This document shows positions 1 to 64,000 of a stretch of DNA of 64,000 nt, in pieces (position 1 is the first letter of the stretch; every line of letters begins with the position of its first letter). A program made the translations under genes and the position numbers. A model generated the notes under the pieces. It had not been told where the DNA came from and did not search any database. It saw only the letters and a list, made by a program, of their open reading frames with translations. The stretch is from an uncultured Gemmatimonadales bacterium (GTDB taxonomy: Bacteria; Gemmatimonadota; Gemmatimonadetes; Gemmatimonadales; GWC2-71-9). Location of the stretch: assembly GCA_963730185.1 (NCBI GenBank), contig CAVSQW010000014.1, forward strand, positions 96,001-160,000, read 5' to 3'.

Positions 1-974
1 ACACCCCCGCCCGGGGGGTCGAGCTGCTGAGCCTCTATCTCTTCCGCCTCAACACCTACCTGTACGAGGCGCCGGTCCCGTCGCTGCTGCCGGCGTTCGG
101 GGCCCTCCTGCTGGTGCCGACGGTCCGCTCCGGCGATCGGTTCCTGCTGGGTGCCGCCGGTCTGGTCCTGCTCCTCTACTTCGCCTACTGGTTCGACGGC
201 TTCTTTCTGGGGCCGCGCTTCGTGCACTCCCTGATCCCGGTGGCGGCGCTCTGGACGGCCCGGTTTCCGGGCCTGCTGAAGGAGCGCTTCGGTGGTGGGG
301 TGGCGCTCCGGACGGTGTGTTACGGGGGAGGGGTGGCGGCGGCGCTCGCGCTCGCGATCTCGATCCCGATTCGGGAGCGCCAGTACGCCAATGGCCTGTA
401 CCAGATGCGGTGGGATGTGGACCGGGCGCTCGCCGAGGTCGGGGCGAAGAACCCGCTGATCTTCGTGCACGAGAGCTGGGGGGCGCAGGTCCTGGCCCGG
501 CTCTGGGCTCTGGGGGTGACCCGTCCGGAGAGCGAGCGGCTGTACCGGAACGTCGACCTCTGCATCCTCGATCAGCGGGTCAGCGCTTTGGAGTCGGCGG
601 GCGTCACCCGGGATCCGTTCCCCGCGCTCGTCCCGGCCATGGCCGACTCCGCTCGCCTGGTGTCGATGGCGCAGGTCCCCGACACGACGGCGCGGGTGCT
701 GCCCGGCACCCGGTACGGTCCCGAGTGCGTGGACCGGATCCGGGCCGATCTCCGGGGGATCGCCCTCCTGCCGCCGGTGCTGCTCACCCGGCGAAAGGAC
801 GTGATGGTGGTGCGAGACCTCGGCGCCCGCGATACGGTGATCCTGGACCGCTATCCCGACCGGCCGGTGTACCTGGTCCGGCGGCTTTCGGGGAGCGACC
901 TGCCCCGGCTCGAGCCGATCAGCCGCGACTCGCTGCTGGCGTTGGGGGCCCCGGGGCCGGCGCCCGGGCGTTAG
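1..974 (+). CDS. GT-C fold (ArnT/PMT-like) membrane glycosyltransferase, 5' partial
   Basis: Frame is open from the window edge (TPARGVELLSLYLFRLNTYL...). Several hydrophobic helices and a YFAYWFDGFFLGPRF loop precede a soluble C-terminal domain. The 3' end overlaps the convergent gene. Confidence 0.55.
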   Translation, partial: TPARGVELLSLYLFRLNTYLYEAPVPSLLPAFGALLLVPTVRSGDRFLLGAAGLVLLLYFAYWFDGFFLGPRFVHSLIPVAALWTARFPGLLKERFGGGVALRTVCYGGGVAAALALAISIPIRERQYANGLYQMRWDVDRALAEVGAKNPLIFVHESWGAQVLARLWALGVTRPESERLYRNVDLCILDQRVSALESAGVTRDPFPALVPAMADSARLVSMAQVPDTTARVLPGTRYGPECVDRIRADLRGIALLPPVLLTRRKDVMVVRDLGARDTVILDRYPDRPVYLVRRLSGSDLPRLEPISRDSLLALGAPGPAPGR

Positions 975-2595
975 GCACGGCCCGGGCCGAGTCCCGGAGC
1001 GCCGCCGCCCGGCGGACGCTGCCCTCGAACTCCTCCGCGCCCGCCGCCACCCCCGCCTCGGCGACCCGCAGGGCCTCGTCGTAGCGGCCCAGGGTCAGGA
1101 GGCACTCGAAGAGGCGGCTCCGGGCCAACGTCTCCCGCGGCTCCGCCGCCACTCCCCGCGCGAAGACCCCGACGGCCAGGTCGCACCGGTTCTGCCTCCG
1201 GAGCGCGAACCCCCAGTCCTCGAACACCCGTCGATCGCCCGGATAGAGGTCCCCGGCCTGCCGGTACGCGGCGATCGCGCCCGGGTCGTCCTTCCGGCGG
1301 AGCCGGTCGCGGCCCAGGACGAACCAGGCCCGGTAGCTCCGGGGCTCGTCGACCACCGTCTGGGGCATCAGGCTGCCGTTGTCGCGCCAGACCCCTTGGC
1401 GCGACCAGCTCCGGGCGGCGCCGGCCGCCACCGCCAGGCCCACGGCGAGGAGGGTCGCCACGCCGACCTCGCGCCGGCGGGTTCGCGCCAGGGCCGTGCC
1501 CACCAGCGCCGCCGCCACCAAGGCGATTCCCACGCTGGGGAGGAGCAGGGTCCGCTCGGCGACGAGAATCCCGGTCGGGAAAAGCACGTTGCTCACCGGG
1601 AGGATCCCGATGCCGATCCAGGCCAGCCCGAGAGTCAGCCCGGGGATCGTCCGCCGGGCGGTCCAGCCCAGGCCGGCCAGGCTCGCCAGCAGGATCGCCC
1701 CGACCAAGGCGGCTCCGTTGGGACCGTCCGACCCCCCGTAGGCCGGTGGGCTGTACTGCGCCAGGAGATGACGAGGCCAGACCAGGAGTCGGACCCAGTC
1801 GCGCACCAGCGGGAGCATGACCAGGGTCCGGCCGGCGAGGTCGTGGCCGGCGAGGCCGGCCGCCGGCGGGCCACCGCCCAAGTCGCCGAGCACGAGGTAG
1901 CGCCCGGCCGCGAACGCCACGGCCGCGAGGGTCAGCAGCCCGAGCGTCGGCCCCAGGGCCCGGAGCCTCGCACCCAGCCGCTGTTCGGGGCGGACGACGC
2001 CGACCAGCTCGAGCGCGACCAAGAGCGCCGGCAGCACGATCCCCTGCTCCTTGGACGCCGAGCCGAGGAGGAAGAGCAGCACCAGGAGCCAGCGGGGACC
2101 GGGGCCAATCGGGCCGGCTCGGCGGGCCCGGACATAGACCAGCGTGGCGAGGACGACGAAGAGCGTCATCCAGATCTCGGCCTGGCCGACCACGTTGGCG
2201 GTGGCCTCCACGTGGACCGGGTGGACCGCGAAGAGGGCTGCCCCGGCGAGGGCGGCCGGCTCGGGCACGAGCGCCCGGGCGAGGCAATAGACGGCGAAGG
2301 CGAGGGCCGCGGTGAGCGCCAAGCTCACCAGGTGGAAGATCCACGGAGCGCCCTGGGCGGCGGCCCATTGGAGCGCCAGCCACCAGACCGTCCAGGGGCG
2401 GTAGGCGTCGCCCAGATTCTTCGGGGGCCAGTAGCTCTGCTGGGCGTAGACCCAGGGTGGGGCGAGCTGGTGGACCTGGGCGTTCTCGACGACGATCGGG
2501 ATGTCGTCGAACGCGAAGCCGTTGCCGACCGCGCGCCCCGTGGAGATCGCCACCAGAGCGACCAGCAGCAGGAGGGCGCGGCGGGTGGCGGTCAT
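919..2595 (-). CDS. TMTC-like GT-C glycosyltransferase with C-terminal TPR repeats (copy 1)
   Basis: Start MTATRRALLL. TMTC-type motifs FAFDDIPIVVEN, YRP, HPVHVEATANVVG, SKE, LVAERTLLLPS and VWRD, then TPR-like helices. Confidence 0.8.
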   Translation of the reverse strand: MTATRRALLLLVALVAISTGRAVGNGFAFDDIPIVVENAQVHQLAPPWVYAQQSYWPPKNLGDAYRPWTVWWLALQWAAAQGAPWIFHLVSLALTAALAFAVYCLARALVPEPAALAGAALFAVHPVHVEATANVVGQAEIWMTLFVVLATLVYVRARRAGPIGPGPRWLLVLLFLLGSASKEQGIVLPALLVALELVGVVRPEQRLGARLRALGPTLGLLTLAAVAFAAGRYLVLGDLGGGPPAAGLAGHDLAGRTLVMLPLVRDWVRLLVWPRHLLAQYSPPAYGGSDGPNGAALVGAILLASLAGLGWTARRTIPGLTLGLAWIGIGILPVSNVLFPTGILVAERTLLLPSVGIALVAAALVGTALARTRRREVGVATLLAVGLAVAAGAARSWSRQGVWRDNGSLMPQTVVDEPRSYRAWFVLGRDRLRRKDDPGAIAAYRQAGDLYPGDRRVFEDWGFALRRQNRCDLAVGVFARGVAAEPRETLARSRLFECLLTLGRYDEALRVAEAGVAAGAEEFEGSVRRAAALRDSARAVPNARAPAPGPPTPAASRG

Positions 2596-4283
2596 GGGAT
2601 GGTGTCGGTCGGCGCGATCCGGATCTGGACGGTGCCCGGCTCCGCCTGGGCGATCCGGGCGCTGTCGGAGATCACGAAGAGCCGTTGGAACAGCATCAGC
2701 CTGGCCGGACGGCTGGCGTAGCTCATTCCCTCTCGGGCTTCGTCGCGGGCCTGGGCGTACCGGCCGAGATGGAGCAGACAGGCGATCAGGCTGGTCCGGG
2801 CGGGTTCGTGACCCACGTCGAGGAGCAGAGCCTGCTGGTAGTACCCGACCGCCGCGTCGCACTTGTCGTTCAGTCGGAGCTTGTCCGCCAGATCGAGCGC
2901 GGCGCCCCACTGGTTGGGATAGAGGTACATCGCCGCCTTGTATTCACGCTCGGCCCAGCCTTTCGCCCCGACCTTGAAGAGGAGCTGGGCCAGGGCGAGA
3001 TGGGACCGGTAGGAAAGCGGCGCGTCGACCACGGTCTGGCGCCAGTACGTGATCTGGTCCTTCCAGACCAGCTGCCGGCTGGCACTCCGGGTGGTGCCCA
3101 TTGCCAGGACTGCGGCCACCGCACCCCCGGCGGCCAGCCGGGCGGGCCGTTGCCGGGTCCGGAGCCAGCCGATGACCGGCTCGGCCAGCCCGCCGATCGC
3201 CAGCATCATCCCCATGCTGCCCAGGAACAGGGTCCGCTCGGCCAGAACGATCCCGGTCGGGATCAGCACGTTGCTGACCGGGAAGATCCCGATTGCGGTC
3301 CAGAGGAGGCCGAAGGTCACCACCGGACGGCGCTTCCAGCAGGCCACGGTCACCAGGAGGGTCAGGGCGAGCAGGAGGGCGCCCTGGGTCTGGGGAATGC
3401 CCCAGGCCACGGCGGTCTCGATTTCCCGGGGTGAGTAGTCACCCTGGAGGTGGGCCGGCCAGAGGAGAAGCCGGAACCATTGTGGTACCACCCCCAGCAT
3501 GGTCAGCGCCCGGCCCCCCATACTCTGGCCCATGAGCGCCTCGGCCGTGAAGGTGCCGACCGCGTCGCCCTTGAGCGAGAGGGTCCGGATGGCGACGAAG
3601 GTGGTCGCCCCGAGCAGCATCACCAGCAGCAGAGGCCGGATCCGAGCCAGCCGCGTTCCGAGCGGCTCGTCGTCGTGGACGATGGTGATCTCGGCGGCCA
3701 CGATCAGGCCGATGAGCATCAGACCGCTCTCCTTGAAGAGCGTCGCCGCCAGGGAGAGGCCGAACAGCGCGGCGCCGTCCCGGAAGCGGAGGCGGTCCGT
3801 GGTTCGTCGGAGCCGGAGATAGAGGATGACGGTGAGGGCGCCCAGGAGACCCACCATGATCTCCGACTGGTTCACCGCGACGGCCACCGCCTCGACGTGG
3901 ACGGGATGGACCAGGAAAAACGCCGCCGCCAGCCAGGCGGCCAGCGGCGGTAGGAGCAGCAGCGCCAGGCGGTAGAATGCCAGCCCCACTGCGGCATACA
4001 TGAGAATGCTGGCCACCCGGAAGACCCAGGGGTGGCCGCCGCCGACGGACCACTCCAGCGCGTAGGACAGACTGGAGAAGGGACGGTAAAGCGCGGGGGC
4101 GAAGGGCTTGGGCCAGTACGACTGGGTAAAGAAGGTCCAGGGCGCGGCCAGGGAGTGGACCACCGGGTTCCGCTCGATGACCGGCATGTCGTCCTGCGCG
4201 AACCGGTTGCCGAGGTTCGTCACGGTGGACGCCAGGCAGAGCGCCACCAGTGAACCCGATGCCATCCAAGGTCGTGCCTTCAT
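2592..4283 (-). CDS. TMTC-like GT-C glycosyltransferase with C-terminal TPR repeats (copy 2)
   Basis: Start MKARPW (alternative start MASG). Motifs FAQDDMPVIERN, LYRPF, HPVHVEAVA, FKE, VLAERTLFL and VWKD, then a TPR tail. Stop overlaps the start of copy 1 (ATGA). Confidence 0.8.
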   Translation of the reverse strand: MKARPWMASGSLVALCLASTVTNLGNRFAQDDMPVIERNPVVHSLAAPWTFFTQSYWPKPFAPALYRPFSSLSYALEWSVGGGHPWVFRVASILMYAAVGLAFYRLALLLLPPLAAWLAAAFFLVHPVHVEAVAVAVNQSEIMVGLLGALTVILYLRLRRTTDRLRFRDGAALFGLSLAATLFKESGLMLIGLIVAAEITIVHDDEPLGTRLARIRPLLLVMLLGATTFVAIRTLSLKGDAVGTFTAEALMGQSMGGRALTMLGVVPQWFRLLLWPAHLQGDYSPREIETAVAWGIPQTQGALLLALTLLVTVACWKRRPVVTFGLLWTAIGIFPVSNVLIPTGIVLAERTLFLGSMGMMLAIGGLAEPVIGWLRTRQRPARLAAGGAVAAVLAMGTTRSASRQLVWKDQITYWRQTVVDAPLSYRSHLALAQLLFKVGAKGWAEREYKAAMYLYPNQWGAALDLADKLRLNDKCDAAVGYYQQALLLDVGHEPARTSLIACLLHLGRYAQARDEAREGMSYASRPARLMLFQRLFVISDSARIAQAEPGTVQIRIAPTDTIP

Positions 4284-4324
4284 CGCGGAGCCGTCATCCC
4301 GAGTCAGAGCGCGGCGCACTCCCC

Positions 4325-4340
4325 TGCACTGCATGTGCCA
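4325..4340 (-). promoter_or_regulatory. Putative sigma-54 -24/-12 promoter for the TMTC-like operon
   Basis: Minus strand reads TGGCACATGCAGTGCA (GG-N10-GC, one mismatch to TTGC), about 40 nt upstream of the ATG at 4283. Confidence 0.5.
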
Positions 4341-4510
4341 CGTAGTGCAGCACTTACACGCTGGGGGGCCGGGGAGACGCCCGGGGGGCGGGTTCCGGGG
4401 CCCCCGGGTTGCAAAGTCCAAGGAGCCGGAAGGCCCCAGAGCCGCCTCGGGCGCTTTCGTGCCGTTTGTAACGCATTAAAGGGTAACGCCTTACGTGAAG
4501 AGGGTACAGG

Positions 4511-4526
4511 TGGCACCAACGTTGCT
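4511..4526 (+). promoter_or_regulatory. Sigma-54 -24/-12 promoter for the pilin genes
   Basis: TGGCACCAACGTTGCT matches TGGCAC-N5-TTGCW exactly, about 80 nt upstream of the pilin ATG. Confidence 0.8.
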
Positions 4527-4607
4527 CACCTACCTTGCCGGACGAGCGATCCCGCTGGTTCAACGAAACAGTTGAGCGATTTGGTTCAACACTACTCGGA
4601 GGCAGGC

Positions 4608-4991
4608 ATGGGCAACCGCAAGGGCTTCACTCTTATCGAGCTGCTGATCGTGGTCGTGATCATCGGCATCTTGGCCGCCATCGCGATCCCGAAGTTCGCG
4701 GCGACCAAAGACAAGGCCAAGTTGGCCTCGGTCAAGACCGATCTTCGGAACATGATGACCGCTCAGGAGGCGTACTTCTCTGACTACGCCACCTACGGCA
4801 CCTTCGGCCAGCTCCAGTCGGCGAGCAACTACTCGCTGTCGTCGGGCAACACCGCGGCGGTCGCGGCGGTCGCCAGCGGCTGGACCGGTACGATCACCAA
4901 CAGCACCATCACGTCGAGCATCAACCAGTGCCAGTCGCAGGTTGGCGCGGGCGCGGCTTCGACGCTCGACGGTGTAATCGTCTGCTCGTGA
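4608..4991 (+). CDS. pilA: Type IVa pilin, probable major pilin (copy 1)
   Basis: Class III signal MGNRKG|FTLIELLIVVVIIGILAAIAIPKF with Glu5, a C-terminal Cys pair, and RBS GGAGG. Confidence 0.88.
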   Translation: MGNRKGFTLIELLIVVVIIGILAAIAIPKFAATKDKAKLASVKTDLRNMMTAQEAYFSDYATYGTFGQLQSASNYSLSSGNTAAVAAVASGWTGTITNSTITSSINQCQSQVGAGAASTLDGVIVCS

Positions 4992-5004
4992 GGCACCGCT
5001 GACT

Positions 5005-5047
5005 CGAGGGGGTGGGTGGCTTGGGTGACGAGTCACCACCCCCTTCG
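5005..5047 (+). other. Intergenic stem-loop between the two pilin genes
   Basis: cgagggggtgggtggcttg pairs with cgagtcaccacccccttcg (G-U pairs and a bulge). No U-tract follows. Confidence 0.45.
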
Positions 5048-5109
5048 TGTCTCGGCTCCACCGGCCGTCCAGGTGTGACGGCCCTGATCTGAAAAGGGGA
5101 CCTCGACGA

Positions 5110-5499
5110 ATGCGGCGCACGACACGAGCCGGTTTCACCCTGATCGAACTTCTGATCGTCGTGGTGATCATCGGCATTCTGGCCGCGATCGCGATCCCGA
5201 AGTTCGCGGCCACCAAAGACAAGGCCAAGCTGGCCTCGGTGCGGTCCGATCTGCGCAACATCATGACCGCTCAGGAAGCCTACTGGGCCGACTACACCAC
5301 CTTCGCGACGCTGGCCCAGCTCCAGGCGGCCACCAACTTCACGCTGTCGAGCGGAAACGTCGGCGCGATCGCCGCGACGGTGTCGGGCTACACCGCCACC
5401 ATCACCAACAACACCATCACCTCGGCCCTCGATCAGTGCCAGGTGGAAGTGGGCGGCGGCGCGGCGAGCACCATCGACGGCCAGATGGTTTGCTCCTGA
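5110..5499 (+). CDS. Type IVa pilin (paralog, copy 2)
   Basis: MRRTTRAG|FTLIELLIVVVIIGILAAIAIPKFAATKDKAKLASV. Mature N-terminus is identical to copy 1 and the C-terminal Cys pair is the same. Confidence 0.88.
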   Translation: MRRTTRAGFTLIELLIVVVIIGILAAIAIPKFAATKDKAKLASVRSDLRNIMTAQEAYWADYTTFATLAQLQAATNFTLSSGNVGAIAATVSGYTATITNNTITSALDQCQVEVGGGAASTIDGQMVCS

Positions 5500-6824
5500 T
5501 GCGGATCCTCGTCCTCGACGCCGATGACGCCCTCCGTCATTCGGTCGCGCCCTATCTGGAGGAAGCCGGCTACGAGGTGATGGCCCGGCGAGATCCGGAG
5601 GCGGCGCTGCTCGAGGCCCAGGCGTGCGGGATCCGGACGGTCCTCTGCGACTTGGCCCTGGCCAACGACGGCGGCCTCGCGTTCCTCCGGCGCTATCGGG
5701 CCGGCGGCGGCAGCGGGATCGTGCTCGTCACGGGTGGCCCAGGCGAAGTGGCCAGCGCGGCGGCGGCCCTCCGCGAGGGAGCCGACGGCTACCTCCGGAA
5801 GCCCGCTCTGCCGGAAGAGATCCTCCTCGCCCTCCGCCAGGCGGACGAGCGGGAGCGAATCCGACACGAGGTGGCGACCCTGCGGGCCACGATCGGCGCC
5901 AAGGGCCTCGAGCCGATGGTGGTCGCCGAAGATTCCCGGATGCGCTCGCTCCTCGAGGTCGCGGCCCGGGCGGCCGCCTCCGACGGGGCGGTGCTGATCA
6001 CCGGCGAGCGGGGCACCGGCAAGGCGCTCCTCGCCCGGGCGATGCACCGCTTCAGCCGGCGTGGCGACGGCGCCTTCGTGGCGATCGACTGCGTCGCCAC
6101 GCCCGACTTCTTCGGCACCGGCGGCGACGGCACGGCCGTGCCGGTGGGCGACCCCCAGAGCATCTGGCGCTCCGCCAACCGGGGCACCCTCCTCCTCGAG
6201 GAGGTGCAGGCCCTCTCGATCGAGAGCCAGAGCTACCTGGTGGGCCGGCTCGGATCCAACGGGAACGGGAAGCCCGTCGTCCAGGTCGTCGACAACGACG
6301 TCCGCCTGATGTCGACCGCCGAGCTCTCGATCGACCGGCTGGTCGACGAAGGGAAGCTCCGGGCCGAGCTGGCCGCGCGTCTGGCCGTCACGGTGCTCGA
6401 CCTCCCGCCGCTCCGTGAGCGGCGCGACGACATTCCCGCGCTGGTGACGCACTTCGTCCAGCAGGTGGCCGCCAAGACCGGCCGCCCGATCAGCATCACC
6501 CCGCAGGCGATGGCGGCCTTGCAGGGCTACTCCTGGCCCAGCAACGTGCGGGAGCTCCGGCAGGTGGTGGAGCGCGCCGCGGTGCTGAGCCCGTCGGGCA
6601 AGCTGGATCGGTCGGATTTTCCGGTGCTGGTCACCGCGGGGAAGGCGGCCACCAACGGCGCCAATGCCGAATTCGCCTTGAAGCCGCAGGTCGAGGCGTT
6701 CGAGCGGGAGATCATTCTCCGCGCCCTCGCCGCCAGCGGCGGCACCCGTCGCGAGGCCGCTCGGCTCCTCCGGATCAGTCTCCGCACCCTCTTCTACAAG
6801 CTCCGCCGCTACGGCCTGGCCTGA
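5499..6824 (+). CDS. NtrC/PilR-family REC-AAA+-Fis HTH regulator with a degenerate AAA+ domain
   Basis: REC (MRILVLDADD...VLCDL...YLRKP), Walker A GERGTGKA, LPPLRERRDDI, WPSNVREL and a Fis HTH (AARLLRISLRTLFYKL). No GAFTGA loop; Walker B reads LLLEEV. Confidence 0.85.
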   Translation: MRILVLDADDALRHSVAPYLEEAGYEVMARRDPEAALLEAQACGIRTVLCDLALANDGGLAFLRRYRAGGGSGIVLVTGGPGEVASAAAALREGADGYLRKPALPEEILLALRQADERERIRHEVATLRATIGAKGLEPMVVAEDSRMRSLLEVAARAAASDGAVLITGERGTGKALLARAMHRFSRRGDGAFVAIDCVATPDFFGTGGDGTAVPVGDPQSIWRSANRGTLLLEEVQALSIESQSYLVGRLGSNGNGKPVVQVVDNDVRLMSTAELSIDRLVDEGKLRAELAARLAVTVLDLPPLRERRDDIPALVTHFVQQVAAKTGRPISITPQAMAALQGYSWPSNVRELRQVVERAAVLSPSGKLDRSDFPVLVTAGKAATNGANAEFALKPQVEAFEREIILRALAASGGTRREAARLLRISLRTLFYKLRRYGLA

Positions 6825-6903
6825 GGCCAGGCCGCGTTTTCGCGGCTTCCCCGGGCGGTGAAATGGTTGGGCCTCCGGCCCACCATCGCTCCATCTTGGC
6901 TCC

Positions 6904-7269
6904 ATGGTCGGGGAACGTCGCGGCTTCGCGCTCTACGAGGTGGTCCTGGGGCTGGTGCTCCTGGGGGCGCTCGGCTCGGCCGCCGTGCGGAGCGCCCTGG
7001 CGCTCGGGGCCAGCGTCACCGAGGGGCGTCAGTGGAGCCGGATGGCGGAGGCCGCCGCGGCGCAACTGGCCGAGCTCGAGCGGGCCTTCCGGGTTGGGGC
7101 GCCCGCTTGCGTGGCGCCGCCGGCCGGGAGCGCCGGCCGGATGGGGGTCCGCCTCGATTGGCGGGTCGCCGATTCGCTCCCACTCGTCCGGGTTACGGTC
7201 GTCGCCCGGTCGCGGGTGGGCGGCCGCTTCCTGGTCGACTCGCTTCGGACCAGCTTCGCATGTCGCTGA
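6904..7269 (+). CDS. Minor pilin (PilV-like)
   Basis: Prepilin-like N-terminus ERRG|FALYEVVLGLVLLG. Confidence 0.65.
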   Translation: MVGERRGFALYEVVLGLVLLGALGSAAVRSALALGASVTEGRQWSRMAEAAAAQLAELERAFRVGAPACVAPPAGSAGRMGVRLDWRVADSLPLVRVTVVARSRVGGRFLVDSLRTSFACR

Positions 7270-8108
7270 GACCACGGGCCGGCTTCTCGCTGGTGGAGGT
7301 GCTGGTCGCCCTGGTGGTCGGTGGGGTGCTGCTGAGCCTCACCTTCGAGCTGGTGGAGCGGGTTCTCTGGATCCAACGGAGCCGAGGCGAACGAGCCGGG
7401 CTCACGGCGGGCCTCCGGGCCGCCGCGACCCTGGTCGCGCGAGAGCTGGAAGGGCTCGGACGGGACTCGGTCGGCGGTGCCGACCTCTTGGTGGTCGGGC
7501 CGGGACAGGCGCGGTTCCGGGCCCAGCGGGGCCTCTGGCGCGTGTGCCTGGTTCGGCCGGACAGCCTGGTCGTGGACGCCGACAGCGCGCTCCGCTGGAG
7601 CGCTCGGCTGCCGTCCGCCGGGCGTGACAGCCTCTTGCTCTACCTGCCTGGCGACTCCAGCGCCGCCTGGAACGCCTGGCTCCCCTTGCCGGTCCTGGCG
7701 AGCCCGGCTCCCGCCCTCTGTCCCGGCGGCGGGCCCGGGCTCCTCCTCCTGACCGCGCTCGATTCGGCGGCGTTGGCGGGGTACCGGGTGCCGCCGGCCA
7801 CCGTGGCGCGCCAGTTCGAGACGGTGGAGCTCCGGACCTACCGGTCGTCGGGTCAGTGGGTGCTCGGGCTCGAGCTCCGATCCGCCGGGGCCGCGATCCA
7901 GCCGTTCATGGGGCCACTGCGGGCCGGGGGGTTCGACGTGGTCCCGCTTGACTCCGCCGGCGTGGGCACGGTGCCGGGAGCCGCAGTGGGGGCCGGGTTT
8001 CGCCTGGTAGGCGCCTCGGATCGCGGGCTCGCCGTCGGAAGGGGGGCTCGGTCCCTGGCGGCCGCGGACAGCCTGATCGCTCAGATCCCGCTCCGGAACG
8101 CGCCGTGA
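7260..8108 (+). CDS. Minor pilin (PilW-like)
   Basis: Class III signal MSLRPRAG|FSLVEVLVALVVGG. Larger globular domain with two Cys. Confidence 0.7.
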   Translation: MSLRPRAGFSLVEVLVALVVGGVLLSLTFELVERVLWIQRSRGERAGLTAGLRAAATLVARELEGLGRDSVGGADLLVVGPGQARFRAQRGLWRVCLVRPDSLVVDADSALRWSARLPSAGRDSLLLYLPGDSSAAWNAWLPLPVLASPAPALCPGGGPGLLLLTALDSAALAGYRVPPATVARQFETVELRTYRSSGQWVLGLELRSAGAAIQPFMGPLRAGGFDVVPLDSAGVGTVPGAAVGAGFRLVGASDRGLAVGRGARSLAAADSLIAQIPLRNAP

Positions 8109-8536
8109 TCCTCCCGGTGCTCACCGCCCTGGTGCTGGTGCTGGGGATGGTCGCGGCCGCCGTGGACATGGCCGGAGCCGCCCTTCGGCAGGGCCGGGCG
8201 CGCTTTCGGCAGGCAATCGCGGGGGCCGCGGCCGAACGGGGCCTGGCCGAGTCGGAGGTGGGTGGGTGGGGGTCGGCCGGGTTGGCCCTGCCCGTGGGCG
8301 GTCGCCTCGGCCTCCCGCCGGTCACGGACCGGCCGGGAGTCGTGATCATCTGCGACGCCAGGCGGCTCACGGGCGACCTCTGGCTGGTCCGCTCCCGGTC
8401 GGAAGTGCTGGGGGCGGCTGGTCAGATCCTAGCCGCCGAAGAGCGCGGTTTGGTGGTGACACTGGTGCAGGATCCTGCCGATTCTAGCTTTCGGGTCATA
8501 CCCATTCGTCGGCCCTGGAACCGGCGAGCCACGTAG
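8105..8536 (+). CDS. PilX-like minor pilin / pilus assembly protein
   Basis: Hydrophobic N-terminal helix without Glu5, an AAAERGL motif, and position after the PilV/PilW-like genes. Confidence 0.5.
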   Translation: MILPVLTALVLVLGMVAAAVDMAGAALRQGRARFRQAIAGAAAERGLAESEVGGWGSAGLALPVGGRLGLPPVTDRPGVVIICDARRLTGDLWLVRSRSEVLGAAGQILAAEERGLVVTLVQDPADSSFRVIPIRRPWNRRAT

Positions 8537-8665
8537 CGGAACGCCACCGGCTCGGAACTTTGCGAGCCCTGGGGCGGTCGTCCGGTCTGGCCAGGGGTGC
8601 AAGAAACGGCCGAAAGTTGTGTAAGTCGTTGCGGAGGCGATTCTTATCAAAATGGCTGCTAGCCT

Positions 8666-8680
8666 TGGCATAGCCGTTGC
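8666..8680 (+). promoter_or_regulatory. Putative sigma-54 promoter upstream of pilM
   Basis: TGGCATAGCCGTTGC (GG-N10-GC with TTGC) in an AT-richer intergenic region. Confidence 0.6.
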
Positions 8681-8760
8681 CCGCGGTGCATGGACTTGAG
8701 AGAGTGGCGCTGCTGAAAGGTGCGGACGGCGGAACCGGCAGCGATCGAGCCTCAAAGTTG

Positions 8761-8773
8761 TAAACTGTTGATT
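8761..8773. promoter_or_regulatory. IHF-like binding site
   Basis: TAAACTGTTGATT is the reverse complement of the IHF consensus WATCAANNNNTTR. Confidence 0.5.
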
Positions 8774-8814
8774 GGCAAAGTGTTAACTGCGGTGACTCCG
8801 GTGGAGTCACTTGC

Positions 8815-8843
8815 TTGACAAAAGGTTGCGCAGCACCTAGCGT
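8815..8843 (+). promoter_or_regulatory. Putative sigma-70 promoter of pilMNOPQ
   Basis: TTGACA, a 17-nt spacer, then TAGCGT, 32 nt before the pilM ATG. Confidence 0.55.
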
Positions 8844-8875
8844 GACCGTCAACCATCTTGGCACCTGGGCGGCGC

Positions 8876-9919
8876 ATGGGACTTTTCAACCGCACCCGCA
8901 CGTCGGTTGGCCTCGACATTGGCAGCGGCCTGATCAAGCTGGCCGTGGTCTCGCACGGGTCGGGCGAGCCCGTGCTGTCCAAGGTGGCGATGGCCACGGT
9001 CGTCGACGACGCCATCGTCGAGGGCGAAGTCATGGACCCGGGGATCGTGGCTGACGCGATCCGGGGCCTGTTCGAGCAGGCGGGCCTCAAGCCCAAGAAC
9101 GTGGTGACCGCCGTGGGCGGTCGCGACGTGATCATCAAGAAGATCCCGATGGATCGGATGAAGGAGTCCGAGGCGCGGGAGCTGATCCGTTGGGAGGCGG
9201 AGCAGCACGTGCCGTTCGACATGGACAACGTGGAGCTGGACTTCCAGATCCTCGATCCGGCGGACGACGGGCTTCAGATGTCGGTGCTGCTGGTGGCGGC
9301 CAAGCGGGAGCTGGTGGAGACCAAGATCGCGTTGCTGACCGACATCGGGATCGATCCCTCGGTCATCGACGTGGACGCCTTCGCGCTCCACAACGCCTTT
9401 GAAGTCAATTACCCCGACGCCATGAAGGGCGTGGTCGGGTTGGTCAACATCGGCCACGAGATCACCAACGTGAATATCCTCGACGAGGGGGTTCCGGTGC
9501 TGACCCGTGACCTGCCGGTGGGGACGCGCCGGTTCCGGGAGGATCTGCAGCGCGAGCGGGGTCTCGCGGCGGACGAGGCGGAGCGGCTGCTCCGGGCCTT
9601 CGAGCCGGACGAGATGCTGGCGCCGTTCCTTCAGAGCCGGGGTGAAGAGCTGGCGGTGGGCATCGAGCGCGCCGCGGCGTTTCTCCAGACGGCCGCCCGG
9701 TCGGCGGCTGGTCTGGCGCGCCTGTACCTGTCGGGCGGCGGGGCTCGGATTCCGGGGCTGGCCAAGGCCCTGGGCGACCGGCTCAAGCTCCCGGTGCAGT
9801 TGGCCAATCCCATCGAGCGGGTGCAGGTCGCCGATGGGGTGTTCGATTCCATGAACGTAGACGAGGTCGCGCCGCTTCTGATGCTGCCGGTCGGCCTCGC
9901 GCTGCGGCAGGCGGCCTGA
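8876..9919 (+). CDS. pilM: Type IV pilus assembly protein PilM
   Basis: Actin-like fold motifs VGLDIGSGLIK, IRWEAEQHVPF, VLLVAAK, DVDAFAL and LSGGGA. Confidence 0.95.
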   Translation: MGLFNRTRTSVGLDIGSGLIKLAVVSHGSGEPVLSKVAMATVVDDAIVEGEVMDPGIVADAIRGLFEQAGLKPKNVVTAVGGRDVIIKKIPMDRMKESEARELIRWEAEQHVPFDMDNVELDFQILDPADDGLQMSVLLVAAKRELVETKIALLTDIGIDPSVIDVDAFALHNAFEVNYPDAMKGVVGLVNIGHEITNVNILDEGVPVLTRDLPVGTRRFREDLQRERGLAADEAERLLRAFEPDEMLAPFLQSRGEELAVGIERAAAFLQTAARSAAGLARLYLSGGGARIPGLAKALGDRLKLPVQLANPIERVQVADGVFDSMNVDEVAPLLMLPVGLALRQAA

Positions 9920-9955
9920 CGGCTCACGACTCGCGAGGGAACCCGGACCAAGCCG

Positions 9956-10684
9956 ATGATTACCATCAACCTGAAACCAGGCGCCAAGCGGGCGAAGGGC
10001 GCGTCCCCGATGGGGGCGGGCCTGGACCGCTTGAAGGGCCTCGGTCAGAAGATCAAGGATCCCTACCGGATCGGCGCGCTGATCCTGGGGACCGCCTGGC
10101 TCGGCTACGTGGGCATGAGCCATCTCACCGCCTCGGCCGAGATCAGCGATCTCGAGCCGAAGCTGGAGCAGGCCCGGGCCGAGAATCTCCGGTTCCGCGC
10201 CTTCCTCGGCGAGAAGCGCCGGCTCGAGTCGGTCCGCGACTCGATCCAGGCCCAGATCGCGACCATCCGTCACGTCGACGGTGACCGCTACGTCTGGCCG
10301 CACATTCTCGACGAGGTGGCGCGCTCGGTGCCGCCCTTCACCTGGCTCACCGACGTGGCGGTGGTGAACATCGCCGCGCCGGTCCAGGCCGACACCACCA
10401 AGCCGGTCGAGGCACCGCCGGTTCAGGTGCAGGTCACCGGCCTCACGGTCGACATCCAGGGGTACACCCGGTTGCTCCGGCAGCTCGAAGATTCGCCGTA
10501 TCTCACCCAGGTGACCGCGATCTCGGCGAATACGGTGGTGGAGGGGAATCGGGCGGTGACCAAGTTCGTGCTCCGCGCCACCTTCGAACATCCCAACGCC
10601 GGCCGGCAGGCCGATCGCCCGTCGGCGGCCGGCGCCGAACCGGCCATGGTGCCGGCCTCGGTCGCCCAGGCGCGGGAGGACTAA
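9956..10684 (+). CDS. pilN: Type IV pilus assembly protein PilN
   Basis: N-terminal INL motif (MITINLKP), TM helix, coiled coil and WLT motif. Follows pilM. Confidence 0.9.
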   Translation: MITINLKPGAKRAKGASPMGAGLDRLKGLGQKIKDPYRIGALILGTAWLGYVGMSHLTASAEISDLEPKLEQARAENLRFRAFLGEKRRLESVRDSIQAQIATIRHVDGDRYVWPHILDEVARSVPPFTWLTDVAVVNIAAPVQADTTKPVEAPPVQVQVTGLTVDIQGYTRLLRQLEDSPYLTQVTAISANTVVEGNRAVTKFVLRATFEHPNAGRQADRPSAAGAEPAMVPASVAQARED

Positions 10685-10687
10685 GTC

Positions 10688-11323
10688 ATGGCACTCCTCG
10701 ACAATCCCAAAGCGGCGCCCTTCCTGGGCCTGCTCCTGGCCGGTCTGCTCGGGTACCTCTTCTACACGGGCGACGTGGTCAAATCGATCGGGGTCGACGG
10801 GATCCCGGTCAAGCAGGAGCGGATCGCGGTCCTCCAGGACTCGATCACCGCGCTGGAGGCGCAGACCGACAGCGTGAAGCGCGACCTGGCGCGGGGCACG
10901 ATCGAAGACCTCAAGCGGCGCATCGAGTCGTATCGCGGGACCCTGGCGGTGCTCCGCCAGCTGGTGCCCGAGCAGAACGAAGTGCCGAACCTGCTCGACG
11001 ACATCTCGACCCGGGCCAAGATCCGGGGCGTCAACCTCTCCGAGGTGGTGCCGCAGCCGGTCGCGGGTGGACCGTCGCCGTTCGACACCTATGCGTACCA
11101 GCTCGCTGTCGTGGGCCGGTACGACCAGATCGGTGAGTTCCTGGCCGACATCGCGAGCCTCCGGCGGATCATCGTCCCCTACGACGTGTCCCTGGCGACG
11201 GCGCAGCTGACCCAGGCGAAGGCCCTGGGCGACACCACCGGCGCGATGCTGGAGGCGAAGTTCCAGATCCGGACCTACGTGAAGGGTCAGGCGGCGACGG
11301 AGGGAGGACAGAATGGCAACTAG
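10688..11323 (+). CDS. pilO: Type IV pilus assembly protein PilO
   Basis: TM plus coiled coil, LVPEQNEVPNLLDDI and GRYDQIGEFLADIASLRRII. Confidence 0.9.
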   Translation: MALLDNPKAAPFLGLLLAGLLGYLFYTGDVVKSIGVDGIPVKQERIAVLQDSITALEAQTDSVKRDLARGTIEDLKRRIESYRGTLAVLRQLVPEQNEVPNLLDDISTRAKIRGVNLSEVVPQPVAGGPSPFDTYAYQLAVVGRYDQIGEFLADIASLRRIIVPYDVSLATAQLTQAKALGDTTGAMLEAKFQIRTYVKGQAATEGGQNGN

Positions 11324-11879
11324 GCTTCTGGCCCCGGCGCTCGCGCTCCTCACCCTGACGATCGGGTGCGGGGGCGGCGAGGACGGGGAGGCCAAGCAGG
11401 CGGGGATGGCGCCGGCGAGCGAGGTGGCCGCGGCGCCGGCCGACAGCGCGGCGGCTCCGACCGCCACGCGGGCCCCGGCCACTCACGACTCGGCCGCCCC
11501 GGCGATGGCCCAGCCGGCCGGCGCCGGTGCGACCGAGGCGCAGCCGGAAGAGGACACCTCGCTCGGACGGGAGAGCTTTTCCTACACCGGCGGGGCCCGC
11601 GATCCGTTCCAGTCGCTGCTGCTTTCCTCGCGGGTCGGTCCCGAGCTGCCCGATCTCGCCCTGGTCGCGATCTACTACGACACCCGGAACCCCGGGAACA
11701 GCGTGATCGTGATGCGCGAGAAGATCAGCGCCAAGCGCTACAACCTCCGGCCCGGCGATCGGATCGGCCGGATCCGGGTCAGCTCCGTTCGCCCCAAGGA
11801 TGTCACCTTCACCATCGATGACTTCGGCACGGAGCGGCAAGAGACGCTCTCGCTCCGCAAGCAGGAGGACACTCCATGA
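11313..11879 (+). CDS. pilP: PilP-like lipoprotein
   Basis: Lipobox LTIGC, Ala/Pro-rich linker, RDPF motif and a C-terminal beta domain. Lies between pilO and pilQ. Confidence 0.7.
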   Translation: MATRLLAPALALLTLTIGCGGGEDGEAKQAGMAPASEVAAAPADSAAAPTATRAPATHDSAAPAMAQPAGAGATEAQPEEDTSLGRESFSYTGGARDPFQSLLLSSRVGPELPDLALVAIYYDTRNPGNSVIVMREKISAKRYNLRPGDRIGRIRVSSVRPKDVTFTIDDFGTERQETLSLRKQEDTP

Positions 11880-13720
11880 CGTTCAGCTCGTGGTCGTTCG
11901 TCGCGACGGCGTTGTTCTCGTTCGCCGCGGCACCGACGCCTTCCGTCCCCGCGCCGACCGACGGTGAAGTCCAGGCCGTGAGCTTGGTCTCCGCGCCCGG
12001 TCGGGCCGATCTGGTGATTCAGGTCGGCGGCGCGGTCACGGTCAAGGACATGACGCTCTCGGATCCCGCCCGGATCGTGCTCGATCTCGACGGCGCCGTC
12101 CTGCCGGCCGACTTCAAGGACACCTACGACGGCGTCAATCGCGCCGGGGTCGTGGGGATGCGGGTCCGCCAGTACACCCAGAGCACCGTCCGGGTGGTCC
12201 TGGTCCTCGACCAGCTCAAGCCCTACACCGTTGACCGGACGCCTGACGGCATCCGGGTCTCGTTTGGCGCCGACCAGGCGTTCGCCGCCTGGACCCTCGG
12301 CTCGTCAGGGACGGCCATCGCCGGCCCGCCGCCGGCCCAGGCGCCGACCACCGAGCCGGTCGTGGTCGAGCCGGCCCAGGTCGCGTCGGTCGCGGTCCAG
12401 GACGGCGCCGCGCCGGCCGCCGAGACCCCGGCGGCGCGGAGCCTCGTGCGGGCGCCGATCCAGCGGCAGGAGCCCCGGATCACCGTCAGCTGGGACAACG
12501 CCAGCATCCAGGAAGTGATCGCCGGCTTCCAGGCCATCAGCGGCCGGTCCATCATCCTCGGCAAGAACATCGATGCCAAGGTCACGGCCGAAATCCGTGA
12601 CAAGCCCTGGCCCGACGCCTTCAAGGCGATCCTCGGCGCCTACGGGCTGTCGGCCCAGGAGGTCGAGGGCGGGATCATTCGGGTCGACGCGCCCGAGACC
12701 CTGGCCGCGATCGACTCGCTCGAGCCCCGGGAGCAGGCGGTGGTGAAGGTCAACTACGCCAGCGCCAGCGACCTGGTCAACACCGTGCAGAGCATTCTGA
12801 GCAAGCGGGGCAAGGTGGTGGCCGACACCAACTCCAACTCGCTGATCGTCTCCGAGTCGCGCTCGCAGATCCCCGGGATCGTGGACTTCGTCCGCGGCCT
12901 CGACATCAAGCCGCCCCAGATCGCGATCCAGGCGAAGATCATCTTCGTCGACCGGACCGACGTGGAGCAGCTGGGCTTCAAGTACGATCTGGGCTCGGGT
13001 GGCCAGTTCTACAACAAGCTCATTCAGCGGCCCGATCCGACCCAGGACAACAAGCCGTACGATCCGGGCGTGAACATCGTGGACCTGGGCGGAGCGTCGA
13101 TCTCGGCGATCGCCAACGCCGACGCCTTCATCCCGTCCACCGCGCTCGACCTGACCTACTCGATCGCGCTCGGCGGCTTCACCCTGACCAGCTTCCTGCA
13201 AGCGCTGGAGCGGGTCGACCTGACCGACGTGCAGTCCGAGCCGGTCATCACCACCAAGGACAACAAGCGGGCCGAGCTCCTGGTGGGCTCGGAAATCCCG
13301 GTCCGAATCGTCGACGCCGGCTCGATCGGTGCGGCCGGCCAGGCGCCCCGTGCGACGGTGCAGTTCAAGCAGGTCGGCATCAAGCTCAACGTGGTGCCCC
13401 ACGTGACGAACAACCGGCAGGTGGTGCTCAACATCGAGACCGAGCGGTCGGCGCTCCAGACGCTATCCGCGGCGGACCTCGGGTACACGATCGACAAGCA
13501 GAGCACCAAGAACGAAATTCTGGTCAGCGACGGCGAGACCGCCGTCATCGGCGGCCTCACCGTGACCACCGTCACTCGTTCCAAGACGGGGATCCCGCTC
13601 CTCTCGAGCCTCCCGATCCTGGGTAGTCTGTTCAGCTTCACGACCAACAGCGAGAACCGGAAGGACCTCATCATTCTCGTCACCCCGCGGATCGTAGACG
13701 ACTCACCCGCGGAGAATTGA
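11876..13720 (+). CDS. pilQ: Type IV pilus secretin PilQ with AMIN domain
   Basis: AMIN domain (PARIVLDL, VRVVL), N0/N3 domains, and secretin motifs QIAIQAKI, GETAVIGGL, GIPLLSSLPILGSLF and LIILVTPRIV. Confidence 0.93.
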   Translation: MTFSSWSFVATALFSFAAAPTPSVPAPTDGEVQAVSLVSAPGRADLVIQVGGAVTVKDMTLSDPARIVLDLDGAVLPADFKDTYDGVNRAGVVGMRVRQYTQSTVRVVLVLDQLKPYTVDRTPDGIRVSFGADQAFAAWTLGSSGTAIAGPPPAQAPTTEPVVVEPAQVASVAVQDGAAPAAETPAARSLVRAPIQRQEPRITVSWDNASIQEVIAGFQAISGRSIILGKNIDAKVTAEIRDKPWPDAFKAILGAYGLSAQEVEGGIIRVDAPETLAAIDSLEPREQAVVKVNYASASDLVNTVQSILSKRGKVVADTNSNSLIVSESRSQIPGIVDFVRGLDIKPPQIAIQAKIIFVDRTDVEQLGFKYDLGSGGQFYNKLIQRPDPTQDNKPYDPGVNIVDLGGASISAIANADAFIPSTALDLTYSIALGGFTLTSFLQALERVDLTDVQSEPVITTKDNKRAELLVGSEIPVRIVDAGSIGAAGQAPRATVQFKQVGIKLNVVPHVTNNRQVVLNIETERSALQTLSAADLGYTIDKQSTKNEILVSDGETAVIGGLTVTTVTRSKTGIPLLSSLPILGSLFSFTTNSENRKDLIILVTPRIVDDSPAEN

Positions 13721-13751
13721 GGTTCGCTCGTCCCAAGCTCGCCTTCCGGTG

Positions 13752-13791
13752 AGCAGCGAAGCCGGCCCGCAAAGCCGGTTTCGTTGTTTTT
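13752..13791 (+). terminator. Rho-independent terminator after pilQ
   Basis: Stem agcagcgaagccggc / gccggtttcgttgtt runs into a T-tract. Confidence 0.7.
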
Positions 13792-13897
13792 GGGGGTTCC
13801 GGGTTGGGGCGGGAGCCGGGGGTCGTGGCGCCCCCACGACGCCCGCTCCTCGCCCATCACCCAAGCCAAGCCCTGCCGCGAGCTTATCTTCCCAAGC

Positions 13898-15121
13898 ATG
13901 CCTCACCTCAAGTTCACGACCGCCGGCGAGTCGCACGGCAAAGGGCTCGTCGCCATCGTCGAGGGCCTCCCCGCCGGCCTTGCGATCTCGGCCGAATGGG
14001 TCGACCGCGAGCTCGGCCGCCGGATGCAGGGCTACGGGCGTGGTGCCCGGATGAAGATCGAGCAGGACCGGATCGAGTGGTTGAGCGGGGTCCGCTCGGG
14101 TGAGACTCTGGGCTCGCCGGTGGCGATGTTGATCCGGAACCGCGACTGGGACAATTGGGCCGACGTCATGGATCCCGAGGGCGGCGGCGAGCTTCGCCGC
14201 CGCCGGGTGACCCGCCCCCGGCCCGGCCACGCCGACCTGGTGGGGGTCCTGAAATACGACCGGCTCGACGCCCGGGACATCCTCGAGCGGGCCAGCGCCC
14301 GGGAAACCGCGGCCCGGGTGGCCGCCGGGGCTTGCGCCAAGCGGCTCCTGGCCGAGCTGGGGGTCGAGATCGGGAGCCACGTGGTCTCGCTCGGCGGGAT
14401 CCGCTCCGAGGTCGCCGGGGCGCTGCCAGGGGCCCTCAACGCCGTCTCCGACGCCTCGCCGGTCCGGGTCTTGAATCGAGAGGCGGAGGCCGCCATCATC
14501 GCCCGGATCGACGGGGCCAAGAAGGCAGGCGACACCCTGGGCGGCGAGGTCGAGGTCGTGGCGACCGGGGTGCCGATCGGGCTCGGCAGCCACGTGAGCT
14601 GGGACCGAAAGCTCGACGGGCGGCTGGCCGGGTTGCTGATGTCGATCCCCGCGGTGAAAGGCGTGGAGATCGGGCTCGGCTTCGAGGCCGCCCGCCGGCC
14701 GGGCTCCGACGTCCACGACCCGATCGATCCCGCCCCCGACGCCCCGGCCGACGACCCCGGGTCGGCCTTCCGCCGCCGGTCCAACCACGCCGGCGGTCTG
14801 GAAGGCGGGATGACCACCGGCGAGCCGCTGGTGGTCCGGGTCGCCATGAAGCCGATCTCGACCCTGATGAAGCCGCTCGGCACCGTGGACCTGACCTCGG
14901 GTGGCGCGGCCGCCGCTCAGAGCGAGCGCTCCGACGTCACCGCGGTGCCGGCCATGGGTGTGATCGCCGAGGCCCTGGTGGCCTTGGTGCTGGCCGACGC
15001 GGTGCTGGAGAAGTTCGGAGGCGATTCCCTGGCCGAGCTCCGCCGGAATCTGGAGGGCTATCGCCGGGCGTTAGGCAGCCGCTGGCGCGATCTGGCCGAC
15101 CCTGCCGAGGCGGCCTCGTGA
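13898..15121 (+). CDS. aroC: Chorismate synthase
   Basis: TTAGESHG, PRPGHAD, LERASARETA, NHAGGLEGG, MKPISTL and ERSD. Confidence 0.97.
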   Translation: MPHLKFTTAGESHGKGLVAIVEGLPAGLAISAEWVDRELGRRMQGYGRGARMKIEQDRIEWLSGVRSGETLGSPVAMLIRNRDWDNWADVMDPEGGGELRRRRVTRPRPGHADLVGVLKYDRLDARDILERASARETAARVAAGACAKRLLAELGVEIGSHVVSLGGIRSEVAGALPGALNAVSDASPVRVLNREAEAAIIARIDGAKKAGDTLGGEVEVVATGVPIGLGSHVSWDRKLDGRLAGLLMSIPAVKGVEIGLGFEAARRPGSDVHDPIDPAPDAPADDPGSAFRRRSNHAGGLEGGMTTGEPLVVRVAMKPISTLMKPLGTVDLTSGGAAAAQSERSDVTAVPAMGVIAEALVALVLADAVLEKFGGDSLAELRRNLEGYRRALGSRWRDLADPAEAAS

Positions 15122-15630
15122 GGAAGCACTTGGTGTTGGTGGGGCTCTCGGGGGCGGGAAAATCGACGGTGGGCCGACTCCTCGCCGAGCGGCTCGACAC
15201 CCACTTCACCGACATCGACCGGGTGGTCGAGCGGGCCACCGGGCTCGCCATCGCCGAGCTGTTCGCCGAGGACGGCGAGGCCGGCTTCCGCGAGCGGGAG
15301 CGCCAGGCGGTGCGCGACGCGTTCCTGTTGCCGCCCCACGTCGTGGGGCCCGGTGGCGGGTGGGCGGCCGAGCCGGGGAACCTCGACGATGCCTCCGGGC
15401 GGGCCGTGGTGGTGTACCTGGCCCTGGAACCCGCGGTCGCGGCGGCCCGGCTGGCCGGCGAGGCCGGCCGGCCGCTGCTGGCCGGTAACCCGGCGGGCCG
15501 GTTGGCCGCGTTGCTCCAGGAGCGCGAGCCCTGGTACCGCCGGGCCGGACCCGTGGTCGACGCGAGCCGGTCGCCGGACCTGGTGGCCGAGGCGATCGCC
15601 GAGGTGGCGCGGCGGGAGGCGGGTTGGTGA
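15118..15630 (+). CDS. aroK: Shikimate kinase
   Basis: GTG start overlaps the aroC stop. P-loop GLSGAGKSTVG, GEAGFRERE, GGG and RPLL. Confidence 0.92.
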   Translation: MRKHLVLVGLSGAGKSTVGRLLAERLDTHFTDIDRVVERATGLAIAELFAEDGEAGFRERERQAVRDAFLLPPHVVGPGGGWAAEPGNLDDASGRAVVVYLALEPAVAAARLAGEAGRPLLAGNPAGRLAALLQEREPWYRRAGPVVDASRSPDLVAEAIAEVARREAGW

Positions 15631-16925
15631 CGGCCGGGTCGGTGCGCGTCGTCGGCGGTGGCCTGGCCGGGTCCGAGGCGGCCTGGCGGCTGGCGGAAGC
15701 CGGGTTCGAGGTCACGCTGTTCGAGATGCGTCCCGAGCAGCGGACGCCCGCCCACCAAACCGGCCGTCTGGCGGAGCTGGTCTGCAGCAACTCGTTCAAG
15801 TCGCGCGAGACGGCCAACGCTCACGGCCTGCTCAAGGCGGAGCTTCGGCTCCTGGGAAGCCTGCTGCTGGAATGCGCCGAGGCCGCCAGCGTGCCGGGTG
15901 GCGCGGCGCTGGCGGTGGATCGGGAGGTGTTCTCCCGGCTGGTGGACGAGAAGGTCCGGGGCCATCCGCGGATCACCGTTCGGTCCGAAGAAGTGACGGC
16001 GTTGGAGCCGGGGTCGATCGTAGCCACTGGACCGCTCACCTCCGACGCCCTGTCCGCCGCGATCGCCGCCGCGCTTGGCACCGACGGCCTGGCCTTCTAC
16101 GACGCGATCGCGCCGATCGTCTCGACGGACAGCCTGGATCAGGACCTGCTGTTCGCGGCGTCGCGGTACGGCAAGGGCGGGGGCGACGACTATCTCAACG
16201 CGCCGCTCACCGCCGAGCAGTACGAGGGGTTGATCGACGCGCTGCTGGCCGGCGACCAGTACGCCGGGCACGACTTCGATCAGGCGCCCTACTTCGAGGG
16301 CTGTCTTCCAGTCGAGGAGATGGCCCGTCGGGGTCGGGAGACGCTCCGGTTCGGACCGATGAAGCCGGTCGGGTTGCCGGACCCCCGGACTGGTCGGGAA
16401 GCCCACGCGGTGGTGCAGCTCCGCCGGGAGGACCGGGCCGCCCAGATGTGGAATCTGGTCGGATTCCAGACCCGGCTCCGGATTCCGGAGCAGCAGCGGG
16501 TGTTCCGGATGATTCCGGGCTTGGCCGGGGCCGAATTCCTTCGCTACGGGAGTATCCACCGGAACGCCTATCTCAAGAGCCCGGCCGTCTTGGGGCCCGG
16601 TCTGGTCTCGGCCGACGGGGTGTTCTTTGCCGGGCAGCTGACCGGGGTGGAAGGCTACACGGAGTCTTTGGGTACTGGGCTGGTCGCCGGGATCAACCTG
16701 GCCCGGGTGCGCTTCGGGCAGCCGGTCAGTGTGCCGCCGCCCACGACGATGCTGGGCGGTCTCTACCGCTATCTCCGCGACGCCGACCCCGAGCACTTCC
16801 AGCCCATGAACGCCAACTTCGGGCTGCTCGATCCGTTCCCCGGTAAGGTCAAGAAGGCCGAGAAGCGGGCCCGACTGGCGGAGCGGGCGCTGGCCGATCT
16901 GGCGGCCTGGCGGGACGGCCTATGA
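15627..16925 (+). CDS. trmFO: Methylenetetrahydrofolate-tRNA-(uracil-54)-methyltransferase
   Basis: GGGLAGSEAA, AELVCSNSF, FYDAIAP, FEGCLP, NLVGFQT and AGQLTGVEGY. Confidence 0.96.
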   Translation: MTAGSVRVVGGGLAGSEAAWRLAEAGFEVTLFEMRPEQRTPAHQTGRLAELVCSNSFKSRETANAHGLLKAELRLLGSLLLECAEAASVPGGAALAVDREVFSRLVDEKVRGHPRITVRSEEVTALEPGSIVATGPLTSDALSAAIAAALGTDGLAFYDAIAPIVSTDSLDQDLLFAASRYGKGGGDDYLNAPLTAEQYEGLIDALLAGDQYAGHDFDQAPYFEGCLPVEEMARRGRETLRFGPMKPVGLPDPRTGREAHAVVQLRREDRAAQMWNLVGFQTRLRIPEQQRVFRMIPGLAGAEFLRYGSIHRNAYLKSPAVLGPGLVSADGVFFAGQLTGVEGYTESLGTGLVAGINLARVRFGQPVSVPPPTTMLGGLYRYLRDADPEHFQPMNANFGLLDPFPGKVKKAEKRARLAERALADLAAWRDGL

Positions 16926-17839
16926 CGGATGCCCGGGCGCTGGTCGCCGAGTTCCTGGACCATCTCGTGCGGGAGCGGGATCAGTCGCCCAACACGGTGA
17001 TGGCCTATCGTCGCGATCTCGAGACGTTCGCGGGGTTCGCCGGCAGCTACTACGGCGAGGCCTGGCAGGTCGAGGCCGTCGACCGGCTCGGGGTCCGAGG
17101 TTTCCTGGCCGAGCTCGAGCGCCGGGGGCTCTCCCGCCGGTCGGCCGCGCGGGCGCTCTCCGCGCTCCGGGCGTTCTACCGCTACCTCCAGGTGCATCAC
17201 GGGATCGTCAACCCGGCGCCGCGGGCCGCCAAGGTCCCCAAGGTGGAAAAGCGGCTGCCCAGCTATCTTCGGCGCGAGGAGACCGAGCGGCTGTTCGAAG
17301 TGGCCGAGGCCCGCGCGGGCGATGCCGATCCGCTGGCGGTGCGCGACCTCGCGATGCTCGAGCTCTTCTACTCCAGCGGTCTCCGGCTCTCGGAGCTGGC
17401 GGGGGCGTCGCTCCGCGACCTGGACCTCCTGTCCAACCAGATCCGGGTGCGAGGCAAGGGTCGGAAGGAGCGGATCGTGCCGGTGGGCCGGCGGGCGGAG
17501 CAGGCCCTCCGGACCTATCTGGACGACCGCGAGGCGCTGGTCCGCGGTCCAGGTGCCGATCGGACCGCGCTCTTCGTCTCGGTCCGCGGGCGGCGGCTCT
17601 CGGCCCGGTCGGTCCAGCGGCGGATCCGGGGTCTGTATCAGGCGACCGGGCTCGATGGCCAGCGGGTCCACTCGCTCCGGCACACCTTCGCGACCCACCT
17701 GATGGATGCGGGCGCGGATCTCCGGGCGGTGCAGGAGCTCCTGGGCCATGCGTCGCTGGGCACCACGCAGGTGTATACCCATACCAGCGTGGAGCGCCTG
17801 AAAGACGTCTACAAGAAGGCCCATCCCCGCAGTGGCTAG
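16922..17839 (+). CDS. xerC: Tyrosine recombinase XerC
   Basis: YSSGLRLSEL, GKGRKER, HSLRHTFATH, VQELLGH and TTQVYTH. trmFO-xerC-hslVU synteny. Confidence 0.88.
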   Translation: MTDARALVAEFLDHLVRERDQSPNTVMAYRRDLETFAGFAGSYYGEAWQVEAVDRLGVRGFLAELERRGLSRRSAARALSALRAFYRYLQVHHGIVNPAPRAAKVPKVEKRLPSYLRREETERLFEVAEARAGDADPLAVRDLAMLELFYSSGLRLSELAGASLRDLDLLSNQIRVRGKGRKERIVPVGRRAEQALRTYLDDREALVRGPGADRTALFVSVRGRRLSARSVQRRIRGLYQATGLDGQRVHSLRHTFATHLMDAGADLRAVQELLGHASLGTTQVYTHTSVERLKDVYKKAHPRSG

Positions 17840-17946
17840 GGAGTTGGGAGTAGGGAGATAGGGAGGGAGTCGTGACTGGTGAGTAGGGGGCCTACTCACG
17901 ATTGCCTGCTCCCTCCCCAGTCACCAGTCACCAATCACGAGTCACT
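17838..17946. repeat. Degenerate heptamer short tandem repeats in inverted arrangement
   Basis: gggagtt/gggagta/gggagat...gtgactggtgagtagg is followed by the complementary cctactcac...cagtcac-cagtcac-caatcac-gagtcac. Confidence 0.6.
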
Positions 17947-17957
17947 ACCGGGTCACT

Positions 17958-18494
17958 ATGGTCATGCACGGAACCACGATCATCTGCGTTCGGAAGGCCG
18001 GCAAGATGGCGTTGGGCGGCGACGGCCAGGTCAGCATGGGCGACACCGTCGTCAAGGCCCGCGCCAACAAGGTCCGCTCGCTCAAGGGAGGCCGGGTGAT
18101 GGCCGGTTTCGCGGGGTCGGTGGCCGATGGGATCACCCTCCTGGAACGGTTCGAGGAGAAGCTCGACCGCTATCCGGGCAACCTCCCGCGCGCGGCGGTC
18201 GAGCTGGCCAAGGACTGGCGGAGCGACCGGATCCTCCGCCGGCTCGAGGCCCTGCTCGTGGTGGGCGACGTGGAGCACGCCTTTCTCCTCAGCGGGGCGG
18301 GCGAGTTGATCGAGCCCGACGACGGCATCGTGGCGGTGGGGTCGGGCGGCAACTACGCCCTCGCCGCGGCCCGGGCGCTGCTCCCCAATGAGGCGTTCTC
18401 GGCGCGAGACATCGTCGAGCGCTCGCTCGGGATCGCCGCCGAGATCTGCGTCTTCACCAACGACCACCGGACCATCCTCGAGATGGGAGGGTGA
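17958..18494 (+). CDS. hslV: ATP-dependent protease peptidase subunit HslV
   Basis: MHGTTI (catalytic Thr), GDGQVS, GFAGS, AKDWRSD and [11 protein letters not shown]. Confidence 0.96.
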
Positions 18495-18498
18495 TTCG

Positions 18499-20295
18499 CT
18501 GAAAGCCCCGCTGCTCGGCCTGGTCGCCGCGGCGGCGGTCGTGGTGCTCGGCGTGGAGGCGCTGTCCACCGCCGACCTGGTCGGGCAGCCGTCGATGCTC
18601 GGGCTCCTGGCGCTGGCCCTGGCGGCCGGCGGCGCGGTGACTCGGTCGGAATGGACGCCGGCCGCGCCGGCCCGGGCCTGGTCGCCGATGGAGCGGACCC
18701 TGGCCGCCCTCCTGGCCGGGATCGGGGTCGTCACGCTGGCCTTGGCCCTCCGGGCCCCGCCCAACACCTGGGACAGCATGACCTACCATCTCGCCCGGGT
18801 GGCGGAATGGTATGCCCACGGCAACGTTCGCTTCTATCCGACGGGGATCGACCGCCAGCTCTGGCAGCCGACGGCCGGCGAGTACCTGGTGTTGGCGGGT
18901 TACGGGGCTCTCGGGGGCCGCGACTGGCTGGCCAACCTGCCCCAGTGGCTCGCGGCCGCCGGGTCGGTCGCCGCGTGCGCCTGGATCACGGGGCTCCTGG
19001 GCGGCACCCGGCGGACCCGCCTTCTCGCCGCGGTCGTGGCTGCCCTGGTGCCGGCCCTCGTGCTCGAGGCCTCGTCGTCCCAGACCGATCTCCTCGCCAG
19101 CCTCTGGCTCCTGATTGCCACCGGGCTCCTGGTGGAGCGCTACACCGAGCGGGCCGGGAGGCGGAACGCGCTCTGGTTCGGCGCGGCGATCGGCCTGGCG
19201 GTAGCGACCAAGGGCACGGCCCTTCCGTTCGGGCTCCCGCTGGTGCTGGCTTATCTGGGACGCGACCTGGTCCGGCGTGACTGGTCCGGCGGGGCGCTGA
19301 CCCTCGCGGCCGTGGCGGGCGGCATTCTGGCGCTCGCGGGGGCCCAGCTCTTCCGGAACGCCGAGGTCTTCGGCGATCCGCTGGGACCGGCGTCGATCCG
19401 CCCGCTGCTCCGGCCGGCGTCGCTCTCGCCGCGGGTCATCCTGTCGAACGCCGTCACCAACCTGTCGCTTCACTTCGGAACCCCGTGGCCCGGCGTCAAC
19501 GAGGCGCTGACCCGGGCGGTCGCGGCGCTGCACCGCGCCCTCGGCCTGGACCTTCAGGCCCTCTATCCCTACTTCGGCGGGTTCCGGGTTCAGGCGTGGA
19601 GTACGCACGAGGATCTTGCCGGGAGCCCGTTCCACGTGGTTCTGGCCGCGCTGGCGTTGATCGCCATGGCCCGACGATGGCGGAGCCTCGGCGGCGCCGG
19701 ACGGGCCTACCTCGGCGTCGCCGTGAGCGGCGGAGTGCTGTTCGTGCTGGCCGTTCGCTGGCAGCCGTTCAACACTCGGTTGGCGCTCCCGGCCGCGCTG
19801 GCCGCGGCGCCGGCCATCGCGACCTGGCTCGATCGGCGGCGCCGGGGCGTCGTGCCAGTGGTCACGGCGGTCCTCTTGCTCGCGGCCCTGCCGGCCCTCG
19901 TCTGGAACTCGAGCCGGCCGCTCCTTCCGCCGCCGCCCGGCCTCGAAACGACCGCCACCCGGAGCGCGTTGACGGCCCGCCGCAGCGATCAATACTTCGT
20001 CAATCGTCCGGCCCTGACCCGGCCCTATCACGCCCTGATCGACACGCTCGGTCGGGGCGCCTGCCGGGCGGTCGCCCTGCAACTGGGCTACGACTCCTGG
20101 GAGTACCCGCTCTGGGTGCTCGGGCGCCCGGCCGGGCTCCACTTCGATCCGGTGATCGGGGGCCGGCTTCCGCCCGACGATTGCGCCCTGGTGTCGATCG
20201 ACATGCCACCAGATTGGCGGCCGGCGGGTTGGCCGGCCGGCCAGCCGCCGGTCTGGCGGGAGGGGCCGGTCGTGCTCTGGCGGGGCGGGTCGTAG
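18499..20295 (+). CDS. GT-C fold polytopic membrane glycosyltransferase (ArnT/PMT-like), start uncertain
   Basis: Many TM segments, PPNTWDSMTYHLARV, SSSQTD, ATKGT and RWQPFNTR. Possible CTG start 8 nt after GGGAGG. Confidence 0.65.
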   Translation: MKAPLLGLVAAAAVVVLGVEALSTADLVGQPSMLGLLALALAAGGAVTRSEWTPAAPARAWSPMERTLAALLAGIGVVTLALALRAPPNTWDSMTYHLARVAEWYAHGNVRFYPTGIDRQLWQPTAGEYLVLAGYGALGGRDWLANLPQWLAAAGSVAACAWITGLLGGTRRTRLLAAVVAALVPALVLEASSSQTDLLASLWLLIATGLLVERYTERAGRRNALWFGAAIGLAVATKGTALPFGLPLVLAYLGRDLVRRDWSGGALTLAAVAGGILALAGAQLFRNAEVFGDPLGPASIRPLLRPASLSPRVILSNAVTNLSLHFGTPWPGVNEALTRAVAALHRALGLDLQALYPYFGGFRVQAWSTHEDLAGSPFHVVLAALALIAMARRWRSLGGAGRAYLGVAVSGGVLFVLAVRWQPFNTRLALPAALAAAPAIATWLDRRRRGVVPVVTAVLLLAALPALVWNSSRPLLPPPPGLETTATRSALTARRSDQYFVNRPALTRPYHALIDTLGRGACRAVALQLGYDSWEYPLWVLGRPAGLHFDPVIGGRLPPDDCALVSIDMPPDWRPAGWPAGQPPVWREGPVVLWRGGS

Positions 20296-20337
20296 CGCCT
20301 CGCCCCACCCGGGCAGGCGACCCGCTATTATCCGCCC

Positions 20338-21837
20338 ATGACGTCCTCTCCCGACACGGTGGCGCCTGCCCCGCCCGCCGACCCATCGCCCCCGGCCGAA
20401 CCGCTCCCCTGGCTGGAGGAAATGCCGCCCCGCCAGATCGTGGCGGAGCTGGATCGCTACATCGTGGGGCAGGACGCGGCCAAGAAGGCCATCGCCATCG
20501 CGGTCCGGAACCGCTGGCGCCGGTCCCAGGCGCCCGAGGCGATCCGAGACGAGATCACCCCGTCCAACCTGATCCTGATCGGCCCCACCGGGGTCGGGAA
20601 GACCGAGATCGCCCGCCGGCTGGCCCGGCTGGCCGGCGCCCCCTTCGTGAAGGTAGAGGCCTCCAAGTTCACCGAGGTCGGCTACGTCGGTCGCGACGTG
20701 GAGAGCATGATCCGGGACCTGGTCGACGCCGCCATCAACCTGGTCCGGAACGAGCGCGAGGACGAGGTGTTCGAGCAGGCCGAGCAGAAGGCCGACGAGC
20801 GGCTGCTCGACCTGCTCCTGCCGCCGGCGCCGCCGGCACCCAAGCCGCCGCCCTCGCCCGCCGGGAGCGAGTCCACCAAGCCGGGCCTCTTCGTGGTCTC
20901 GCCGTCGGGCCAGGCCAGCAAGGCCGAGCCGGAGCCCGAGGACGAGCGACGGCAGCGGTCCCGCGACAAGCTCAAGAAGCTCCTCCAGGACGGCAAGCTC
21001 GACGAGCGCGAGGTGGACCTCGAGGTCACGCCGCAGAACTACCCGCCGATGGACTTCATGCCCCAGCCGCCTCAGGGGATGGAAGGCCCCGACGTCAACT
21101 GGACCGAATGGCTCCAGGAGATGATGCCGAAGCGGAAGAAGCGCCGCACGGTGCGGGTGCCCGAGGCGCGGCGGATCCTGGTGGACGAGGAGCTCCGCCG
21201 GATGGTGGACATGGACGACGTGGTGAACGAGGCCTTGGATCGGGTGGAGAACCACGGGATCGTCTTCATCGACGAGATCGACAAGATTGCGGGCGACAAG
21301 CCGCAGACCGGCCCCGATATCTCGCGCGAGGGCGTGCAGCGCGATCTCCTCCCGATCGTCGAAGGCTCGACGGTCCAGACCCGCTACGGCTACGTCCGGA
21401 CCGACCACATCCTCTTCATCGCCGCGGGCGCCTTCCATGTGTCCAAGCCGTCGGACCTGATCCCCGAGCTGCAGGGGCGGTTTCCGATCCGGGTCGAGCT
21501 CACGCCCCTCACCGAAGCCGACTTCGTCCGGATCATGATCGAGCCCGAGAACTCGCTCACCAAGCAGTACCAGGCGCTGGTGTCGGCCGAAGGGGCCGAG
21601 CTGGACTTTCCGGAGGAAGGGGTGAAGGAGCTGGCCCGGATCGCGGCGATGGCCAACGAGCGGATGGAGAACATCGGCGCCCGGCGGCTCCACACCGTGA
21701 TGTCGAGCCTGATGGAGGAGGTGCTCTTCGAGCTGCCCGACTATCCGATCAAGAAGATCGTGATGGACGCCGGGGCGGTCCGGGAGCGGCTGATCAAGGT
21801 CATCAACGACGACGACCTGAGGAAGTACATCCTCTAG
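20338..21837 (+). CDS. hslU: ATP-dependent protease ATPase subunit HslU
   Basis: IVGQDAAK, RNRWRR, GPTGVGKTE, KFTEVGYVGRD, FIDEIDK, PELQGRFP and ENIGARRL. Confidence 0.97.
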   Translation: MTSSPDTVAPAPPADPSPPAEPLPWLEEMPPRQIVAELDRYIVGQDAAKKAIAIAVRNRWRRSQAPEAIRDEITPSNLILIGPTGVGKTEIARRLARLAGAPFVKVEASKFTEVGYVGRDVESMIRDLVDAAINLVRNEREDEVFEQAEQKADERLLDLLLPPAPPAPKPPPSPAGSESTKPGLFVVSPSGQASKAEPEPEDERRQRSRDKLKKLLQDGKLDEREVDLEVTPQNYPPMDFMPQPPQGMEGPDVNWTEWLQEMMPKRKKRRTVRVPEARRILVDEELRRMVDMDDVVNEALDRVENHGIVFIDEIDKIAGDKPQTGPDISREGVQRDLLPIVEGSTVQTRYGYVRTDHILFIAAGAFHVSKPSDLIPELQGRFPIRVELTPLTEADFVRIMIEPENSLTKQYQALVSAEGAELDFPEEGVKELARIAAMANERMENIGARRLHTVMSSLMEEVLFELPDYPIKKIVMDAGAVRERLIKVINDDDLRKYIL

Positions 21838-21870
21838 CCGCGGCCCCGAGGCCGCGCCGGCGCCCGGGAG

Positions 21871-22533
21871 CTATCGGGTTACCGACGTTGGCATCTCCGC
21901 GCTCCCCGACTCGATCACGAACACCACCCGCCGGTTGGACTCGGCGCCCGGCATGTCCCGGGACGCCCCCTTGTTCACCTGGCGGGTCTCGCCCATCCCG
22001 ACCGTCCGGACCGTGATGGCGCTCGACAGGCCGGCCTGTTTGAGGTAGTCGGCCACCTTGTCCGCCCGGTCCAGCGAGAGCTCGCGGTTGTAGGCCGCCG
22101 AGCCGGCCGGGTCGGCGAAGCCCTCGACCGTGACCGTGGAGCCGGCGTAGTGCCGGTTCACGACCTTGGCGAAGAGCTCGAGCTTGGGACGGTCCTGGGT
22201 CCGCACCGTCGCGTCGTCGAACGCGAAGGTCACCGGCATCGCGAACTGGAGCCCGTGCTCCAGCTGGGCGATCGTGGCGCCCACCGAGTCGCGCAGCATG
22301 TTCAGGTCGCGGCGCAGGCTGGCGACCTCCATCTTCACGCTGTCGACGTCGGTCTGGACGTCGTTGACCTTGGTGGTGAGCTCGGTGCGGACCGAGTTGT
22401 CGCCCGCGGTCCATTGGGTCTTGCTGGTATCCTGGGCCGCCTGAATCTGTTTCATGACGTACCCCTTGGTTGCGCACCCCGTGGCCGAGAGGCCGATCAG
22501 AGTGAGTGCCGCCCCCGCCCGCATGATGCCCAT
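21871..22533 (-). CDS. OmpA-family lipoprotein with coiled-coil linker
   Basis: Lipobox ATGC and an OmpA C-terminal domain (FAFDDA, VEGFAD, YNRELSLDRA, NRRV). Confidence 0.85.
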   Translation of the reverse strand: MGIMRAGAALTLIGLSATGCATKGYVMKQIQAAQDTSKTQWTAGDNSVRTELTTKVNDVQTDVDSVKMEVASLRRDLNMLRDSVGATIAQLEHGLQFAMPVTFAFDDATVRTQDRPKLELFAKVVNRHYAGSTVTVEGFADPAGSAAYNRELSLDRADKVADYLKQAGLSSAITVRTVGMGETRQVNKGASRDMPGAESNRRVVFVIESGSAEMPTSVTR

Positions 22534-22645
22534 GAGTCGTCTCCTCCCGTTGACGCACTTTCGAACAGTCGCGTTCGCTTGGCCTTCGTACACAGGGAGA
22601 GACGAACGACCGGCAGAATGATGGACGTCCGGCGGGGATGGCGGG

Positions 22646-23056
22646 CTACCGGCGGGTGCGGATCCAGAGGATCAGGGTGGCCAACGAGACCCCGAGCGCC
22701 AGGAAGAGCGCCCGGGGCCAGACGCCGTGCAGCGCGAAGGCCGAGGTGGCGCCGAAGCTCAGCACGATGGCCGAGATCGCGACGGTCTTGGCGCGGACCG
22801 ACATCGCCCGGTGGAGCCGCCAGTCGCGGACCACCGGGCCGAAGACGGGATGGCTCAGGAGGCGATCGTAGAAGTGGGTGGAGGCCCGGGCATAGCAGGC
22901 GGCGGCCAGGATCAGGAACACCGTGGTGGGCATCACCGGGAGAAAGGCGCCGATCACGCCGAGCCCGATGAAGACGTGGCCGGCGACCAGGAGCACGGTC
23001 CGGGTGGCCCGCGAGCTCGCGAGCGCGACGTCCTGGCGCTGGTCGTTGGCAGCCAT
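22646..23056 (-). CDS. YbaN (DUF454) family inner membrane protein
   Basis: GLGVIGAFLPVMPTTVFLILAAACYARAS and HPVFGP. Confidence 0.88.
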   Translation of the reverse strand: MAANDQRQDVALASSRATRTVLLVAGHVFIGLGVIGAFLPVMPTTVFLILAAACYARASTHFYDRLLSHPVFGPVVRDWRLHRAMSVRAKTVAISAIVLSFGATSAFALHGVWPRALFLALGVSLATLILWIRTRR

Positions 23057-23157
23057 CGTGAATCCCCGCCCCCTCGAAACCCGTCGGGTCCGGCAGTATA
23101 ATCGAACCAGATCCCGATTCACACGCCGTCGGATGCCTTCACCCGGAGTCAGGCCCT

Positions 23158-24591
23158 ATGCGCCCTCGAGCCCTCCAGGCCGTTCTCGTGCTGCCCCTCG
23201 CCCTGGGCCTGAGCCCGGCCCTCACCGCCCAGCGGCCGACGCTGAGTCCCCAGGCCCGCCAGTTCGTCTCGGTCGACGATCCGGTGATCGCGATCACCAA
23301 CGTCCGGGTGATCGACGGGACCGGGGCCGCGCCGGTCGAAGGACAGACCGTGGTGCTTCGGGACGGGAAGATCGCGGCCGTGGGGGGCTCGGTCTCGGTC
23401 CCGGCCGGCGCCCGCACCATCGACGGATCCGGCAAGACGCTCCTCCCCGGCCTCTTCGGACTCCACGACCACAGCTACTACACCACCTCGGCCGGCCGGG
23501 TGGTGCAGTCCAGCTTCACCGCGCCGATGATGTACCTGGCCAGCGGGGTCACCACCATCCGGACCACCGGCGCCAACAATCCGTATGCCGAGATCAATCT
23601 CAAGAAGGCGGTCGACCGGGGTGACCTGCCGGGCCCGACGATGTTCATCACCGGCCCCTACATCACCGGGCCGGGCACTGGCGCGGGCAGCGCGATGACC
23701 ACGGTGGAGACCGCGGAGGAGGCCAGGCGGGTGGTGGCCTACTGGGCCGGTGAGGGTGTTTCCTGGCTCAAGTTCTACACCACCATCAACCGAGAGGCGA
23801 TGAAGGCCGCGATCGACGAGGCCCACAAGCACGGGGTCAAGTTCACCGGCCACCTCTGCTCGGTCCCGTATCGCGACGCGGTGGCCTTCGGGATCGACGG
23901 CCTCGAGCATGGGCTCTTCGCCAACTCCGACTACGACAAGACCCGCCAGGCCGATCGCTGCTCGCCCAACCTGTTCCGGAGCTTCACCAACCTCGACGTC
24001 GGGAGCGACGAGGTGAAGGGGACGTTCAAGGACCTGATCGATCATCAGGTCGCCCTGACCTCCACCCTGGTGGTGTACGAGCTGTTCGTCGCCAATCGCC
24101 CGCCGCTCGATCCCCGGGTGCTGGACGCCATGTCGACGGACGCCAAGAACGAGTACCTGACCTCGCGGAGCCGGATCGCCGAGAGCCCGGGCAACGGCAT
24201 CCCGCTCGAGGTCTTCAAGAAGGGGATGGAGTACGAGCTGGCGTTCTTCCGGGCCGGCGGGCTCCTGGCCTCGGGAGTGGATCCCACCGGCAACGGCGGC
24301 GCGCTCTTCGGGCTGGGCGACCAGCGGAACATCGAGCTCCTGGTCGAGGCCGGCTTCACGCCGGTCGAGGCCATCCAGGTGGCGAGCTCGAACGGCGCCA
24401 AGGCGCTGGGCGTGTTCGACCGGGCCGGATCGATCGCGGTGGGCAAGACCGCCGACCTGGTCCTGATCGCCGGTAACCCGGCAGCCGACATCTCCGACGT
24501 CCGGAAGGTCGAGACCGTCTTCAAGGGCGGGGTGGGCTTCGACTCCGCCAAGATGCTGGCCGCGACCCGCGGGTTGGTCGGGGTGAGGTGA
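23158..24591 (+). CDS. Exported amidohydrolase-superfamily protein
   Basis: Signal peptide, LPGLFGLHDH, GVTTIRT, LKFY, EHG and GSIAVGKTADLV. Confidence 0.88.
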   Translation: MRPRALQAVLVLPLALGLSPALTAQRPTLSPQARQFVSVDDPVIAITNVRVIDGTGAAPVEGQTVVLRDGKIAAVGGSVSVPAGARTIDGSGKTLLPGLFGLHDHSYYTTSAGRVVQSSFTAPMMYLASGVTTIRTTGANNPYAEINLKKAVDRGDLPGPTMFITGPYITGPGTGAGSAMTTVETAEEARRVVAYWAGEGVSWLKFYTTINREAMKAAIDEAHKHGVKFTGHLCSVPYRDAVAFGIDGLEHGLFANSDYDKTRQADRCSPNLFRSFTNLDVGSDEVKGTFKDLIDHQVALTSTLVVYELFVANRPPLDPRVLDAMSTDAKNEYLTSRSRIAESPGNGIPLEVFKKGMEYELAFFRAGGLLASGVDPTGNGGALFGLGDQRNIELLVEAGFTPVEAIQVASSNGAKALGVFDRAGSIAVGKTADLVLIAGNPAADISDVRKVETVFKGGVGFDSAKMLAATRGLVGVR

Positions 24592-25403
24592 TGGGAGGGG
24601 TGGGACCTGGGGGGACGGGGCGGGACGGGGAGGGGGGACCTGACCAGGTCCGGGTTCGGCGGGATGGAGGGATCGTCCGGGTCGCTCTCGATCGGGCGGC
24701 GAAGCGGAATGCCCAGACGCTCGAGATGTGGGAGGCGCTGCGGCGGATCGGGGCGGAGCTGACCCTCGATCCGTCGGTCCGGGTGGTCGTCGTCGGCGGG
24801 GAAGGAGCGGTCTTCTCGGCCGGCATCGATCTCGACCTCCTGGCCGAGCAGGCCTCGGGCACCGGACGCTCCCTGCCGGCGGTGGAGCTGGTCCAGCAGG
24901 CGTTCACCTGGCTCCGGGACGGGCACTTCGTGTCGGTCGCGGCGGTCCAGGGCGCCGCGATCGGCGCGGGGATGCAGCTCGCGCTCGCCTGCGACCTCCG
25001 TATTCTCACCGAGCGGGCGGTGATGGCGCTGCCGGAGATCGAGTTCGGGATCTTTCCCGATCTGGGCGGCTGCGCCTGGCTGCCCGAGCTGGTCGGGACG
25101 TCGCGGGCCAAGGAGCTGATCCTCACCGGGCGCCGGATCGGCGCGGCCGAAGCCCTCCAGCTGGGACTCGCCAACCGAGTGGTGCCCGAGGCCGAGCTCC
25201 GGGGGGCCGTCGACGCCCTCGCCGGCCAGCTGGCAGAGCGGTCGCCGCTCGCCGTCCACGCGGTCAAGCGCGCTGTCGCGGCAGCGGTGATCTCACCGGA
25301 GGCGGCCCTCAGGGTCTCCGCCGAAGCGATCCGCCGGTGCCTGGCCTCGGAGGAGTTTCGCGAGGCGGGACGGGGCGGAACGGGGAGAGGTAGGGCGGGA
25401 TAG
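24588..25403 (+). CDS. Enoyl-CoA hydratase/isomerase family protein
   Basis: KRNA, FSAGIDL, AIGAGMQLALACDLR, LPEIEFGIFP and AKELILTGR. Confidence 0.88.
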   Translation: MMGGVGPGGTGRDGEGGPDQVRVRRDGGIVRVALDRAAKRNAQTLEMWEALRRIGAELTLDPSVRVVVVGGEGAVFSAGIDLDLLAEQASGTGRSLPAVELVQQAFTWLRDGHFVSVAAVQGAAIGAGMQLALACDLRILTERAVMALPEIEFGIFPDLGGCAWLPELVGTSRAKELILTGRRIGAAEALQLGLANRVVPEAELRGAVDALAGQLAERSPLAVHAVKRAVAAAVISPEAALRVSAEAIRRCLASEEFREAGRGGTGRGRAG

Positions 25404-25490
25404 AGACCCCACGCCGGTGCTCCCATCCCTCCCCATCTCTCCCCATCCCCCCGGTCCCGCCCCCCTTCCGCCCTCCCCCCGGTCCCACTA
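25361..25490. repeat. G-tract decamer-like repeats with an inverted C-tract copy (related tract at 24593-24638)
   Basis: ggggacggggcggaacggggagagg is followed by cccatccctccccatctctccccatccccccggtcccgcccccc. Confidence 0.5.
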
Positions 25491-25564
25491 TCCTCTAGTC
25501 TGCCATTTTGACGTGCCGGTGACGCCGGCGTAACCGACGATCCCACAACGTGGTAGCTCAACTC

Positions 25565-26674
25565 ATGACCGACTCCGAGGCCCTGCGCCGTACTCCGCTC
25601 GCCGACCACCACAAGGCCCTCGGCGGGAAGATGGTCCCTTTCGCCGGCTGGGAGATGCCGGTGCAGTACCAGGCCGGCATTCTGGCGGAGCACAAGGCGG
25701 TGCGGAGCGGGGTCGGCGTGTTCGACGTTTCGCACATGGGCGAGTTCGAGATCACCGGCCCCGATCGGAACGCGTTCGCCAACCGGATCACCTGTAACGA
25801 CGTCGGAGCGCTCGCTCCGGGTCAGGTCCAGTACTCGGCCATTTTGACCAAGGAGGGCACCTTCGTCGACGACTGCACGGTCTATCGGTTCGACGACAAG
25901 CTGATGGTGGTGGTCAATGCGGCCAACCGGGCCAAGGCCTGGGCCTACGTGGTGGGGCTCAAGGGGGGTGCCAACGTCCGGCTCCGCGACATCTCGGACG
26001 ACATCGGCCTCCTCGCCGTCCAGGGGCCCAAGACCGAGGCGATGCTCCAGCCGCTGGCGGACCGCTCGCTGCCCGACATCGGCTACTACCACCATACCGC
26101 TGGGCGGATCGGCGGGGTGGACTGCTTCATTTCGCGGACCGGGTACACCGGCGAGGACGGCTTCGAGCTTTACTGCCGCTGGCGAGACACGGTGCCGCTC
26201 TGGGAGGCGGTGATCGGCGCGGGAGCCCAGCCGATCGGGCTCGGGGCTCGCGACTCGCTCCGGCTCGAGATGGGCTACGCCCTCTATGGGCAGGAGATCG
26301 ACGACAACATAACTCCGCTCGAAGCCGGGCTTGGGTGGATTCTCAAGCTCGACAAGGGCGCGCCGTTCCCGGGGCGGGAGGCCCTCCGGGCCCAGAAGCA
26401 GCGGGGCGTGAGCCGGAAGCTGGTTGGGTTCAAGCTCGACGGGCGGGGGATCGCCCGGCCGGGGTACCCGGTCTGGCACGAGGGCAAGCAGGTGGACCAG
26501 GTCCGGAGCGGGGGCCAGAGTCCGTCGCTCGGTTATGCCATCGGGACCACGTTTCTCCCGGCCGGGGCGGCCAAGGTGGGGACCCGGTTCGAGGTGGAGT
26601 GCCGGGGCGAGCGCATTCCGGCCGAGGTGGTCAAGCGTCCGTTCTGGACCGAGGGCAGTGTCCACAAACGTTAG
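25565..26674 (+). CDS. gcvT: Glycine cleavage system aminomethyltransferase T
   Basis: FAGWEMPVQY, FDVSHMGE, SRTGYTGEDGFE and GLGARDSLRLE. Confidence 0.96.
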   Translation: MTDSEALRRTPLADHHKALGGKMVPFAGWEMPVQYQAGILAEHKAVRSGVGVFDVSHMGEFEITGPDRNAFANRITCNDVGALAPGQVQYSAILTKEGTFVDDCTVYRFDDKLMVVVNAANRAKAWAYVVGLKGGANVRLRDISDDIGLLAVQGPKTEAMLQPLADRSLPDIGYYHHTAGRIGGVDCFISRTGYTGEDGFELYCRWRDTVPLWEAVIGAGAQPIGLGARDSLRLEMGYALYGQEIDDNITPLEAGLGWILKLDKGAPFPGREALRAQKQRGVSRKLVGFKLDGRGIARPGYPVWHEGKQVDQVRSGGQSPSLGYAIGTTFLPAGAAKVGTRFEVECRGERIPAEVVKRPFWTEGSVHKR

Positions 26675-27149
26675 GCTCGCGATCCTCACCGTGTCCGACG
26701 CCGGCGCGCGGGGGGAGCGCGCGGACACGTCGGGCGACGCGATCGCCGCCTGGGCTCGGGAGCGGGGGTTCGTGGAAACGGCGCGGACGCTGGTGCCCGA
26801 CGAGGTGACGCGGATCGTCTCGACCCTCCTCGGCTGGGCCGACGGCGGGGCGGTCGACGTCGTGATCACCACCGGCGGAACCGGGCTCACCGCCCGGGAC
26901 GTGACCCCCGAAGCGACCCGCGCGGTGCTGGAGCGGGAGGCCCCCGGGATCGCCGAGGCGATCCGGATGGCCGCGTGGCCGCGGTTCCCGAGAGCGGCGC
27001 TCTCCCGGGGGCTGGCCGGTACCCGGGCCCGGACCCTGATCGTGAACCTGCCGGGCAGCCCGGGAGGCGTTCGCGACGGCCTCGCGGTCCTGGCTCCGCT
27101 GGTGGAGCACGCGGTCGAGCTCCTCCGGGGCGACCACCCGGGGCACTGA
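26658..27149 (+). CDS. moaB: Molybdopterin adenylyltransferase, MogA/MoaB family
   Basis: ILTVSD, TTGGTG, RDVTPEAT and NLPGSP. Confidence 0.85.
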   Translation: MSTNVRLAILTVSDAGARGERADTSGDAIAAWARERGFVETARTLVPDEVTRIVSTLLGWADGGAVDVVITTGGTGLTARDVTPEATRAVLEREAPGIAEAIRMAAWPRFPRAALSRGLAGTRARTLIVNLPGSPGGVRDGLAVLAPLVEHAVELLRGDHPGH

Positions 27150-27152
27150 CCG

Positions 27153-28652
27153 ATGGCCGACATCGTCCTCACCCTCGCCGACCTGGAGACGGCGGTTCCC
27201 CTCAACGCGGCCCTCGAGGCCGCCGGCTATGCCACCGCGCTGGTCTCCGCGGTCGACGACGCCCGGGCCACGGTGCGGCGGGAGCAGCCCGATCTGGTCA
27301 TCCTGAGCGGGGCCGTCTACGAGCCGCCTACTCTCGACCTGGTCGCCTACGCGCGGGACCTGGAGGCCTACACCCTCGCCCTGATCGAGCCGACCGACTC
27401 CGAGCGGGGCGAGCGGATCGCCCGGCTCGGCGCGACCGAGATTCTCACCAAGCCGGTTTCGGTGGAGGACACGGTTGCCACGGCGCGCCGGTTGGTGGAG
27501 AGCCGACGGCTCCAGCAGCGGATCGGGATCATCGGGCAGAGCGGGGCCATCCACGAGGTATTGGTCAAGATCGAGCAGATGGCGCCGGTCTCGACTACGG
27601 TGCTGATCCAGGGAGAGTCGGGCACCGGCAAGGAGTTGGTCGCCAAGGGGCTGCACGACCTCTCCCCCCGGCGGGGCAAGCCGTTCGTCCCGGTCAGCTG
27701 CGCCGCACTCACGGAGACATTGCTCGAGTCGGAGCTCTTCGGACACGAGAAGGGGGCTTTCACGGGCGCGGCCGAGCGACGGCTGGGACGGTTCGAGCTG
27801 GCGGACAAGGGCACCATCTTTCTCGACGAGATCGGCGAGATCCCGGCCAGCACCCAGGTCAAGCTGCTCCGGGTGCTCGAAGCCCGGAACTTCTTCCGGG
27901 TGGGGGGCACCCAATCGATCAAGGTCGACGTCCGAGTCATCGCGGCGACCAACAAGTCGCTCAAGGAGTCGGTGGCGCTGGGGGAGTTTCGCGAGGACCT
28001 CTACTACCGGCTGAGCGTCCTGAACGTCTATCTGCCTCCGCTGCGCGAGCGCCGGGAGGACATCCCGCTCCTGGTCAAGCGGTTCATCAGGGAGTTTTCC
28101 AAGGCTCACGATCGGCAGTTCCGGGGCATCGCCACCGAGGCGATGCATCGTCTGATCGAGGCCCCCTGGCCGGGCAACGTTCGCCAGCTCCGGAATCTGA
28201 TCGAGTCGATGGTGGTGCTGGCTCCGGGCACGGAGATCCGGGCGTCCGATATCCCCGGCGATGTGTTGGAGGGGGCCCACACGTTGCTGCCCGTCCTCGC
28301 CAGTCAGGCGCCTCGGGCGCCGGGTACCCAGGAGCTGGAGTTCATCCTCCGCAACCTCATGGATTTGCGCTTGCAGGTCGAAGAGTTGCGCCGACGGCTC
28401 GATGAGCGGCCTTCCAAGGTCCAAGTCATCGAGATTCCGGAGGCGTCGTTCACACCTTTGCACGAGGTCGTGCCAGACGTTGCACCGCCGGAGGTGCTCT
28501 ATCGGTCTGGCATGACTATGGCTGACGTTGAAAAGGCGACAATCGAGGCCGCGCTGAAGGAGTCAAAGGGGAACCGACGTCAGGCGGCTGCAAAGCTCGG
28601 AATCGGCGAACGAACGCTCTATCGGAAGATCAAGGAATTCGCCCTCGGGTGA
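27153..28652 (+). CDS. Sigma-54 enhancer-binding protein with atypical receiver domain
   Basis: GESGTGKE, LESELFGHEKGAFTGA, FLDEIGE, FREDLYYRL, WPGNVRQL and a Fis HTH. Receiver beta-3 reads PDLVILS, so the phospho-Asp is absent. Confidence 0.92.
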   Translation: MADIVLTLADLETAVPLNAALEAAGYATALVSAVDDARATVRREQPDLVILSGAVYEPPTLDLVAYARDLEAYTLALIEPTDSERGERIARLGATEILTKPVSVEDTVATARRLVESRRLQQRIGIIGQSGAIHEVLVKIEQMAPVSTTVLIQGESGTGKELVAKGLHDLSPRRGKPFVPVSCAALTETLLESELFGHEKGAFTGAAERRLGRFELADKGTIFLDEIGEIPASTQVKLLRVLEARNFFRVGGTQSIKVDVRVIAATNKSLKESVALGEFREDLYYRLSVLNVYLPPLRERREDIPLLVKRFIREFSKAHDRQFRGIATEAMHRLIEAPWPGNVRQLRNLIESMVVLAPGTEIRASDIPGDVLEGAHTLLPVLASQAPRAPGTQELEFILRNLMDLRLQVEELRRRLDERPSKVQVIEIPEASFTPLHEVVPDVAPPEVLYRSGMTMADVEKATIEAALKESKGNRRQAAAKLGIGERTLYRKIKEFALG

Positions 28653-28756
28653 AAGCGGAGGTGTAAAAGTTTGAGGCACTTGGCCGCCTTGACTTTGCAA
28701 ATCGCCGCGGCGAACGTTTCGAAGTTCGGTCACGACTCTTATCTGAGGCCGGGGAC

Positions 28757-30442
28757 GTGAACTTCGTCATCGACGGCGAGGCGTGCGTAGCATGCCTGGC
28801 ATGCGCCCGGGTCTGTCCGACGAACGCCATTGCGGTGGCGCCGGACGCGACCTGGGTCCGGGTCCTCGACGAGGCCTGCATTCGATGCGGGCTTTGCGTC
28901 CCGGAGTGCCCGCACGACGCCATTCAGGTGGCCGGCGAGGTGGGGAACGCGGTGGCGATCGCGGCCGAGGGCCTGGGGGCGTTGATCTTGGGCACGGAGT
29001 GCGCGGCGCACTTCTATCCGGCCACTCCGGAGCAGGTGGTGAACGCCTGCTATGCGTCGGGGTTCCGGGTGGTTTCGCGGGGGGTGATTGGGGACGAGCT
29101 GGTGGCGGCGGAGTATCTCCGGCTCTGGCGGACGGAGACCTGGGGCACCATGCTTCGTTCCAGCGACCCGGTGGTGGTGGAGACGATCCGGAGGGAGTAT
29201 CCGGAGCTGATCCCGTACCTGGCCCCGGTGGCGACCCCGGCAGTTGCGGAAGCGCGCTATCTGCGCTCCATTCATCAGGGCGACCTCAAGATCGTGTATG
29301 CCGGGGTGACCCCACCGGTTGGCAGCGAAGACATCAACGCGAGCATCACCTTCGCGGAGCTGGAGGAGCTCTTCCGGGTCCGGGGGGTGAACCTGCATGC
29401 CCAGCCACTGGTGTTCGCGCGGGTGCCGCAGGAGCGCCGGCGCCACTTGAGCGTGGCGGGCGGGCTGCCGATCGAGCTGCTGGAGGAGGCCAAGCACTCG
29501 AGCCGCCGGTTCCAGAAGGTGCGGGGGCTCAAGGCGCTGAAAGCGATCTCCCGGGCGGTAACGGTCGACCGGATCGACCTGGGCTTCGTGGACGTGATGT
29601 CGTTCGAGGGCGCGCTGGACCATCCGCTCTCGGGTCCGCGGGAGGAGCTCTACTGGCGGCGGGCGGTGGTGCAGAGCACCGAGCCGCCCCGGAGCCGGGT
29701 CCCGGTGGTGGAGCCCGGGGTGGTGGCCAGCATCGGGGCGGTGTTCGACATCCGGCCCCGGCGGGCGGTGGCCGACCCGGAGTCGGTGGAGCAGGTGTTG
29801 AGCGCCATCGGGCTGGGCCCGAACGGGCGCCCCTGGGATTGCCGGGCCTGCGGGTACGCCAGCTGTCGGGACTTTGCCGAGGCGGCGGCCTTGGGGCGGG
29901 CCTCGCTCCGGCAGTGCGGGCCCTACCAGGAGCGGCAGGCCGACGAGGCCCAGCGGGCCGCGGCGACCGACCTCTTGACCGGGCTGGCCACCTTTCGGGT
30001 GCTCCGGGAGCGGCTCCGGCACGAGGTGGAGCGGAGCAAGCGGAGCGGAGATCGGTTCACGGTCCTGTTCATGGACCTGGACCGGCTCAAGGAGATCAAC
30101 GACCAGTACGGGCACGAGTCGGGCAACGACGTGCTTCGGGCGGTCGCGCAGGAGGTGCGGGCGGCGGTGCGGGCCTCGGATCTGGCGGCGCGGTACGGCG
30201 GCGACGAGTTCGTGGTGATCCTGACCCGGACCGATCAGGTGGGTGCCGAGCGGGTGGCGGAGGCGGTGCGTCACGGGGTGGAGGCGGTGGGCCGCCGGTT
30301 GGGCTATCCCGAGGGAATCGTGACGGTGAGCGTGGGGATCGCCGAGTACGATCCCGACCGCCCGTCGAGCGGAGACTTGCTGGTGAACGCGGATCGCGCT
30401 CTGTACAAGGCCAAGGCCTCGGGGCGTAACACGGTGGTCTAG
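28757..30442 (+). CDS. Diguanylate cyclase with 2x[4Fe-4S], [FeFe]-hydrogenase-like and FeS domains
   Basis: Ferredoxin motifs CVACLACARVCP and CIRCGLCVPECP, hydrogenase-fold stretches YPELIPYLAPV and ITFAEL, DCRACGYASC...C, then DLLTGL, DLDRLKEINDQYGH and RASD...RYGGDEF. Confidence 0.85.
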   Translation: MNFVIDGEACVACLACARVCPTNAIAVAPDATWVRVLDEACIRCGLCVPECPHDAIQVAGEVGNAVAIAAEGLGALILGTECAAHFYPATPEQVVNACYASGFRVVSRGVIGDELVAAEYLRLWRTETWGTMLRSSDPVVVETIRREYPELIPYLAPVATPAVAEARYLRSIHQGDLKIVYAGVTPPVGSEDINASITFAELEELFRVRGVNLHAQPLVFARVPQERRRHLSVAGGLPIELLEEAKHSSRRFQKVRGLKALKAISRAVTVDRIDLGFVDVMSFEGALDHPLSGPREELYWRRAVVQSTEPPRSRVPVVEPGVVASIGAVFDIRPRRAVADPESVEQVLSAIGLGPNGRPWDCRACGYASCRDFAEAAALGRASLRQCGPYQERQADEAQRAAATDLLTGLATFRVLRERLRHEVERSKRSGDRFTVLFMDLDRLKEINDQYGHESGNDVLRAVAQEVRAAVRASDLAARYGGDEFVVILTRTDQVGAERVAEAVRHGVEAVGRRLGYPEGIVTVSVGIAEYDPDRPSSGDLLVNADRALYKAKASGRNTVV

Positions 30443-30467
30443 CGGGTAAGCGAGGGGAGTTGTCACA

Positions 30468-31214
30468 GTGACGGGACCCAATCCGAGGCCACACGAGCCG
30501 GCCGCCCGGCCAAGCGGGCCGGCGGCCGCCCAGGAGACGATGCCGGATCCGTGGGGCGTGCGGCGGGCGGAGAACCTGCTGACCACCCTCGAGGGGATCC
30601 TGTCGGCCCGGGTGGTGACCACTCCCCTGGGGGAGGTCAGCGAGATCCACGTGCTGGCCCAGTCGGGGCTCTCGGCCAAGCAGCTGGTGCGGAACATCGA
30701 GTCGGCCCTGCTGGCGCATCTGGGTCTCAAGGTGGACCATCGGAAGATCAGCATCGCCCAGACGGCCGAGGTCAAGCCGCTGGAGACGCTGGAGCACGTG
30801 GCGGTGCGCGAGCGGGCGATGCAACGGGCGGTCCTGTTCGAGGACCTGGCGGTACACCAGTCCGGCCGGGCGCAGCGGATCACGATCGCGGTGACCCTGT
30901 CGTTCGGTGGGCGGCAGGAGACGGTGGAGCAGGACGTCGCCGACACCCCGCGGGGCCGGGTGGAAGGCGCCGCCCGGGCCACGGTAGGCGCGCTGGAGCG
31001 GTTCGTGGAGCGGAACGCGCTGGCGCTGGAGAGCGTCCAGATCGTCGACGCGATCGACCGGAGTGTGGTGTTCGTGGCGGTGCAGGGGATCGGGGGCCGG
31101 GACGCGGTGCTGTTGACGGGCACGGCGGAGATCCGGCAGAACCCCGAGCGGGCGGCGGTATTTGCGGTGCTGGACGCGACCAATCGCTGGGCGGATGCGC
31201 GGCGACCCGCCTGA
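30468..31214 (+). CDS. Conserved hypothetical protein (alternative start 30540)
   Basis: Typical codon usage. EIHVLA...KQLVRNIESAL...DHRKISIAQ is a family I recall near GGDEF/HD-GYP genes (unverified). Confidence 0.65.
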   Translation: MTGPNPRPHEPAARPSGPAAAQETMPDPWGVRRAENLLTTLEGILSARVVTTPLGEVSEIHVLAQSGLSAKQLVRNIESALLAHLGLKVDHRKISIAQTAEVKPLETLEHVAVRERAMQRAVLFEDLAVHQSGRAQRITIAVTLSFGGRQETVEQDVADTPRGRVEGAARATVGALERFVERNALALESVQIVDAIDRSVVFVAVQGIGGRDAVLLTGTAEIRQNPERAAVFAVLDATNRWADARRPA

Positions 31215-31217
31215 GCG

Positions 31218-31277
31218 GTAGGGACTTGGGAGTCGGGAGTAGTGACTCGGGAGTGAGTGGTGAGTAGGCAGTAGGGG
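31218..31277. repeat. Degenerate heptamer tandem repeats, same family as 17838-17946
   Basis: gtagggacttgggagtcgggagtagtgactcgggagtgagtggtgagtaggcagtagggg. Confidence 0.55.
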
Positions 31278-31305
31278 CAGCTTCACGAACGGAACAGAAA
31301 GGAAC

Positions 31306-31548
31306 GGTAGGGAGGGAACCCCGGTCTTCGCGGCAGGAGAGCGGAGCAGAGCGGACAACTGAGCGGAGCGTTTGATGGGCCATAGCGGGGCCCGTCCTTC
31401 TTGGTCGACTAACCAGAAGGACCCGAAGGGGGGTGACGCTCATGATCAGCTGGCTCGCAGCTATCGCCGTCGGCGCTGTGCAGTTCGTGGCTGGACTGTT
31501 CTTTGCTGAGACGATGTCTTGGTGATGATCTAGGGTTCCCTCCCTACC
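31306..31548. repeat. Perfect 16-bp inverted repeat enclosing a small ORF
   Basis: ggtagggagggaaccc (31306-31321) and gggttccctccctacc (31533-31548) are exact reverse complements. Confidence 0.85.
31442..31525 (+). CDS. 27-aa hydrophobic peptide MISWLAAIAVGAVQFVAGLFFAETMSW (not in the ORF track)
   Basis: Strong RBS aaggggggtga 5 nt before the ATG and tandem TGATGA stops. Single TM-like helix with a terminal Trp, directly upstream of the HD-GYP gene. Confidence 0.7.
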   Translation: MISWLAAIAVGAVQFVAGLFFAETMSW

Positions 31549-31557
31549 AAGTCTTCA

Positions 31558-33039
31558 ATGGATCGAACTCGATCGCGCGTCAATGCTTTCGTTGTCGGCG
31601 TTGGGAGCCTCGCTCTTGCGTCGATGTTGCTGGCGTGGCGAGTTCGACCGCCCTTCCCGGGCTTTTGGGCGCTGTCAGTCTTCGTTGCAGTTGGCGCCTT
31701 GTTGGAACTGACTAGCACCCAGCAAAAGGCAACAGGCGCCACAGGCAACATCTCCTTCGTCATCGACCTTTCGGCACCTTTGATCTTTGGCGGCTTCTGG
31801 GCTGCACTGATTACAGCGCTACGCGTTCTCGTCAGCAACCTCCTTGGCCGTAAGGCGCCGATTCGGGTCGCGTTCAATCTTGCCCAGACTACGCTTGCGG
31901 TCGTCGTCGCGTCGACCGTCTACCATATACTGGTGCCGCAGATCCCGCCGCGGCTACTGGTCGACTATGCGAGCCTTCCGTTTGATGAGGTATTGCGGCA
32001 ACTAGGGGCGTTCCTAGTCGCGGCGGCTCTATATTTTTCTGTCAACGCCATTGCAGTTACCACGGTCGTGAGCCTGAGCGCCGGCCGAACCGTCAGAGGC
32101 TCGATTGGCCTTAAGGCCTTCAGCTTCCTCGGCTACGACTTGCTGGCGAGTCTCCTCGCCATGGTGGTCGCGTGGGTCTTTGTCAGTTTCGACGAGGAGA
32201 ACGGACTCGCACGCCTTGCCCTGCTTGCCGTATTCGTGCCGGTAATCTTGGCGCGCCACATGTACGGAAAGCTCAATACCCTCCAGATCCTCTACGACGA
32301 GCTTGATCACGCCCACGAAGGCCTAGAATTGGCGTTACGTGAGCAACTCGAGATGATGGTTAAATCGATCGAGGCTCGCGATCCTTACACGTCAGGGCAT
32401 TCGCGACGTGTGGCGGCCCTGTCGAAGGCTATCGCAACGGATCTGGGTTTCACGGGTGAGGTGCTTGGTGAGGTTGAGAATGCGGCCCTCCTCCATGACG
32501 TTGGTAAGATCCACGCTGAATTCGCTCCACTCCTACAGAAGGAAGGGCGTTTGACGCAGGAGGAGTGGGAAATCATGAAGACCCACGCAGCCAAGAGTGC
32601 CGAGCTTGTCGGACTCTTTAGCCGCTTTCGTGGGACGGTTCAATCGGCCGTGCGATCACATCACGAGAGATGGGACGGTAAGGGCTACCCTGACGGGCTT
32701 GATGGCGACGAGATCCCACTCGGCGCTCGGATCATCATGATTTCGGACACCATTGACGCGATGACAACCGACAGGCCCTATCGGAAGGCCCTACCCTTCG
32801 AACGAGTCGTAAGTGAGTTGCAGAAGTACCGCGGGGCCCAGTTCGATCCGCGCTTGGTGGACGTGACAATCAACTCTGTCACAGTTCGCCGGCTGGTTTC
32901 AGACAAGGAGTTTCTGGCCGAGCAGACCCGGTCAGATCGCCCGATCACGAAGGTGCGGACTCGACCGGCCCTGCGATCGCAATCCAACTTCCTTGACGCA
33001 ATCCGGCCGGGTGTGTCTGGTGCAGGACGGGCAGGCTAG
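31558..33039 (+). CDS. Multi-TM (MASE9-like) HD-GYP cyclic dinucleotide phosphodiesterase
   Basis: About 7-8 N-terminal TM segments (AFNLAQ), then EARDPYTSGHSRRV, LLHDVGK, HHERWDGKGYPDGL and DAMTTDRPYRKA. Confidence 0.9.
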   Translation: MDRTRSRVNAFVVGVGSLALASMLLAWRVRPPFPGFWALSVFVAVGALLELTSTQQKATGATGNISFVIDLSAPLIFGGFWAALITALRVLVSNLLGRKAPIRVAFNLAQTTLAVVVASTVYHILVPQIPPRLLVDYASLPFDEVLRQLGAFLVAAALYFSVNAIAVTTVVSLSAGRTVRGSIGLKAFSFLGYDLLASLLAMVVAWVFVSFDEENGLARLALLAVFVPVILARHMYGKLNTLQILYDELDHAHEGLELALREQLEMMVKSIEARDPYTSGHSRRVAALSKAIATDLGFTGEVLGEVENAALLHDVGKIHAEFAPLLQKEGRLTQEEWEIMKTHAAKSAELVGLFSRFRGTVQSAVRSHHERWDGKGYPDGLDGDEIPLGARIIMISDTIDAMTTDRPYRKALPFERVVSELQKYRGAQFDPRLVDVTINSVTVRRLVSDKEFLAEQTRSDRPITKVRTRPALRSQSNFLDAIRPGVSGAGRAG

Positions 33040-33049
33040 GCGCGCTTCC

Positions 33050-36000
33050 TCAGATCACCTCGAGGCGGTGCAGGTGCTTGGCGGTTTCGACGCTCAACGC
33101 TGACACCCACTTTGTTAGCTCCTGAGATGCCGCCTGAGGGGCAAGTCCGAACGCGGATTGACTGAGGCGGACTAAGGCCGAGGCGACGTCAACGCGGTCG
33201 ACAGCGTCAAGTGGGCCTAGACACTTCTGCCAGTGAGCCACGCGAGCTATCGCTTCCGTCGCCTGGCCGTTGAGAATCGCCAATCTGGCCACCCACCGCG
33301 CATACTTCCCCACGACGCCGGTCGCGAGCGGATCGCCGAACCTGCCTGTGGTTGCAACTGTGCCGCTCTCGATTGCTAGCTTACGCTTCCCCATTGCCCA
33401 CAAGATGTCTGCCTGTGAGAGCAGCCAGTCCTGCTCGATTACTGGTATACCAGCGTGGCGGGCCACGTCACTGCCTAGGTCGAGACCTTCTCCGACACCG
33501 GCGGACTGCCCCAGTAGGGCGTTGGCCAGGGTGCCGTGCGCAATTGCATGGATGAGGTAGCTCGGTGCCCGAATCGCATTTAGTCGTGGAATTGCCTTCT
33601 CGGCTGCCTTGGCCGCTTCGCGGTAGTGACACAAGTTAAGGAGAGTTAGCGCGAGGGAAGCGCTGAGTTCACCGACCAAGGCTTCGTTATCCAACCTGTC
33701 CGCGAACCGCAGGCCCTCCGCGAGGATTGGGAGCGTGGCGGCGTACTCGCCCTTCACGACATGGATCGCTGCCTTGCCTGCCAGGACGCGGACAAACGCG
33801 GAATCGGCCCGCTCATTCTCCCTGCAGGCTACCTCGGCAAGCGATGCTAGGCGCTCGGCCTCGTCGAAATTCCGCAGATTGTAGAGCAGGATCGCGCGGC
33901 TGATCGTCAACAGAAGTGACTGATCGATATGGCCAGGCTGCAGTGCGCTATGGGCATCGAGCACCTGTCTGATCAGTGGTTGCTCTTGGGTTCCAACGGC
34001 CATACGTGCGGCGAGCATATAGGCTGGCCCGACGGCCTCGCCGTCGATGGTGCTGACGCGAAGCAGTGTCGCGACTGTGTTGCTCGTTGAATCACGGGGG
34101 ATTGCACCGAGTTGCCATTCGGCGTGCAGCCGAAACACCATAGCCAGTTGCTCAAGCGTCGCCGGCAACTCCCCGGCCTCCTCCAGCACTTGGAGAGACT
34201 CCCCCCAGCGTCCCAACTCCTGGTGCAGGTCCGCCAGCACGACGCGGGCGCGGGTCTGCGACGCGGGGTCGATCTCGCCGAGGGCCGATTCCAGCGCGAG
34301 GACCGCCTCGTCCGGCGCGCCACGGTCCTTGGCCTCGGACGCCCCCCGGAAGAGGCGAGGGGTCGCTTCCACCCGGCGGCCGGCCCGCATCAGGTGCCAG
34401 GCGATCTCGAGCCCCGGGACTGCTCGTCCGCCCTCCTCGTCCGCCAGGAGGCGGTCGGCGATCGCTGCGTGCAGCGCGGTCCGTACCGGGCCCGCGATCT
34501 GGCGGTACACGTGCGCCCGAACCAGCTCGTTGATGAATTCGAGGGTGGCGCCGACGCTTCGGAGGATGCGCTTGGTGGTCAGCTCCGAGATGCCCTCCAC
34601 GGTCTGTCCGAAGCTGAGGTCGACCAGGCCGAACATCGAGAGGTCGCTGGCCCGACTGCCAAGCAAGGCCGAAAGGGTGAGGACCTGACGGGCGCTGTGC
34701 GACAGCGTGACCAGGATCCGCTCGGCGATCATGGCGTAGGTGTCGCGGTCGCGGGTGCGGTCCGGTCCGAATTCCGCCGTCATCGCCCCGAAGGCGAGCG
34801 CCAGCGATTTGGCACCGTTGATTCGCCAGTCCTGGGTCAAGAGCTCGAGGGCCATCGGAAACCCGCGGGATGCCCGGACCAGGGCCCGCCGCTCCGGCAC
34901 TCGGGGCGTGGCGTCGGCTCCCTCCAGAATGACCTCGAGCAGCTCGGCCGTGTCGTCCTCGGGCATCGGCTCGAGGCCGAGCGGCTCCATCGAGAGCCGG
35001 TCCATGCCCTCGCGGATCCGCCGGGCCTGGTGCGATTCGTCCTCGTCGGCGGGGCGGGCGGTGAGGACCACCATGTAGCGTCCCCGGTCGAGCCGGCGGA
35101 GGACGAGGTGGAGGACCGCGAGGCTGGCCTCGTCGGCCACGGGATAGTCGTCGAGGACCAGGAGCAGCGGCCGCTCGTCCATCACGGCGATCAGGAGGTC
35201 CATCACCCCTTCCGCGAAGAAGAGGCGCGCGGTCTCGCCCTCGCTGGGGCGCGGGGGCGGCAGGTTGGGGTAGTGATCCTTGACCCCGGGCACGACCTGC
35301 GCGATCTCGGCGAGCGCCGACGGGGCGGTCGCCGCCACGCCGGGACGGCCCAGGAGCCCGCTGACCAGCGCCCCAATGGTGGCGTACGGCAGGCGCTGCT
35401 CCAGGTGATAGCACTGGACTCGGGAGACCGACGCCCCTTCGAGACCGGCGGCCGTCACCAGGCGCTGGGCCAGGGTGGTCTTGCCGACCCCGCTGTCGCC
35501 CACGATGCAACGGTGACGAGGCCGGAACTGGTGGGTGGTTTCCCAGGTCTCGTAGAGGGCCCGATACTCACGCCGCCGGCCCACGAACTTCCGGTCCCGC
35601 CACTGCTCGGCCGGCACCGCCGGCATCGCCACCGGCTCGCGGGGCTCCCAGCCTCGCTTCTTGAGCTGGCCGGCCATCCCTTCGAGCAGCCCCGACGGCT
35701 CGGCCCCGAGCTCGGCCGCGAGCAGAGCCTTCCACTCGTCGAAGACCCGAAGCGCCGAGAAGCGGTCGCCGGCCAGCGCCAGTGCCTCGATCTTGGCTCG
35801 GATGCCCTCTTCCGCCAGGTGATCGAGGGCGAGCAGGCGCTCGGCCCGGGTCATGATCTCGTCGTGCGAGCCCCGTCGCCTGGCGTGGTCGATCAGGGTC
35901 AGGAGCGCCGCGTGGATCGACGGTAGCCGCCGGGCGTGCTCCCGTTCCTTCCAGAGCGAGAACTCGGGCGCATCCGGCAGGTCGAATCCGCGGAGAAAGC

Positions 36001-36364
36001 CGTCGACCTCGAGCGGGTCCTCGCCGTCGGCTCCGAGGACCTCGCCGGCTTCGAGGCGATCGAGGTCCAACGCCAGCGCGGGCGGGTCGAACCGCACCAT
36101 CGGCCGGCTGGATGGAAAGGCGGTTCGGCCGAAAATCGAGCGGAGGAGGGAGAGGGCGTTGGCCAGCGAGTGCCGGCCCTGAGCCTGGGCCGCCCGGGGC
36201 CAGAACATCTCCGCCAGCCGGTCCCGATCGTGGCCCCGCTTCCGCTCCACCGAGAGGAACACCAGCAGGGCGAGATGCTTCCGGACCCGGAACCGGACGA
36301 CCTTCCCGTCCGGCGCGCGAAGCTCGGCGGGGCCCAGACACTTGAGCAGGTAGGGAGCGGGCAC
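33050..36364 (-). CDS. SARP-like wHTH/BTAD-STAND ATPase with C-terminal TPR-like region
   Basis: RKHLALLVFL...RLAEMFWP, BTAD (LLALDHLAEE), FVGRRRE, Walker A GDSGVGKT, Walker B LLVLDD, RGFPMAL and a helical repeat tail. Confidence 0.85.
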   Translation of the reverse strand: MPAPYLLKCLGPAELRAPDGKVVRFRVRKHLALLVFLSVERKRGHDRDRLAEMFWPRAAQAQGRHSLANALSLLRSIFGRTAFPSSRPMVRFDPPALALDLDRLEAGEVLGADGEDPLEVDGFLRGFDLPDAPEFSLWKEREHARRLPSIHAALLTLIDHARRRGSHDEIMTRAERLLALDHLAEEGIRAKIEALALAGDRFSALRVFDEWKALLAAELGAEPSGLLEGMAGQLKKRGWEPREPVAMPAVPAEQWRDRKFVGRRREYRALYETWETTHQFRPRHRCIVGDSGVGKTTLAQRLVTAAGLEGASVSRVQCYHLEQRLPYATIGALVSGLLGRPGVAATAPSALAEIAQVVPGVKDHYPNLPPPRPSEGETARLFFAEGVMDLLIAVMDERPLLLVLDDYPVADEASLAVLHLVLRRLDRGRYMVVLTARPADEDESHQARRIREGMDRLSMEPLGLEPMPEDDTAELLEVILEGADATPRVPERRALVRASRGFPMALELLTQDWRINGAKSLALAFGAMTAEFGPDRTRDRDTYAMIAERILVTLSHSARQVLTLSALLGSRASDLSMFGLVDLSFGQTVEGISELTTKRILRSVGATLEFINELVRAHVYRQIAGPVRTALHAAIADRLLADEEGGRAVPGLEIAWHLMRAGRRVEATPRLFRGASEAKDRGAPDEAVLALESALGEIDPASQTRARVVLADLHQELGRWGESLQVLEEAGELPATLEQLAMVFRLHAEWQLGAIPRDSTSNTVATLLRVSTIDGEAVGPAYMLAARMAVGTQEQPLIRQVLDAHSALQPGHIDQSLLLTISRAILLYNLRNFDEAERLASLAEVACRENERADSAFVRVLAGKAAIHVVKGEYAATLPILAEGLRFADRLDNEALVGELSASLALTLLNLCHYREAAKAAEKAIPRLNAIRAPSYLIHAIAHGTLANALLGQSAGVGEGLDLGSDVARHAGIPVIEQDWLLSQADILWAMGKRKLAIESGTVATTGRFGDPLATGVVGKYARWVARLAILNGQATEAIARVAHWQKCLGPLDAVDRVDVASALVRLSQSAFGLAPQAASQELTKWVSALSVETAKHLHRLEVI

Positions 36365-36402
36365 GGTTCGTTGGTCGTCGGGGGTTGGAGGCCGAGACCA
36401 CT

Positions 36403-36431
36403 ATGCTACCGGCGAATCAACCCCACCTCAA
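36403..36431 (-). promoter_or_regulatory. Possible sigma-70 promoter of the STAND gene
   Basis: Minus strand TTGAGG-17 nt-TAGCAT, about 40 nt upstream of the GTG start. Confidence 0.35.
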
Positions 36432-36743
36432 TCCGGGCCCGATCAGGGGCCGAAAAGCGGTTGGCGAGTTGTAATCTTCTGGCGGACCCTGCCGCGGTGT
36501 CCTGATGCGGCGTTTGTTCGGGGTGAGGCTAGGGCGAACCCGGCGGGATGCCCATCGAACGCCAAGCGCTCCGGTGGCGATCGTGACCGGTGCCAGTCGG
36601 GGCTGGGACCAGGAAACCCCTCGGGAACGCGATCCGCTCGCCAAGGCACCGAAGGGCAACGTCCCGAGCCACTGACCCTCGAGGACGCCTGACCCGGCGT
36701 CGCCGGTGTCGGCGCGCGGACCTGATGGGTTCCGACCTGGGGG

Positions 36744-36908
36744 CTACTGCTCGACGTCCGTGGCGGTGTCGGCCTCGTCGTCGCCCGGTTCGTCCGGTGA
36801 CTGCGGGCTGGCTGCTCGCTCGGCCTTGCGGCGGGCCTTCTCCTGCTTCTTCCGGGCCTTGGCGAGTTCTTTCTGTCGCTTCTCGAATCCGTAGTTTCGC
36901 TTGGGCAT
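36744..36908 (-). CDS. Small 54-aa protein with basic N-terminus and acidic tail
   Basis: MPKRNYGFEKRQKELAKARKKQEK...DEPGDDEADTATDVEQ, with RBS AGGAG. Confidence 0.7.
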   Translation of the reverse strand: MPKRNYGFEKRQKELAKARKKQEKARRKAERAASPQSPDEPGDDEADTATDVEQ

Positions 36909-37024
36909 GAAGCTCCTGGCGTGGGTGGGCGGCAGGTGGGCCGGCCAGCCTATCGACGTGCAAGGTAGAAAGTCCGGGCGGGGCCGCAAGCCACCGGGCT
37001 CGCCGGCTCGCGGTCGGCGTCCGA

Positions 37025-37924
37025 TCAGCCGTCGCCGGGAGGCCGCTCGATCGGCTCCGGGTGGGACGCGATCCGCTCCGGATGGGAGTAGACGGTGAGC
37101 TGATCCCTCCGCGCGAAGCCCACCAGCGTCATCCCCGCTTCGGCGGCCACCCGGACGGCCAGACCGGTCGGCCCCGAGATCGCCGCCAGGATCGGGGTGC
37201 CCAGGACGGTGGCCTTTTGCACCATCTCGAAGCTGGCCCGGCTGGTGACGACCACGAATCCCTGGGCCGGGTCGACCCCGGCGGTGAGGGCGGCCCCGAT
37301 CAGCTTGTCGAGCGCGTTGTGCCGGCCCACGTCCTCCCGGGCCAACTGGATCACGCCGTCGAGCGACGCCCACCCGGCGGCGTGGACGGCCCCGGCCTCG
37401 CGGTTCAGGCGTTGGTGCTCGGTCAGCTCGTCCAGCGCTCGTTGGATCACCGCGGGCGCCACCGGCCGCCCCGCGCGGACCGGATGGACCGTCTTGAGGA
37501 CGGCGGCGATGCTGTCCGAGCCGCAGATCCCACAGCCGGTCCGACCCGACATCCGGCGGGTCCGCCCGGCGACCACGGCCTCGCAGGCCGGATCGATGCT
37601 GGCCTGGATCTCGATGCCCTGGCTGAACCGTTCCACGGAGACGGCCTGGAGGTCGGCCGGGGAGCGGATCAGCTCCTCGGTGATGCTGAAACCTAACGCG
37701 AAATCCTCCAGGTCCTCCGGCGTGGCCATCATGACCACGTGGGGGACCCGGTTGTACACGATGACGACCGGCGTTTCCTCCACCACCCGCTCGGGGCTCG
37801 GCGCGGCGACGCCGGCGGACCACCGGGTGGCGTCGACCTCGAGCAAGGGTCCGCCATAGCCCAGCCGCCGAAGCGAGGCGGGCGCCTGGCTCGGTTGGCG
37901 ATCGACCGACAGGGGCTCGGACAT
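37025..37924 (-). CDS. fdhD: Formate dehydrogenase accessory sulfurtransferase
   Basis: MMATPEDLEDFALGF, GCGICG, VHAA, EDVGRHNALDKLIG and TSRASFEMVQK. Confidence 0.94.
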   Translation of the reverse strand: MSEPLSVDRQPSQAPASLRRLGYGGPLLEVDATRWSAGVAAPSPERVVEETPVVIVYNRVPHVVMMATPEDLEDFALGFSITEELIRSPADLQAVSVERFSQGIEIQASIDPACEAVVAGRTRRMSGRTGCGICGSDSIAAVLKTVHPVRAGRPVAPAVIQRALDELTEHQRLNREAGAVHAAGWASLDGVIQLAREDVGRHNALDKLIGAALTAGVDPAQGFVVVTSRASFEMVQKATVLGTPILAAISGPTGLAVRVAAEAGMTLVGFARRDQLTVYSHPERIASHPEPIERPPGDG

Positions 37925-38017
37925 GCGGCACTCTCCCTTCGAGGCTTTGGGAATCTAACCGTCCGGTCCGACCGAGATCCGTTTGCGGGGCGGGCGTTTC
38001 GTCGATATCGTGCCCGG

Positions 38018-38054
38018 CGGACCTCGTCGAGCCGGCGCTCCACCACGACGATCG
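38018..38054 (-). pseudogene. Remnant homologous to 44704-44740 (probable C-terminus of a kinase/beta-propeller gene)
   Basis: Encodes IVVVERRLDEVR and is 33/37 nt identical to 44704-44740. Confidence 0.4.
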
Positions 38055-38217
38055 AGCTGGTGACGAGATGGGTGACCCGCCGGTATTGCGGCGGGCCCTG
38101 CCGGCAGCGAACATGGTGGGCCTCGGCCGGACCGAGGCCTCACGCCCGCGTGGAGTGTAAACAGACCATGGTGGATGAGTTGACACGACCGGCGGCGCCA
38201 ACCCCGCAAGGCACCCG

Positions 38218-39552
38218 GTGAGCCAACCGGGCGGAGCGCCATCGCTGCGGCGGGCCATTTCCCGTTGGGAGATCATCGGCCTGTCGATCAACGACGTGAT
38301 CGGCTCGGGCGTGTATCTCTTGCCGGCCGCGGCCGCCGCGCTGCTGGGGCCGATGAGCACTTGGGCGGTAGTTCTCGCCGGCGGTGCCGTCATTCTGCTC
38401 GTCCTCTGCTTCGCGGAGGCCGCGAGCTACTTCGACGAGCCCGGCGGCGGCTACCTCTATACCCGCGTCGCGTTCGGGTCGTTCGTCGGATTCGAGGTTG
38501 GCTGGATGACGTGGCTGGCCCGGGTCGCGTCGATCGCCTCGCTGAGCAACGGCCTGGCGCTGGCGACGGCGTACGTCTGGCCGGGCGCCTCCTCGGGGCT
38601 GCCACGGGCCGCCCTGATCACGGCGGCGCTCGCCTTTCTCACCTGGGTCAACGTGATCGGGGTGAAGTCGGGCGCCCGGACCGCGGTCGTGCTGGTGATC
38701 GCGAAATCGGCGCCGCTGGTGCTGTTCGTCGTCGCCGGGCTGTTTGCGGTCGACTGGTCGCGGGTCGCCGCGGTCCAGGCGCCCCGGCCCGGCGTTCTGG
38801 GCGAGGCCTCGCTGCTGCTGCTGTTCGCGTATGCCGGCTTCGAGAACACGCCGGCCGCCGCGGGCGAATACCGGAATCCGCGCCGCGACGTCCCCGTCGC
38901 CATCGTCATCGCCATGCTGTTCATCATCACGATCTACAGCCTGGTCCAGCTCGTGTCGGTGGGGACGTTGCCGGGCCTGGCGCAATCGAAATCGCCCCTC
39001 GCCGAGGCCGCCGGGCTGTTCCTCGGCGGCTGGGCCGCCCTGGTCATGACGGTGGGCGCGATCCTGTCGATCTTCGGCAACATCGGCAACACGGTGCTGA
39101 TCGGGCCGCGCTACCTGTTCGCGCTCGCCAACGACGGCTTCGGCCCGCGCGCGTTGGCCCGAGTGCACCCTCGCTATCAGACGCCGGCGGCGGCCATCAT
39201 CGCGCAATCGGTGCTCTCGCTCGTGCTGGCCCTGTCGGGTTCGTTCGTGCAGCTCGCGATGCTCTCGATCATCGCCCGGCTGGCCACCTACATCGGTACG
39301 GCAGCGGCCGTGCCACTGCTCCGCCGCCGTTTCGCCGCCCGCACGGATGCCACCCGCCTGCCGGGTGGGCCCGCGATCCCGATCGCGGCGATCATGGTCT
39401 CCCTCGCATTCGTGGCGAGCACCAGCTGGCAGAATCTGCTCGCCGGGCTCGTCGCGCTCGTCATTGGGGCGTTGATCTACCGGTTCCGGCGCAACGACCG
39501 TCCTGGCGAGTCCGCGGCCGGCGAGACGAATCCGACGAGCCGAGGTCGCTGA
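38218..39552 (+). CDS. APC-family amino acid permease
   Basis: INDVIGSGVYLLP, CFAEAAS, GGGYLY, FAYAGFE and about 12 TM segments. Confidence 0.92.
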   Translation: MSQPGGAPSLRRAISRWEIIGLSINDVIGSGVYLLPAAAAALLGPMSTWAVVLAGGAVILLVLCFAEAASYFDEPGGGYLYTRVAFGSFVGFEVGWMTWLARVASIASLSNGLALATAYVWPGASSGLPRAALITAALAFLTWVNVIGVKSGARTAVVLVIAKSAPLVLFVVAGLFAVDWSRVAAVQAPRPGVLGEASLLLLFAYAGFENTPAAAGEYRNPRRDVPVAIVIAMLFIITIYSLVQLVSVGTLPGLAQSKSPLAEAAGLFLGGWAALVMTVGAILSIFGNIGNTVLIGPRYLFALANDGFGPRALARVHPRYQTPAAAIIAQSVLSLVLALSGSFVQLAMLSIIARLATYIGTAAAVPLLRRRFAARTDATRLPGGPAIPIAAIMVSLAFVASTSWQNLLAGLVALVIGALIYRFRRNDRPGESAAGETNPTSRGR

Positions 39553-39614
39553 GCCCGGCTGGTCGGGAGACCCAACTCCGCGTCGAGCGGATCCTTGAAG
39601 GGAGTGAGCGCCTG

Positions 39615-41210
39615 ATGTCGGTGTCGCGTCGTGATGCTCTTGCGCAGCTGGCCGCCCTGGCGGCCGTCGCGGCCCTCCCGCGTCCGGGCCGGCGCGGCGC
39701 CCCGGCCGATCCGCTCGACGGCACCATCGCCGACTATCGGGCCGGCCTCGCGCGCGGGGACTTCACCGCCGCGGAGGTGACGGCCCGGGCGCTCGAGCGA
39801 TGCCGGACCGACGGGCCCGTCTGGCACGCGATCGACGCCTTCGCCGTGACGGCGCTGGCCGAGGCGAAGGCGGCCGACCGCCGCCGGCGGGCGGGTCGGC
39901 CGCTGGGACCGCTGGATGGCGTTCCCGTCTTCGCCAAGGCCATCTACGACCTGAGCGGGCTTCCGACCACCGGCTCGAGCGCCGCCTGGGCGAGGATCTT
40001 TCCGGACCCGGTGGGCCGCGACGCGCTGGAGGTGACTCGGATGCGCGCGGCCGGCGCGGCGGTGTTGGGCAAGACGGCGGCGGACGACTTCGCCTACCGC
40101 GGCGTCGGGACCAGCAGCCAGACCGGCCAGGTCCAAAATCCCCACGACCCCACCGGCACCCGCACCCCGGGCGGCTCCAGCGCGGGCTCGGCGGTGGCCG
40201 TGGCCGGCGGGATGTCGTTCGCCGCGCTCGGCACCGACGACGGAGGGTCCAACCGGATTCCGGCCCAGTGCACCGGCGTGGTCGGGATGAAGCCGACCTT
40301 CGGCCTGGTGCCCAGGACGGGGGTGATTCCCACCTGGCCCTACCTCGACACCCACGGGCCCCTGGCCCGTCACGTGGCCGACGCGGCGCTCCTCCTGGCC
40401 GCGATCGCGGGGCCGGATCGTTCCGACCCCCTGGCCCTCACCATTCCGTTCGACCCGGCGCCGCTCGCCCGACTGTCCGACGAGGCTCTGGCCGGCGTGC
40501 GGCTCGGGCTGGTGGAGGCGCACGTGCCCCGGGCTCAGATGACGGCCGAGGCGATCGCCACCTGGGACCGGGCGGTGGGCGACTTGCGCTCGGCAGGCGC
40601 AACGGTCGACCCGTTCACGCCGGCCGTCACGCTCGCGAACGTCCGGGATGCCTTCGCCGGGGCAGCCACCCGGCGCGGCGACGTGCCGGTGGACTCGCGC
40701 TCGCCGGCGCCGACCGCCAACGCGCTCTATCGGTATTTCGCGGGGCGCACCGACCAGCCGCGCGCCGCGATCCGCAAGGGGTACGACGCCTATCGATCGT
40801 TCTACGATGTACTGCCCGCCGCCTACGAGCAGTGCGAGCCGCTCCTGGAGCAGCCGATGGAGCGCGATCCGGCGGGGCAGTCGTTCGCGAAGTCGCGGGC
40901 CGAGGTGGTCGCGGCTCTGACAGCGTCGATGCGGGTGGCGGGCGTGGCAGCCATGGTTTATCCCACGATGCCGTTCGAGGCCTTTCGCCTGGCCGAGGGC
41001 TGGCCGGACGTCCGGACGCCGCTCGGTTACGGCAACTGGCTGGGCCTTCCGGAAGTGTCGGTTCCGGCCGGGATGGGCGCGGACGGCCTGCCGACGCTCA
41101 ACCTCTCGGTGGTCGGCCTCCCGGGCGAGGATGCCCGCGTGCTGGCGCTGGCCCACGCCTACGAGCGCCAGTCGCGGCGGTTCGTCGCCCCGGCGCGGCC
41201 GGGTCGCTAG
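39615..41210 (+). CDS. Amidase-signature family enzyme with Tat signal
   Basis: Twin-arginine MSVSRRDAL, GPLDGVPVFAK, PGGSSAGS and GTDDGGSNRIPA. Confidence 0.9.
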   Translation: MSVSRRDALAQLAALAAVAALPRPGRRGAPADPLDGTIADYRAGLARGDFTAAEVTARALERCRTDGPVWHAIDAFAVTALAEAKAADRRRRAGRPLGPLDGVPVFAKAIYDLSGLPTTGSSAAWARIFPDPVGRDALEVTRMRAAGAAVLGKTAADDFAYRGVGTSSQTGQVQNPHDPTGTRTPGGSSAGSAVAVAGGMSFAALGTDDGGSNRIPAQCTGVVGMKPTFGLVPRTGVIPTWPYLDTHGPLARHVADAALLLAAIAGPDRSDPLALTIPFDPAPLARLSDEALAGVRLGLVEAHVPRAQMTAEAIATWDRAVGDLRSAGATVDPFTPAVTLANVRDAFAGAATRRGDVPVDSRSPAPTANALYRYFAGRTDQPRAAIRKGYDAYRSFYDVLPAAYEQCEPLLEQPMERDPAGQSFAKSRAEVVAALTASMRVAGVAAMVYPTMPFEAFRLAEGWPDVRTPLGYGNWLGLPEVSVPAGMGADGLPTLNLSVVGLPGEDARVLALAHAYERQSRRFVAPARPGR

Positions 41211-41320
41211 TCGGGCGGTTGAAGCTAGGCCGGCTGCGAGCGGGGAGTCGCGCTCGAGCTCGGGTCAACGCTTCGCTCCGGAATTCAGGGTTGCCGCTCG
41301 CTTCGGCGGCGAGCCGTCGC

Positions 41321-44300
41321 CTAGTGCACCCCGGCCGCCGGGCTCGGTCGCTCGGTGAGGCCGTACGGCGGCTCCGTCTTCCGCTCCCGGGGCCAGACCT
41401 CGTCGAGCGTGTCGCCGTCGTAGAGCCGGCCATTCTTCATCACGTACCGGACCGAGTTGGTGTTCCGGATGTTCTCGAGCGGGTTCCGGTCCATCACGAT
41501 CAGGTCGGCCAGCTTGCCGGGTTCGAGCGAACCCAAGTCGCCGTCGAGGCCCAACGCCTGCGCCCCCGCCAGCGTGGCCATCCGAAGCACATCGTGGATC
41601 GGCATGCCGCCGGAAGCCACCGACCAAAGCTCCCAGTGGTAGCCTAGCCCTTGGAACTCGCCGTGGCTCCCGATCCCGATCTTGCCGCCGGCCTTGACGA
41701 TGTCGGCCGCGACCTTGGCGGTCTTCGAGAAGATGTACTCGTCGTCCATGAACCACCCGCCCGGCGAGATCGGACTCTCGCCGCCCCGGCGGCGGGTCTT
41801 CTGCGCCAGGTGCTCGTAGGGCATGAACCGGCGGACTTTGGGATCGTCGTAGGGGTGTTCCTTGGAGAAGTACCACTCCTCGCCCGAGGGGCCGCCGTAT
41901 TGCACCAGCAGGGTCGGGGTGTACTCGATCCCCGACTTGGCGTAGGCGTTGATCACGTCGGCGTAGAGCGGGACCGTCGGGATGGCGTGCTCCTGGCCGG
42001 GATAGCCGTCGAACAGCATGGTGAGGTCGTACTTGGTGTCGAGCGATCCTTCGGTGGTCGGCGTGATCCGGTTTTCCTTGGCGGCCATGATCACCCACTG
42101 GCGGACCTGGCGGTTCCCCTTGACGTACATCTTGATGTAGTGGGTGTCCCAGTACTTGCTGTAGCGCTCCATCACCTCGCGGGTGTGGTCCAGATCCCGG
42201 AGCTGCTCGAGCCAGTAGCCGATCCCGCTCGCGGTCGAGTAGATCCGGGGCCCGATCGTCTGGCCCGCCTCGACCATGTCGCCGTAGGTCACGACGTCGC
42301 TGCTGGAGGTCTGGGGATCGCGAGTCGTGGTGACGCCGTACGCCAGATTGGCGAGATACATCCAGGGCTGCTCTTTGTGGACGCCCCAGGTGGGCCACAT
42401 GTGGGAGTGGGTATCGACGAACCCGGGCATGATGGTTTTGCCCGCCACGTCGATGACCCGGGCGCCGGCCGGTCCCGAGCCGCTGGGGCCGACGCTCACG
42501 ATCCGGTTGTTGCGGACCACCACGTCGGCGTTCTCGATCACCTCGTCGCCCTTCATGGTGATGGCCCGGGCGCCCCGGAGCACCACGGTGCCCTGGGGAA
42601 TGTCCCGGGGCACCGACACCGCCACCAGGTGCTCGCTGGGCTCGAACTTCCGCTTCGACACCGAGTCCGCGCGGGCCTTCGCCGCCGCGGTCGTGTCGGC
42701 AGCCAGCGCCTTGAGCTCGGTCGCGATCTCTTGATGGAACGACTTCGCGGCGGCGACGTCGACGGCGAAGACGGCGCCGCCCAGGCCCCAGTACACGGTC
42801 CGGGCGTCGGCGCTCCAGGCGGAGAACTCGCCGCCAATCTCGGTGAGCCTGAGCACCGGCACCGAGGCGGCGTTGGGATCCTGGAGCGAGACCCTGGGCA
42901 CCTCTCCGCCGACGGTCGGCACGGTGACCAGGTAGACGTCGTATCCCGACTGGATCATGGCCTGATCGCCGCTCGGCGCCATCACGATCCGATCGGCCGG
43001 GCTCGGCTTGTCCTGGTCGAGGAGCAGCGGCCCGGTGACGGCGAGGTGGCGCTTGAGGTCGGTCCCGTCCCATCGCAGCGAGACCAATCCGCTGTCGCTC
43101 GAGAGGAAGATCCGGCCGGTGTCGCGGGTGAAGTGCGGCCAGCCGCGGCCGAAGGTCGGCGCGATGAGCGTGGCGGCGCCACCGGTGGCCGGGATGGAGA
43201 CGAGATCGATCGCCGTGCCGGGCGCCTCTGGTCCTCCCTCGATCCGCCGCGGCTCAGCGGGGCCCCGCACGACCACGATCCGGCTCCCGTCCGGTGACCA
43301 GGCCGGCTCCTGGTAGGTGGCGAGCGTGGTGGTCAGGACCGCCGGCGGGGCCGAGCCGTCCGATCGGACCTTCGCCACGCTGCCGCCGGCCCGGCGCCAG
43401 GTGACGTAGCCGATCCACTGTCCGTCCGGCGACCAGGTCGGCTGCGCCTCGATCTCGTCGGACCGGGTGAGCCGCCGCGGCGTTCCCGCCGGGTAGTCCA
43501 TCACGTAGAGCCGGTCGAGGGCGGTGAACGCCAACCGTTTCCCGTCGGGCGAGGGGGCCAGATCGCGAATCTGGTGTGCCGCGAACTGGGGGGCGTCGGA
43601 GATCGGGTACTTGAAGCTGAGCTCGGGGCCCAGCGCCATGGTGGTGGTGACGTGGAACGGCACCGCGATCGGCGCGCTCCCGTCGACCGGGATCCGCCAG
43701 ATCTTCCCGCCGTAGGTGGCAACCACCTCCTTGGAGTCCGGCGTGAACGACATCCCGGGATAGGCGTCCCGGCTCCCGATCGCTTCCTGATCGTCGCGCT
43801 GCACCGGGTAAGCGAGCCACCTTTCGTCGCCGGTGGCCATCTCGCGGAGGACCAGACCGGTGTTGGCCTCGAATCGGGAGGCATAGACCATCCACTTCCC
43901 GTCGGGCGAGAGCGTGGGACGGATCCCGGATCCGTAGCGGCTGGTCCGGACCTCCCGCTCGCCGGTCTCGCGATCGTAGACGGCGATCTCGAACTGCGGG
44001 AAGATCGCGTTGTAGTTCCAGGTGCCGGTCCGCTGGGCGAACCAGAGGTAGCGCCCGTCCGGCCCGAACGCGGCGCCGTTGGTCAGCAGGTTGTCCGGCT
44101 TCTTGATCAGCTGGATGCCGGTCCCGCCCTCGACGTGGAACATCCAGAGCTTGCCGGGCTTGAAGACGATGTCGCCGATGGTGACGACGATGTAGTTGCC
44201 GTCCGGCGTCCACTCGGGCGACTCCATCGTCTTGTCGCGGACCTTGGTGATCTGGCGGGTCTCCTTGGTTGCGACGTTCTGGATCCAGACGTTCTCGGCC

Positions 44301-44611
44301 CCGTCGCGGTCGGAGGTGAAGGCGATCCACTGGCCGTCGGGCGAGTAGCGGGGCTGGCCGTCGAACGGCATGCCGCTCGTGATCGGGACGGCGGCGCCCC
44401 CGCCGATCGGCACGGTGTAGAGGTCGCCGAGAAGGTCGAAGACGACGGTGCGGCCGTCGGGGGAGACGTCGACCGAGAGCCAGGAGCCCTCGTCCGTGTC
44501 GACCGCCAGGGTGCGGGTCGGCACCAGGGGGAGGTCTTTGCCCTTGGGCTTCTGGGCGACGGCCAGCTGGGCGGTCACGATCGTCAGGACCACGGCGAGC
44601 GAACGCGTCAT
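41321..44611 (-). CDS. Exported TolB/PD40 beta-propeller plus amidohydrolase protein
   Basis: Signal peptide, many SPDG repeats, MPGFVDTHSH, GVTTTRDP and GSLEPGKLADL. Confidence 0.9.
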   Translation of the reverse strand: MTRSLAVVLTIVTAQLAVAQKPKGKDLPLVPTRTLAVDTDEGSWLSVDVSPDGRTVVFDLLGDLYTVPIGGGAAVPITSGMPFDGQPRYSPDGQWIAFTSDRDGAENVWIQNVATKETRQITKVRDKTMESPEWTPDGNYIVVTIGDIVFKPGKLWMFHVEGGTGIQLIKKPDNLLTNGAAFGPDGRYLWFAQRTGTWNYNAIFPQFEIAVYDRETGEREVRTSRYGSGIRPTLSPDGKWMVYASRFEANTGLVLREMATGDERWLAYPVQRDDQEAIGSRDAYPGMSFTPDSKEVVATYGGKIWRIPVDGSAPIAVPFHVTTTMALGPELSFKYPISDAPQFAAHQIRDLAPSPDGKRLAFTALDRLYVMDYPAGTPRRLTRSDEIEAQPTWSPDGQWIGYVTWRRAGGSVAKVRSDGSAPPAVLTTTLATYQEPAWSPDGSRIVVVRGPAEPRRIEGGPEAPGTAIDLVSIPATGGAATLIAPTFGRGWPHFTRDTGRIFLSSDSGLVSLRWDGTDLKRHLAVTGPLLLDQDKPSPADRIVMAPSGDQAMIQSGYDVYLVTVPTVGGEVPRVSLQDPNAASVPVLRLTEIGGEFSAWSADARTVYWGLGGAVFAVDVAAAKSFHQEIATELKALAADTTAAAKARADSVSKRKFEPSEHLVAVSVPRDIPQGTVVLRGARAITMKGDEVIENADVVVRNNRIVSVGPSGSGPAGARVIDVAGKTIMPGFVDTHSHMWPTWGVHKEQPWMYLANLAYGVTTTRDPQTSSSDVVTYGDMVEAGQTIGPRIYSTASGIGYWLEQLRDLDHTREVMERYSKYWDTHYIKMYVKGNRQVRQWVIMAAKENRITPTTEGSLDTKYDLTMLFDGYPGQEHAIPTVPLYADVINAYAKSGIEYTPTLLVQYGGPSGEEWYFSKEHPYDDPKVRRFMPYEHLAQKTRRRGGESPISPGGWFMDDEYIFSKTAKVAADIVKAGGKIGIGSHGEFQGLGYHWELWSVASGGMPIHDVLRMATLAGAQALGLDGDLGSLEPGKLADLIVMDRNPLENIRNTNSVRYVMKNGRLYDGDTLDEVWPRERKTEPPYGLTERPSPAAGVH

Positions 44612-44693
44612 GGGGGGGCGCCTCTACTGATCGATATGAGGAGGGACGGGGTCGACCTGAAATGTGCTCCGCCGCGCCCCCGTCGGGAAGGGA

Positions 44694-44791
44694 CTACCGG
44701 GCCCGGACCTCGTCCAGCCAGTGCTCGACCACGACGATCGCGCCGCCCCGGGGTCCGGGTGCAGCACCTCGATCGCGACGTCGCGGTCGTG
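44694..44791 (-). pseudogene. Internally deleted Ser/Thr kinase gene scar
   Basis: Kinase subdomain II-like HDRDVAIEVLHPD is joined out of frame to IVVVEHWLDEVRAR-stop. Confidence 0.5.
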
Positions 44792-44940
44792 GCATCGGTC
44801 ATTCAGGGTTGGAAAGGCCTTCCGGGCCGCGGAAAACGCGGCCTCGGCGAGGGTCTCGTGCCGTGGGACCTTCGGCAACGGGGACGGTCGAGCCCCCGGC
44901 CTTCGGTCGACCGGGGGCCCGGACCGGAGGGACTTACCGA

Positions 44941-45525
44941 TCAGTCGCCGTGGTGGTGCCCCTCGAACTGGGGATAGAAGCCGAACGAGCTGCCCACCGA
45001 GCGGAAGGCGCCGCCCAGGTGCAGGTTCAGGTCGATGGTCAGGTCCTGGCCGTCGACGACCGTGAACGGCGTCACCGGCACGACCGACGTCCAGCCGCCG
45101 CCCGGCGGGGTCACGGCAACCCGGCCGCCGTTCAGGAGCACCAGCTCGACCTGGGTCATCACGACCACGATCTGGTCATAGTCGCCCGCCGGCAGGGTGC
45201 CGGCCGGAAGCGGCAAGCCGCCGCCCTTGAGCAGGCCGACGACGTCGATCGTCATGGGGAGGTTCAGGCCGAGACTTACCAGCTGCCCGCTGGTATTCCG
45301 AGCCAGGAAGCTGGCGAAGGTGACGTTGGCGGAATCGAGCCGGGCGAGGGCGTCCGAGCCGTTCCGGTCGGCATCGCTCGCGGCCGGGGCCGCGGCGGCC
45401 TGGTTGGTTGCACTCAGGACGACCTGGACGTTGGTGTGGGGGCCGGTCACGCCCGAGCAGGCCAGGGTGGCCAGGAGGGGCGCAACGCCGGCCAGGAGGA
45501 CGCGAATCCGGACAGGGGGGCGCAT
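44941..45525 (-). CDS. DUF4382-like lipoprotein
   Basis: Lipobox TLAC, beta-rich body, LPAGDYDQIVVVM and C-terminal HHHGD. RBS GGAG. Confidence 0.6.
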   Translation of the reverse strand: MRPPVRIRVLLAGVAPLLATLACSGVTGPHTNVQVVLSATNQAAAAPAASDADRNGSDALARLDSANVTFASFLARNTSGQLVSLGLNLPMTIDVVGLLKGGGLPLPAGTLPAGDYDQIVVVMTQVELVLLNGGRVAVTPPGGGWTSVVPVTPFTVVDGQDLTIDLNLHLGGAFRSVGSSFGFYPQFEGHHHGD

Positions 45526-45681
45526 GGTGGTCTCCGTGGAGGTTGGGGAGCTGCTATGCCACGTCTGACGAACCAGACGCCGAGCTCCCCACACGACGCA
45601 GGATTCTGCAGTCTCGATCCGCTCCGGGAGGGCAGCGGAGCGTCGCTCGGTCGAGGTCGGTGAACACCGCGGTGCTGTCTC

Positions 45682-45719
45682 CCAGGCCGGCATGAATCAT
45701 CCAGGGCGGCATGAATCAT
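45682..45719. repeat. 19-bp tandem repeat (2 copies, 1 mismatch) between divergent genes
   Basis: ccaggccggcatgaatcat / ccagggcggcatgaatcat. Confidence 0.75.
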
Positions 45720-45800
45720 CGCGAGCCCGGTCGAGTCCCGCGCGGGCAGGTCTGGTCGAATCCTGGTAGCTTCTCAGCCCCACTCCATCGGAACTCGTCA

Positions 45801-47720
45801 ATGATCGCGACCCGACGCCTCGTGCTCGCCGCAGTCGTCGCCATCCCGTTCACCTCGGGCAAGCCCCTCGGTGCTCAGCAGCCGCCGACCATCGACCGAC
45901 TCCAGTCGGTCACGCCCTCGATCGCCGGCGAGCCTGCGGTCTGGTCCGCCGACGGCACGCGGCTCTACTACCTGAACGGAGTGGACGGCGCCCTCTGGTC
46001 GGTACCCGCCGACGGTGGGTTCCCAAGCCTGGTCGCGACCATCGACGGTCGGGCCACCCAGCTCCGCCGCTCGCCAGACGGGGCGATGCTCACCTGGGTC
46101 AAGACCGTATCTGGCGGCACCGACATCTTCGGCTTCGACCTGGCGACCGGACGGGAGCGCCGGATCTCCGCGCTCTCGGGGACGGTGCACTCGTACACGA
46201 TCTCGCCCGACGGCCGCTCGATCGCGCTGGCCGACGACCGGAACGGGAGCGAGGACATCTTCGTGGTGAACGTGGCGTCGGGCGCGGCCGTCCGGATCGT
46301 CGGGAGCCCGCTCTACGAGGTGTTCCCGTCGTGGACTCCTGATAGCCGCCAGGTGCTCTACACCCAGCTCGACTCGCGCTGGGTGGATCACGACGTCTAT
46401 GCGATCGCCCCCGAAGGCGGCCAGGCGCGGCGTTTGTTCGGCGACACCGACTACTTCGACTATCGACAAGGGGCGTCGTTCGGGTTCGTGCAGGTCTCGC
46501 CCGACGGCAAGACCGCGCTGTTCCGCTCCCAACGCAGCGGCTGGGCCAACTACTGGTTGATCCCCGTGGCCGGCGGGGAGCCTCGGCCGCTGGCGGCCGA
46601 GTCGGCCGAGCAGAGCGATGCTCGCTGGTCGCCGGATGGGAGCCAGGTCCTCTTCCTCTCGATGACCAACGGCACTCAGAGCCTGAAGGTGGCGGCTGCG
46701 GGTGGCGCGGCCCGGACGATCGTGGCGCCGGAGACGGGGGTCGTCTCGCGGGCCGAGTGGTCGCCGGACGGGCGGCGGATTGCCTATCAGCTCGCTACGC
46801 CGACCAAGGCCAACGACCTCTATCTGGTCGACGTCGCCGGTGGCTCCGCCCGGCGGCTCACCGCGGCCGACCCGGACGGCTCCCTCGCGGCCAACCTGAT
46901 CGTTCCGGAGAAGATCAGCTGGCCGAACGAGGGCCTCACCATCCACGCCTACCTCTGGCGGCCGAAGACCCTGCGGCCCGGGCAGCGGGCCCCGGTGATC
47001 ATGTACGTCCACGGCGGGCCGACCGGTCAGTTCAGCGACAGTTACTACCTCCAGGCCCAGTTCTTCGCGAGCCGAGGCTACGTGGTGATCGCGCCTAACG
47101 TGCGGGGCAGCTCCGGCTACGGGAAGCGGTTCGAGGACGCCAACAACCGGGACTGGGGCCACGGCGACCTCCGCGACGTGCTGGCCGGGGTCGAGTGGGC
47201 CAAGCGGCAGCCGTACGTCAATCCCGGCAAGATCGGGATCACCGGGATCAGCTACGGCGGGATGATGACGATGTACGCCATCTCCTTCGCGCCCGGCGTG
47301 TTCCAGGCCGCCATTTCGGGCTCGGGCTACGGCGACGTCCGCGACTTCCACGGGATCGTGCCGGTGTTCCAGCACACCCAGCTTCTGAATTACGAGCTGG
47401 GGCCCTGGCCCTCGACGCCCGAGGTCGACTCGATCTACCGGCGGAGCTCGGCGATTCTCAAGGTCCAGGACGCGACCGCGCCGGCCTTCCTGATCCATGG
47501 ATACGGGCTCAACGTGCTGGACACCGACTACGCGGCCTGGAAGTACGCCCGGGCGCTGGCGCAGCAGGGTAAGCTGGTCGAGTACAAGAAGTACCCGGGC
47601 GAGACGTACTACGTCTACGGCCGGGAGAACTACCAGGAGATGCTGGGCGACATGCTGGAGTTCTTCGACCGGTACCTCAAGGACAACTCGACCGACGCGA
47701 CCGCGAAGCCGCCCCGCTAG
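45801..47720 (+). CDS. S9 prolyl-oligopeptidase-family protein with atypical catalytic residues
   Basis: Signal peptide, PD40 propeller, HGGP, NVRGSSGYG and GISYGG. The His motif reads YPGETYY. Confidence 0.85.
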   Translation: MIATRRLVLAAVVAIPFTSGKPLGAQQPPTIDRLQSVTPSIAGEPAVWSADGTRLYYLNGVDGALWSVPADGGFPSLVATIDGRATQLRRSPDGAMLTWVKTVSGGTDIFGFDLATGRERRISALSGTVHSYTISPDGRSIALADDRNGSEDIFVVNVASGAAVRIVGSPLYEVFPSWTPDSRQVLYTQLDSRWVDHDVYAIAPEGGQARRLFGDTDYFDYRQGASFGFVQVSPDGKTALFRSQRSGWANYWLIPVAGGEPRPLAAESAEQSDARWSPDGSQVLFLSMTNGTQSLKVAAAGGAARTIVAPETGVVSRAEWSPDGRRIAYQLATPTKANDLYLVDVAGGSARRLTAADPDGSLAANLIVPEKISWPNEGLTIHAYLWRPKTLRPGQRAPVIMYVHGGPTGQFSDSYYLQAQFFASRGYVVIAPNVRGSSGYGKRFEDANNRDWGHGDLRDVLAGVEWAKRQPYVNPGKIGITGISYGGMMTMYAISFAPGVFQAAISGSGYGDVRDFHGIVPVFQHTQLLNYELGPWPSTPEVDSIYRRSSAILKVQDATAPAFLIHGYGLNVLDTDYAAWKYARALAQQGKLVEYKKYPGETYYVYGRENYQEMLGDMLEFFDRYLKDNSTDATAKPPR

Positions 47721-48925
47721 TTGGGCCAGCCCTCCTGCGGCAGCCCCGGCGTGATCTTGAGCGCGTTGGCGAAGTACACCTTCTTCAGGACCGAGTCCGG
47801 GAGGTCGATCCCGTAGAGCTTCCAGGTGGCGTGGTAGTCCCGGTAGTAGGGGAAGTAGTCGTCCCGGGTCTCGAACACCCGCCAGTAGTAGGGATACTCC
47901 TCTGGCTGGAAGGAGTCCTTTCCGAAGAGGATCCGGTCCTGGAACTCGATAAAGAAGTCGTGCGCGGCCCGGGGTTGGCGGCCGATGTCGTAGAGGACCG
48001 CTCCGACCTCGGTGTAGACATTCGGCAACTCCCGGAGCAGCCGGCCGAGCCGGCCCAGGTCGTTGGCCTCCCAGCCCAGATGGGCGACCACGAAGGTCGT
48101 CTTGGGGTGGCGGCGCAGCAGGTTGTCGCGTTCTCTCAGGAGCTCTTCGAAGGCCGGAAACTTGTCGGCCGGGTAGCGCCGGTTGGGGAAGAGGGCCAGC
48201 TCGAGCCAGCGCTCGTTGTGGTCGTCGATCGGTTCCCAGAACTGCTCCGGATCGGCGGTATGGATGAACACCGGGATTCCGAGGCGGGCGGCCGCGTCCC
48301 AGATCGGGTCGAGCGCGGGGTCGTCGATGGCCAGGCGGGTGCCGTCGGCTTTCGTGATGCTGAGCCCCAGGCTCTTGCTGATCTCGCCAATGCCCACCGC
48401 GCCCGCTTTCACGTCCGCCTCGAGCTCTGCCACCGCCCGCTCCGCCCAACCCGGTCCGACATTCTTGAAGTCGATCCCGGCCAGGAACCGGACCCGGTCC
48501 TTCATCGCGGCGGAGCCGTTGACCACCGCGGCCTGCTTCACGAGGTTGTCGCCGGAGACGTCGTTGGCCGCCACGATCAGCCGGACGCCGACACTGTCGA
48601 GCCCGGCCTCGAGCCTGGCGAGCCCGGCGGCATCGTTCAGCAGGCCGAAGGGATGGCCATGAAAGTCGATGGCCGGGAACTTGGCGCGGGGCACCATATG
48701 GACGTCCGTCACCAGGGTGGACCGGGGGCGGTAGTCCACGATGCTGGGGACGGGCAGAGTCGGCGCCTGACAGAGGCGAGGTCGGATCTCGGTCATCCCG
48801 GCCGGACACTCCTCGCCGGGCCCGATCCGGACCCCTCGGTTGCCCCCTCCCGGCCCTTGTGCCAAGAGCCCGGACGCGGTCAGGACCGCCAAGGCGAGCG
48901 AGCTGATCGTGCGAAGAACGGGCAT
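47717..48925 (-). CDS. Exported amidohydrolase-2 family protein
   Basis: Signal peptide, IDFHGH, IGEI, PVFIHTAD, VVAHLG and ILFGKD. Confidence 0.85.
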   Translation of the reverse strand: MPVLRTISSLALAVLTASGLLAQGPGGGNRGVRIGPGEECPAGMTEIRPRLCQAPTLPVPSIVDYRPRSTLVTDVHMVPRAKFPAIDFHGHPFGLLNDAAGLARLEAGLDSVGVRLIVAANDVSGDNLVKQAAVVNGSAAMKDRVRFLAGIDFKNVGPGWAERAVAELEADVKAGAVGIGEISKSLGLSITKADGTRLAIDDPALDPIWDAAARLGIPVFIHTADPEQFWEPIDDHNERWLELALFPNRRYPADKFPAFEELLRERDNLLRRHPKTTFVVAHLGWEANDLGRLGRLLRELPNVYTEVGAVLYDIGRQPRAAHDFFIEFQDRILFGKDSFQPEEYPYYWRVFETRDDYFPYYRDYHATWKLYGIDLPDSVLKKVYFANALKITPGLPQEGWPN

Positions 48926-49464
48926 CGGGCCTCCGGATCGAGAGGTCCGGAATCTGCCCGGGTCCGGGGCGGGTGTGAAGCGACGGGAGCCGCTCCGACC
49001 GGGTCGGGCAGGCCGGTCCCGATCCGCGGCGCCTGACGCGAGGCTCGGTGGCCGGTCGGGGGGAATTGTGATTCTCGAAATCACATTTGGGTCGGTGAGG
49101 GCCCGGCCCACCCACCGGCAGCCCGTTCCTGAATCAGAGGAAAGCTGGCTTTACCGCTGCTCGACGACCAACGTCACCGCTTGCGCTTCGGGCGGGTCCC
49201 CGCGTGAGGTGGCTCGGACGGTAACGGTTCCGGCTGCAGTCCGACCGCCCATGCGGCCGAGTCGTTGGAGAGCCGGAGCCGGACCAGTTCGGGTGGCATT
49301 GCGTCCCAGTCGAACGCCGGCAACACCGGACAGCCGGGGTCGGGGTTGACCCGAGCCGTGAATTGGAGGGAATCGCCGACCGCCGGGTATCGTGGGCGCC
49401 CGGCTCGCCCGGCTCGCCCGGCGTCCGGCCCGGCAGTACCTTCGAGCATCCCTTCGAGGCCACC

Positions 49465-51486
49465 ATGACGATGTTCCCGAGCCGGCTCACGCCCTCGTTT
49501 GCCGGGCTGCTTGCTACCCTGGTGCTGGTCGGCTGCCAGCCCGGCACCGAGGCATCCCAGGCCGCTGCCGAGCCGGCGCACCCGCTCGATCCGCTCACCC
49601 AGGCCGAGTATGGCCGGGCCGTCGACCTTCTCCGCTCGGCCGGCCACGTCGACTCGGCCACCCGCTTCGTGACCCTGGAAGTCGAGGATCCCGACAAGGC
49701 GACCGTCCTGGCCTGGCGCGAGGGCGAACCGATCGGCCGGTCGGCGTTCGCGATCGTCAAGCAAGGGCTCCAGACCTTCGAGGGCGTGGTCGATCTGACC
49801 CGGGGGTCGGTGACGTCGTGGCGGGAGATTCCCGGAGTCCAACCCAGCGTGCTGGGCGAAGAGATGGCCGCGGTGGGAGACATCCTGGGGCGGAACCAGC
49901 GGTTCGTTGCCGCTCTCGCCGCCCGGGGGTTCACGATCGACAAGCTCCTCTGCGCCCCCTGGACGCTCGGCAACTACGCCATCCCCGAGCACGCCGGCCG
50001 CCGCCTCCTCAAGACAGCCTGCTTCGTAATCGCCGGGGGAGGGAGCCCGTTCACCCGCCCGATCGAGGGCCTCTGGGCCATCGTGGACCTCAACGCCCAC
50101 GAGGTGGTGGAGATTCACGACGACGCCGTGATCCCGGTGACCGATGCGCCCGCCGCGACCGACGAGCAATCGGTCGCCTCGAAGCGGACGGCGCTCAACC
50201 CGGTGCGGATGGTGACGCCGAACGGTTCCAACGTCACGCTCCACGGCCACGTCCTCGAGTGGGACAACTGGTCGCTCCACTACCGGATGGAGAAGCGCTC
50301 GGGGCTGGTCATCTCCACCGTGCGCTACCATGACGGCGATCGGGAGCGGTCGGTCCTCTATCGAGGCGCGCTGGCCGAGCTGTTCGTGCCGTACATGGAT
50401 CCGGAAGGCAACTGGTTCTCGCGGACGTTCATGGACGCGGGCGAGTACGGGTTCGGCGCGTCGGCGACGCCACTCGAGGCCGGCGTCGACTGTCCCGAGT
50501 CGGGTCGGCTGGTCGACGCTCTGGTGCCGGACGATCACGGCGTGCCGGCGGTGGTCCCGGGTGCCATCTGCATCTTCGAGCGGAACGCCGGCGATCCCGC
50601 TTGGCGGCACTTCGACAACATCCTCGGGACCGGCTTCGAGGGCCGGCGGTCGGTGGAGCTGGTGATCCGGATGATCGCCGCGGTGGGGAACTATGACTAC
50701 TTCCTCGATTGGACCTTTACCCAGGACGGGCGGATCAAGGTGCGGATCGGCGCCTCGGGCTACGATGGACTCAAAGGCGTGCTGAGCCGCTCGATGGGCG
50801 ACTCGACCGCTGCGGCGGAGACCGGCTACGGCACCCTGGTGGCGCCCGGCCTGGTGGCCGCCAATCACGACCACTTCTTCAGTCTCCGGCTGGACCTCGA
50901 CGTCGACGGGCCAGGCAACAGTTTTGCGATCGACCGGCTGACGCCGAAGGACTTCGACGGACCGAGAAGCGGGTGGGTGGTGCAGTCCCGGGTCGCGCGG
51001 ACCGAGCGCGACGCGATGATCGACTACGATCCGGCCCGGCCGGCGTATTGGCGCGTCTTCAACCCGACCGCGCCGGGTCCGGTGGGCCACTCGCCCGGCT
51101 ACCTCCTCCGGCCCGGTAACACGGTCGCCTACAGCCTGCTGACCGCCGGCGACATGGCCCAGCAGCGAGCGGTGTTCACGACCCATCAGCTCTGGGTGAC
51201 GCCCGAGCGCGCCGACGAGCGATATCCGGCCGGCGACTACGTGAACCAGAGCCCGGGCGGGCAGGGGCTCTCGGCCTGGACCGCCGCGAACCGGCCGATC
51301 GAGAACACCGACCTGGTGCTCTGGTACACGGCCGGCTTCCACCACGTGCCCCGGACGGAGGACTTCCCGATCATGCCGAGTGCCTGGGAGGAGCTGGAGT
51401 TGGTGCCGTTCAACTTCTTCGGGCGGAACCCGGCGTTGGACGTCCGGACCGGGTGGCGGGGCGACGCCGCCAACGGCGCCCGATGA
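49465..51486 (+). CDS. tynA: Copper-containing primary amine oxidase, predicted lipoprotein
   Basis: HPLDPLT, ELFVPYMDP, DAGEYGFG, TPQ motif GNYDY, Cu ligands HDH and FHH, EDFPIMP. Lipobox LVGC. Confidence 0.9.
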   Translation: MTMFPSRLTPSFAGLLATLVLVGCQPGTEASQAAAEPAHPLDPLTQAEYGRAVDLLRSAGHVDSATRFVTLEVEDPDKATVLAWREGEPIGRSAFAIVKQGLQTFEGVVDLTRGSVTSWREIPGVQPSVLGEEMAAVGDILGRNQRFVAALAARGFTIDKLLCAPWTLGNYAIPEHAGRRLLKTACFVIAGGGSPFTRPIEGLWAIVDLNAHEVVEIHDDAVIPVTDAPAATDEQSVASKRTALNPVRMVTPNGSNVTLHGHVLEWDNWSLHYRMEKRSGLVISTVRYHDGDRERSVLYRGALAELFVPYMDPEGNWFSRTFMDAGEYGFGASATPLEAGVDCPESGRLVDALVPDDHGVPAVVPGAICIFERNAGDPAWRHFDNILGTGFEGRRSVELVIRMIAAVGNYDYFLDWTFTQDGRIKVRIGASGYDGLKGVLSRSMGDSTAAAETGYGTLVAPGLVAANHDHFFSLRLDLDVDGPGNSFAIDRLTPKDFDGPRSGWVVQSRVARTERDAMIDYDPARPAYWRVFNPTAPGPVGHSPGYLLRPGNTVAYSLLTAGDMAQQRAVFTTHQLWVTPERADERYPAGDYVNQSPGGQGLSAWTAANRPIENTDLVLWYTAGFHHVPRTEDFPIMPSAWEELELVPFNFFGRNPALDVRTGWRGDAANGAR

Positions 51487-51830
51487 TTCGGGCGGTCGAG
51501 GCCCCGGCGTCTGTCACTCTTAGCCTCGTCGCCGAATACGCGGGCAGCGCGTATTCGGCATCCAAACACGGATTGATCGGCTTGATGCGATCGGTGGCCC
51601 AGGACGCGGGAAAGCACGGCGTCACCTCGAATGCCGTACTCCCAGGCTGGGTGCGGACCGAGATGGCCGAGCGTTCGGCCCGGGCCGAGGCGGCCGCCCG
51701 GGGCATCACCCCCGAGCAGGTGTGGGAGGAGCGAGCGGCCCTGTATCCGGCCGGCCGGGTCGCGACGGCGCAGGAGGTGGCCGAGATGATCGCGTTCTTG
51801 GCTTCGGAAGAGTCGAGCGGGGTCAGCGGC
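51483..51830 (+). pseudogene. SDR oxidoreductase fragment lacking the N-terminal Rossmann fold
   Basis: AYSASKHG, NAVLPGWVRTEM and EVAEMIAFLAS are present. TGxxxGIG and NNAG are absent, and similarity stops at SSGVSG. Confidence 0.7.
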
Positions 51831-51953
51831 CGTGACCCAGCGTCCCGATCTGTGGCCCGGCCACCATCGCTCCTTGGAGCGAGCCGGCGACGAGCCCGCT
51901 GTTCCGGCCGGACCCTCATCCTTGCGGCGGATATTCTTTCGAGAGGTGCCTCC

Positions 51954-52694
51954 ATGCTCGAACGCATCATGGACCTGCCTGACCACGTGCTTGGCTTCAA
52001 GGCCAGTGGGAGGGTTACCGCCGAAGACTACGAGTCGATGCTCGTACCTGCCGTCGAGACGGCGCTGAGCCACCACAAGAGAGTCCGACTCCTGTACGTC
52101 CTGGGAGACGGCTTCGAGGGTTTCACCGGGGCCGCCGCGTGGGAAGATGCCAAGGTTGGTCTGCGGCATTTCACCCGGTTCGAGCGGGTTGCCGTGGTCA
52201 CCAGCGTCGTTTGGGTCCGGAATTCTGTCAAGGCGTTCGGCTTTATGATGCCAGGCGATGTCAGAGTATTCGAAAGCGATGACATTCAGAAGGCCCGTGA
52301 ATGGATCTCGGAGCCTCCTCCAGCCGGCGATCTGGTCGTCGAGTTTCTCGACGAACAGGGTGTCTTGATCCTGCGGCCGCTGGGTGAGCTCACCGCCGCC
52401 GACTTCGAGCGTGTGTCCCGCGCGGTCGATCCCTATCTCGAGAAGAAGGGCGCGCTCGAGGGGGTGATGATCGTCGCCGAGCATTTCCCGGGCTGGGACG
52501 ATCTGGGGGCGCTGGCTGCACACGTACGATTCGTCAGGGACCACCATCAAAAGGTCAAACGGCTGGCCATCGTTTCCAACGATCCCATCATGTCAGCGAT
52601 GCCATATCTGGCGCGCCACTTCCTGGTGAAAGAGTCCCGCCGCTTCCCGTTCGATCAGAGGGATCAGGCCCTTGCCTGGGTGAGCCAGGAGTAG
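51954..52694 (+). CDS. Tandem STAS/SEC14 (SpoIIAA-like) domain protein
   Basis: Two repeats: ASGRVTAEDY...FERVAVV and PLGELTAADF...VKRLAIV. RBS GAGG. Confidence 0.8.
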   Translation: MLERIMDLPDHVLGFKASGRVTAEDYESMLVPAVETALSHHKRVRLLYVLGDGFEGFTGAAAWEDAKVGLRHFTRFERVAVVTSVVWVRNSVKAFGFMMPGDVRVFESDDIQKAREWISEPPPAGDLVVEFLDEQGVLILRPLGELTAADFERVSRAVDPYLEKKGALEGVMIVAEHFPGWDDLGALAAHVRFVRDHHQKVKRLAIVSNDPIMSAMPYLARHFLVKESRRFPFDQRDQALAWVSQE

Positions 52695-52969
52695 CCCGGG
52701 TCGACGACGCTCTGACTCCACATGGGCCCGTTCGGCCCGCGACGGCTGGTCACGAGCGATCATGCCCACACGCCCGGCCGGCGCCACCGAGGCCGGGCGC
52801 CATACGGTGGCAGCGACGAGGGCGATGTCTGGGTGATGACGCCGGAGCCGCCCTGGCGGTGCGTTCAGTGGGTGGGCGCGCAGATGGCGGATCGGTGTCC
52901 CAGGGCGATAGGTTGTTCGCTCAACCATGACGTCCGCCCTCCGCCGTTGACGAAGGGAGCAGACACCCG

Positions 52970-53740
52970 GTGAGCCTGCGTGGCCTGAAGGGCAAGAACG
53001 TCTTGGTGACCGGCGGTGCGAGCGGCATCGGCCAGGCCACCGCGGCACGTTTTCTCCAAGAGGGCTGCGCCGTCTCGGTTCTCGACCGGAGCGGCGACGC
53101 CCGAGTCCGGGTGGCCAGGGAGCTTCCCGACCTGGCCGGCGTGATCGACGCCGACGTCTCGGATCCGGCGCAGGCCCGGCGGGGCTTTCAGGAGGCGGTC
53201 GAGCGCATGGGATCGGTCGACGTGCTGATCAACAACGCCGGCATCAGCATCCGCCACGCCTTTCTCGAGATCACGCCCGAAGAATGGGACGCCGTCCTGG
53301 GTGTGAACCTCACGGGCCTGTTCTTCATGGCGCAGACCGCTGCGCGGCACATGGTGAGCAGAGGGTCGGGCGTAATCCTCAACACGGCGTCGACGGCGGG
53401 AAGCACCGGCTACCCGCACTACGCCGACTACAGCGCCAGCAAGGGCGGGGTCATCGCGCTGACGTTGGCCATGGCCCTGGAGCTCGCTCCGACCGTCCGG
53501 GTGAACGCGATTTCGCCCGGGTACGTCCTGACGCCGATGCAGCGCGCCGAATACACGGAGCCCATGCTGGAGGCGGTGAATCGGAAGATCCCGATGGGCC
53601 GCCACGCGAAGCCGGAGGAGATTGCGGGCTGGTTCGCGTTCCTGGCGTCCGAGGACGCCGGGTTCGCCACCGGCCAGGTCTACGTCGTGGACGGGGGGGA
53701 GACGACCGGCGGCCTCTGCAGCCAGTGGGCCCATGAATAG
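52970..53740 (+). CDS. SDR family oxidoreductase
   Basis: TGGASGIG, NNAG, YSASK and VNAISPG. Confidence 0.92.
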   Translation: MSLRGLKGKNVLVTGGASGIGQATAARFLQEGCAVSVLDRSGDARVRVARELPDLAGVIDADVSDPAQARRGFQEAVERMGSVDVLINNAGISIRHAFLEITPEEWDAVLGVNLTGLFFMAQTAARHMVSRGSGVILNTASTAGSTGYPHYADYSASKGGVIALTLAMALELAPTVRVNAISPGYVLTPMQRAEYTEPMLEAVNRKIPMGRHAKPEEIAGWFAFLASEDAGFATGQVYVVDGGETTGGLCSQWAHE

Positions 53741-53758
53741 GCACGTGGGGGAGGTCCG

Positions 53759-54520
53759 ATGAGACTCAGCGGCAAGGTCGCTCTGATCACGGGCGGCACC
53801 TCAGGGATCGGCAGCGCGACGGCCAGACGATTCGCGGCCGAAGGCGCGGCGGTCGCCATCACCGGCCGGAACGTCGAACGGGGCGAGCAGGTGGTCCGGG
53901 ACCTCGTCACGACCGGTGCCCAGGCGATGTTCGTTCGTTCGGACGTGCGGGTGGCGGAGGAGTGTCGTCATGCCGTCGAGCGGACGCTCGAACGATTCGG
54001 CCGGATCGACGTGCTGTTCAACAACGCCGGGGTCTTTCATCCAAAGACCGTGCCCGACTGCACCGAGGAGGAGTGGGACGAGACCATCGATTCCAGCCTG
54101 AAGGGCGCCTTCCTGATGTCGAAGTACGTGCTGCCGTCGATGATCGAGCGGGGCAGCGGCTCGATCATTCACACCAGCTCGGGCTGGGGCATCCAGGGCG
54201 GCGACCAGGCGGCGGCCTATTGTGCCGCCAAGGGCGGACTGATCGTCATGGCCAAGGCCATGGCGATCGATCACGGCCGGCACGGTATCCGGGTCAACTG
54301 CGTCTGTCCGGGCGACGTGATGACGCCGATGCTCCCCGACGACGCCGCCAAGCGGGGCCAGTCGTGGGACGAGTACGCCGCGGGCGCCGCGAAGCGGCCG
54401 CTGGGGCGGATCGGGACCGCGGAGGAAATCGCCGAGGCGGTGCTGTACCTGGCCTCGGACGAGTCGTCGTTCGTGACCGGAACGGCGCTGGTCGTGGACG
54501 GGGGCGGCATCGCCGGTTGA
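53759..54520 (+). CDS. SDR family oxidoreductase
   Basis: TGGTSGIG, NNAG, YCAAK, VNCVCPG and VDGG. Confidence 0.93.
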   Translation: MRLSGKVALITGGTSGIGSATARRFAAEGAAVAITGRNVERGEQVVRDLVTTGAQAMFVRSDVRVAEECRHAVERTLERFGRIDVLFNNAGVFHPKTVPDCTEEEWDETIDSSLKGAFLMSKYVLPSMIERGSGSIIHTSSGWGIQGGDQAAAYCAAKGGLIVMAKAMAIDHGRHGIRVNCVCPGDVMTPMLPDDAAKRGQSWDEYAAGAAKRPLGRIGTAEEIAEAVLYLASDESSFVTGTALVVDGGGIAG

Positions 54521-54588
54521 TGAAGCGGGGGCGGCGGTTCTGGGCGGCAGGCGCTAGGTTGGAGGACCCGAGCCGCTCAGGAGTCTCG

Positions 54589-56604
54589 ATGCTTCCGGCC
54601 CTGTTCCTCATCCTGTTGGGCGCCGCCCAGGCCCCGGCCCGCGACTCCACCGAGTTCATCGTCTGGAATCACGGCCGCCGCGCCGGCGAGATGCAGGTCG
54701 TCACCAAGGGCGACTCGGCGGCGGTCCACTACTTTCATGTCGACCGGCAGCGCGGCCCGAAGATCGAGGCGTCCTACCGCTTGAGCGACGGTCGCCCGGT
54801 CTGGGGCCAGGTCGGCGTCGGCGCCGCGCAGGCGGCGGCCGCGGACATCTCGGGAAAGCCGGTCGAGCTCTCGACCGAGCACTTCGACATCCGCGGCGAC
54901 GTGGTGCGCCACTGGGCCGACCGCGACACCACGTCGGTGACCGCGCCGGCGGGCGCGTTCTACCTCCCGACCGCGACCACGCCGTTCGACGACGCGATCC
55001 TGGCCAACTACCTCCTCCACCGGCCTCAGCATTCGGCGCCGATCGTGCCGGCGGCAACGGCGCGGGTGGAGATCGTGGCGGACACCACCGTGGCCGCCGC
55101 CGGCCGCAAGGTGCACCTGCGCCTGACGGCGATCGACGGCATCGGCCTCGGGCCGACCCTGGTCTGGCTCGACGACGGCGGGGCGCTCTTCGCGTCCGCC
55201 GCCGGCTGGTTCACCGCGATCCGGCGGGGCGCCGAGGGCGTGCTGCCCGCCCTCCGGCCGCACGAGCTCAGGTACCTGGAGCGGCGCGACGCCGCGCTGG
55301 CGGCCCGGCTCGCCCCGAAGACCACCGGCGCGCTGGTCATCCGGAACGGAGACCTGTTCGACAGCGAGAACGGCTTCGTGAGGCCCCACACCACGGTGGT
55401 GATCTCGGCCGACCGGATCACCGCGGTCGGTCCCGCCGACTCGATCCGGGAGCCGGCCGGGGCAACGATCATCGACGCGACCGGGAAGACGATCATCCCG
55501 GGGCTCTGGGACATGCACACCCATGCCTTCCAGGGAAGCTCGGACGGGCTGCTCCAACTGGCGGCCGGCATCACGACCATCCGCGACCTGGCCTCCGATC
55601 TCGACGTCGCGACGTCGCTGCGCGACCGGGCCGACCGGGGCACCGTCCTGAGCCCGCGACTGGTGCTGGCGGGCTTCATCGAAGGTCCTGGGAAATGGGC
55701 CGGCCCCACGGCCGTCCTGGTGCGCACCGAGGATGAGGCCCGGGTTTGGATCGCGCGCTACGACTCACTCGGCTACAAGCAGATCAAGCTGTACAACCTG
55801 GTGCACCCGGACCTGCTCCCGGCCATTGCTGCGGAAGCCCACGCGCGGGGCATGCGACTGAGCGGGCACATTCCCCGCGGATTGACGGTCCCGGATGCCG
55901 TCCGCCTCGGATACGACGAGGTCCAGCACTCGGCGTTCCTCTTCTCGACCTTCTTCCAGGACTCGCTCTACGTGCCCCGGATGCGGGCCTACTCGGAAGT
56001 TGCGAGCACCGTGGCACCCACCTTCAACGTGGACGCTCCCGAGGTGACCGCGCTGATCTCCTTCCTCCACGACCGCGGCACGGTGATCGACGGCACGTTT
56101 AACATCTGGCAGGATCGGATCCGGCCGCTGCCGGACGGGACCGATCCCGTCTTCGGCCCGACCCTCTCCTGGCTGCCCCCGCTGATGCAGCGGGGCCTGC
56201 GCGCCGACGGCGGCGGCCCATCCGAGACCGTGGCGCGGGCACAGTCCGCCTCGGCGGCGTACCGCCGGATGCTGAAGCGGCTGTTCGATGCCGGCGTGAC
56301 GCTGGTCCCCGGGACCGACAACGTCGCCGGCTTGTCGTACCATGGCGAGCTGGAGATCTACCAGCGCGCCGGGATCCCCGCCCCCAACGTGCTGCAGATC
56401 GCGACGATCACCCCGGCGCGGGTGATGAAGATGGACCAGGACTACGGCAGCATCGCCGTGGGAAAGGTCGCGGACCTCGCCATCGTGGCCGGCCACCCCG
56501 CGGAGCGGATCGCGGACCTGCGGAACACCGAAACCGTGGTGCGCGCGGGGCGGGTGTACCAAAGCAGGGCGCTGTACCAGGCGTTGGGCATTACCCCGCG
56601 CTGA
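54589..56604 (+). CDS. Exported amidohydrolase with N-terminal beta-rich domain
   Basis: Signal peptide MLPALFLILLG, IPGLWDMHTH, GITTIRD, IKLY, GTD and GSIAVGKVADL. Confidence 0.87.
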   Translation: MLPALFLILLGAAQAPARDSTEFIVWNHGRRAGEMQVVTKGDSAAVHYFHVDRQRGPKIEASYRLSDGRPVWGQVGVGAAQAAAADISGKPVELSTEHFDIRGDVVRHWADRDTTSVTAPAGAFYLPTATTPFDDAILANYLLHRPQHSAPIVPAATARVEIVADTTVAAAGRKVHLRLTAIDGIGLGPTLVWLDDGGALFASAAGWFTAIRRGAEGVLPALRPHELRYLERRDAALAARLAPKTTGALVIRNGDLFDSENGFVRPHTTVVISADRITAVGPADSIREPAGATIIDATGKTIIPGLWDMHTHAFQGSSDGLLQLAAGITTIRDLASDLDVATSLRDRADRGTVLSPRLVLAGFIEGPGKWAGPTAVLVRTEDEARVWIARYDSLGYKQIKLYNLVHPDLLPAIAAEAHARGMRLSGHIPRGLTVPDAVRLGYDEVQHSAFLFSTFFQDSLYVPRMRAYSEVASTVAPTFNVDAPEVTALISFLHDRGTVIDGTFNIWQDRIRPLPDGTDPVFGPTLSWLPPLMQRGLRADGGGPSETVARAQSASAAYRRMLKRLFDAGVTLVPGTDNVAGLSYHGELEIYQRAGIPAPNVLQIATITPARVMKMDQDYGSIAVGKVADLAIVAGHPAERIADLRNTETVVRAGRVYQSRALYQALGITPR

Positions 56605-56640
56605 GCGGGCCGGAACTGGGTCGATTCCGCTCCGCCACGC

Positions 56641-58077
56641 CTAACGCGCTGGAACCGCGAACACGAACACCGTCGGCGACCCTTCCCGCCCGAAGTTGTA
56701 CGACCCGCCCCCGGACACCGCGGCCGCGTACTGGCGGCCACCCACCGCGTAGGTCACGACCCCGCCGAGCAGTCCCGCCCCGGTATTGAACCGGTAGAGC
56801 TCCCGGCCGTCGGCCGCGTCGAAGGCCAGGAAATCGCCCGTCATCTCGCCCGCGAAAAGCACCCCGCCGGCCGTGGCGGTCACCGCGGCCACCATCGGCC
56901 TGGGCGAGCGGTACCGCCATCGAACCGCGCCGGTCGCCACGTCGATGGCCGTAAGCCAGCCGTGCCCGCTCTCGGCCGGGTCGAACATGTACTCCCCGCC
57001 CATGTAGCCCTCGCCCGGGACGAACCGGACGGTGTCGGCCAGCTTGAAGCTCACGCACCAGTCCACGGATGGGACGTAGAGCGTCCGGGTGGCCGGGAGC
57101 CAGGCCGGCCCGTTCCACTCCACTCCGCCGAGCAGGCCGGGACAGACGCGGGTCCACTCGCGGCCGAGCGGCGTGTCCACGTTCTCTCGGGTGGTCACCG
57201 GTGTCTGGAAGAGACGCTCGTGAGTGTCGCGATCCAGCACCGTGACCAGCCCGTCCTTGGCGGCGGCGGTGATGAGGTTGCGCTCGCGTCCCTGGACCGT
57301 GGCCCGGAAGAGGGGCGCCACCTGAGTGAGGTCCCAGTCGTGCGCGTCGTTCGGGACCAGCTGGTCGTACCAGCGGAGCCGGCCGGTCCGGACGTCGAGG
57401 GCCACCAGCGCGTTGGTGTAGAGGTTGGCCCCCGGCCGGAGCTCGGCCGGGAGGTCGGGCGCCGGGTTGGTGACCGGGACGTAGAGCTCCCCCGTGGCGA
57501 CGTCGAGCGAGAGGGGGGTCCAGATGGCGCCGCCGCCGACGGGCACCGACGGATTGACCCAGGTCTCCGAGCCGGGCTCGCCCGGGCGCGGAATGGTGTT
57601 GAACCGCCAGACCGGGGTGCCGTCGTCGATTCGGAACGCGCCGATCCAGCCCTGGATGTTGAGCTCGCTCCCGGCCGGCGCGATGATCGCCAGGTCCTCG
57701 AACACCAGCGGCGGCATGGTGAGCAGCTCGCCCTGGGCCGGATGGGTGACCTGGCGAGCCCAGAGGAGGTGGCCGTCGGCGGCGTCGAGCGCGAGGAGGT
57801 AGCCGTCGGGGGTACCGCGCAGGATGCGGCCGTCCTTGATCACGGCTCCCCGATTCATTTGAATCCGGGCCTGGTCCTTGAGCGCCCAGGTGTAGCTCCA
57901 GCGGCGACGGCAGGTCGCCGCGTCGATCGCGGCCGTGATCAGGGGCGTGGTGACGTACATGACGCCGTGGTAGACGATGGGGAAGGGTACCGCTCCCAAC
58001 GGCGTCGGGCACCCGGCGGACGTTGAGGCCGGGCTGGCGGGGCCGGGTCGCTTGGCGGCCTCACGTGTGTCCCCCAT
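56641..58077 (-). CDS. PQQ-dependent dehydrogenase-like beta-propeller, probably 5'-truncated
   Basis: PIVYHGVMYV, NRG, ALDAADGHLLW, NLYTNALVALD, HDWD and CPGLLGGVEW. No signal peptide, and the usual first segment appears to be missing. Confidence 0.75.
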   Translation of the reverse strand: MGDTREAAKRPGPASPASTSAGCPTPLGAVPFPIVYHGVMYVTTPLITAAIDAATCRRRWSYTWALKDQARIQMNRGAVIKDGRILRGTPDGYLLALDAADGHLLWARQVTHPAQGELLTMPPLVFEDLAIIAPAGSELNIQGWIGAFRIDDGTPVWRFNTIPRPGEPGSETWVNPSVPVGGGAIWTPLSLDVATGELYVPVTNPAPDLPAELRPGANLYTNALVALDVRTGRLRWYDQLVPNDAHDWDLTQVAPLFRATVQGRERNLITAAAKDGLVTVLDRDTHERLFQTPVTTRENVDTPLGREWTRVCPGLLGGVEWNGPAWLPATRTLYVPSVDWCVSFKLADTVRFVPGEGYMGGEYMFDPAESGHGWLTAIDVATGAVRWRYRSPRPMVAAVTATAGGVLFAGEMTGDFLAFDAADGRELYRFNTGAGLLGGVVTYAVGGRQYAAAVSGGGSYNFGREGSPTVFVFAVPAR

Positions 58078-58260
58078 CTCGTGCCGCGGCGGCCGGGCGG
58101 ATCCACGCTCTCGGTCCGCAAGTGTGCGGGCGGCGAGTTGGTCGTTCCCGGGCCGCGGTAACCCGCACGGCGCCCGAAATCGCTATCTTGGGAGGGCGGG
58201 CTGCGCTGCGTTCCCTGGCTGGTCTGCAATCCCCTCGCGCCTCCAACCTCCGAGGATCCC

Positions 58261-58800
58261 ATGAAGCTCGCAGCGATCACCCTGGCCGTCGCTCTGGCCC
58301 TTGCCGCGTCGGCTGCCCTCGCACCGATCCGGGCCCAGCAGGCCGGAGCGGATGCGATCACCGGCCTCCGGGATCAGTGGAAGGTCGTGGCCGGCAACAT
58401 CACGGCGGCGGCCGAGGAGCTGACCGACGCGGAATACGCCTTCCGCCCGGTACCGAGCGTGCGGTCCTTCGGCGAGCTGATCGGCCACGTGGCCGGCACT
58501 CAGCACATGATCTGCGCGATCGTCCTCGGCGAGCAGGTGCCCGCCGAGGACGCGGTGGAGAAGGCGGTCCAGACGAAGGCGGGGCTGGTGGCCGCCCTCA
58601 AGGCATCGAATGAGCATTGCGCCAGGGCCTATGCCATTGCCGGCGACGCGATGAGCGACCCGGTCCAGCTCTTCGGCGCGCCCAACACGAAAGTCGGCGC
58701 CCTGGCGGCCAATGCCGTGCACGACGGCGAGCACTACGGCAACATCGTCACCTACATGCGGTTGCAGGGCAAAGTGCCGCCGTCGAGCAAAAGGCGCTAG
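58261..58800 (+). CDS. Exported DinB-family protein
   Basis: Signal peptide, FRPVPSVRSFGELIGHVA and HDGEHYGNIVTYMR. Confidence 0.85.
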   Translation: MKLAAITLAVALALAASAALAPIRAQQAGADAITGLRDQWKVVAGNITAAAEELTDAEYAFRPVPSVRSFGELIGHVAGTQHMICAIVLGEQVPAEDAVEKAVQTKAGLVAALKASNEHCARAYAIAGDAMSDPVQLFGAPNTKVGALAANAVHDGEHYGNIVTYMRLQGKVPPSSKRR

Positions 58801-58819
58801 CGCCCCCGGGGCGGCCCGA

Positions 58820-59176
58820 TCAGCGCTTGAGCTTTTTTCCGAGCTCGAGGCCGAGGGCCGCCGCCATCTCTTCAGGCGTGCCCTTGATGGTCCGCTTGCG
58901 GATCGTCTTGCGCCGGAGGGCGGCCGGGACGATGACCCGGCGCTTCCAGCGCTGCTCGAGGATCTTGGCGACACCTTCGAGCTTGCCGGAGAGGGTGGCC
59001 CGGCGGTGCTTCGGGCGCCGGTTGCTGATCAGTCCCTTCCCCCCCGTGGTCCACGTCCCGCAGGTCACCGCCCAGTGGCACCCGCTTTCCGGAGTGCAGT
59101 AGCAGACGTAGCTGCAGTCTCCCGGATACGTGATCGTGATCTCGCCGCACTTGGCCTTCTGGTCAGGCTTTGCCAT
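58820..59176 (-). CDS. 118-aa hypothetical protein with Cys-rich N-terminus and basic C-terminus
   Basis: MAKPDQKAKC...CSYVCYC...GCHWAVTC. RBS GGAGAGGG and GC3-biased codons. Confidence 0.65.
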   Translation of the reverse strand: MAKPDQKAKCGEITITYPGDCSYVCYCTPESGCHWAVTCGTWTTGGKGLISNRRPKHRRATLSGKLEGVAKILEQRWKRRVIVPAALRRKTIRKRTIKGTPEEMAAALGLELGKKLKR

Positions 59177-59452
59177 TCGTGGCCACCCTCTCCGTGGTAG
59201 GTAGGTCGGTGGTAGGTAGGGTACGGTTGCCCGGGGCCCGAGGTGCCGTGCGACACGCCGGCGTTCACAACATTGGAAACGGGCTCGGTCCGCACAAGAC
59301 CGCGGGTCGGACGGGACGGCGAAGCAGGACCGGCCGCCCGCGCCCGGGCGGGAGGTCGGATCCGCTGGGGACGAATCCGGCGCTATCTTCCGAGTGCCCG
59401 GCGCGGCTCCAAGAGATCGGGCCTCCCGCCTTCTTCCCACGGAGACCAACCC

Positions 59453-61516
59453 ATGTTGAATCTGCTCATCGGATGGTGGGTCGCGGGCGGAGCCGCGGCC
59501 CTTGGCGCGCTCCCCCTCCCATCGGCGGCTCCGGACTCGCTCCTCAGGGTGGCCGACTATCTCGGTTACGAGCGGGTGTCCGATCCGGCGATCTCGCCGG
59601 ATGGCCGGAGCATCGTGTACACCAGGGCGTGGGTCGACCAGATCAACGACCGCTGGGAGAGCGCCCTCTGGATCGTGAACGCCGACGGCACCCGGAACCG
59701 TTTCCTGGTCGAGGGGTCGAGCCCGGTCTGGTCGCCGGACGGGACCAGACTCGCCTACGTCGCGATGGCCGACGAGCCCAAGGGGCCCCAGATCTTCGTC
59801 CGGTACATGGACGCCGAGGGGGCGACCAGCCAGGTCACCCGGCTCACCAGCCCGCCCCGGAGCATTCGCTGGTCGCCGGACGGGAAGTGGATCGGCTTCG
59901 CCGGCTTCGTGCCGAAGCCGACCGAGTGGTCGATTCCCATGCCCCCGCCTCCGCCGAACGCCCACTGGACCGCGCCGCCGCGGATCGTCGACCGGCTCCA
60001 CTACCGGGTGGACCGGACCGGCTTCACCGAGCCCGGCGACCTCCACCTCTTTCTGGTCCCGTCGGACGGCGGCACGCCGCGTCAGATCACCTCGGGCGAC
60101 TGGAGCGTCGGGGTGTCGTACGACGGGATCCGCTTCTCGGTCAACTGGGATTGGATGCCGGATGGCAAGACGATCGTCTTCGATGGCCTGATGGAGGAAA
60201 ACGCCGATCTCGAACTCCAGGACGCCAACCTCTACGGTCTGGACCTGGCCAGCGGCCGGATCCGCCGCCTGACCCCGGATCGCGGGCTCTGGGCCAAGCC
60301 GGTGGTCTCGCCGGACGGGAAGCAGATCGCGTTCGTCGGGCATCCGTACTTCGCGGAGACGATGCACGGCGGCGATCTCTACCTGATGAACGCCGACGGC
60401 TCCGGAATCCGCGACCTGTCGAAGACGTTCGACCGTGACCCGGCGATGTTTGGGAACGGCACCCTGGTCTGGGCGCCGGACGGGAGCGGGCTCTACTTCA
60501 CGCCCGACGACCGCGGCGCTCACAACCTGGTGTTCGCTCCGGTGAGCGGCGCCGGCGTGCGGGCGGTCACGACCGGCCCGCAAATGCTCGATCTGGCCTC
60601 GATCGCGAGGAGCGGCGTGATGGCCGGGGTGCGCTCGACCACGACCGCACCCGACGACGTGGTCCGGATCGACCTCGGTCCCAAGGGCCCGGTGGTCACC
60701 CAGCTGACCCACGTCAACGACGATCTCCTGGCCGGCAAAAAGCTCGCCTCGGTCGAGGAGATCTGGTATCCGTCGACCGGTGGGACCAGGGTGCAGGGCT
60801 GGATCGTGAAGCCGCCCGATTTCACGCCGGGCAAGAGATATCCGATGCTGCTCGAGATCCACGGCGGCCCGCAGGGGATGTACGGCGTCGGGTTCGACCC
60901 GATGTGGCAGGTGTTCGCGAGCAACGGCTACGTGGTGCTCTACACCAACCCGCGGGGGTCGACCGGGTACGGCAACGCGTTCATGACGGCGATCGAGAAG
61001 AACTACCCGGGGCCGGACTACGACGATCTGATGGCCGGGGTCGACACCGTGGTGGGCCGAGGGTACGTGGATCCCAAGCGGCTCTACGTGGCGGGGTGCA
61101 GCGGGGGCGGGAAGCTCTCGAGCTGGGTGATCGGCCATACCACTCGGTTCGCGGGAGCGGCCGTTCGGTGTCCGATCACCGACTGGATCAGCTTCGCGGG
61201 CGTGTCGGATGTGCCGCTCTTCGCCCACAGCTTCTTCGCCAAGCCCTTTTGGGAGGATCCGGCGCCGTGGCTGGCCAAATCGTCGCTCATGCACGCCGGG
61301 AACGTCACCACCCCGACGATCTTCATGACCGGGGTGCTCGACATGCGGACCCCGCTGCCCCAGAGCGAGGAGCTCTACGCGGCGCTCAAGATGCGAGGGG
61401 TGCCGACCCGGCTGCTCCGGTTCGAGAACGAGTGGCACGGGACCGAGTCGACGCCGTCGAACTGGATGCGGACCATGCTCTACATGATGAGCTGGTTCTC
61501 GACGTACGGGGGCTAG
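59453..61516 (+). CDS. S9C acylaminoacyl/dipeptidyl peptidase
   Basis: Signal peptide, PD40 propeller, HGGP, NPRGSTGYG, and the triad GCSGGG / DMRTP / EWHG. Confidence 0.92.
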   Translation: MLNLLIGWWVAGGAAALGALPLPSAAPDSLLRVADYLGYERVSDPAISPDGRSIVYTRAWVDQINDRWESALWIVNADGTRNRFLVEGSSPVWSPDGTRLAYVAMADEPKGPQIFVRYMDAEGATSQVTRLTSPPRSIRWSPDGKWIGFAGFVPKPTEWSIPMPPPPPNAHWTAPPRIVDRLHYRVDRTGFTEPGDLHLFLVPSDGGTPRQITSGDWSVGVSYDGIRFSVNWDWMPDGKTIVFDGLMEENADLELQDANLYGLDLASGRIRRLTPDRGLWAKPVVSPDGKQIAFVGHPYFAETMHGGDLYLMNADGSGIRDLSKTFDRDPAMFGNGTLVWAPDGSGLYFTPDDRGAHNLVFAPVSGAGVRAVTTGPQMLDLASIARSGVMAGVRSTTTAPDDVVRIDLGPKGPVVTQLTHVNDDLLAGKKLASVEEIWYPSTGGTRVQGWIVKPPDFTPGKRYPMLLEIHGGPQGMYGVGFDPMWQVFASNGYVVLYTNPRGSTGYGNAFMTAIEKNYPGPDYDDLMAGVDTVVGRGYVDPKRLYVAGCSGGGKLSSWVIGHTTRFAGAAVRCPITDWISFAGVSDVPLFAHSFFAKPFWEDPAPWLAKSSLMHAGNVTTPTIFMTGVLDMRTPLPQSEELYAALKMRGVPTRLLRFENEWHGTESTPSNWMRTMLYMMSWFSTYGG

Positions 61517-61629
61517 CCGCTCGGCCGTCCGGACCTGCTCGTAGCGCAGGGCTTCGATCTCCGGTCGAACTTTCAACGCGGCGTCACGCGGCTCCCGCTC
61601 GAGTGGCGCCGGGTCAGGGCGGCGAGTCG

Positions 61630-62388
61630 ATGAGTGCTGCCGTTCAGGTCCGGCTCGGCGGTCGGGGTGAGGCGATGCTGGTGCTGATTCACGGACTGGG
61701 AGCCGTCGGCCGCGTTTGGGACGGGCTGCAGGCGGAGCTGGCCCGACGGTGGCCGGGGCGATGGGTGACCCCGGATCTGCCCGGTCACGGGCGCTCGGCG
61801 CCGCTCGACCGCTACACCTTCGGCGGGATGGCCGCCGCGGTCGCCTCGGCCGTCCCCGACTCCGACCGGGTCGTCGTGCTCGGCCACTCGCTCGGCGGGG
61901 TCGTCGCGCTCGAGCTGGCGAGTGGACGCCACGGCCTTCGCCCGCGGGCCGTCGCCGGACTGGGCATCAAGGTCGCCTGGACCGAGGAGGAGCTGGCCCG
62001 GGCCGGAGCGCTCGCGGCCCGGGCCAACCCGGTCTATCCGACCCGGCAGGCAGCGGCCGAGCGCTACCTGAAGGTGGCGGGGTTGGTCGGGCTGGTCGGT
62101 CCGGAGGATGTCGCCGACGAGGCAGTCACTCGACTGGGCGAGGGCTGGGCTCCGGCGTTCGACCCGAAGGTCTTCGCGGTCGGAGCGCCCGACCTGCCCG
62201 CGCTGCTCTCCGCGGCGGCCTGTCCCGTGATCCTGGGCGCCGGCGAGCACGACCCGATGTGCCGGGTGGAGCAGATCGCCGAGCTGGTTCCCGACCCGGT
62301 GACCCTTCCCGGGCTGGGGCACAACGCGCACGTCGAGAGCCCGCTTGCCCTCTGGCCGCTCATCGACCGGCTCCGCGCGGCGGCCTGA
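61630..62388 (+). CDS. Alpha/beta hydrolase
   Basis: IHGLG, DLPGHG, GHSLGG, GEHDP and GHNAHVE. Confidence 0.88.
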   Translation: MSAAVQVRLGGRGEAMLVLIHGLGAVGRVWDGLQAELARRWPGRWVTPDLPGHGRSAPLDRYTFGGMAAAVASAVPDSDRVVVLGHSLGGVVALELASGRHGLRPRAVAGLGIKVAWTEEELARAGALAARANPVYPTRQAAAERYLKVAGLVGLVGPEDVADEAVTRLGEGWAPAFDPKVFAVGAPDLPALLSAAACPVILGAGEHDPMCRVEQIAELVPDPVTLPGLGHNAHVESPLALWPLIDRLRAAA

Positions 62389-62493
62389 TGACCGGCCCCT
62401 CTAGGGTCATCGCCCGGCTGGCCTCCACGGCTGTGGGTGCCAACCGAGCCAGAAACGCCCTGTAGCGCGGCGGAGGATGCGCGAGCGCACGGA

Positions 62494-62552
62494 GTCCGAC
62501 CGCCGATGCCCGCATCCAGCTCATGTCCGACCGCGGACACCCGCATCCAGCT
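62494..62552. repeat. Imperfect 28-bp direct repeat duplicating the 3' end of the Imm5-like gene
   Basis: gtccgaccgccgatgcccgcatccagct vs gtccgaccgcggacacccgcatccagct (25/28). Confidence 0.7.
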
Positions 62553-63060
62553 GATGGAGGATCGCGTCGAGCCGACTCGTACCCGCTCGACGCGCGGGCA
62601 TCTGCCGCAAGACGTCGCCCACCTCGGAGGTGGCGTGCTCGATCGCCCAGCGAACCTCGCCGTCACCGATGGATGGATCGCCGCCACGGTCGAGCTCGAG
62701 GGCCAGTGCGGTGTTGGCTGCCGGGGCAAGAATGTGCGTTGCCTGATGGACGGTCGCCAACGGATGGGTGTAGGCGATCGCCGCGGCGAGGCTCGCGGCG
62801 CGAGCGGCGGCCGCCGCTGCGGGATCCCCGATCTCTCGGGCGGCGGCATACGCCTCCCACCCGAGGGAGCGCAAATGAGCCGTGCGCTTTCCCCCGGCGG
62901 CAAACTCCCGGATGCCTTCGATTGCCGCCCGGGGCCGGGAGTCCGACTCGGCATGTCTCTCATACAACGACAGCGCCCGCTCGGCGCAATCCGCGGCCCA
63001 GCTCCCGAGGACCCTGAGCGAGTCCAGGCTCAGCGTGATCGAATTGGACCGACGGCCCAT
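62521..63060 (-). CDS. Imm5-like putative immunity protein
   Basis: WAADCAERAL...DSRPRAAI...AARE...AAAARAA helical pattern. Confidence 0.65.
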   Translation of the reverse strand: MGRRSNSITLSLDSLRVLGSWAADCAERALSLYERHAESDSRPRAAIEGIREFAAGGKRTAHLRSLGWEAYAAAREIGDPAAAAAARAASLAAAIAYTHPLATVHQATHILAPAANTALALELDRGGDPSIGDGEVRWAIEHATSEVGDVLRQMPARRAGTSRLDAILHQLDAGVRGRT

Positions 63061-63108
63061 CCGTCCCTCCCCCATCGGCTCGGGGCCACGACCGTCTTCA
63101 TGCTCAGG

Positions 63109-63762
63109 TCAGGTGGTGCGGGGGCGAGCCACGAGCACCTCGGACGTGATCGCCCACTGGGTTGTCGTATGCCGATACAGGACGTCCCAAACCGCTTGAT
63201 CAAGATAAGAGCCGAGTCCGATGGGACGGCACCCTCCCACGAGTGCCGGGCGAAGGCGAAAGGCGCGCTCCCACAGACCACTGACGAGGCGTGCGAGGCC
63301 CGGTGCCCCGTGCGTCAGGCTGACGAGGCAGAGACGCGCCTCCGGCGCGGCGACCCGTCGAGCCTCGTCGAAAAAGGTCCTGATGTCGGCGTCGGGGAGG
63401 AGGTCGAGCACGTACGTGCTGACGATCCGGTCCGCGCTCTGGTCGGCGACGGGAAGAAGGACGTTCCCGACCCCGGTCTGGCGTACCTGGGCGCGCGAGC
63501 CGAAGGGCGCCAGGCGGCTCCGCGCCAGGCCAGCCATCGTGGTGCTGACGTCGAGCCCGAGATAAGTCGCGGCCGCGGCCTGGGTCAGGATGCGTCGGGC
63601 AAACCGGCCGGTACCGCAGCCGAATTCGAGGACCTCTCCGGCGTCGGCGAAGCCGGCATGGGCACACAGCTCGTCGAGGGCCGAGTCTTCGTAGAAGCCC
63701 TGTTTGTCCTGGCGCGTGCCGAAATGGTCGTAGAAGTCCTTGACAGCCGATGCGCTGAGCAT
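63109..63762 (-). CDS. Class I SAM-dependent methyltransferase
   Basis: VLEFGCGTG, GLDVSTTM and DRIVSTYVLDLL. Confidence 0.88.
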   Translation of the reverse strand: MLSASAVKDFYDHFGTRQDKQGFYEDSALDELCAHAGFADAGEVLEFGCGTGRFARRILTQAAAATYLGLDVSTTMAGLARSRLAPFGSRAQVRQTGVGNVLLPVADQSADRIVSTYVLDLLPDADIRTFFDEARRVAAPEARLCLVSLTHGAPGLARLVSGLWERAFRLRPALVGGCRPIGLGSYLDQAVWDVLYRHTTTQWAITSEVLVARPRTT

Positions 63763-64000
63763 AAGAGATCTGGCCCGGTGTCGGGCGGCTGCGGGGCTCC
63801 AACGCCGGAGAGCGGGACCGCTCCGCCGCCTTGTGGCATGCTCGTTCCTCCGGTCTCTGCCACGCCGGGTCCGCACAACGGTTCGTGCGTCGGCGGCGGG
63901 CGTCCGGCGCTGAGCGCCGCGTTGGCCGCACCAACAAACAATATCAGGGCGCGGCTGCGACCCCACAAACCTGAGCTCCGCGTGCCCGTCCGTCGGCAGG

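Follow-up and report, generated by a model that had tools for sequence, protein, structure and literature searches.

Organization of the locus

Within the window, i.e., the whole stretch of 64,000 nucleotides analyzed here, a short peptide ORF (31442-31525, + strand, 27 aa, C-terminal ...FFAETMSW, stops TGA TGA) is preceded by GGGGGTGA and followed, 32 nt after its stop, by ATG 31558 of a MASE9-HD-GYP ORF (31558-33039, + strand). A STAND ORF of 1104 aa (33050-36364, - strand) converges on the latter at a distance of 10 nt from its end, and an orphan protein of 248 aa is encoded upstream as a constant partner (30468..31214, + strand). The initial annotation had described a small ORF with a strong RBS and a double stop ahead of the HD-GYP gene, and a convergent gene 10 nt past it. 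Both were confirmed, and the small ORF is conserved, with a matching ORF in the same place in the 118 analyzed loci. Together with the MASE9-HD-GYP gene and a structured leader RNA, the peptide ORF forms a trio that is conserved across Gemmatimonadota.

The peptide tail, the HD-GYP gene and the STAND TPR region are spanned by a low-GC, fast-diverging block (about 31400..34200; GC 0.57-0.63 vs about 0.70). GC3 lies below that of the flank for MASE9 in 38/38, for HD in 36/38 and for TPR in 37/38 loci; a recent import from a low-GC donor is thus ruled out, as GC3 is consistently low in 36-38 of the 38 loci. Synonymous-site comparison gave saturated dS across the whole block, so that dN/dS by domain is uninformative; the saturation is compatible with recent swapping as well as with old balanced alleles. 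The folded leader (31333-31444), the low-GC block and the upstream gene 30468, which has no Pfam match, went unnoticed in the initial annotation.

RNA leader and translation starts

The structured RNA leader (31333..31444, + strand) contains three AGCG(G) repeats and a hairpin whose loop reads UAGCG, and its stems enclose the Shine-Dalgarno (SD) sequence of the peptide. The fold comprises 18 pairs, 10 of them with compensatory changes, a level reached by 0/500 shuffles and not by slid controls. The leader is present as a single copy in its own genome and also occurs at homologous loci. It belongs to no Rfam family, the sole match being a chance CRISPR repeat (E 4.6). An SD-like motif precedes 118/118 peptide ORFs, partly by construction, since an SD or the leader motif was the criterion by which these loci were found. 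An SD is present before the HD-GYP start in 21/118 and before gene 30468 in 48/70 cases. No sigma-70 promoters were found at the locus, terminator-like matches occurred at chance level, and the sigma-54 consensus had no site from 28600 to 31600.

A two-part peptide

As judged from sequence comparison, the peptide is composed of two parts, an amphipathic head that tracks the flanking gene and a short Trp tail that tracks MASE9, which is a new finding. In the window the head comprises codons 1-23 (31442..31510, + strand), a predicted amphipathic helix with a C-terminal Ala-Glu, and the tail consists of TMSW plus stop (31511..31525, + strand), the allele-specific segment and predicted ligand. Across the 118 peptides, heads range from 12 to 27 residues and often (81/118) carry a charged residue in mid-helix; 107/116 are more amphipathic than their shuffles, 65 of them at z>1.64, and pN/pS amounts to 0.45 for the heads of 29 equal-length peptides. 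The junction is formed by a small residue followed by Glu/Gly. Tails of 3-5 residues occur in 97 distinct versions and end in Trp itself or 1-2 residues past it. This terminal Trp is present in 114/118 peptides (47/51 in sets gathered without a Trp filter) and swapped for Phe or Ile in the remaining 4/118; two further loci outside this set (L210, L244) have peptides ending without Trp. A comparison of 93 tail codons gave 48 identical, 21 synonymous and 24 non-synonymous cases, and identical tails are retained via synonymous changes where the synonymous sites of MASE9 are saturated. The peptides of the window and of loci L032 and L037 are absent from a collection of 15 billion proteins.

The MASE9-HD-GYP protein

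The membrane sensor (31558..32262, + strand) matches MASE9 (PF20972, 30.6 bits with a cut-off of 24.3) and is fused to a catalytic domain with a variable C-terminal extension (32341..33039, + strand; HD_5, E 9e-34). With the HD, HHE, GYP and RPYR residues intact in 117-119 of 119 homologues, the HD-GYP domain is predicted to be an active c-di-GMP phosphodiesterase. The structural model of MASE9 (pLDDT 92.5) resembles the S-component 4huq_S (VIA Z 13.4, rmsd 3.0 over 158 aa). The top 15 rows of the VIA search were all S-components (Z 8.4-13.4, next row Z 7.4), and Foldseek also retrieved an S-component (E 0.011, prob 1.0). MASE9 is therefore predicted to adopt an ECF S-component fold, with an additional helix at either end and a pocket for a ligand. 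Among 118 homologues, the N-terminus and loops L1, L3 and L5 are net positive and these three loops have a fixed length, whereas the other loops are neutral or acidic and variable. Taken together with helix 216-264, which is additional to the core, this charge bias would imply an orientation opposite to that of usual S-components; the core is apparently inverted in the model, with L1, L3, L5 and the pocket on the cytoplasmic side.

Tail and sensor covary

Tail similarity follows MASE9 similarity when the flank is controlled for, both in 24 loci (r 0.34, p 0.004) and in 43 loci gathered later (r 0.49, p 0.003), and the same holds for 38 disjoint flank-matched pairs (rho -0.57, p 2e-4). The head behaves differently, with a partial r of 0.48 to the flank vs -0.01 to MASE9 (24 loci). 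The nearest MASE9 and the nearest flank belong to different neighbors in 69/108 loci; among these 69, the closer tail is found in the MASE9 neighbor 39 times and in the flank neighbor 3 times. In 24 overlapping pairs with near-identical leader and head, tails differ in 17/17 cases with MASE9 <=72% identical and are shared in 7/7 cases with >=76% identity. L037 and L039, for example, are 97% alike in their flanks and 39% in MASE9, with EGVDWR and EVQSW as tails.

The DNA identity of close relatives falls directly after the Ala-Glu codons. Wherever the sensors of a close pair differ, this divergence edge precedes the tail instead of coinciding with the start of MASE9. The AU test on the MASE9 tree rejected two flank clades (p 6e-34 and 6e-62), and in the HD catalytic tree L037/L039/L040 stay together, likewise L159/L070. 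Tail and MASE9 thus vary and travel together, as a single block whose edge lies after Ala-Glu. The match is not one-to-one, since a tail core is common to L062/L074 at 53% and to L318/L084 at 36% MASE9 identity. The most tail-associated MASE9 columns (187, 56 and 186) are located in L5 and L1; the enrichment of tail association in inner over outer loops is marginal (p 0.055, with non-independent pairs). As tail and MASE9 are only about 30 nt apart, linkage alone yields covariation, and part of the signal may be due to this close linkage.

The STAND regulator

The N-terminal part of the STAND protein (34208..36364, - strand) comprises BTAD and a P-loop ATPase whose Walker A and B motifs are conserved, and the C-terminal TPR region (33050..34207, - strand) is low in GC and very divergent. 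Pfam gave BTAD over cut-off, AAA_16 and weak TPR matches, the latter confirmed by alignment (TPR_12 in 22/27 members). Residues 1-100 are conserved and have no Pfam winged-helix or other DNA-binding match, and a sequence search of PDB gave no match. The protein is a predicted transcription regulator. As a defence ATPase the protein received no specific PADLOC match (best E 0.004, P-loop only). The linkage to the STAND gene, as expected in the initial annotation, is kept within the class (102/106 loci) despite varying genes beyond it (34 groups among 64 loci). In another class the gene is absent beside 5/5 loci, where peptide and sensor persist. STAND is probably a later, class-level addition that regulates the module or forms its output, rather than being the tail receptor, and this result directs experiments on the tail away from it. 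The C-terminal extension of HD-GYP was also considered as partner of the STAND TPR and is ruled out by absent covariation (r -0.03, 74 loci).

Discussion

We tentatively propose, with close to an even chance of being right, that the Trp tail is an allele-specific ligand of the adjacent MASE9 and acts from the cytoplasmic face of its own membrane on the predicted phosphodiesterase activity. The amphipathic head would rest on the inner leaflet and present the tail, which may or may not be cleaved off at the small-residue/Glu junction, to pocket-lining MASE9 loops that are predicted to face the cytoplasm and would meet it from inside. The tail would then set the predicted c-di-GMP phosphodiesterase activity, on or off. 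The leader would gate the amount of peptide and, since most HD-GYP starts have no SD of their own, also that of the enzyme, and the upstream LeuA-fold protein 30468 may provide input. A wider reading, which we consider rather doubtful, is that peptides distinguish self from non-self throughout this diderm soil phylum by a code coupled straight to c-di-GMP. Dozens of alleles, each pairing a Trp tail with an inverted S-component pocket, would be swappable and exchanged between species by recombination starting inside the peptide gene, and lifestyle would change only upon the own or a kin peptide.

Several other explanations have to be weighed against this model. The tail might be cut after the head, leave the cell and act on MASE9 from the outer side, across the membrane or following re-import, in which case only kin of the same allele would alter each other's c-di-GMP. 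Such pherotype signaling would share its genetic signature with agr and comX, and would account for the tail diversity, the junction and heads that are often short or charged for a membrane span. In addition, 27/53 genome-bin contigs ending <=1 kb from gene 30468 stop inside the peptide ORF, as expected if alleles share a habitat; these assembly breaks also fit a leader shared almost unchanged by species that occur together. With no protease, transferase or exporter among the locus ORFs, no AgrB in its own genome (82% complete) and pocket loops predicted to be cytoplasmic, we regard it as unlikely. Of the quorum-sensing frame of the initial annotation, a secreted form is hence possible, not favored. 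A distinctly unlikely reading is that of a purely cis-acting leader peptide, whose translation opens or couples the HD-GYP start, the tail hitch-hiking with a MASE9 whose diversification has another cause (metabolite, partner or phage protein). The folded leader over the SD, HD-GYP starts without SD in 97/118 loci, leader and head DNA more conserved than that of the flanking gene, and tail positions whose conservation within a MASE9 class does not exceed that of matched MASE9 columns agree with it. It is opposed by the protein-level constraint on head (pN/pS, amphipathic pattern) and tail, the near-constant terminal Trp and the divergence edge before the tail; moreover, the spacer shows no special pairing with the peptide SD (65/107 stronger than shuffles).

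A role of the STAND TPR as sole or second peptide receptor has to be seen against the background of RRNPP systems, where a TPR sensor is encoded near a small peptide gene and binds the peptide after its export and re-import. Similar to these, a TPR region lies near the peptide gene, and the layout of BTAD, ATPase and TPR is that of AfsR/LAL-type STAND proteins. A peptide-bound TPR would activate transcription here. Besides the convergent linkage and the variable, low-GC TPR, this is suggested by a TPR profile matching Rap phosphatases (E about 2e-9, ranking below generic TPRs), by tail-TPR covariation given the flank (r 0.31, p 0.003, 43 later loci) and by a TPR tree grouping L038 with L039/L040 and L035 with L036 by tail type. 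Yet, this covariation vanishes once MASE9 is controlled for (-0.08, -0.12, 0.02 and -0.09, none significant), and 19 disjoint pairs gave rho -0.27 (p 0.26) vs -0.73 for MASE9 in the same pairs. Identical tails occur with TPRs only 30-35% alike and different tails with TPRs 50-57% alike, and same-tail pairs are split in the TPR tree, which is mixed. Unlike in RRNPP systems, the TPR does not track the peptide tail and STAND is dispensable for the core module, which makes this receptor role highly improbable. The initial annotation had considered the peptide as ligand of the HD-GYP TM sensor and/or the STAND TPR. Conservation, allele-level covariation and the predicted ligand-pocket fold favor the former part; the latter is not supported, given the missing tail covariation beyond MASE9, the split same-tail pairs and the loci lacking STAND.

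The favored model, in which the tail is read by MASE9, has partial counterparts among known systems. Similar to staphylococcal agr, for which the available text of PMC10482373 describes a hypervariable region over agrB-D-C, an amphipathic leader and allelic groups, the peptide combines an amphipathic leader with a short variable segment, and the variable block begins inside one gene and reaches the membrane domain of the putative receptor. Unlike agr, the locus has no AgrB, ring Cys, charged C-tail or histidine kinase (PF04647 was likewise not found in its own genome), the output is HD-GYP, the host is diderm and an inward-facing pocket is predicted. Bacillus ComQXP also has a conserved Trp near a variable C-terminus, adjoining a variable N-terminus of a multi-TM sensor, as stated in the available text of PMC4008528. 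Here, the precursor is shorter (16-35 aa vs 52-73 for ComX), no prenyltransferase is encoded in the locus, the upstream gene has a predicted LeuA-regulatory fold, and the candidate receptor is a phosphodiesterase instead of a histidine kinase with response regulator. The MASE9-HD-GYP architecture with intact catalytic motifs is shared with TM1467 and Streptomyces HdgA; self-made small proteins that modulate a membrane sensor of the same cell are known from MgrB-PhoQ and SafA. Unlike in the latter, the helix is predicted to be amphipathic and variable in length, with specificity in a swappable tail.

MASE9 is an orphan sensor domain and the peptide tip would be its likely missing key. Its defining paper (10.1101/2021.11.05.467447) suggests, in the available text, binding within the membrane of a ligand that is not known, and its main text makes no mention of 'peptide'; for hdgA mutants, the available text of PMC6205966 reports no developmental phenotype. 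As S-component folds bind small metabolites, another MASE9 ligand is possible. A six-helix ligand-binding core, an extra N-terminal helix and use as a sensor are shared with ECF S-components and 5TMR sensor kinases such as BtsS, and in S-component-fold receptors H0 begins on the outer side and H6 terminates in the cytoplasm, according to the available text of PMC11109136, whose main text does not mention MASE. In contrast, the MASE9 modeled here has a positive N-terminus and a further helix after H6, its core thus appearing inverted. A literature search for sensors with an inverted S-component brought up no relevant paper among the matches listed. The predicted inverted fold would extend the S-component fold to a further receptor class. 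If true, an allele-matched membrane pocket and peptide controlling a c-di-GMP phosphodiesterase would be a new route into second-messenger signaling; our literature search, which covered few subscription journals, found no such system. The natural allele series provides exact cognate and non-cognate tail pairs of 4-6 residues, which makes the question directly testable.

AfsR/LAL-like regulators bind direct repeats with an N-terminal OmpR-type winged helix. The AGCG repeats are not favored as STAND DNA sites, since one of the copies forms a hairpin loop and the leader is retained at loci lacking STAND; the repeats, that copy included, look like RNA sites. A candidate regulator of the leader is protein 30468, encoded in 131/151 family genomes and a more constant partner of the module than STAND. 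Sequence searches of PDB, Pfam, NCBIfam and Atlas assigned it to no family, with no Pfam/NCBIfam match better than E 0.01 among 60 members; its own family counts 2,796 cluster representatives at E<=0.001. The relation emerged from the fold search alone: the model (pLDDT 84) matches LeuA in Foldseek (E 6e-7) and 3f6g in VIA (Z 9.9, rmsd 3.0 over 109 aa). Its N-domain (25-100) is predicted to be a small generic alpha/beta fold and its C-domain (120-243) to adopt the allosteric amino-acid-binding fold of LeuA/citramalate synthase.

Organization and conservation of the locus

We describe a real, conserved and previously unannotated module, in which a 27-aa peptide (31442-31525) is followed by MASE9-HD-GYP (31558-33039, +), a membrane sensor with a predicted c-di-GMP phosphodiesterase (PDE) domain (HD), and by the convergent putative regulator gene STAND (33050-36364, -). 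The initial annotation was accurate on the coordinates of the peptide ORF, its start site and double stop, the 32-nt spacer and the 10-nt gap, and the large genes encode MASE9 plus HD-GYP and BTAD, ATPase and TPR domains, respectively. Across 31400-34200 the GC content drops from about 0.70 to 0.57-0.63, the right edge of this block lying within STAND near residue 720. Both MASE9 and the leader RNA (31333-31444, with AGCG repeats) are single-copy in this genome.

Homologous loci were taken from 40 relatives and 60 regions from part of the family genomes carrying gene 30468 (248 aa; 30468-31214, +; present in 131/151 family genomes), 82 metagenome pattern matches (most unrelated), the best 80 of 580 genome loci, and a phylum sample with a MASE9 match in 39/61 genomes; the unpublished genomes G051, G169 and G211 were counted only in these family and phylum tallies. 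Removal of duplicates and of loci in which HD-GYP was incomplete or frameshifted left 119 loci, or 118 in most counts, from which L047, without Trp near its end, was left out. Small ORFs, most ending in or near Trp, precede the HD-GYP homologs, with peptides of 16-35 aa in 118 loci. Trp falls within the last four residues of 114/118 peptides; the first 68 loci were partly chosen for Trp, and the frequency is 47/51 in the later loci added without such selection. The core unit comprises gene 30468, leader, peptide and MASE9-HD-GYP. In one lineage (L056, L071, L072, L229, L236, L245, L247, L251, L268) the ribosome site is shortened (AGGAGACGCTC) and the heads are longer; the tail pattern is unchanged. 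In L084, L091, L094, L095, L096, L099 and their kin an insert of about 600 nt, which appears to be a receiver-domain-like gene, separates gene 30468 from the leader, and some peptides of this subclade have Ile or Phe instead of the terminal Trp.

The leader fold shows compensatory changes in 10/18 pairs, corresponds to no Rfam family and encloses the Shine-Dalgarno (SD) sequence of the peptide. An SD precedes the HD-GYP start in 21/118 loci, compared to 48/70 for gene 30468; since HD-GYP thus mostly starts without one, translational coupling to the peptide is likely, which is compatible with a ligand role of the latter. The gene 30468 product contains, by the fold of its predicted model, a LeuA-type allosteric domain, and we speculate that it senses an amino acid and has the AGCG repeats as its binding site. 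These repeats are preceded by another conserved element (31296-31330; in relatives GAAAGGAA ... GGGAGGGGACCCCGGTCTTCG), which may be a promoter or additional RNA structure.

Covariation of the peptide tail with MASE9

The peptide is divided into a head (codons 1-23, amphipathic) and an allele-specific Trp-ending tail (TMSW in the window), and the tail varies as one block with MASE9. In close pairs the leader DNA is 96-100% identical and the head nearly so, with 41-55% identity just past it; the edge coincides with the Ala-Glu codons at the head end. In a set of 24 overlapping pairs, each 90% or more identical across the leader and first 12 codons, the tail differs in 17/17 pairs with MASE9 identity of at most 72%, and is shared in 7/7 with at least 76%. 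Between L037 and L039, for example, gene 30468 is 97% identical and the N-terminal domains of STAND are 91-94% identical, yet MASE9 only 39%, and the tails differ, while L036 and L037 (flank 83%, MASE9 67%) have the same tail. Within the genus MASE9 identity is independent of flank identity, and tail types agree with MASE9 clades regardless of the head. Partial Mantel correlations of tail with MASE9, given the flank, were 0.34 (24 loci), 0.19 (59 loci) and 0.49 (43 loci collected later). Across 38 disjoint pairs matched for the flank, the difference between tails correlated with MASE9 identity (rho -0.57), but with neither flank nor HD identity. Two flank-tree clades, named after inspection of the identity tables, are rejected in the MASE9 tree; the HD tree retains one of them, indicating that the mobile unit can be tail and MASE9 alone. 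Of 53 genome-bin contigs stopping less than 1 kb after gene 30468, 27 stop within the peptide ORF (28 flagged, one removed as a different gene).

The comparative evidence for the proposed lock-and-key match between peptide and MASE9 is strong. Several points speak against it: tail and sensor are closely linked, the tail is not more class-conserved than matched MASE9 columns, dS is saturated over the whole block, and L062/L074 and L318/L084 are exceptions to the match. The initial annotation had paired the peptide with the membrane sensor, with the STAND TPR, or with both; the first pairing has gained from these comparisons, whereas evidence for STAND as receptor is weak. The linkage to STAND holds: where the downstream sequence extends for 600 nt or more, a convergent STAND gene is present in 102/106 loci, and the genes past it vary, so that the linkage is real. 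In another class it adjoins the peptide and MASE9-HD-GYP in 0/5 loci, and STAND paralogues elsewhere in the genome are weak only (3/4 genomes searched). The tail-TPR correlation given the flank is 0.31 in the later-collected set, but vanishes given MASE9 in 4/4 sets, while that of tail with MASE9 given TPR remains (0.32-0.51). TPRs are 21-37% identical in 44/45 genus pairs, whether the tail is shared or not, and in the TPR tree two groups with a common tail stay together and three are broken up. HD domains reach a GC3 of at least 0.85 in 6/38 loci, in five of which both the MASE9 and the TPR on either side are low in GC, which argues that TPR varies on its own. STAND is a linked gene, probably regulatory and probably not the matched receptor of the tail.

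In the other class (L304, L305, L306, L308, L309), without STAND, a conserved same-strand gene of about 455 aa follows HD-GYP (5/5), with an HflX-like gene next. The N-terminus of the 455-aa product resembles that of a B12-binding radical SAM enzyme, making it a candidate for modifying the peptide. G084 has two MASE9-HD-GYP genes (L096, L317), one with peptide but without STAND, the other with STAND; L101, also without STAND, encodes a 747-aa MASE9 protein. In 12/64 loci (e.g., L043) a common neighbor with repeat-like helical sequence lies past the STAND start. The HD-GYP C-terminal extension (32950-33010) has an RPALRSQSxF/W motif kept in the genus, with related motifs elsewhere and no covariation with the STAND TPR.

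Sensor model and proposed mechanism

The predicted MASE9 model (pLDDT 92.5) matches ECF S-components over residues 32-214, with weak hints at the sequence level too. The pocket of S-components is lined by odd-numbered loops. The sixth helix of S-components and 5TMR kinases ends in the cytoplasm and an extra first helix begins outside (PMC11109136), whereas our model has a further helix (216-264) before the cytoplasmic HD-GYP. Loops 52-66, 95-103 and 174-190, like the N-terminus, carry a net positive charge (+0.7 to +2.7), the remaining loops being neutral or acidic. Given this helix and these charges, the S-component core appears inverted, its predicted pocket facing inward. When divergence is matched, columns 187, 56, 200 and 186 are among those of MASE9 with the strongest, though marginal, association with tail identity.

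We propose that the tail would bind this pocket and thereby set the activity of HD-GYP, a predicted active PDE; that the peptide is a ligand of MASE9, from inside or outside, seems to us fairly probable on comparative grounds. The MASE9 ligand has been described as unknown (10.1101/2021.11.05.467447), and mutants of Streptomyces HdgA, another MASE9-HD-GYP protein, showed no developmental phenotype (PMC6205966). The pair behaves genetically like agr (PMC10482373) and comX-comP (PMC4008528), but proved a member of neither system. A diguanylate cyclase acted on by phage peptides is reported (PMC8085984), and such peptides are one possible driver of the diversity seen here.

In most family loci gene 30468 is preceded by a ferredoxin/FeFe-hydrogenase-like/GGDEF cyclase gene (28757-30442), which itself follows a sigma-54 activator (27153-28652); one cluster thus holds cyclase and phosphodiesterase. 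Far from the peptide locus, 4511-4525 perfectly matches the sigma-54 consensus.
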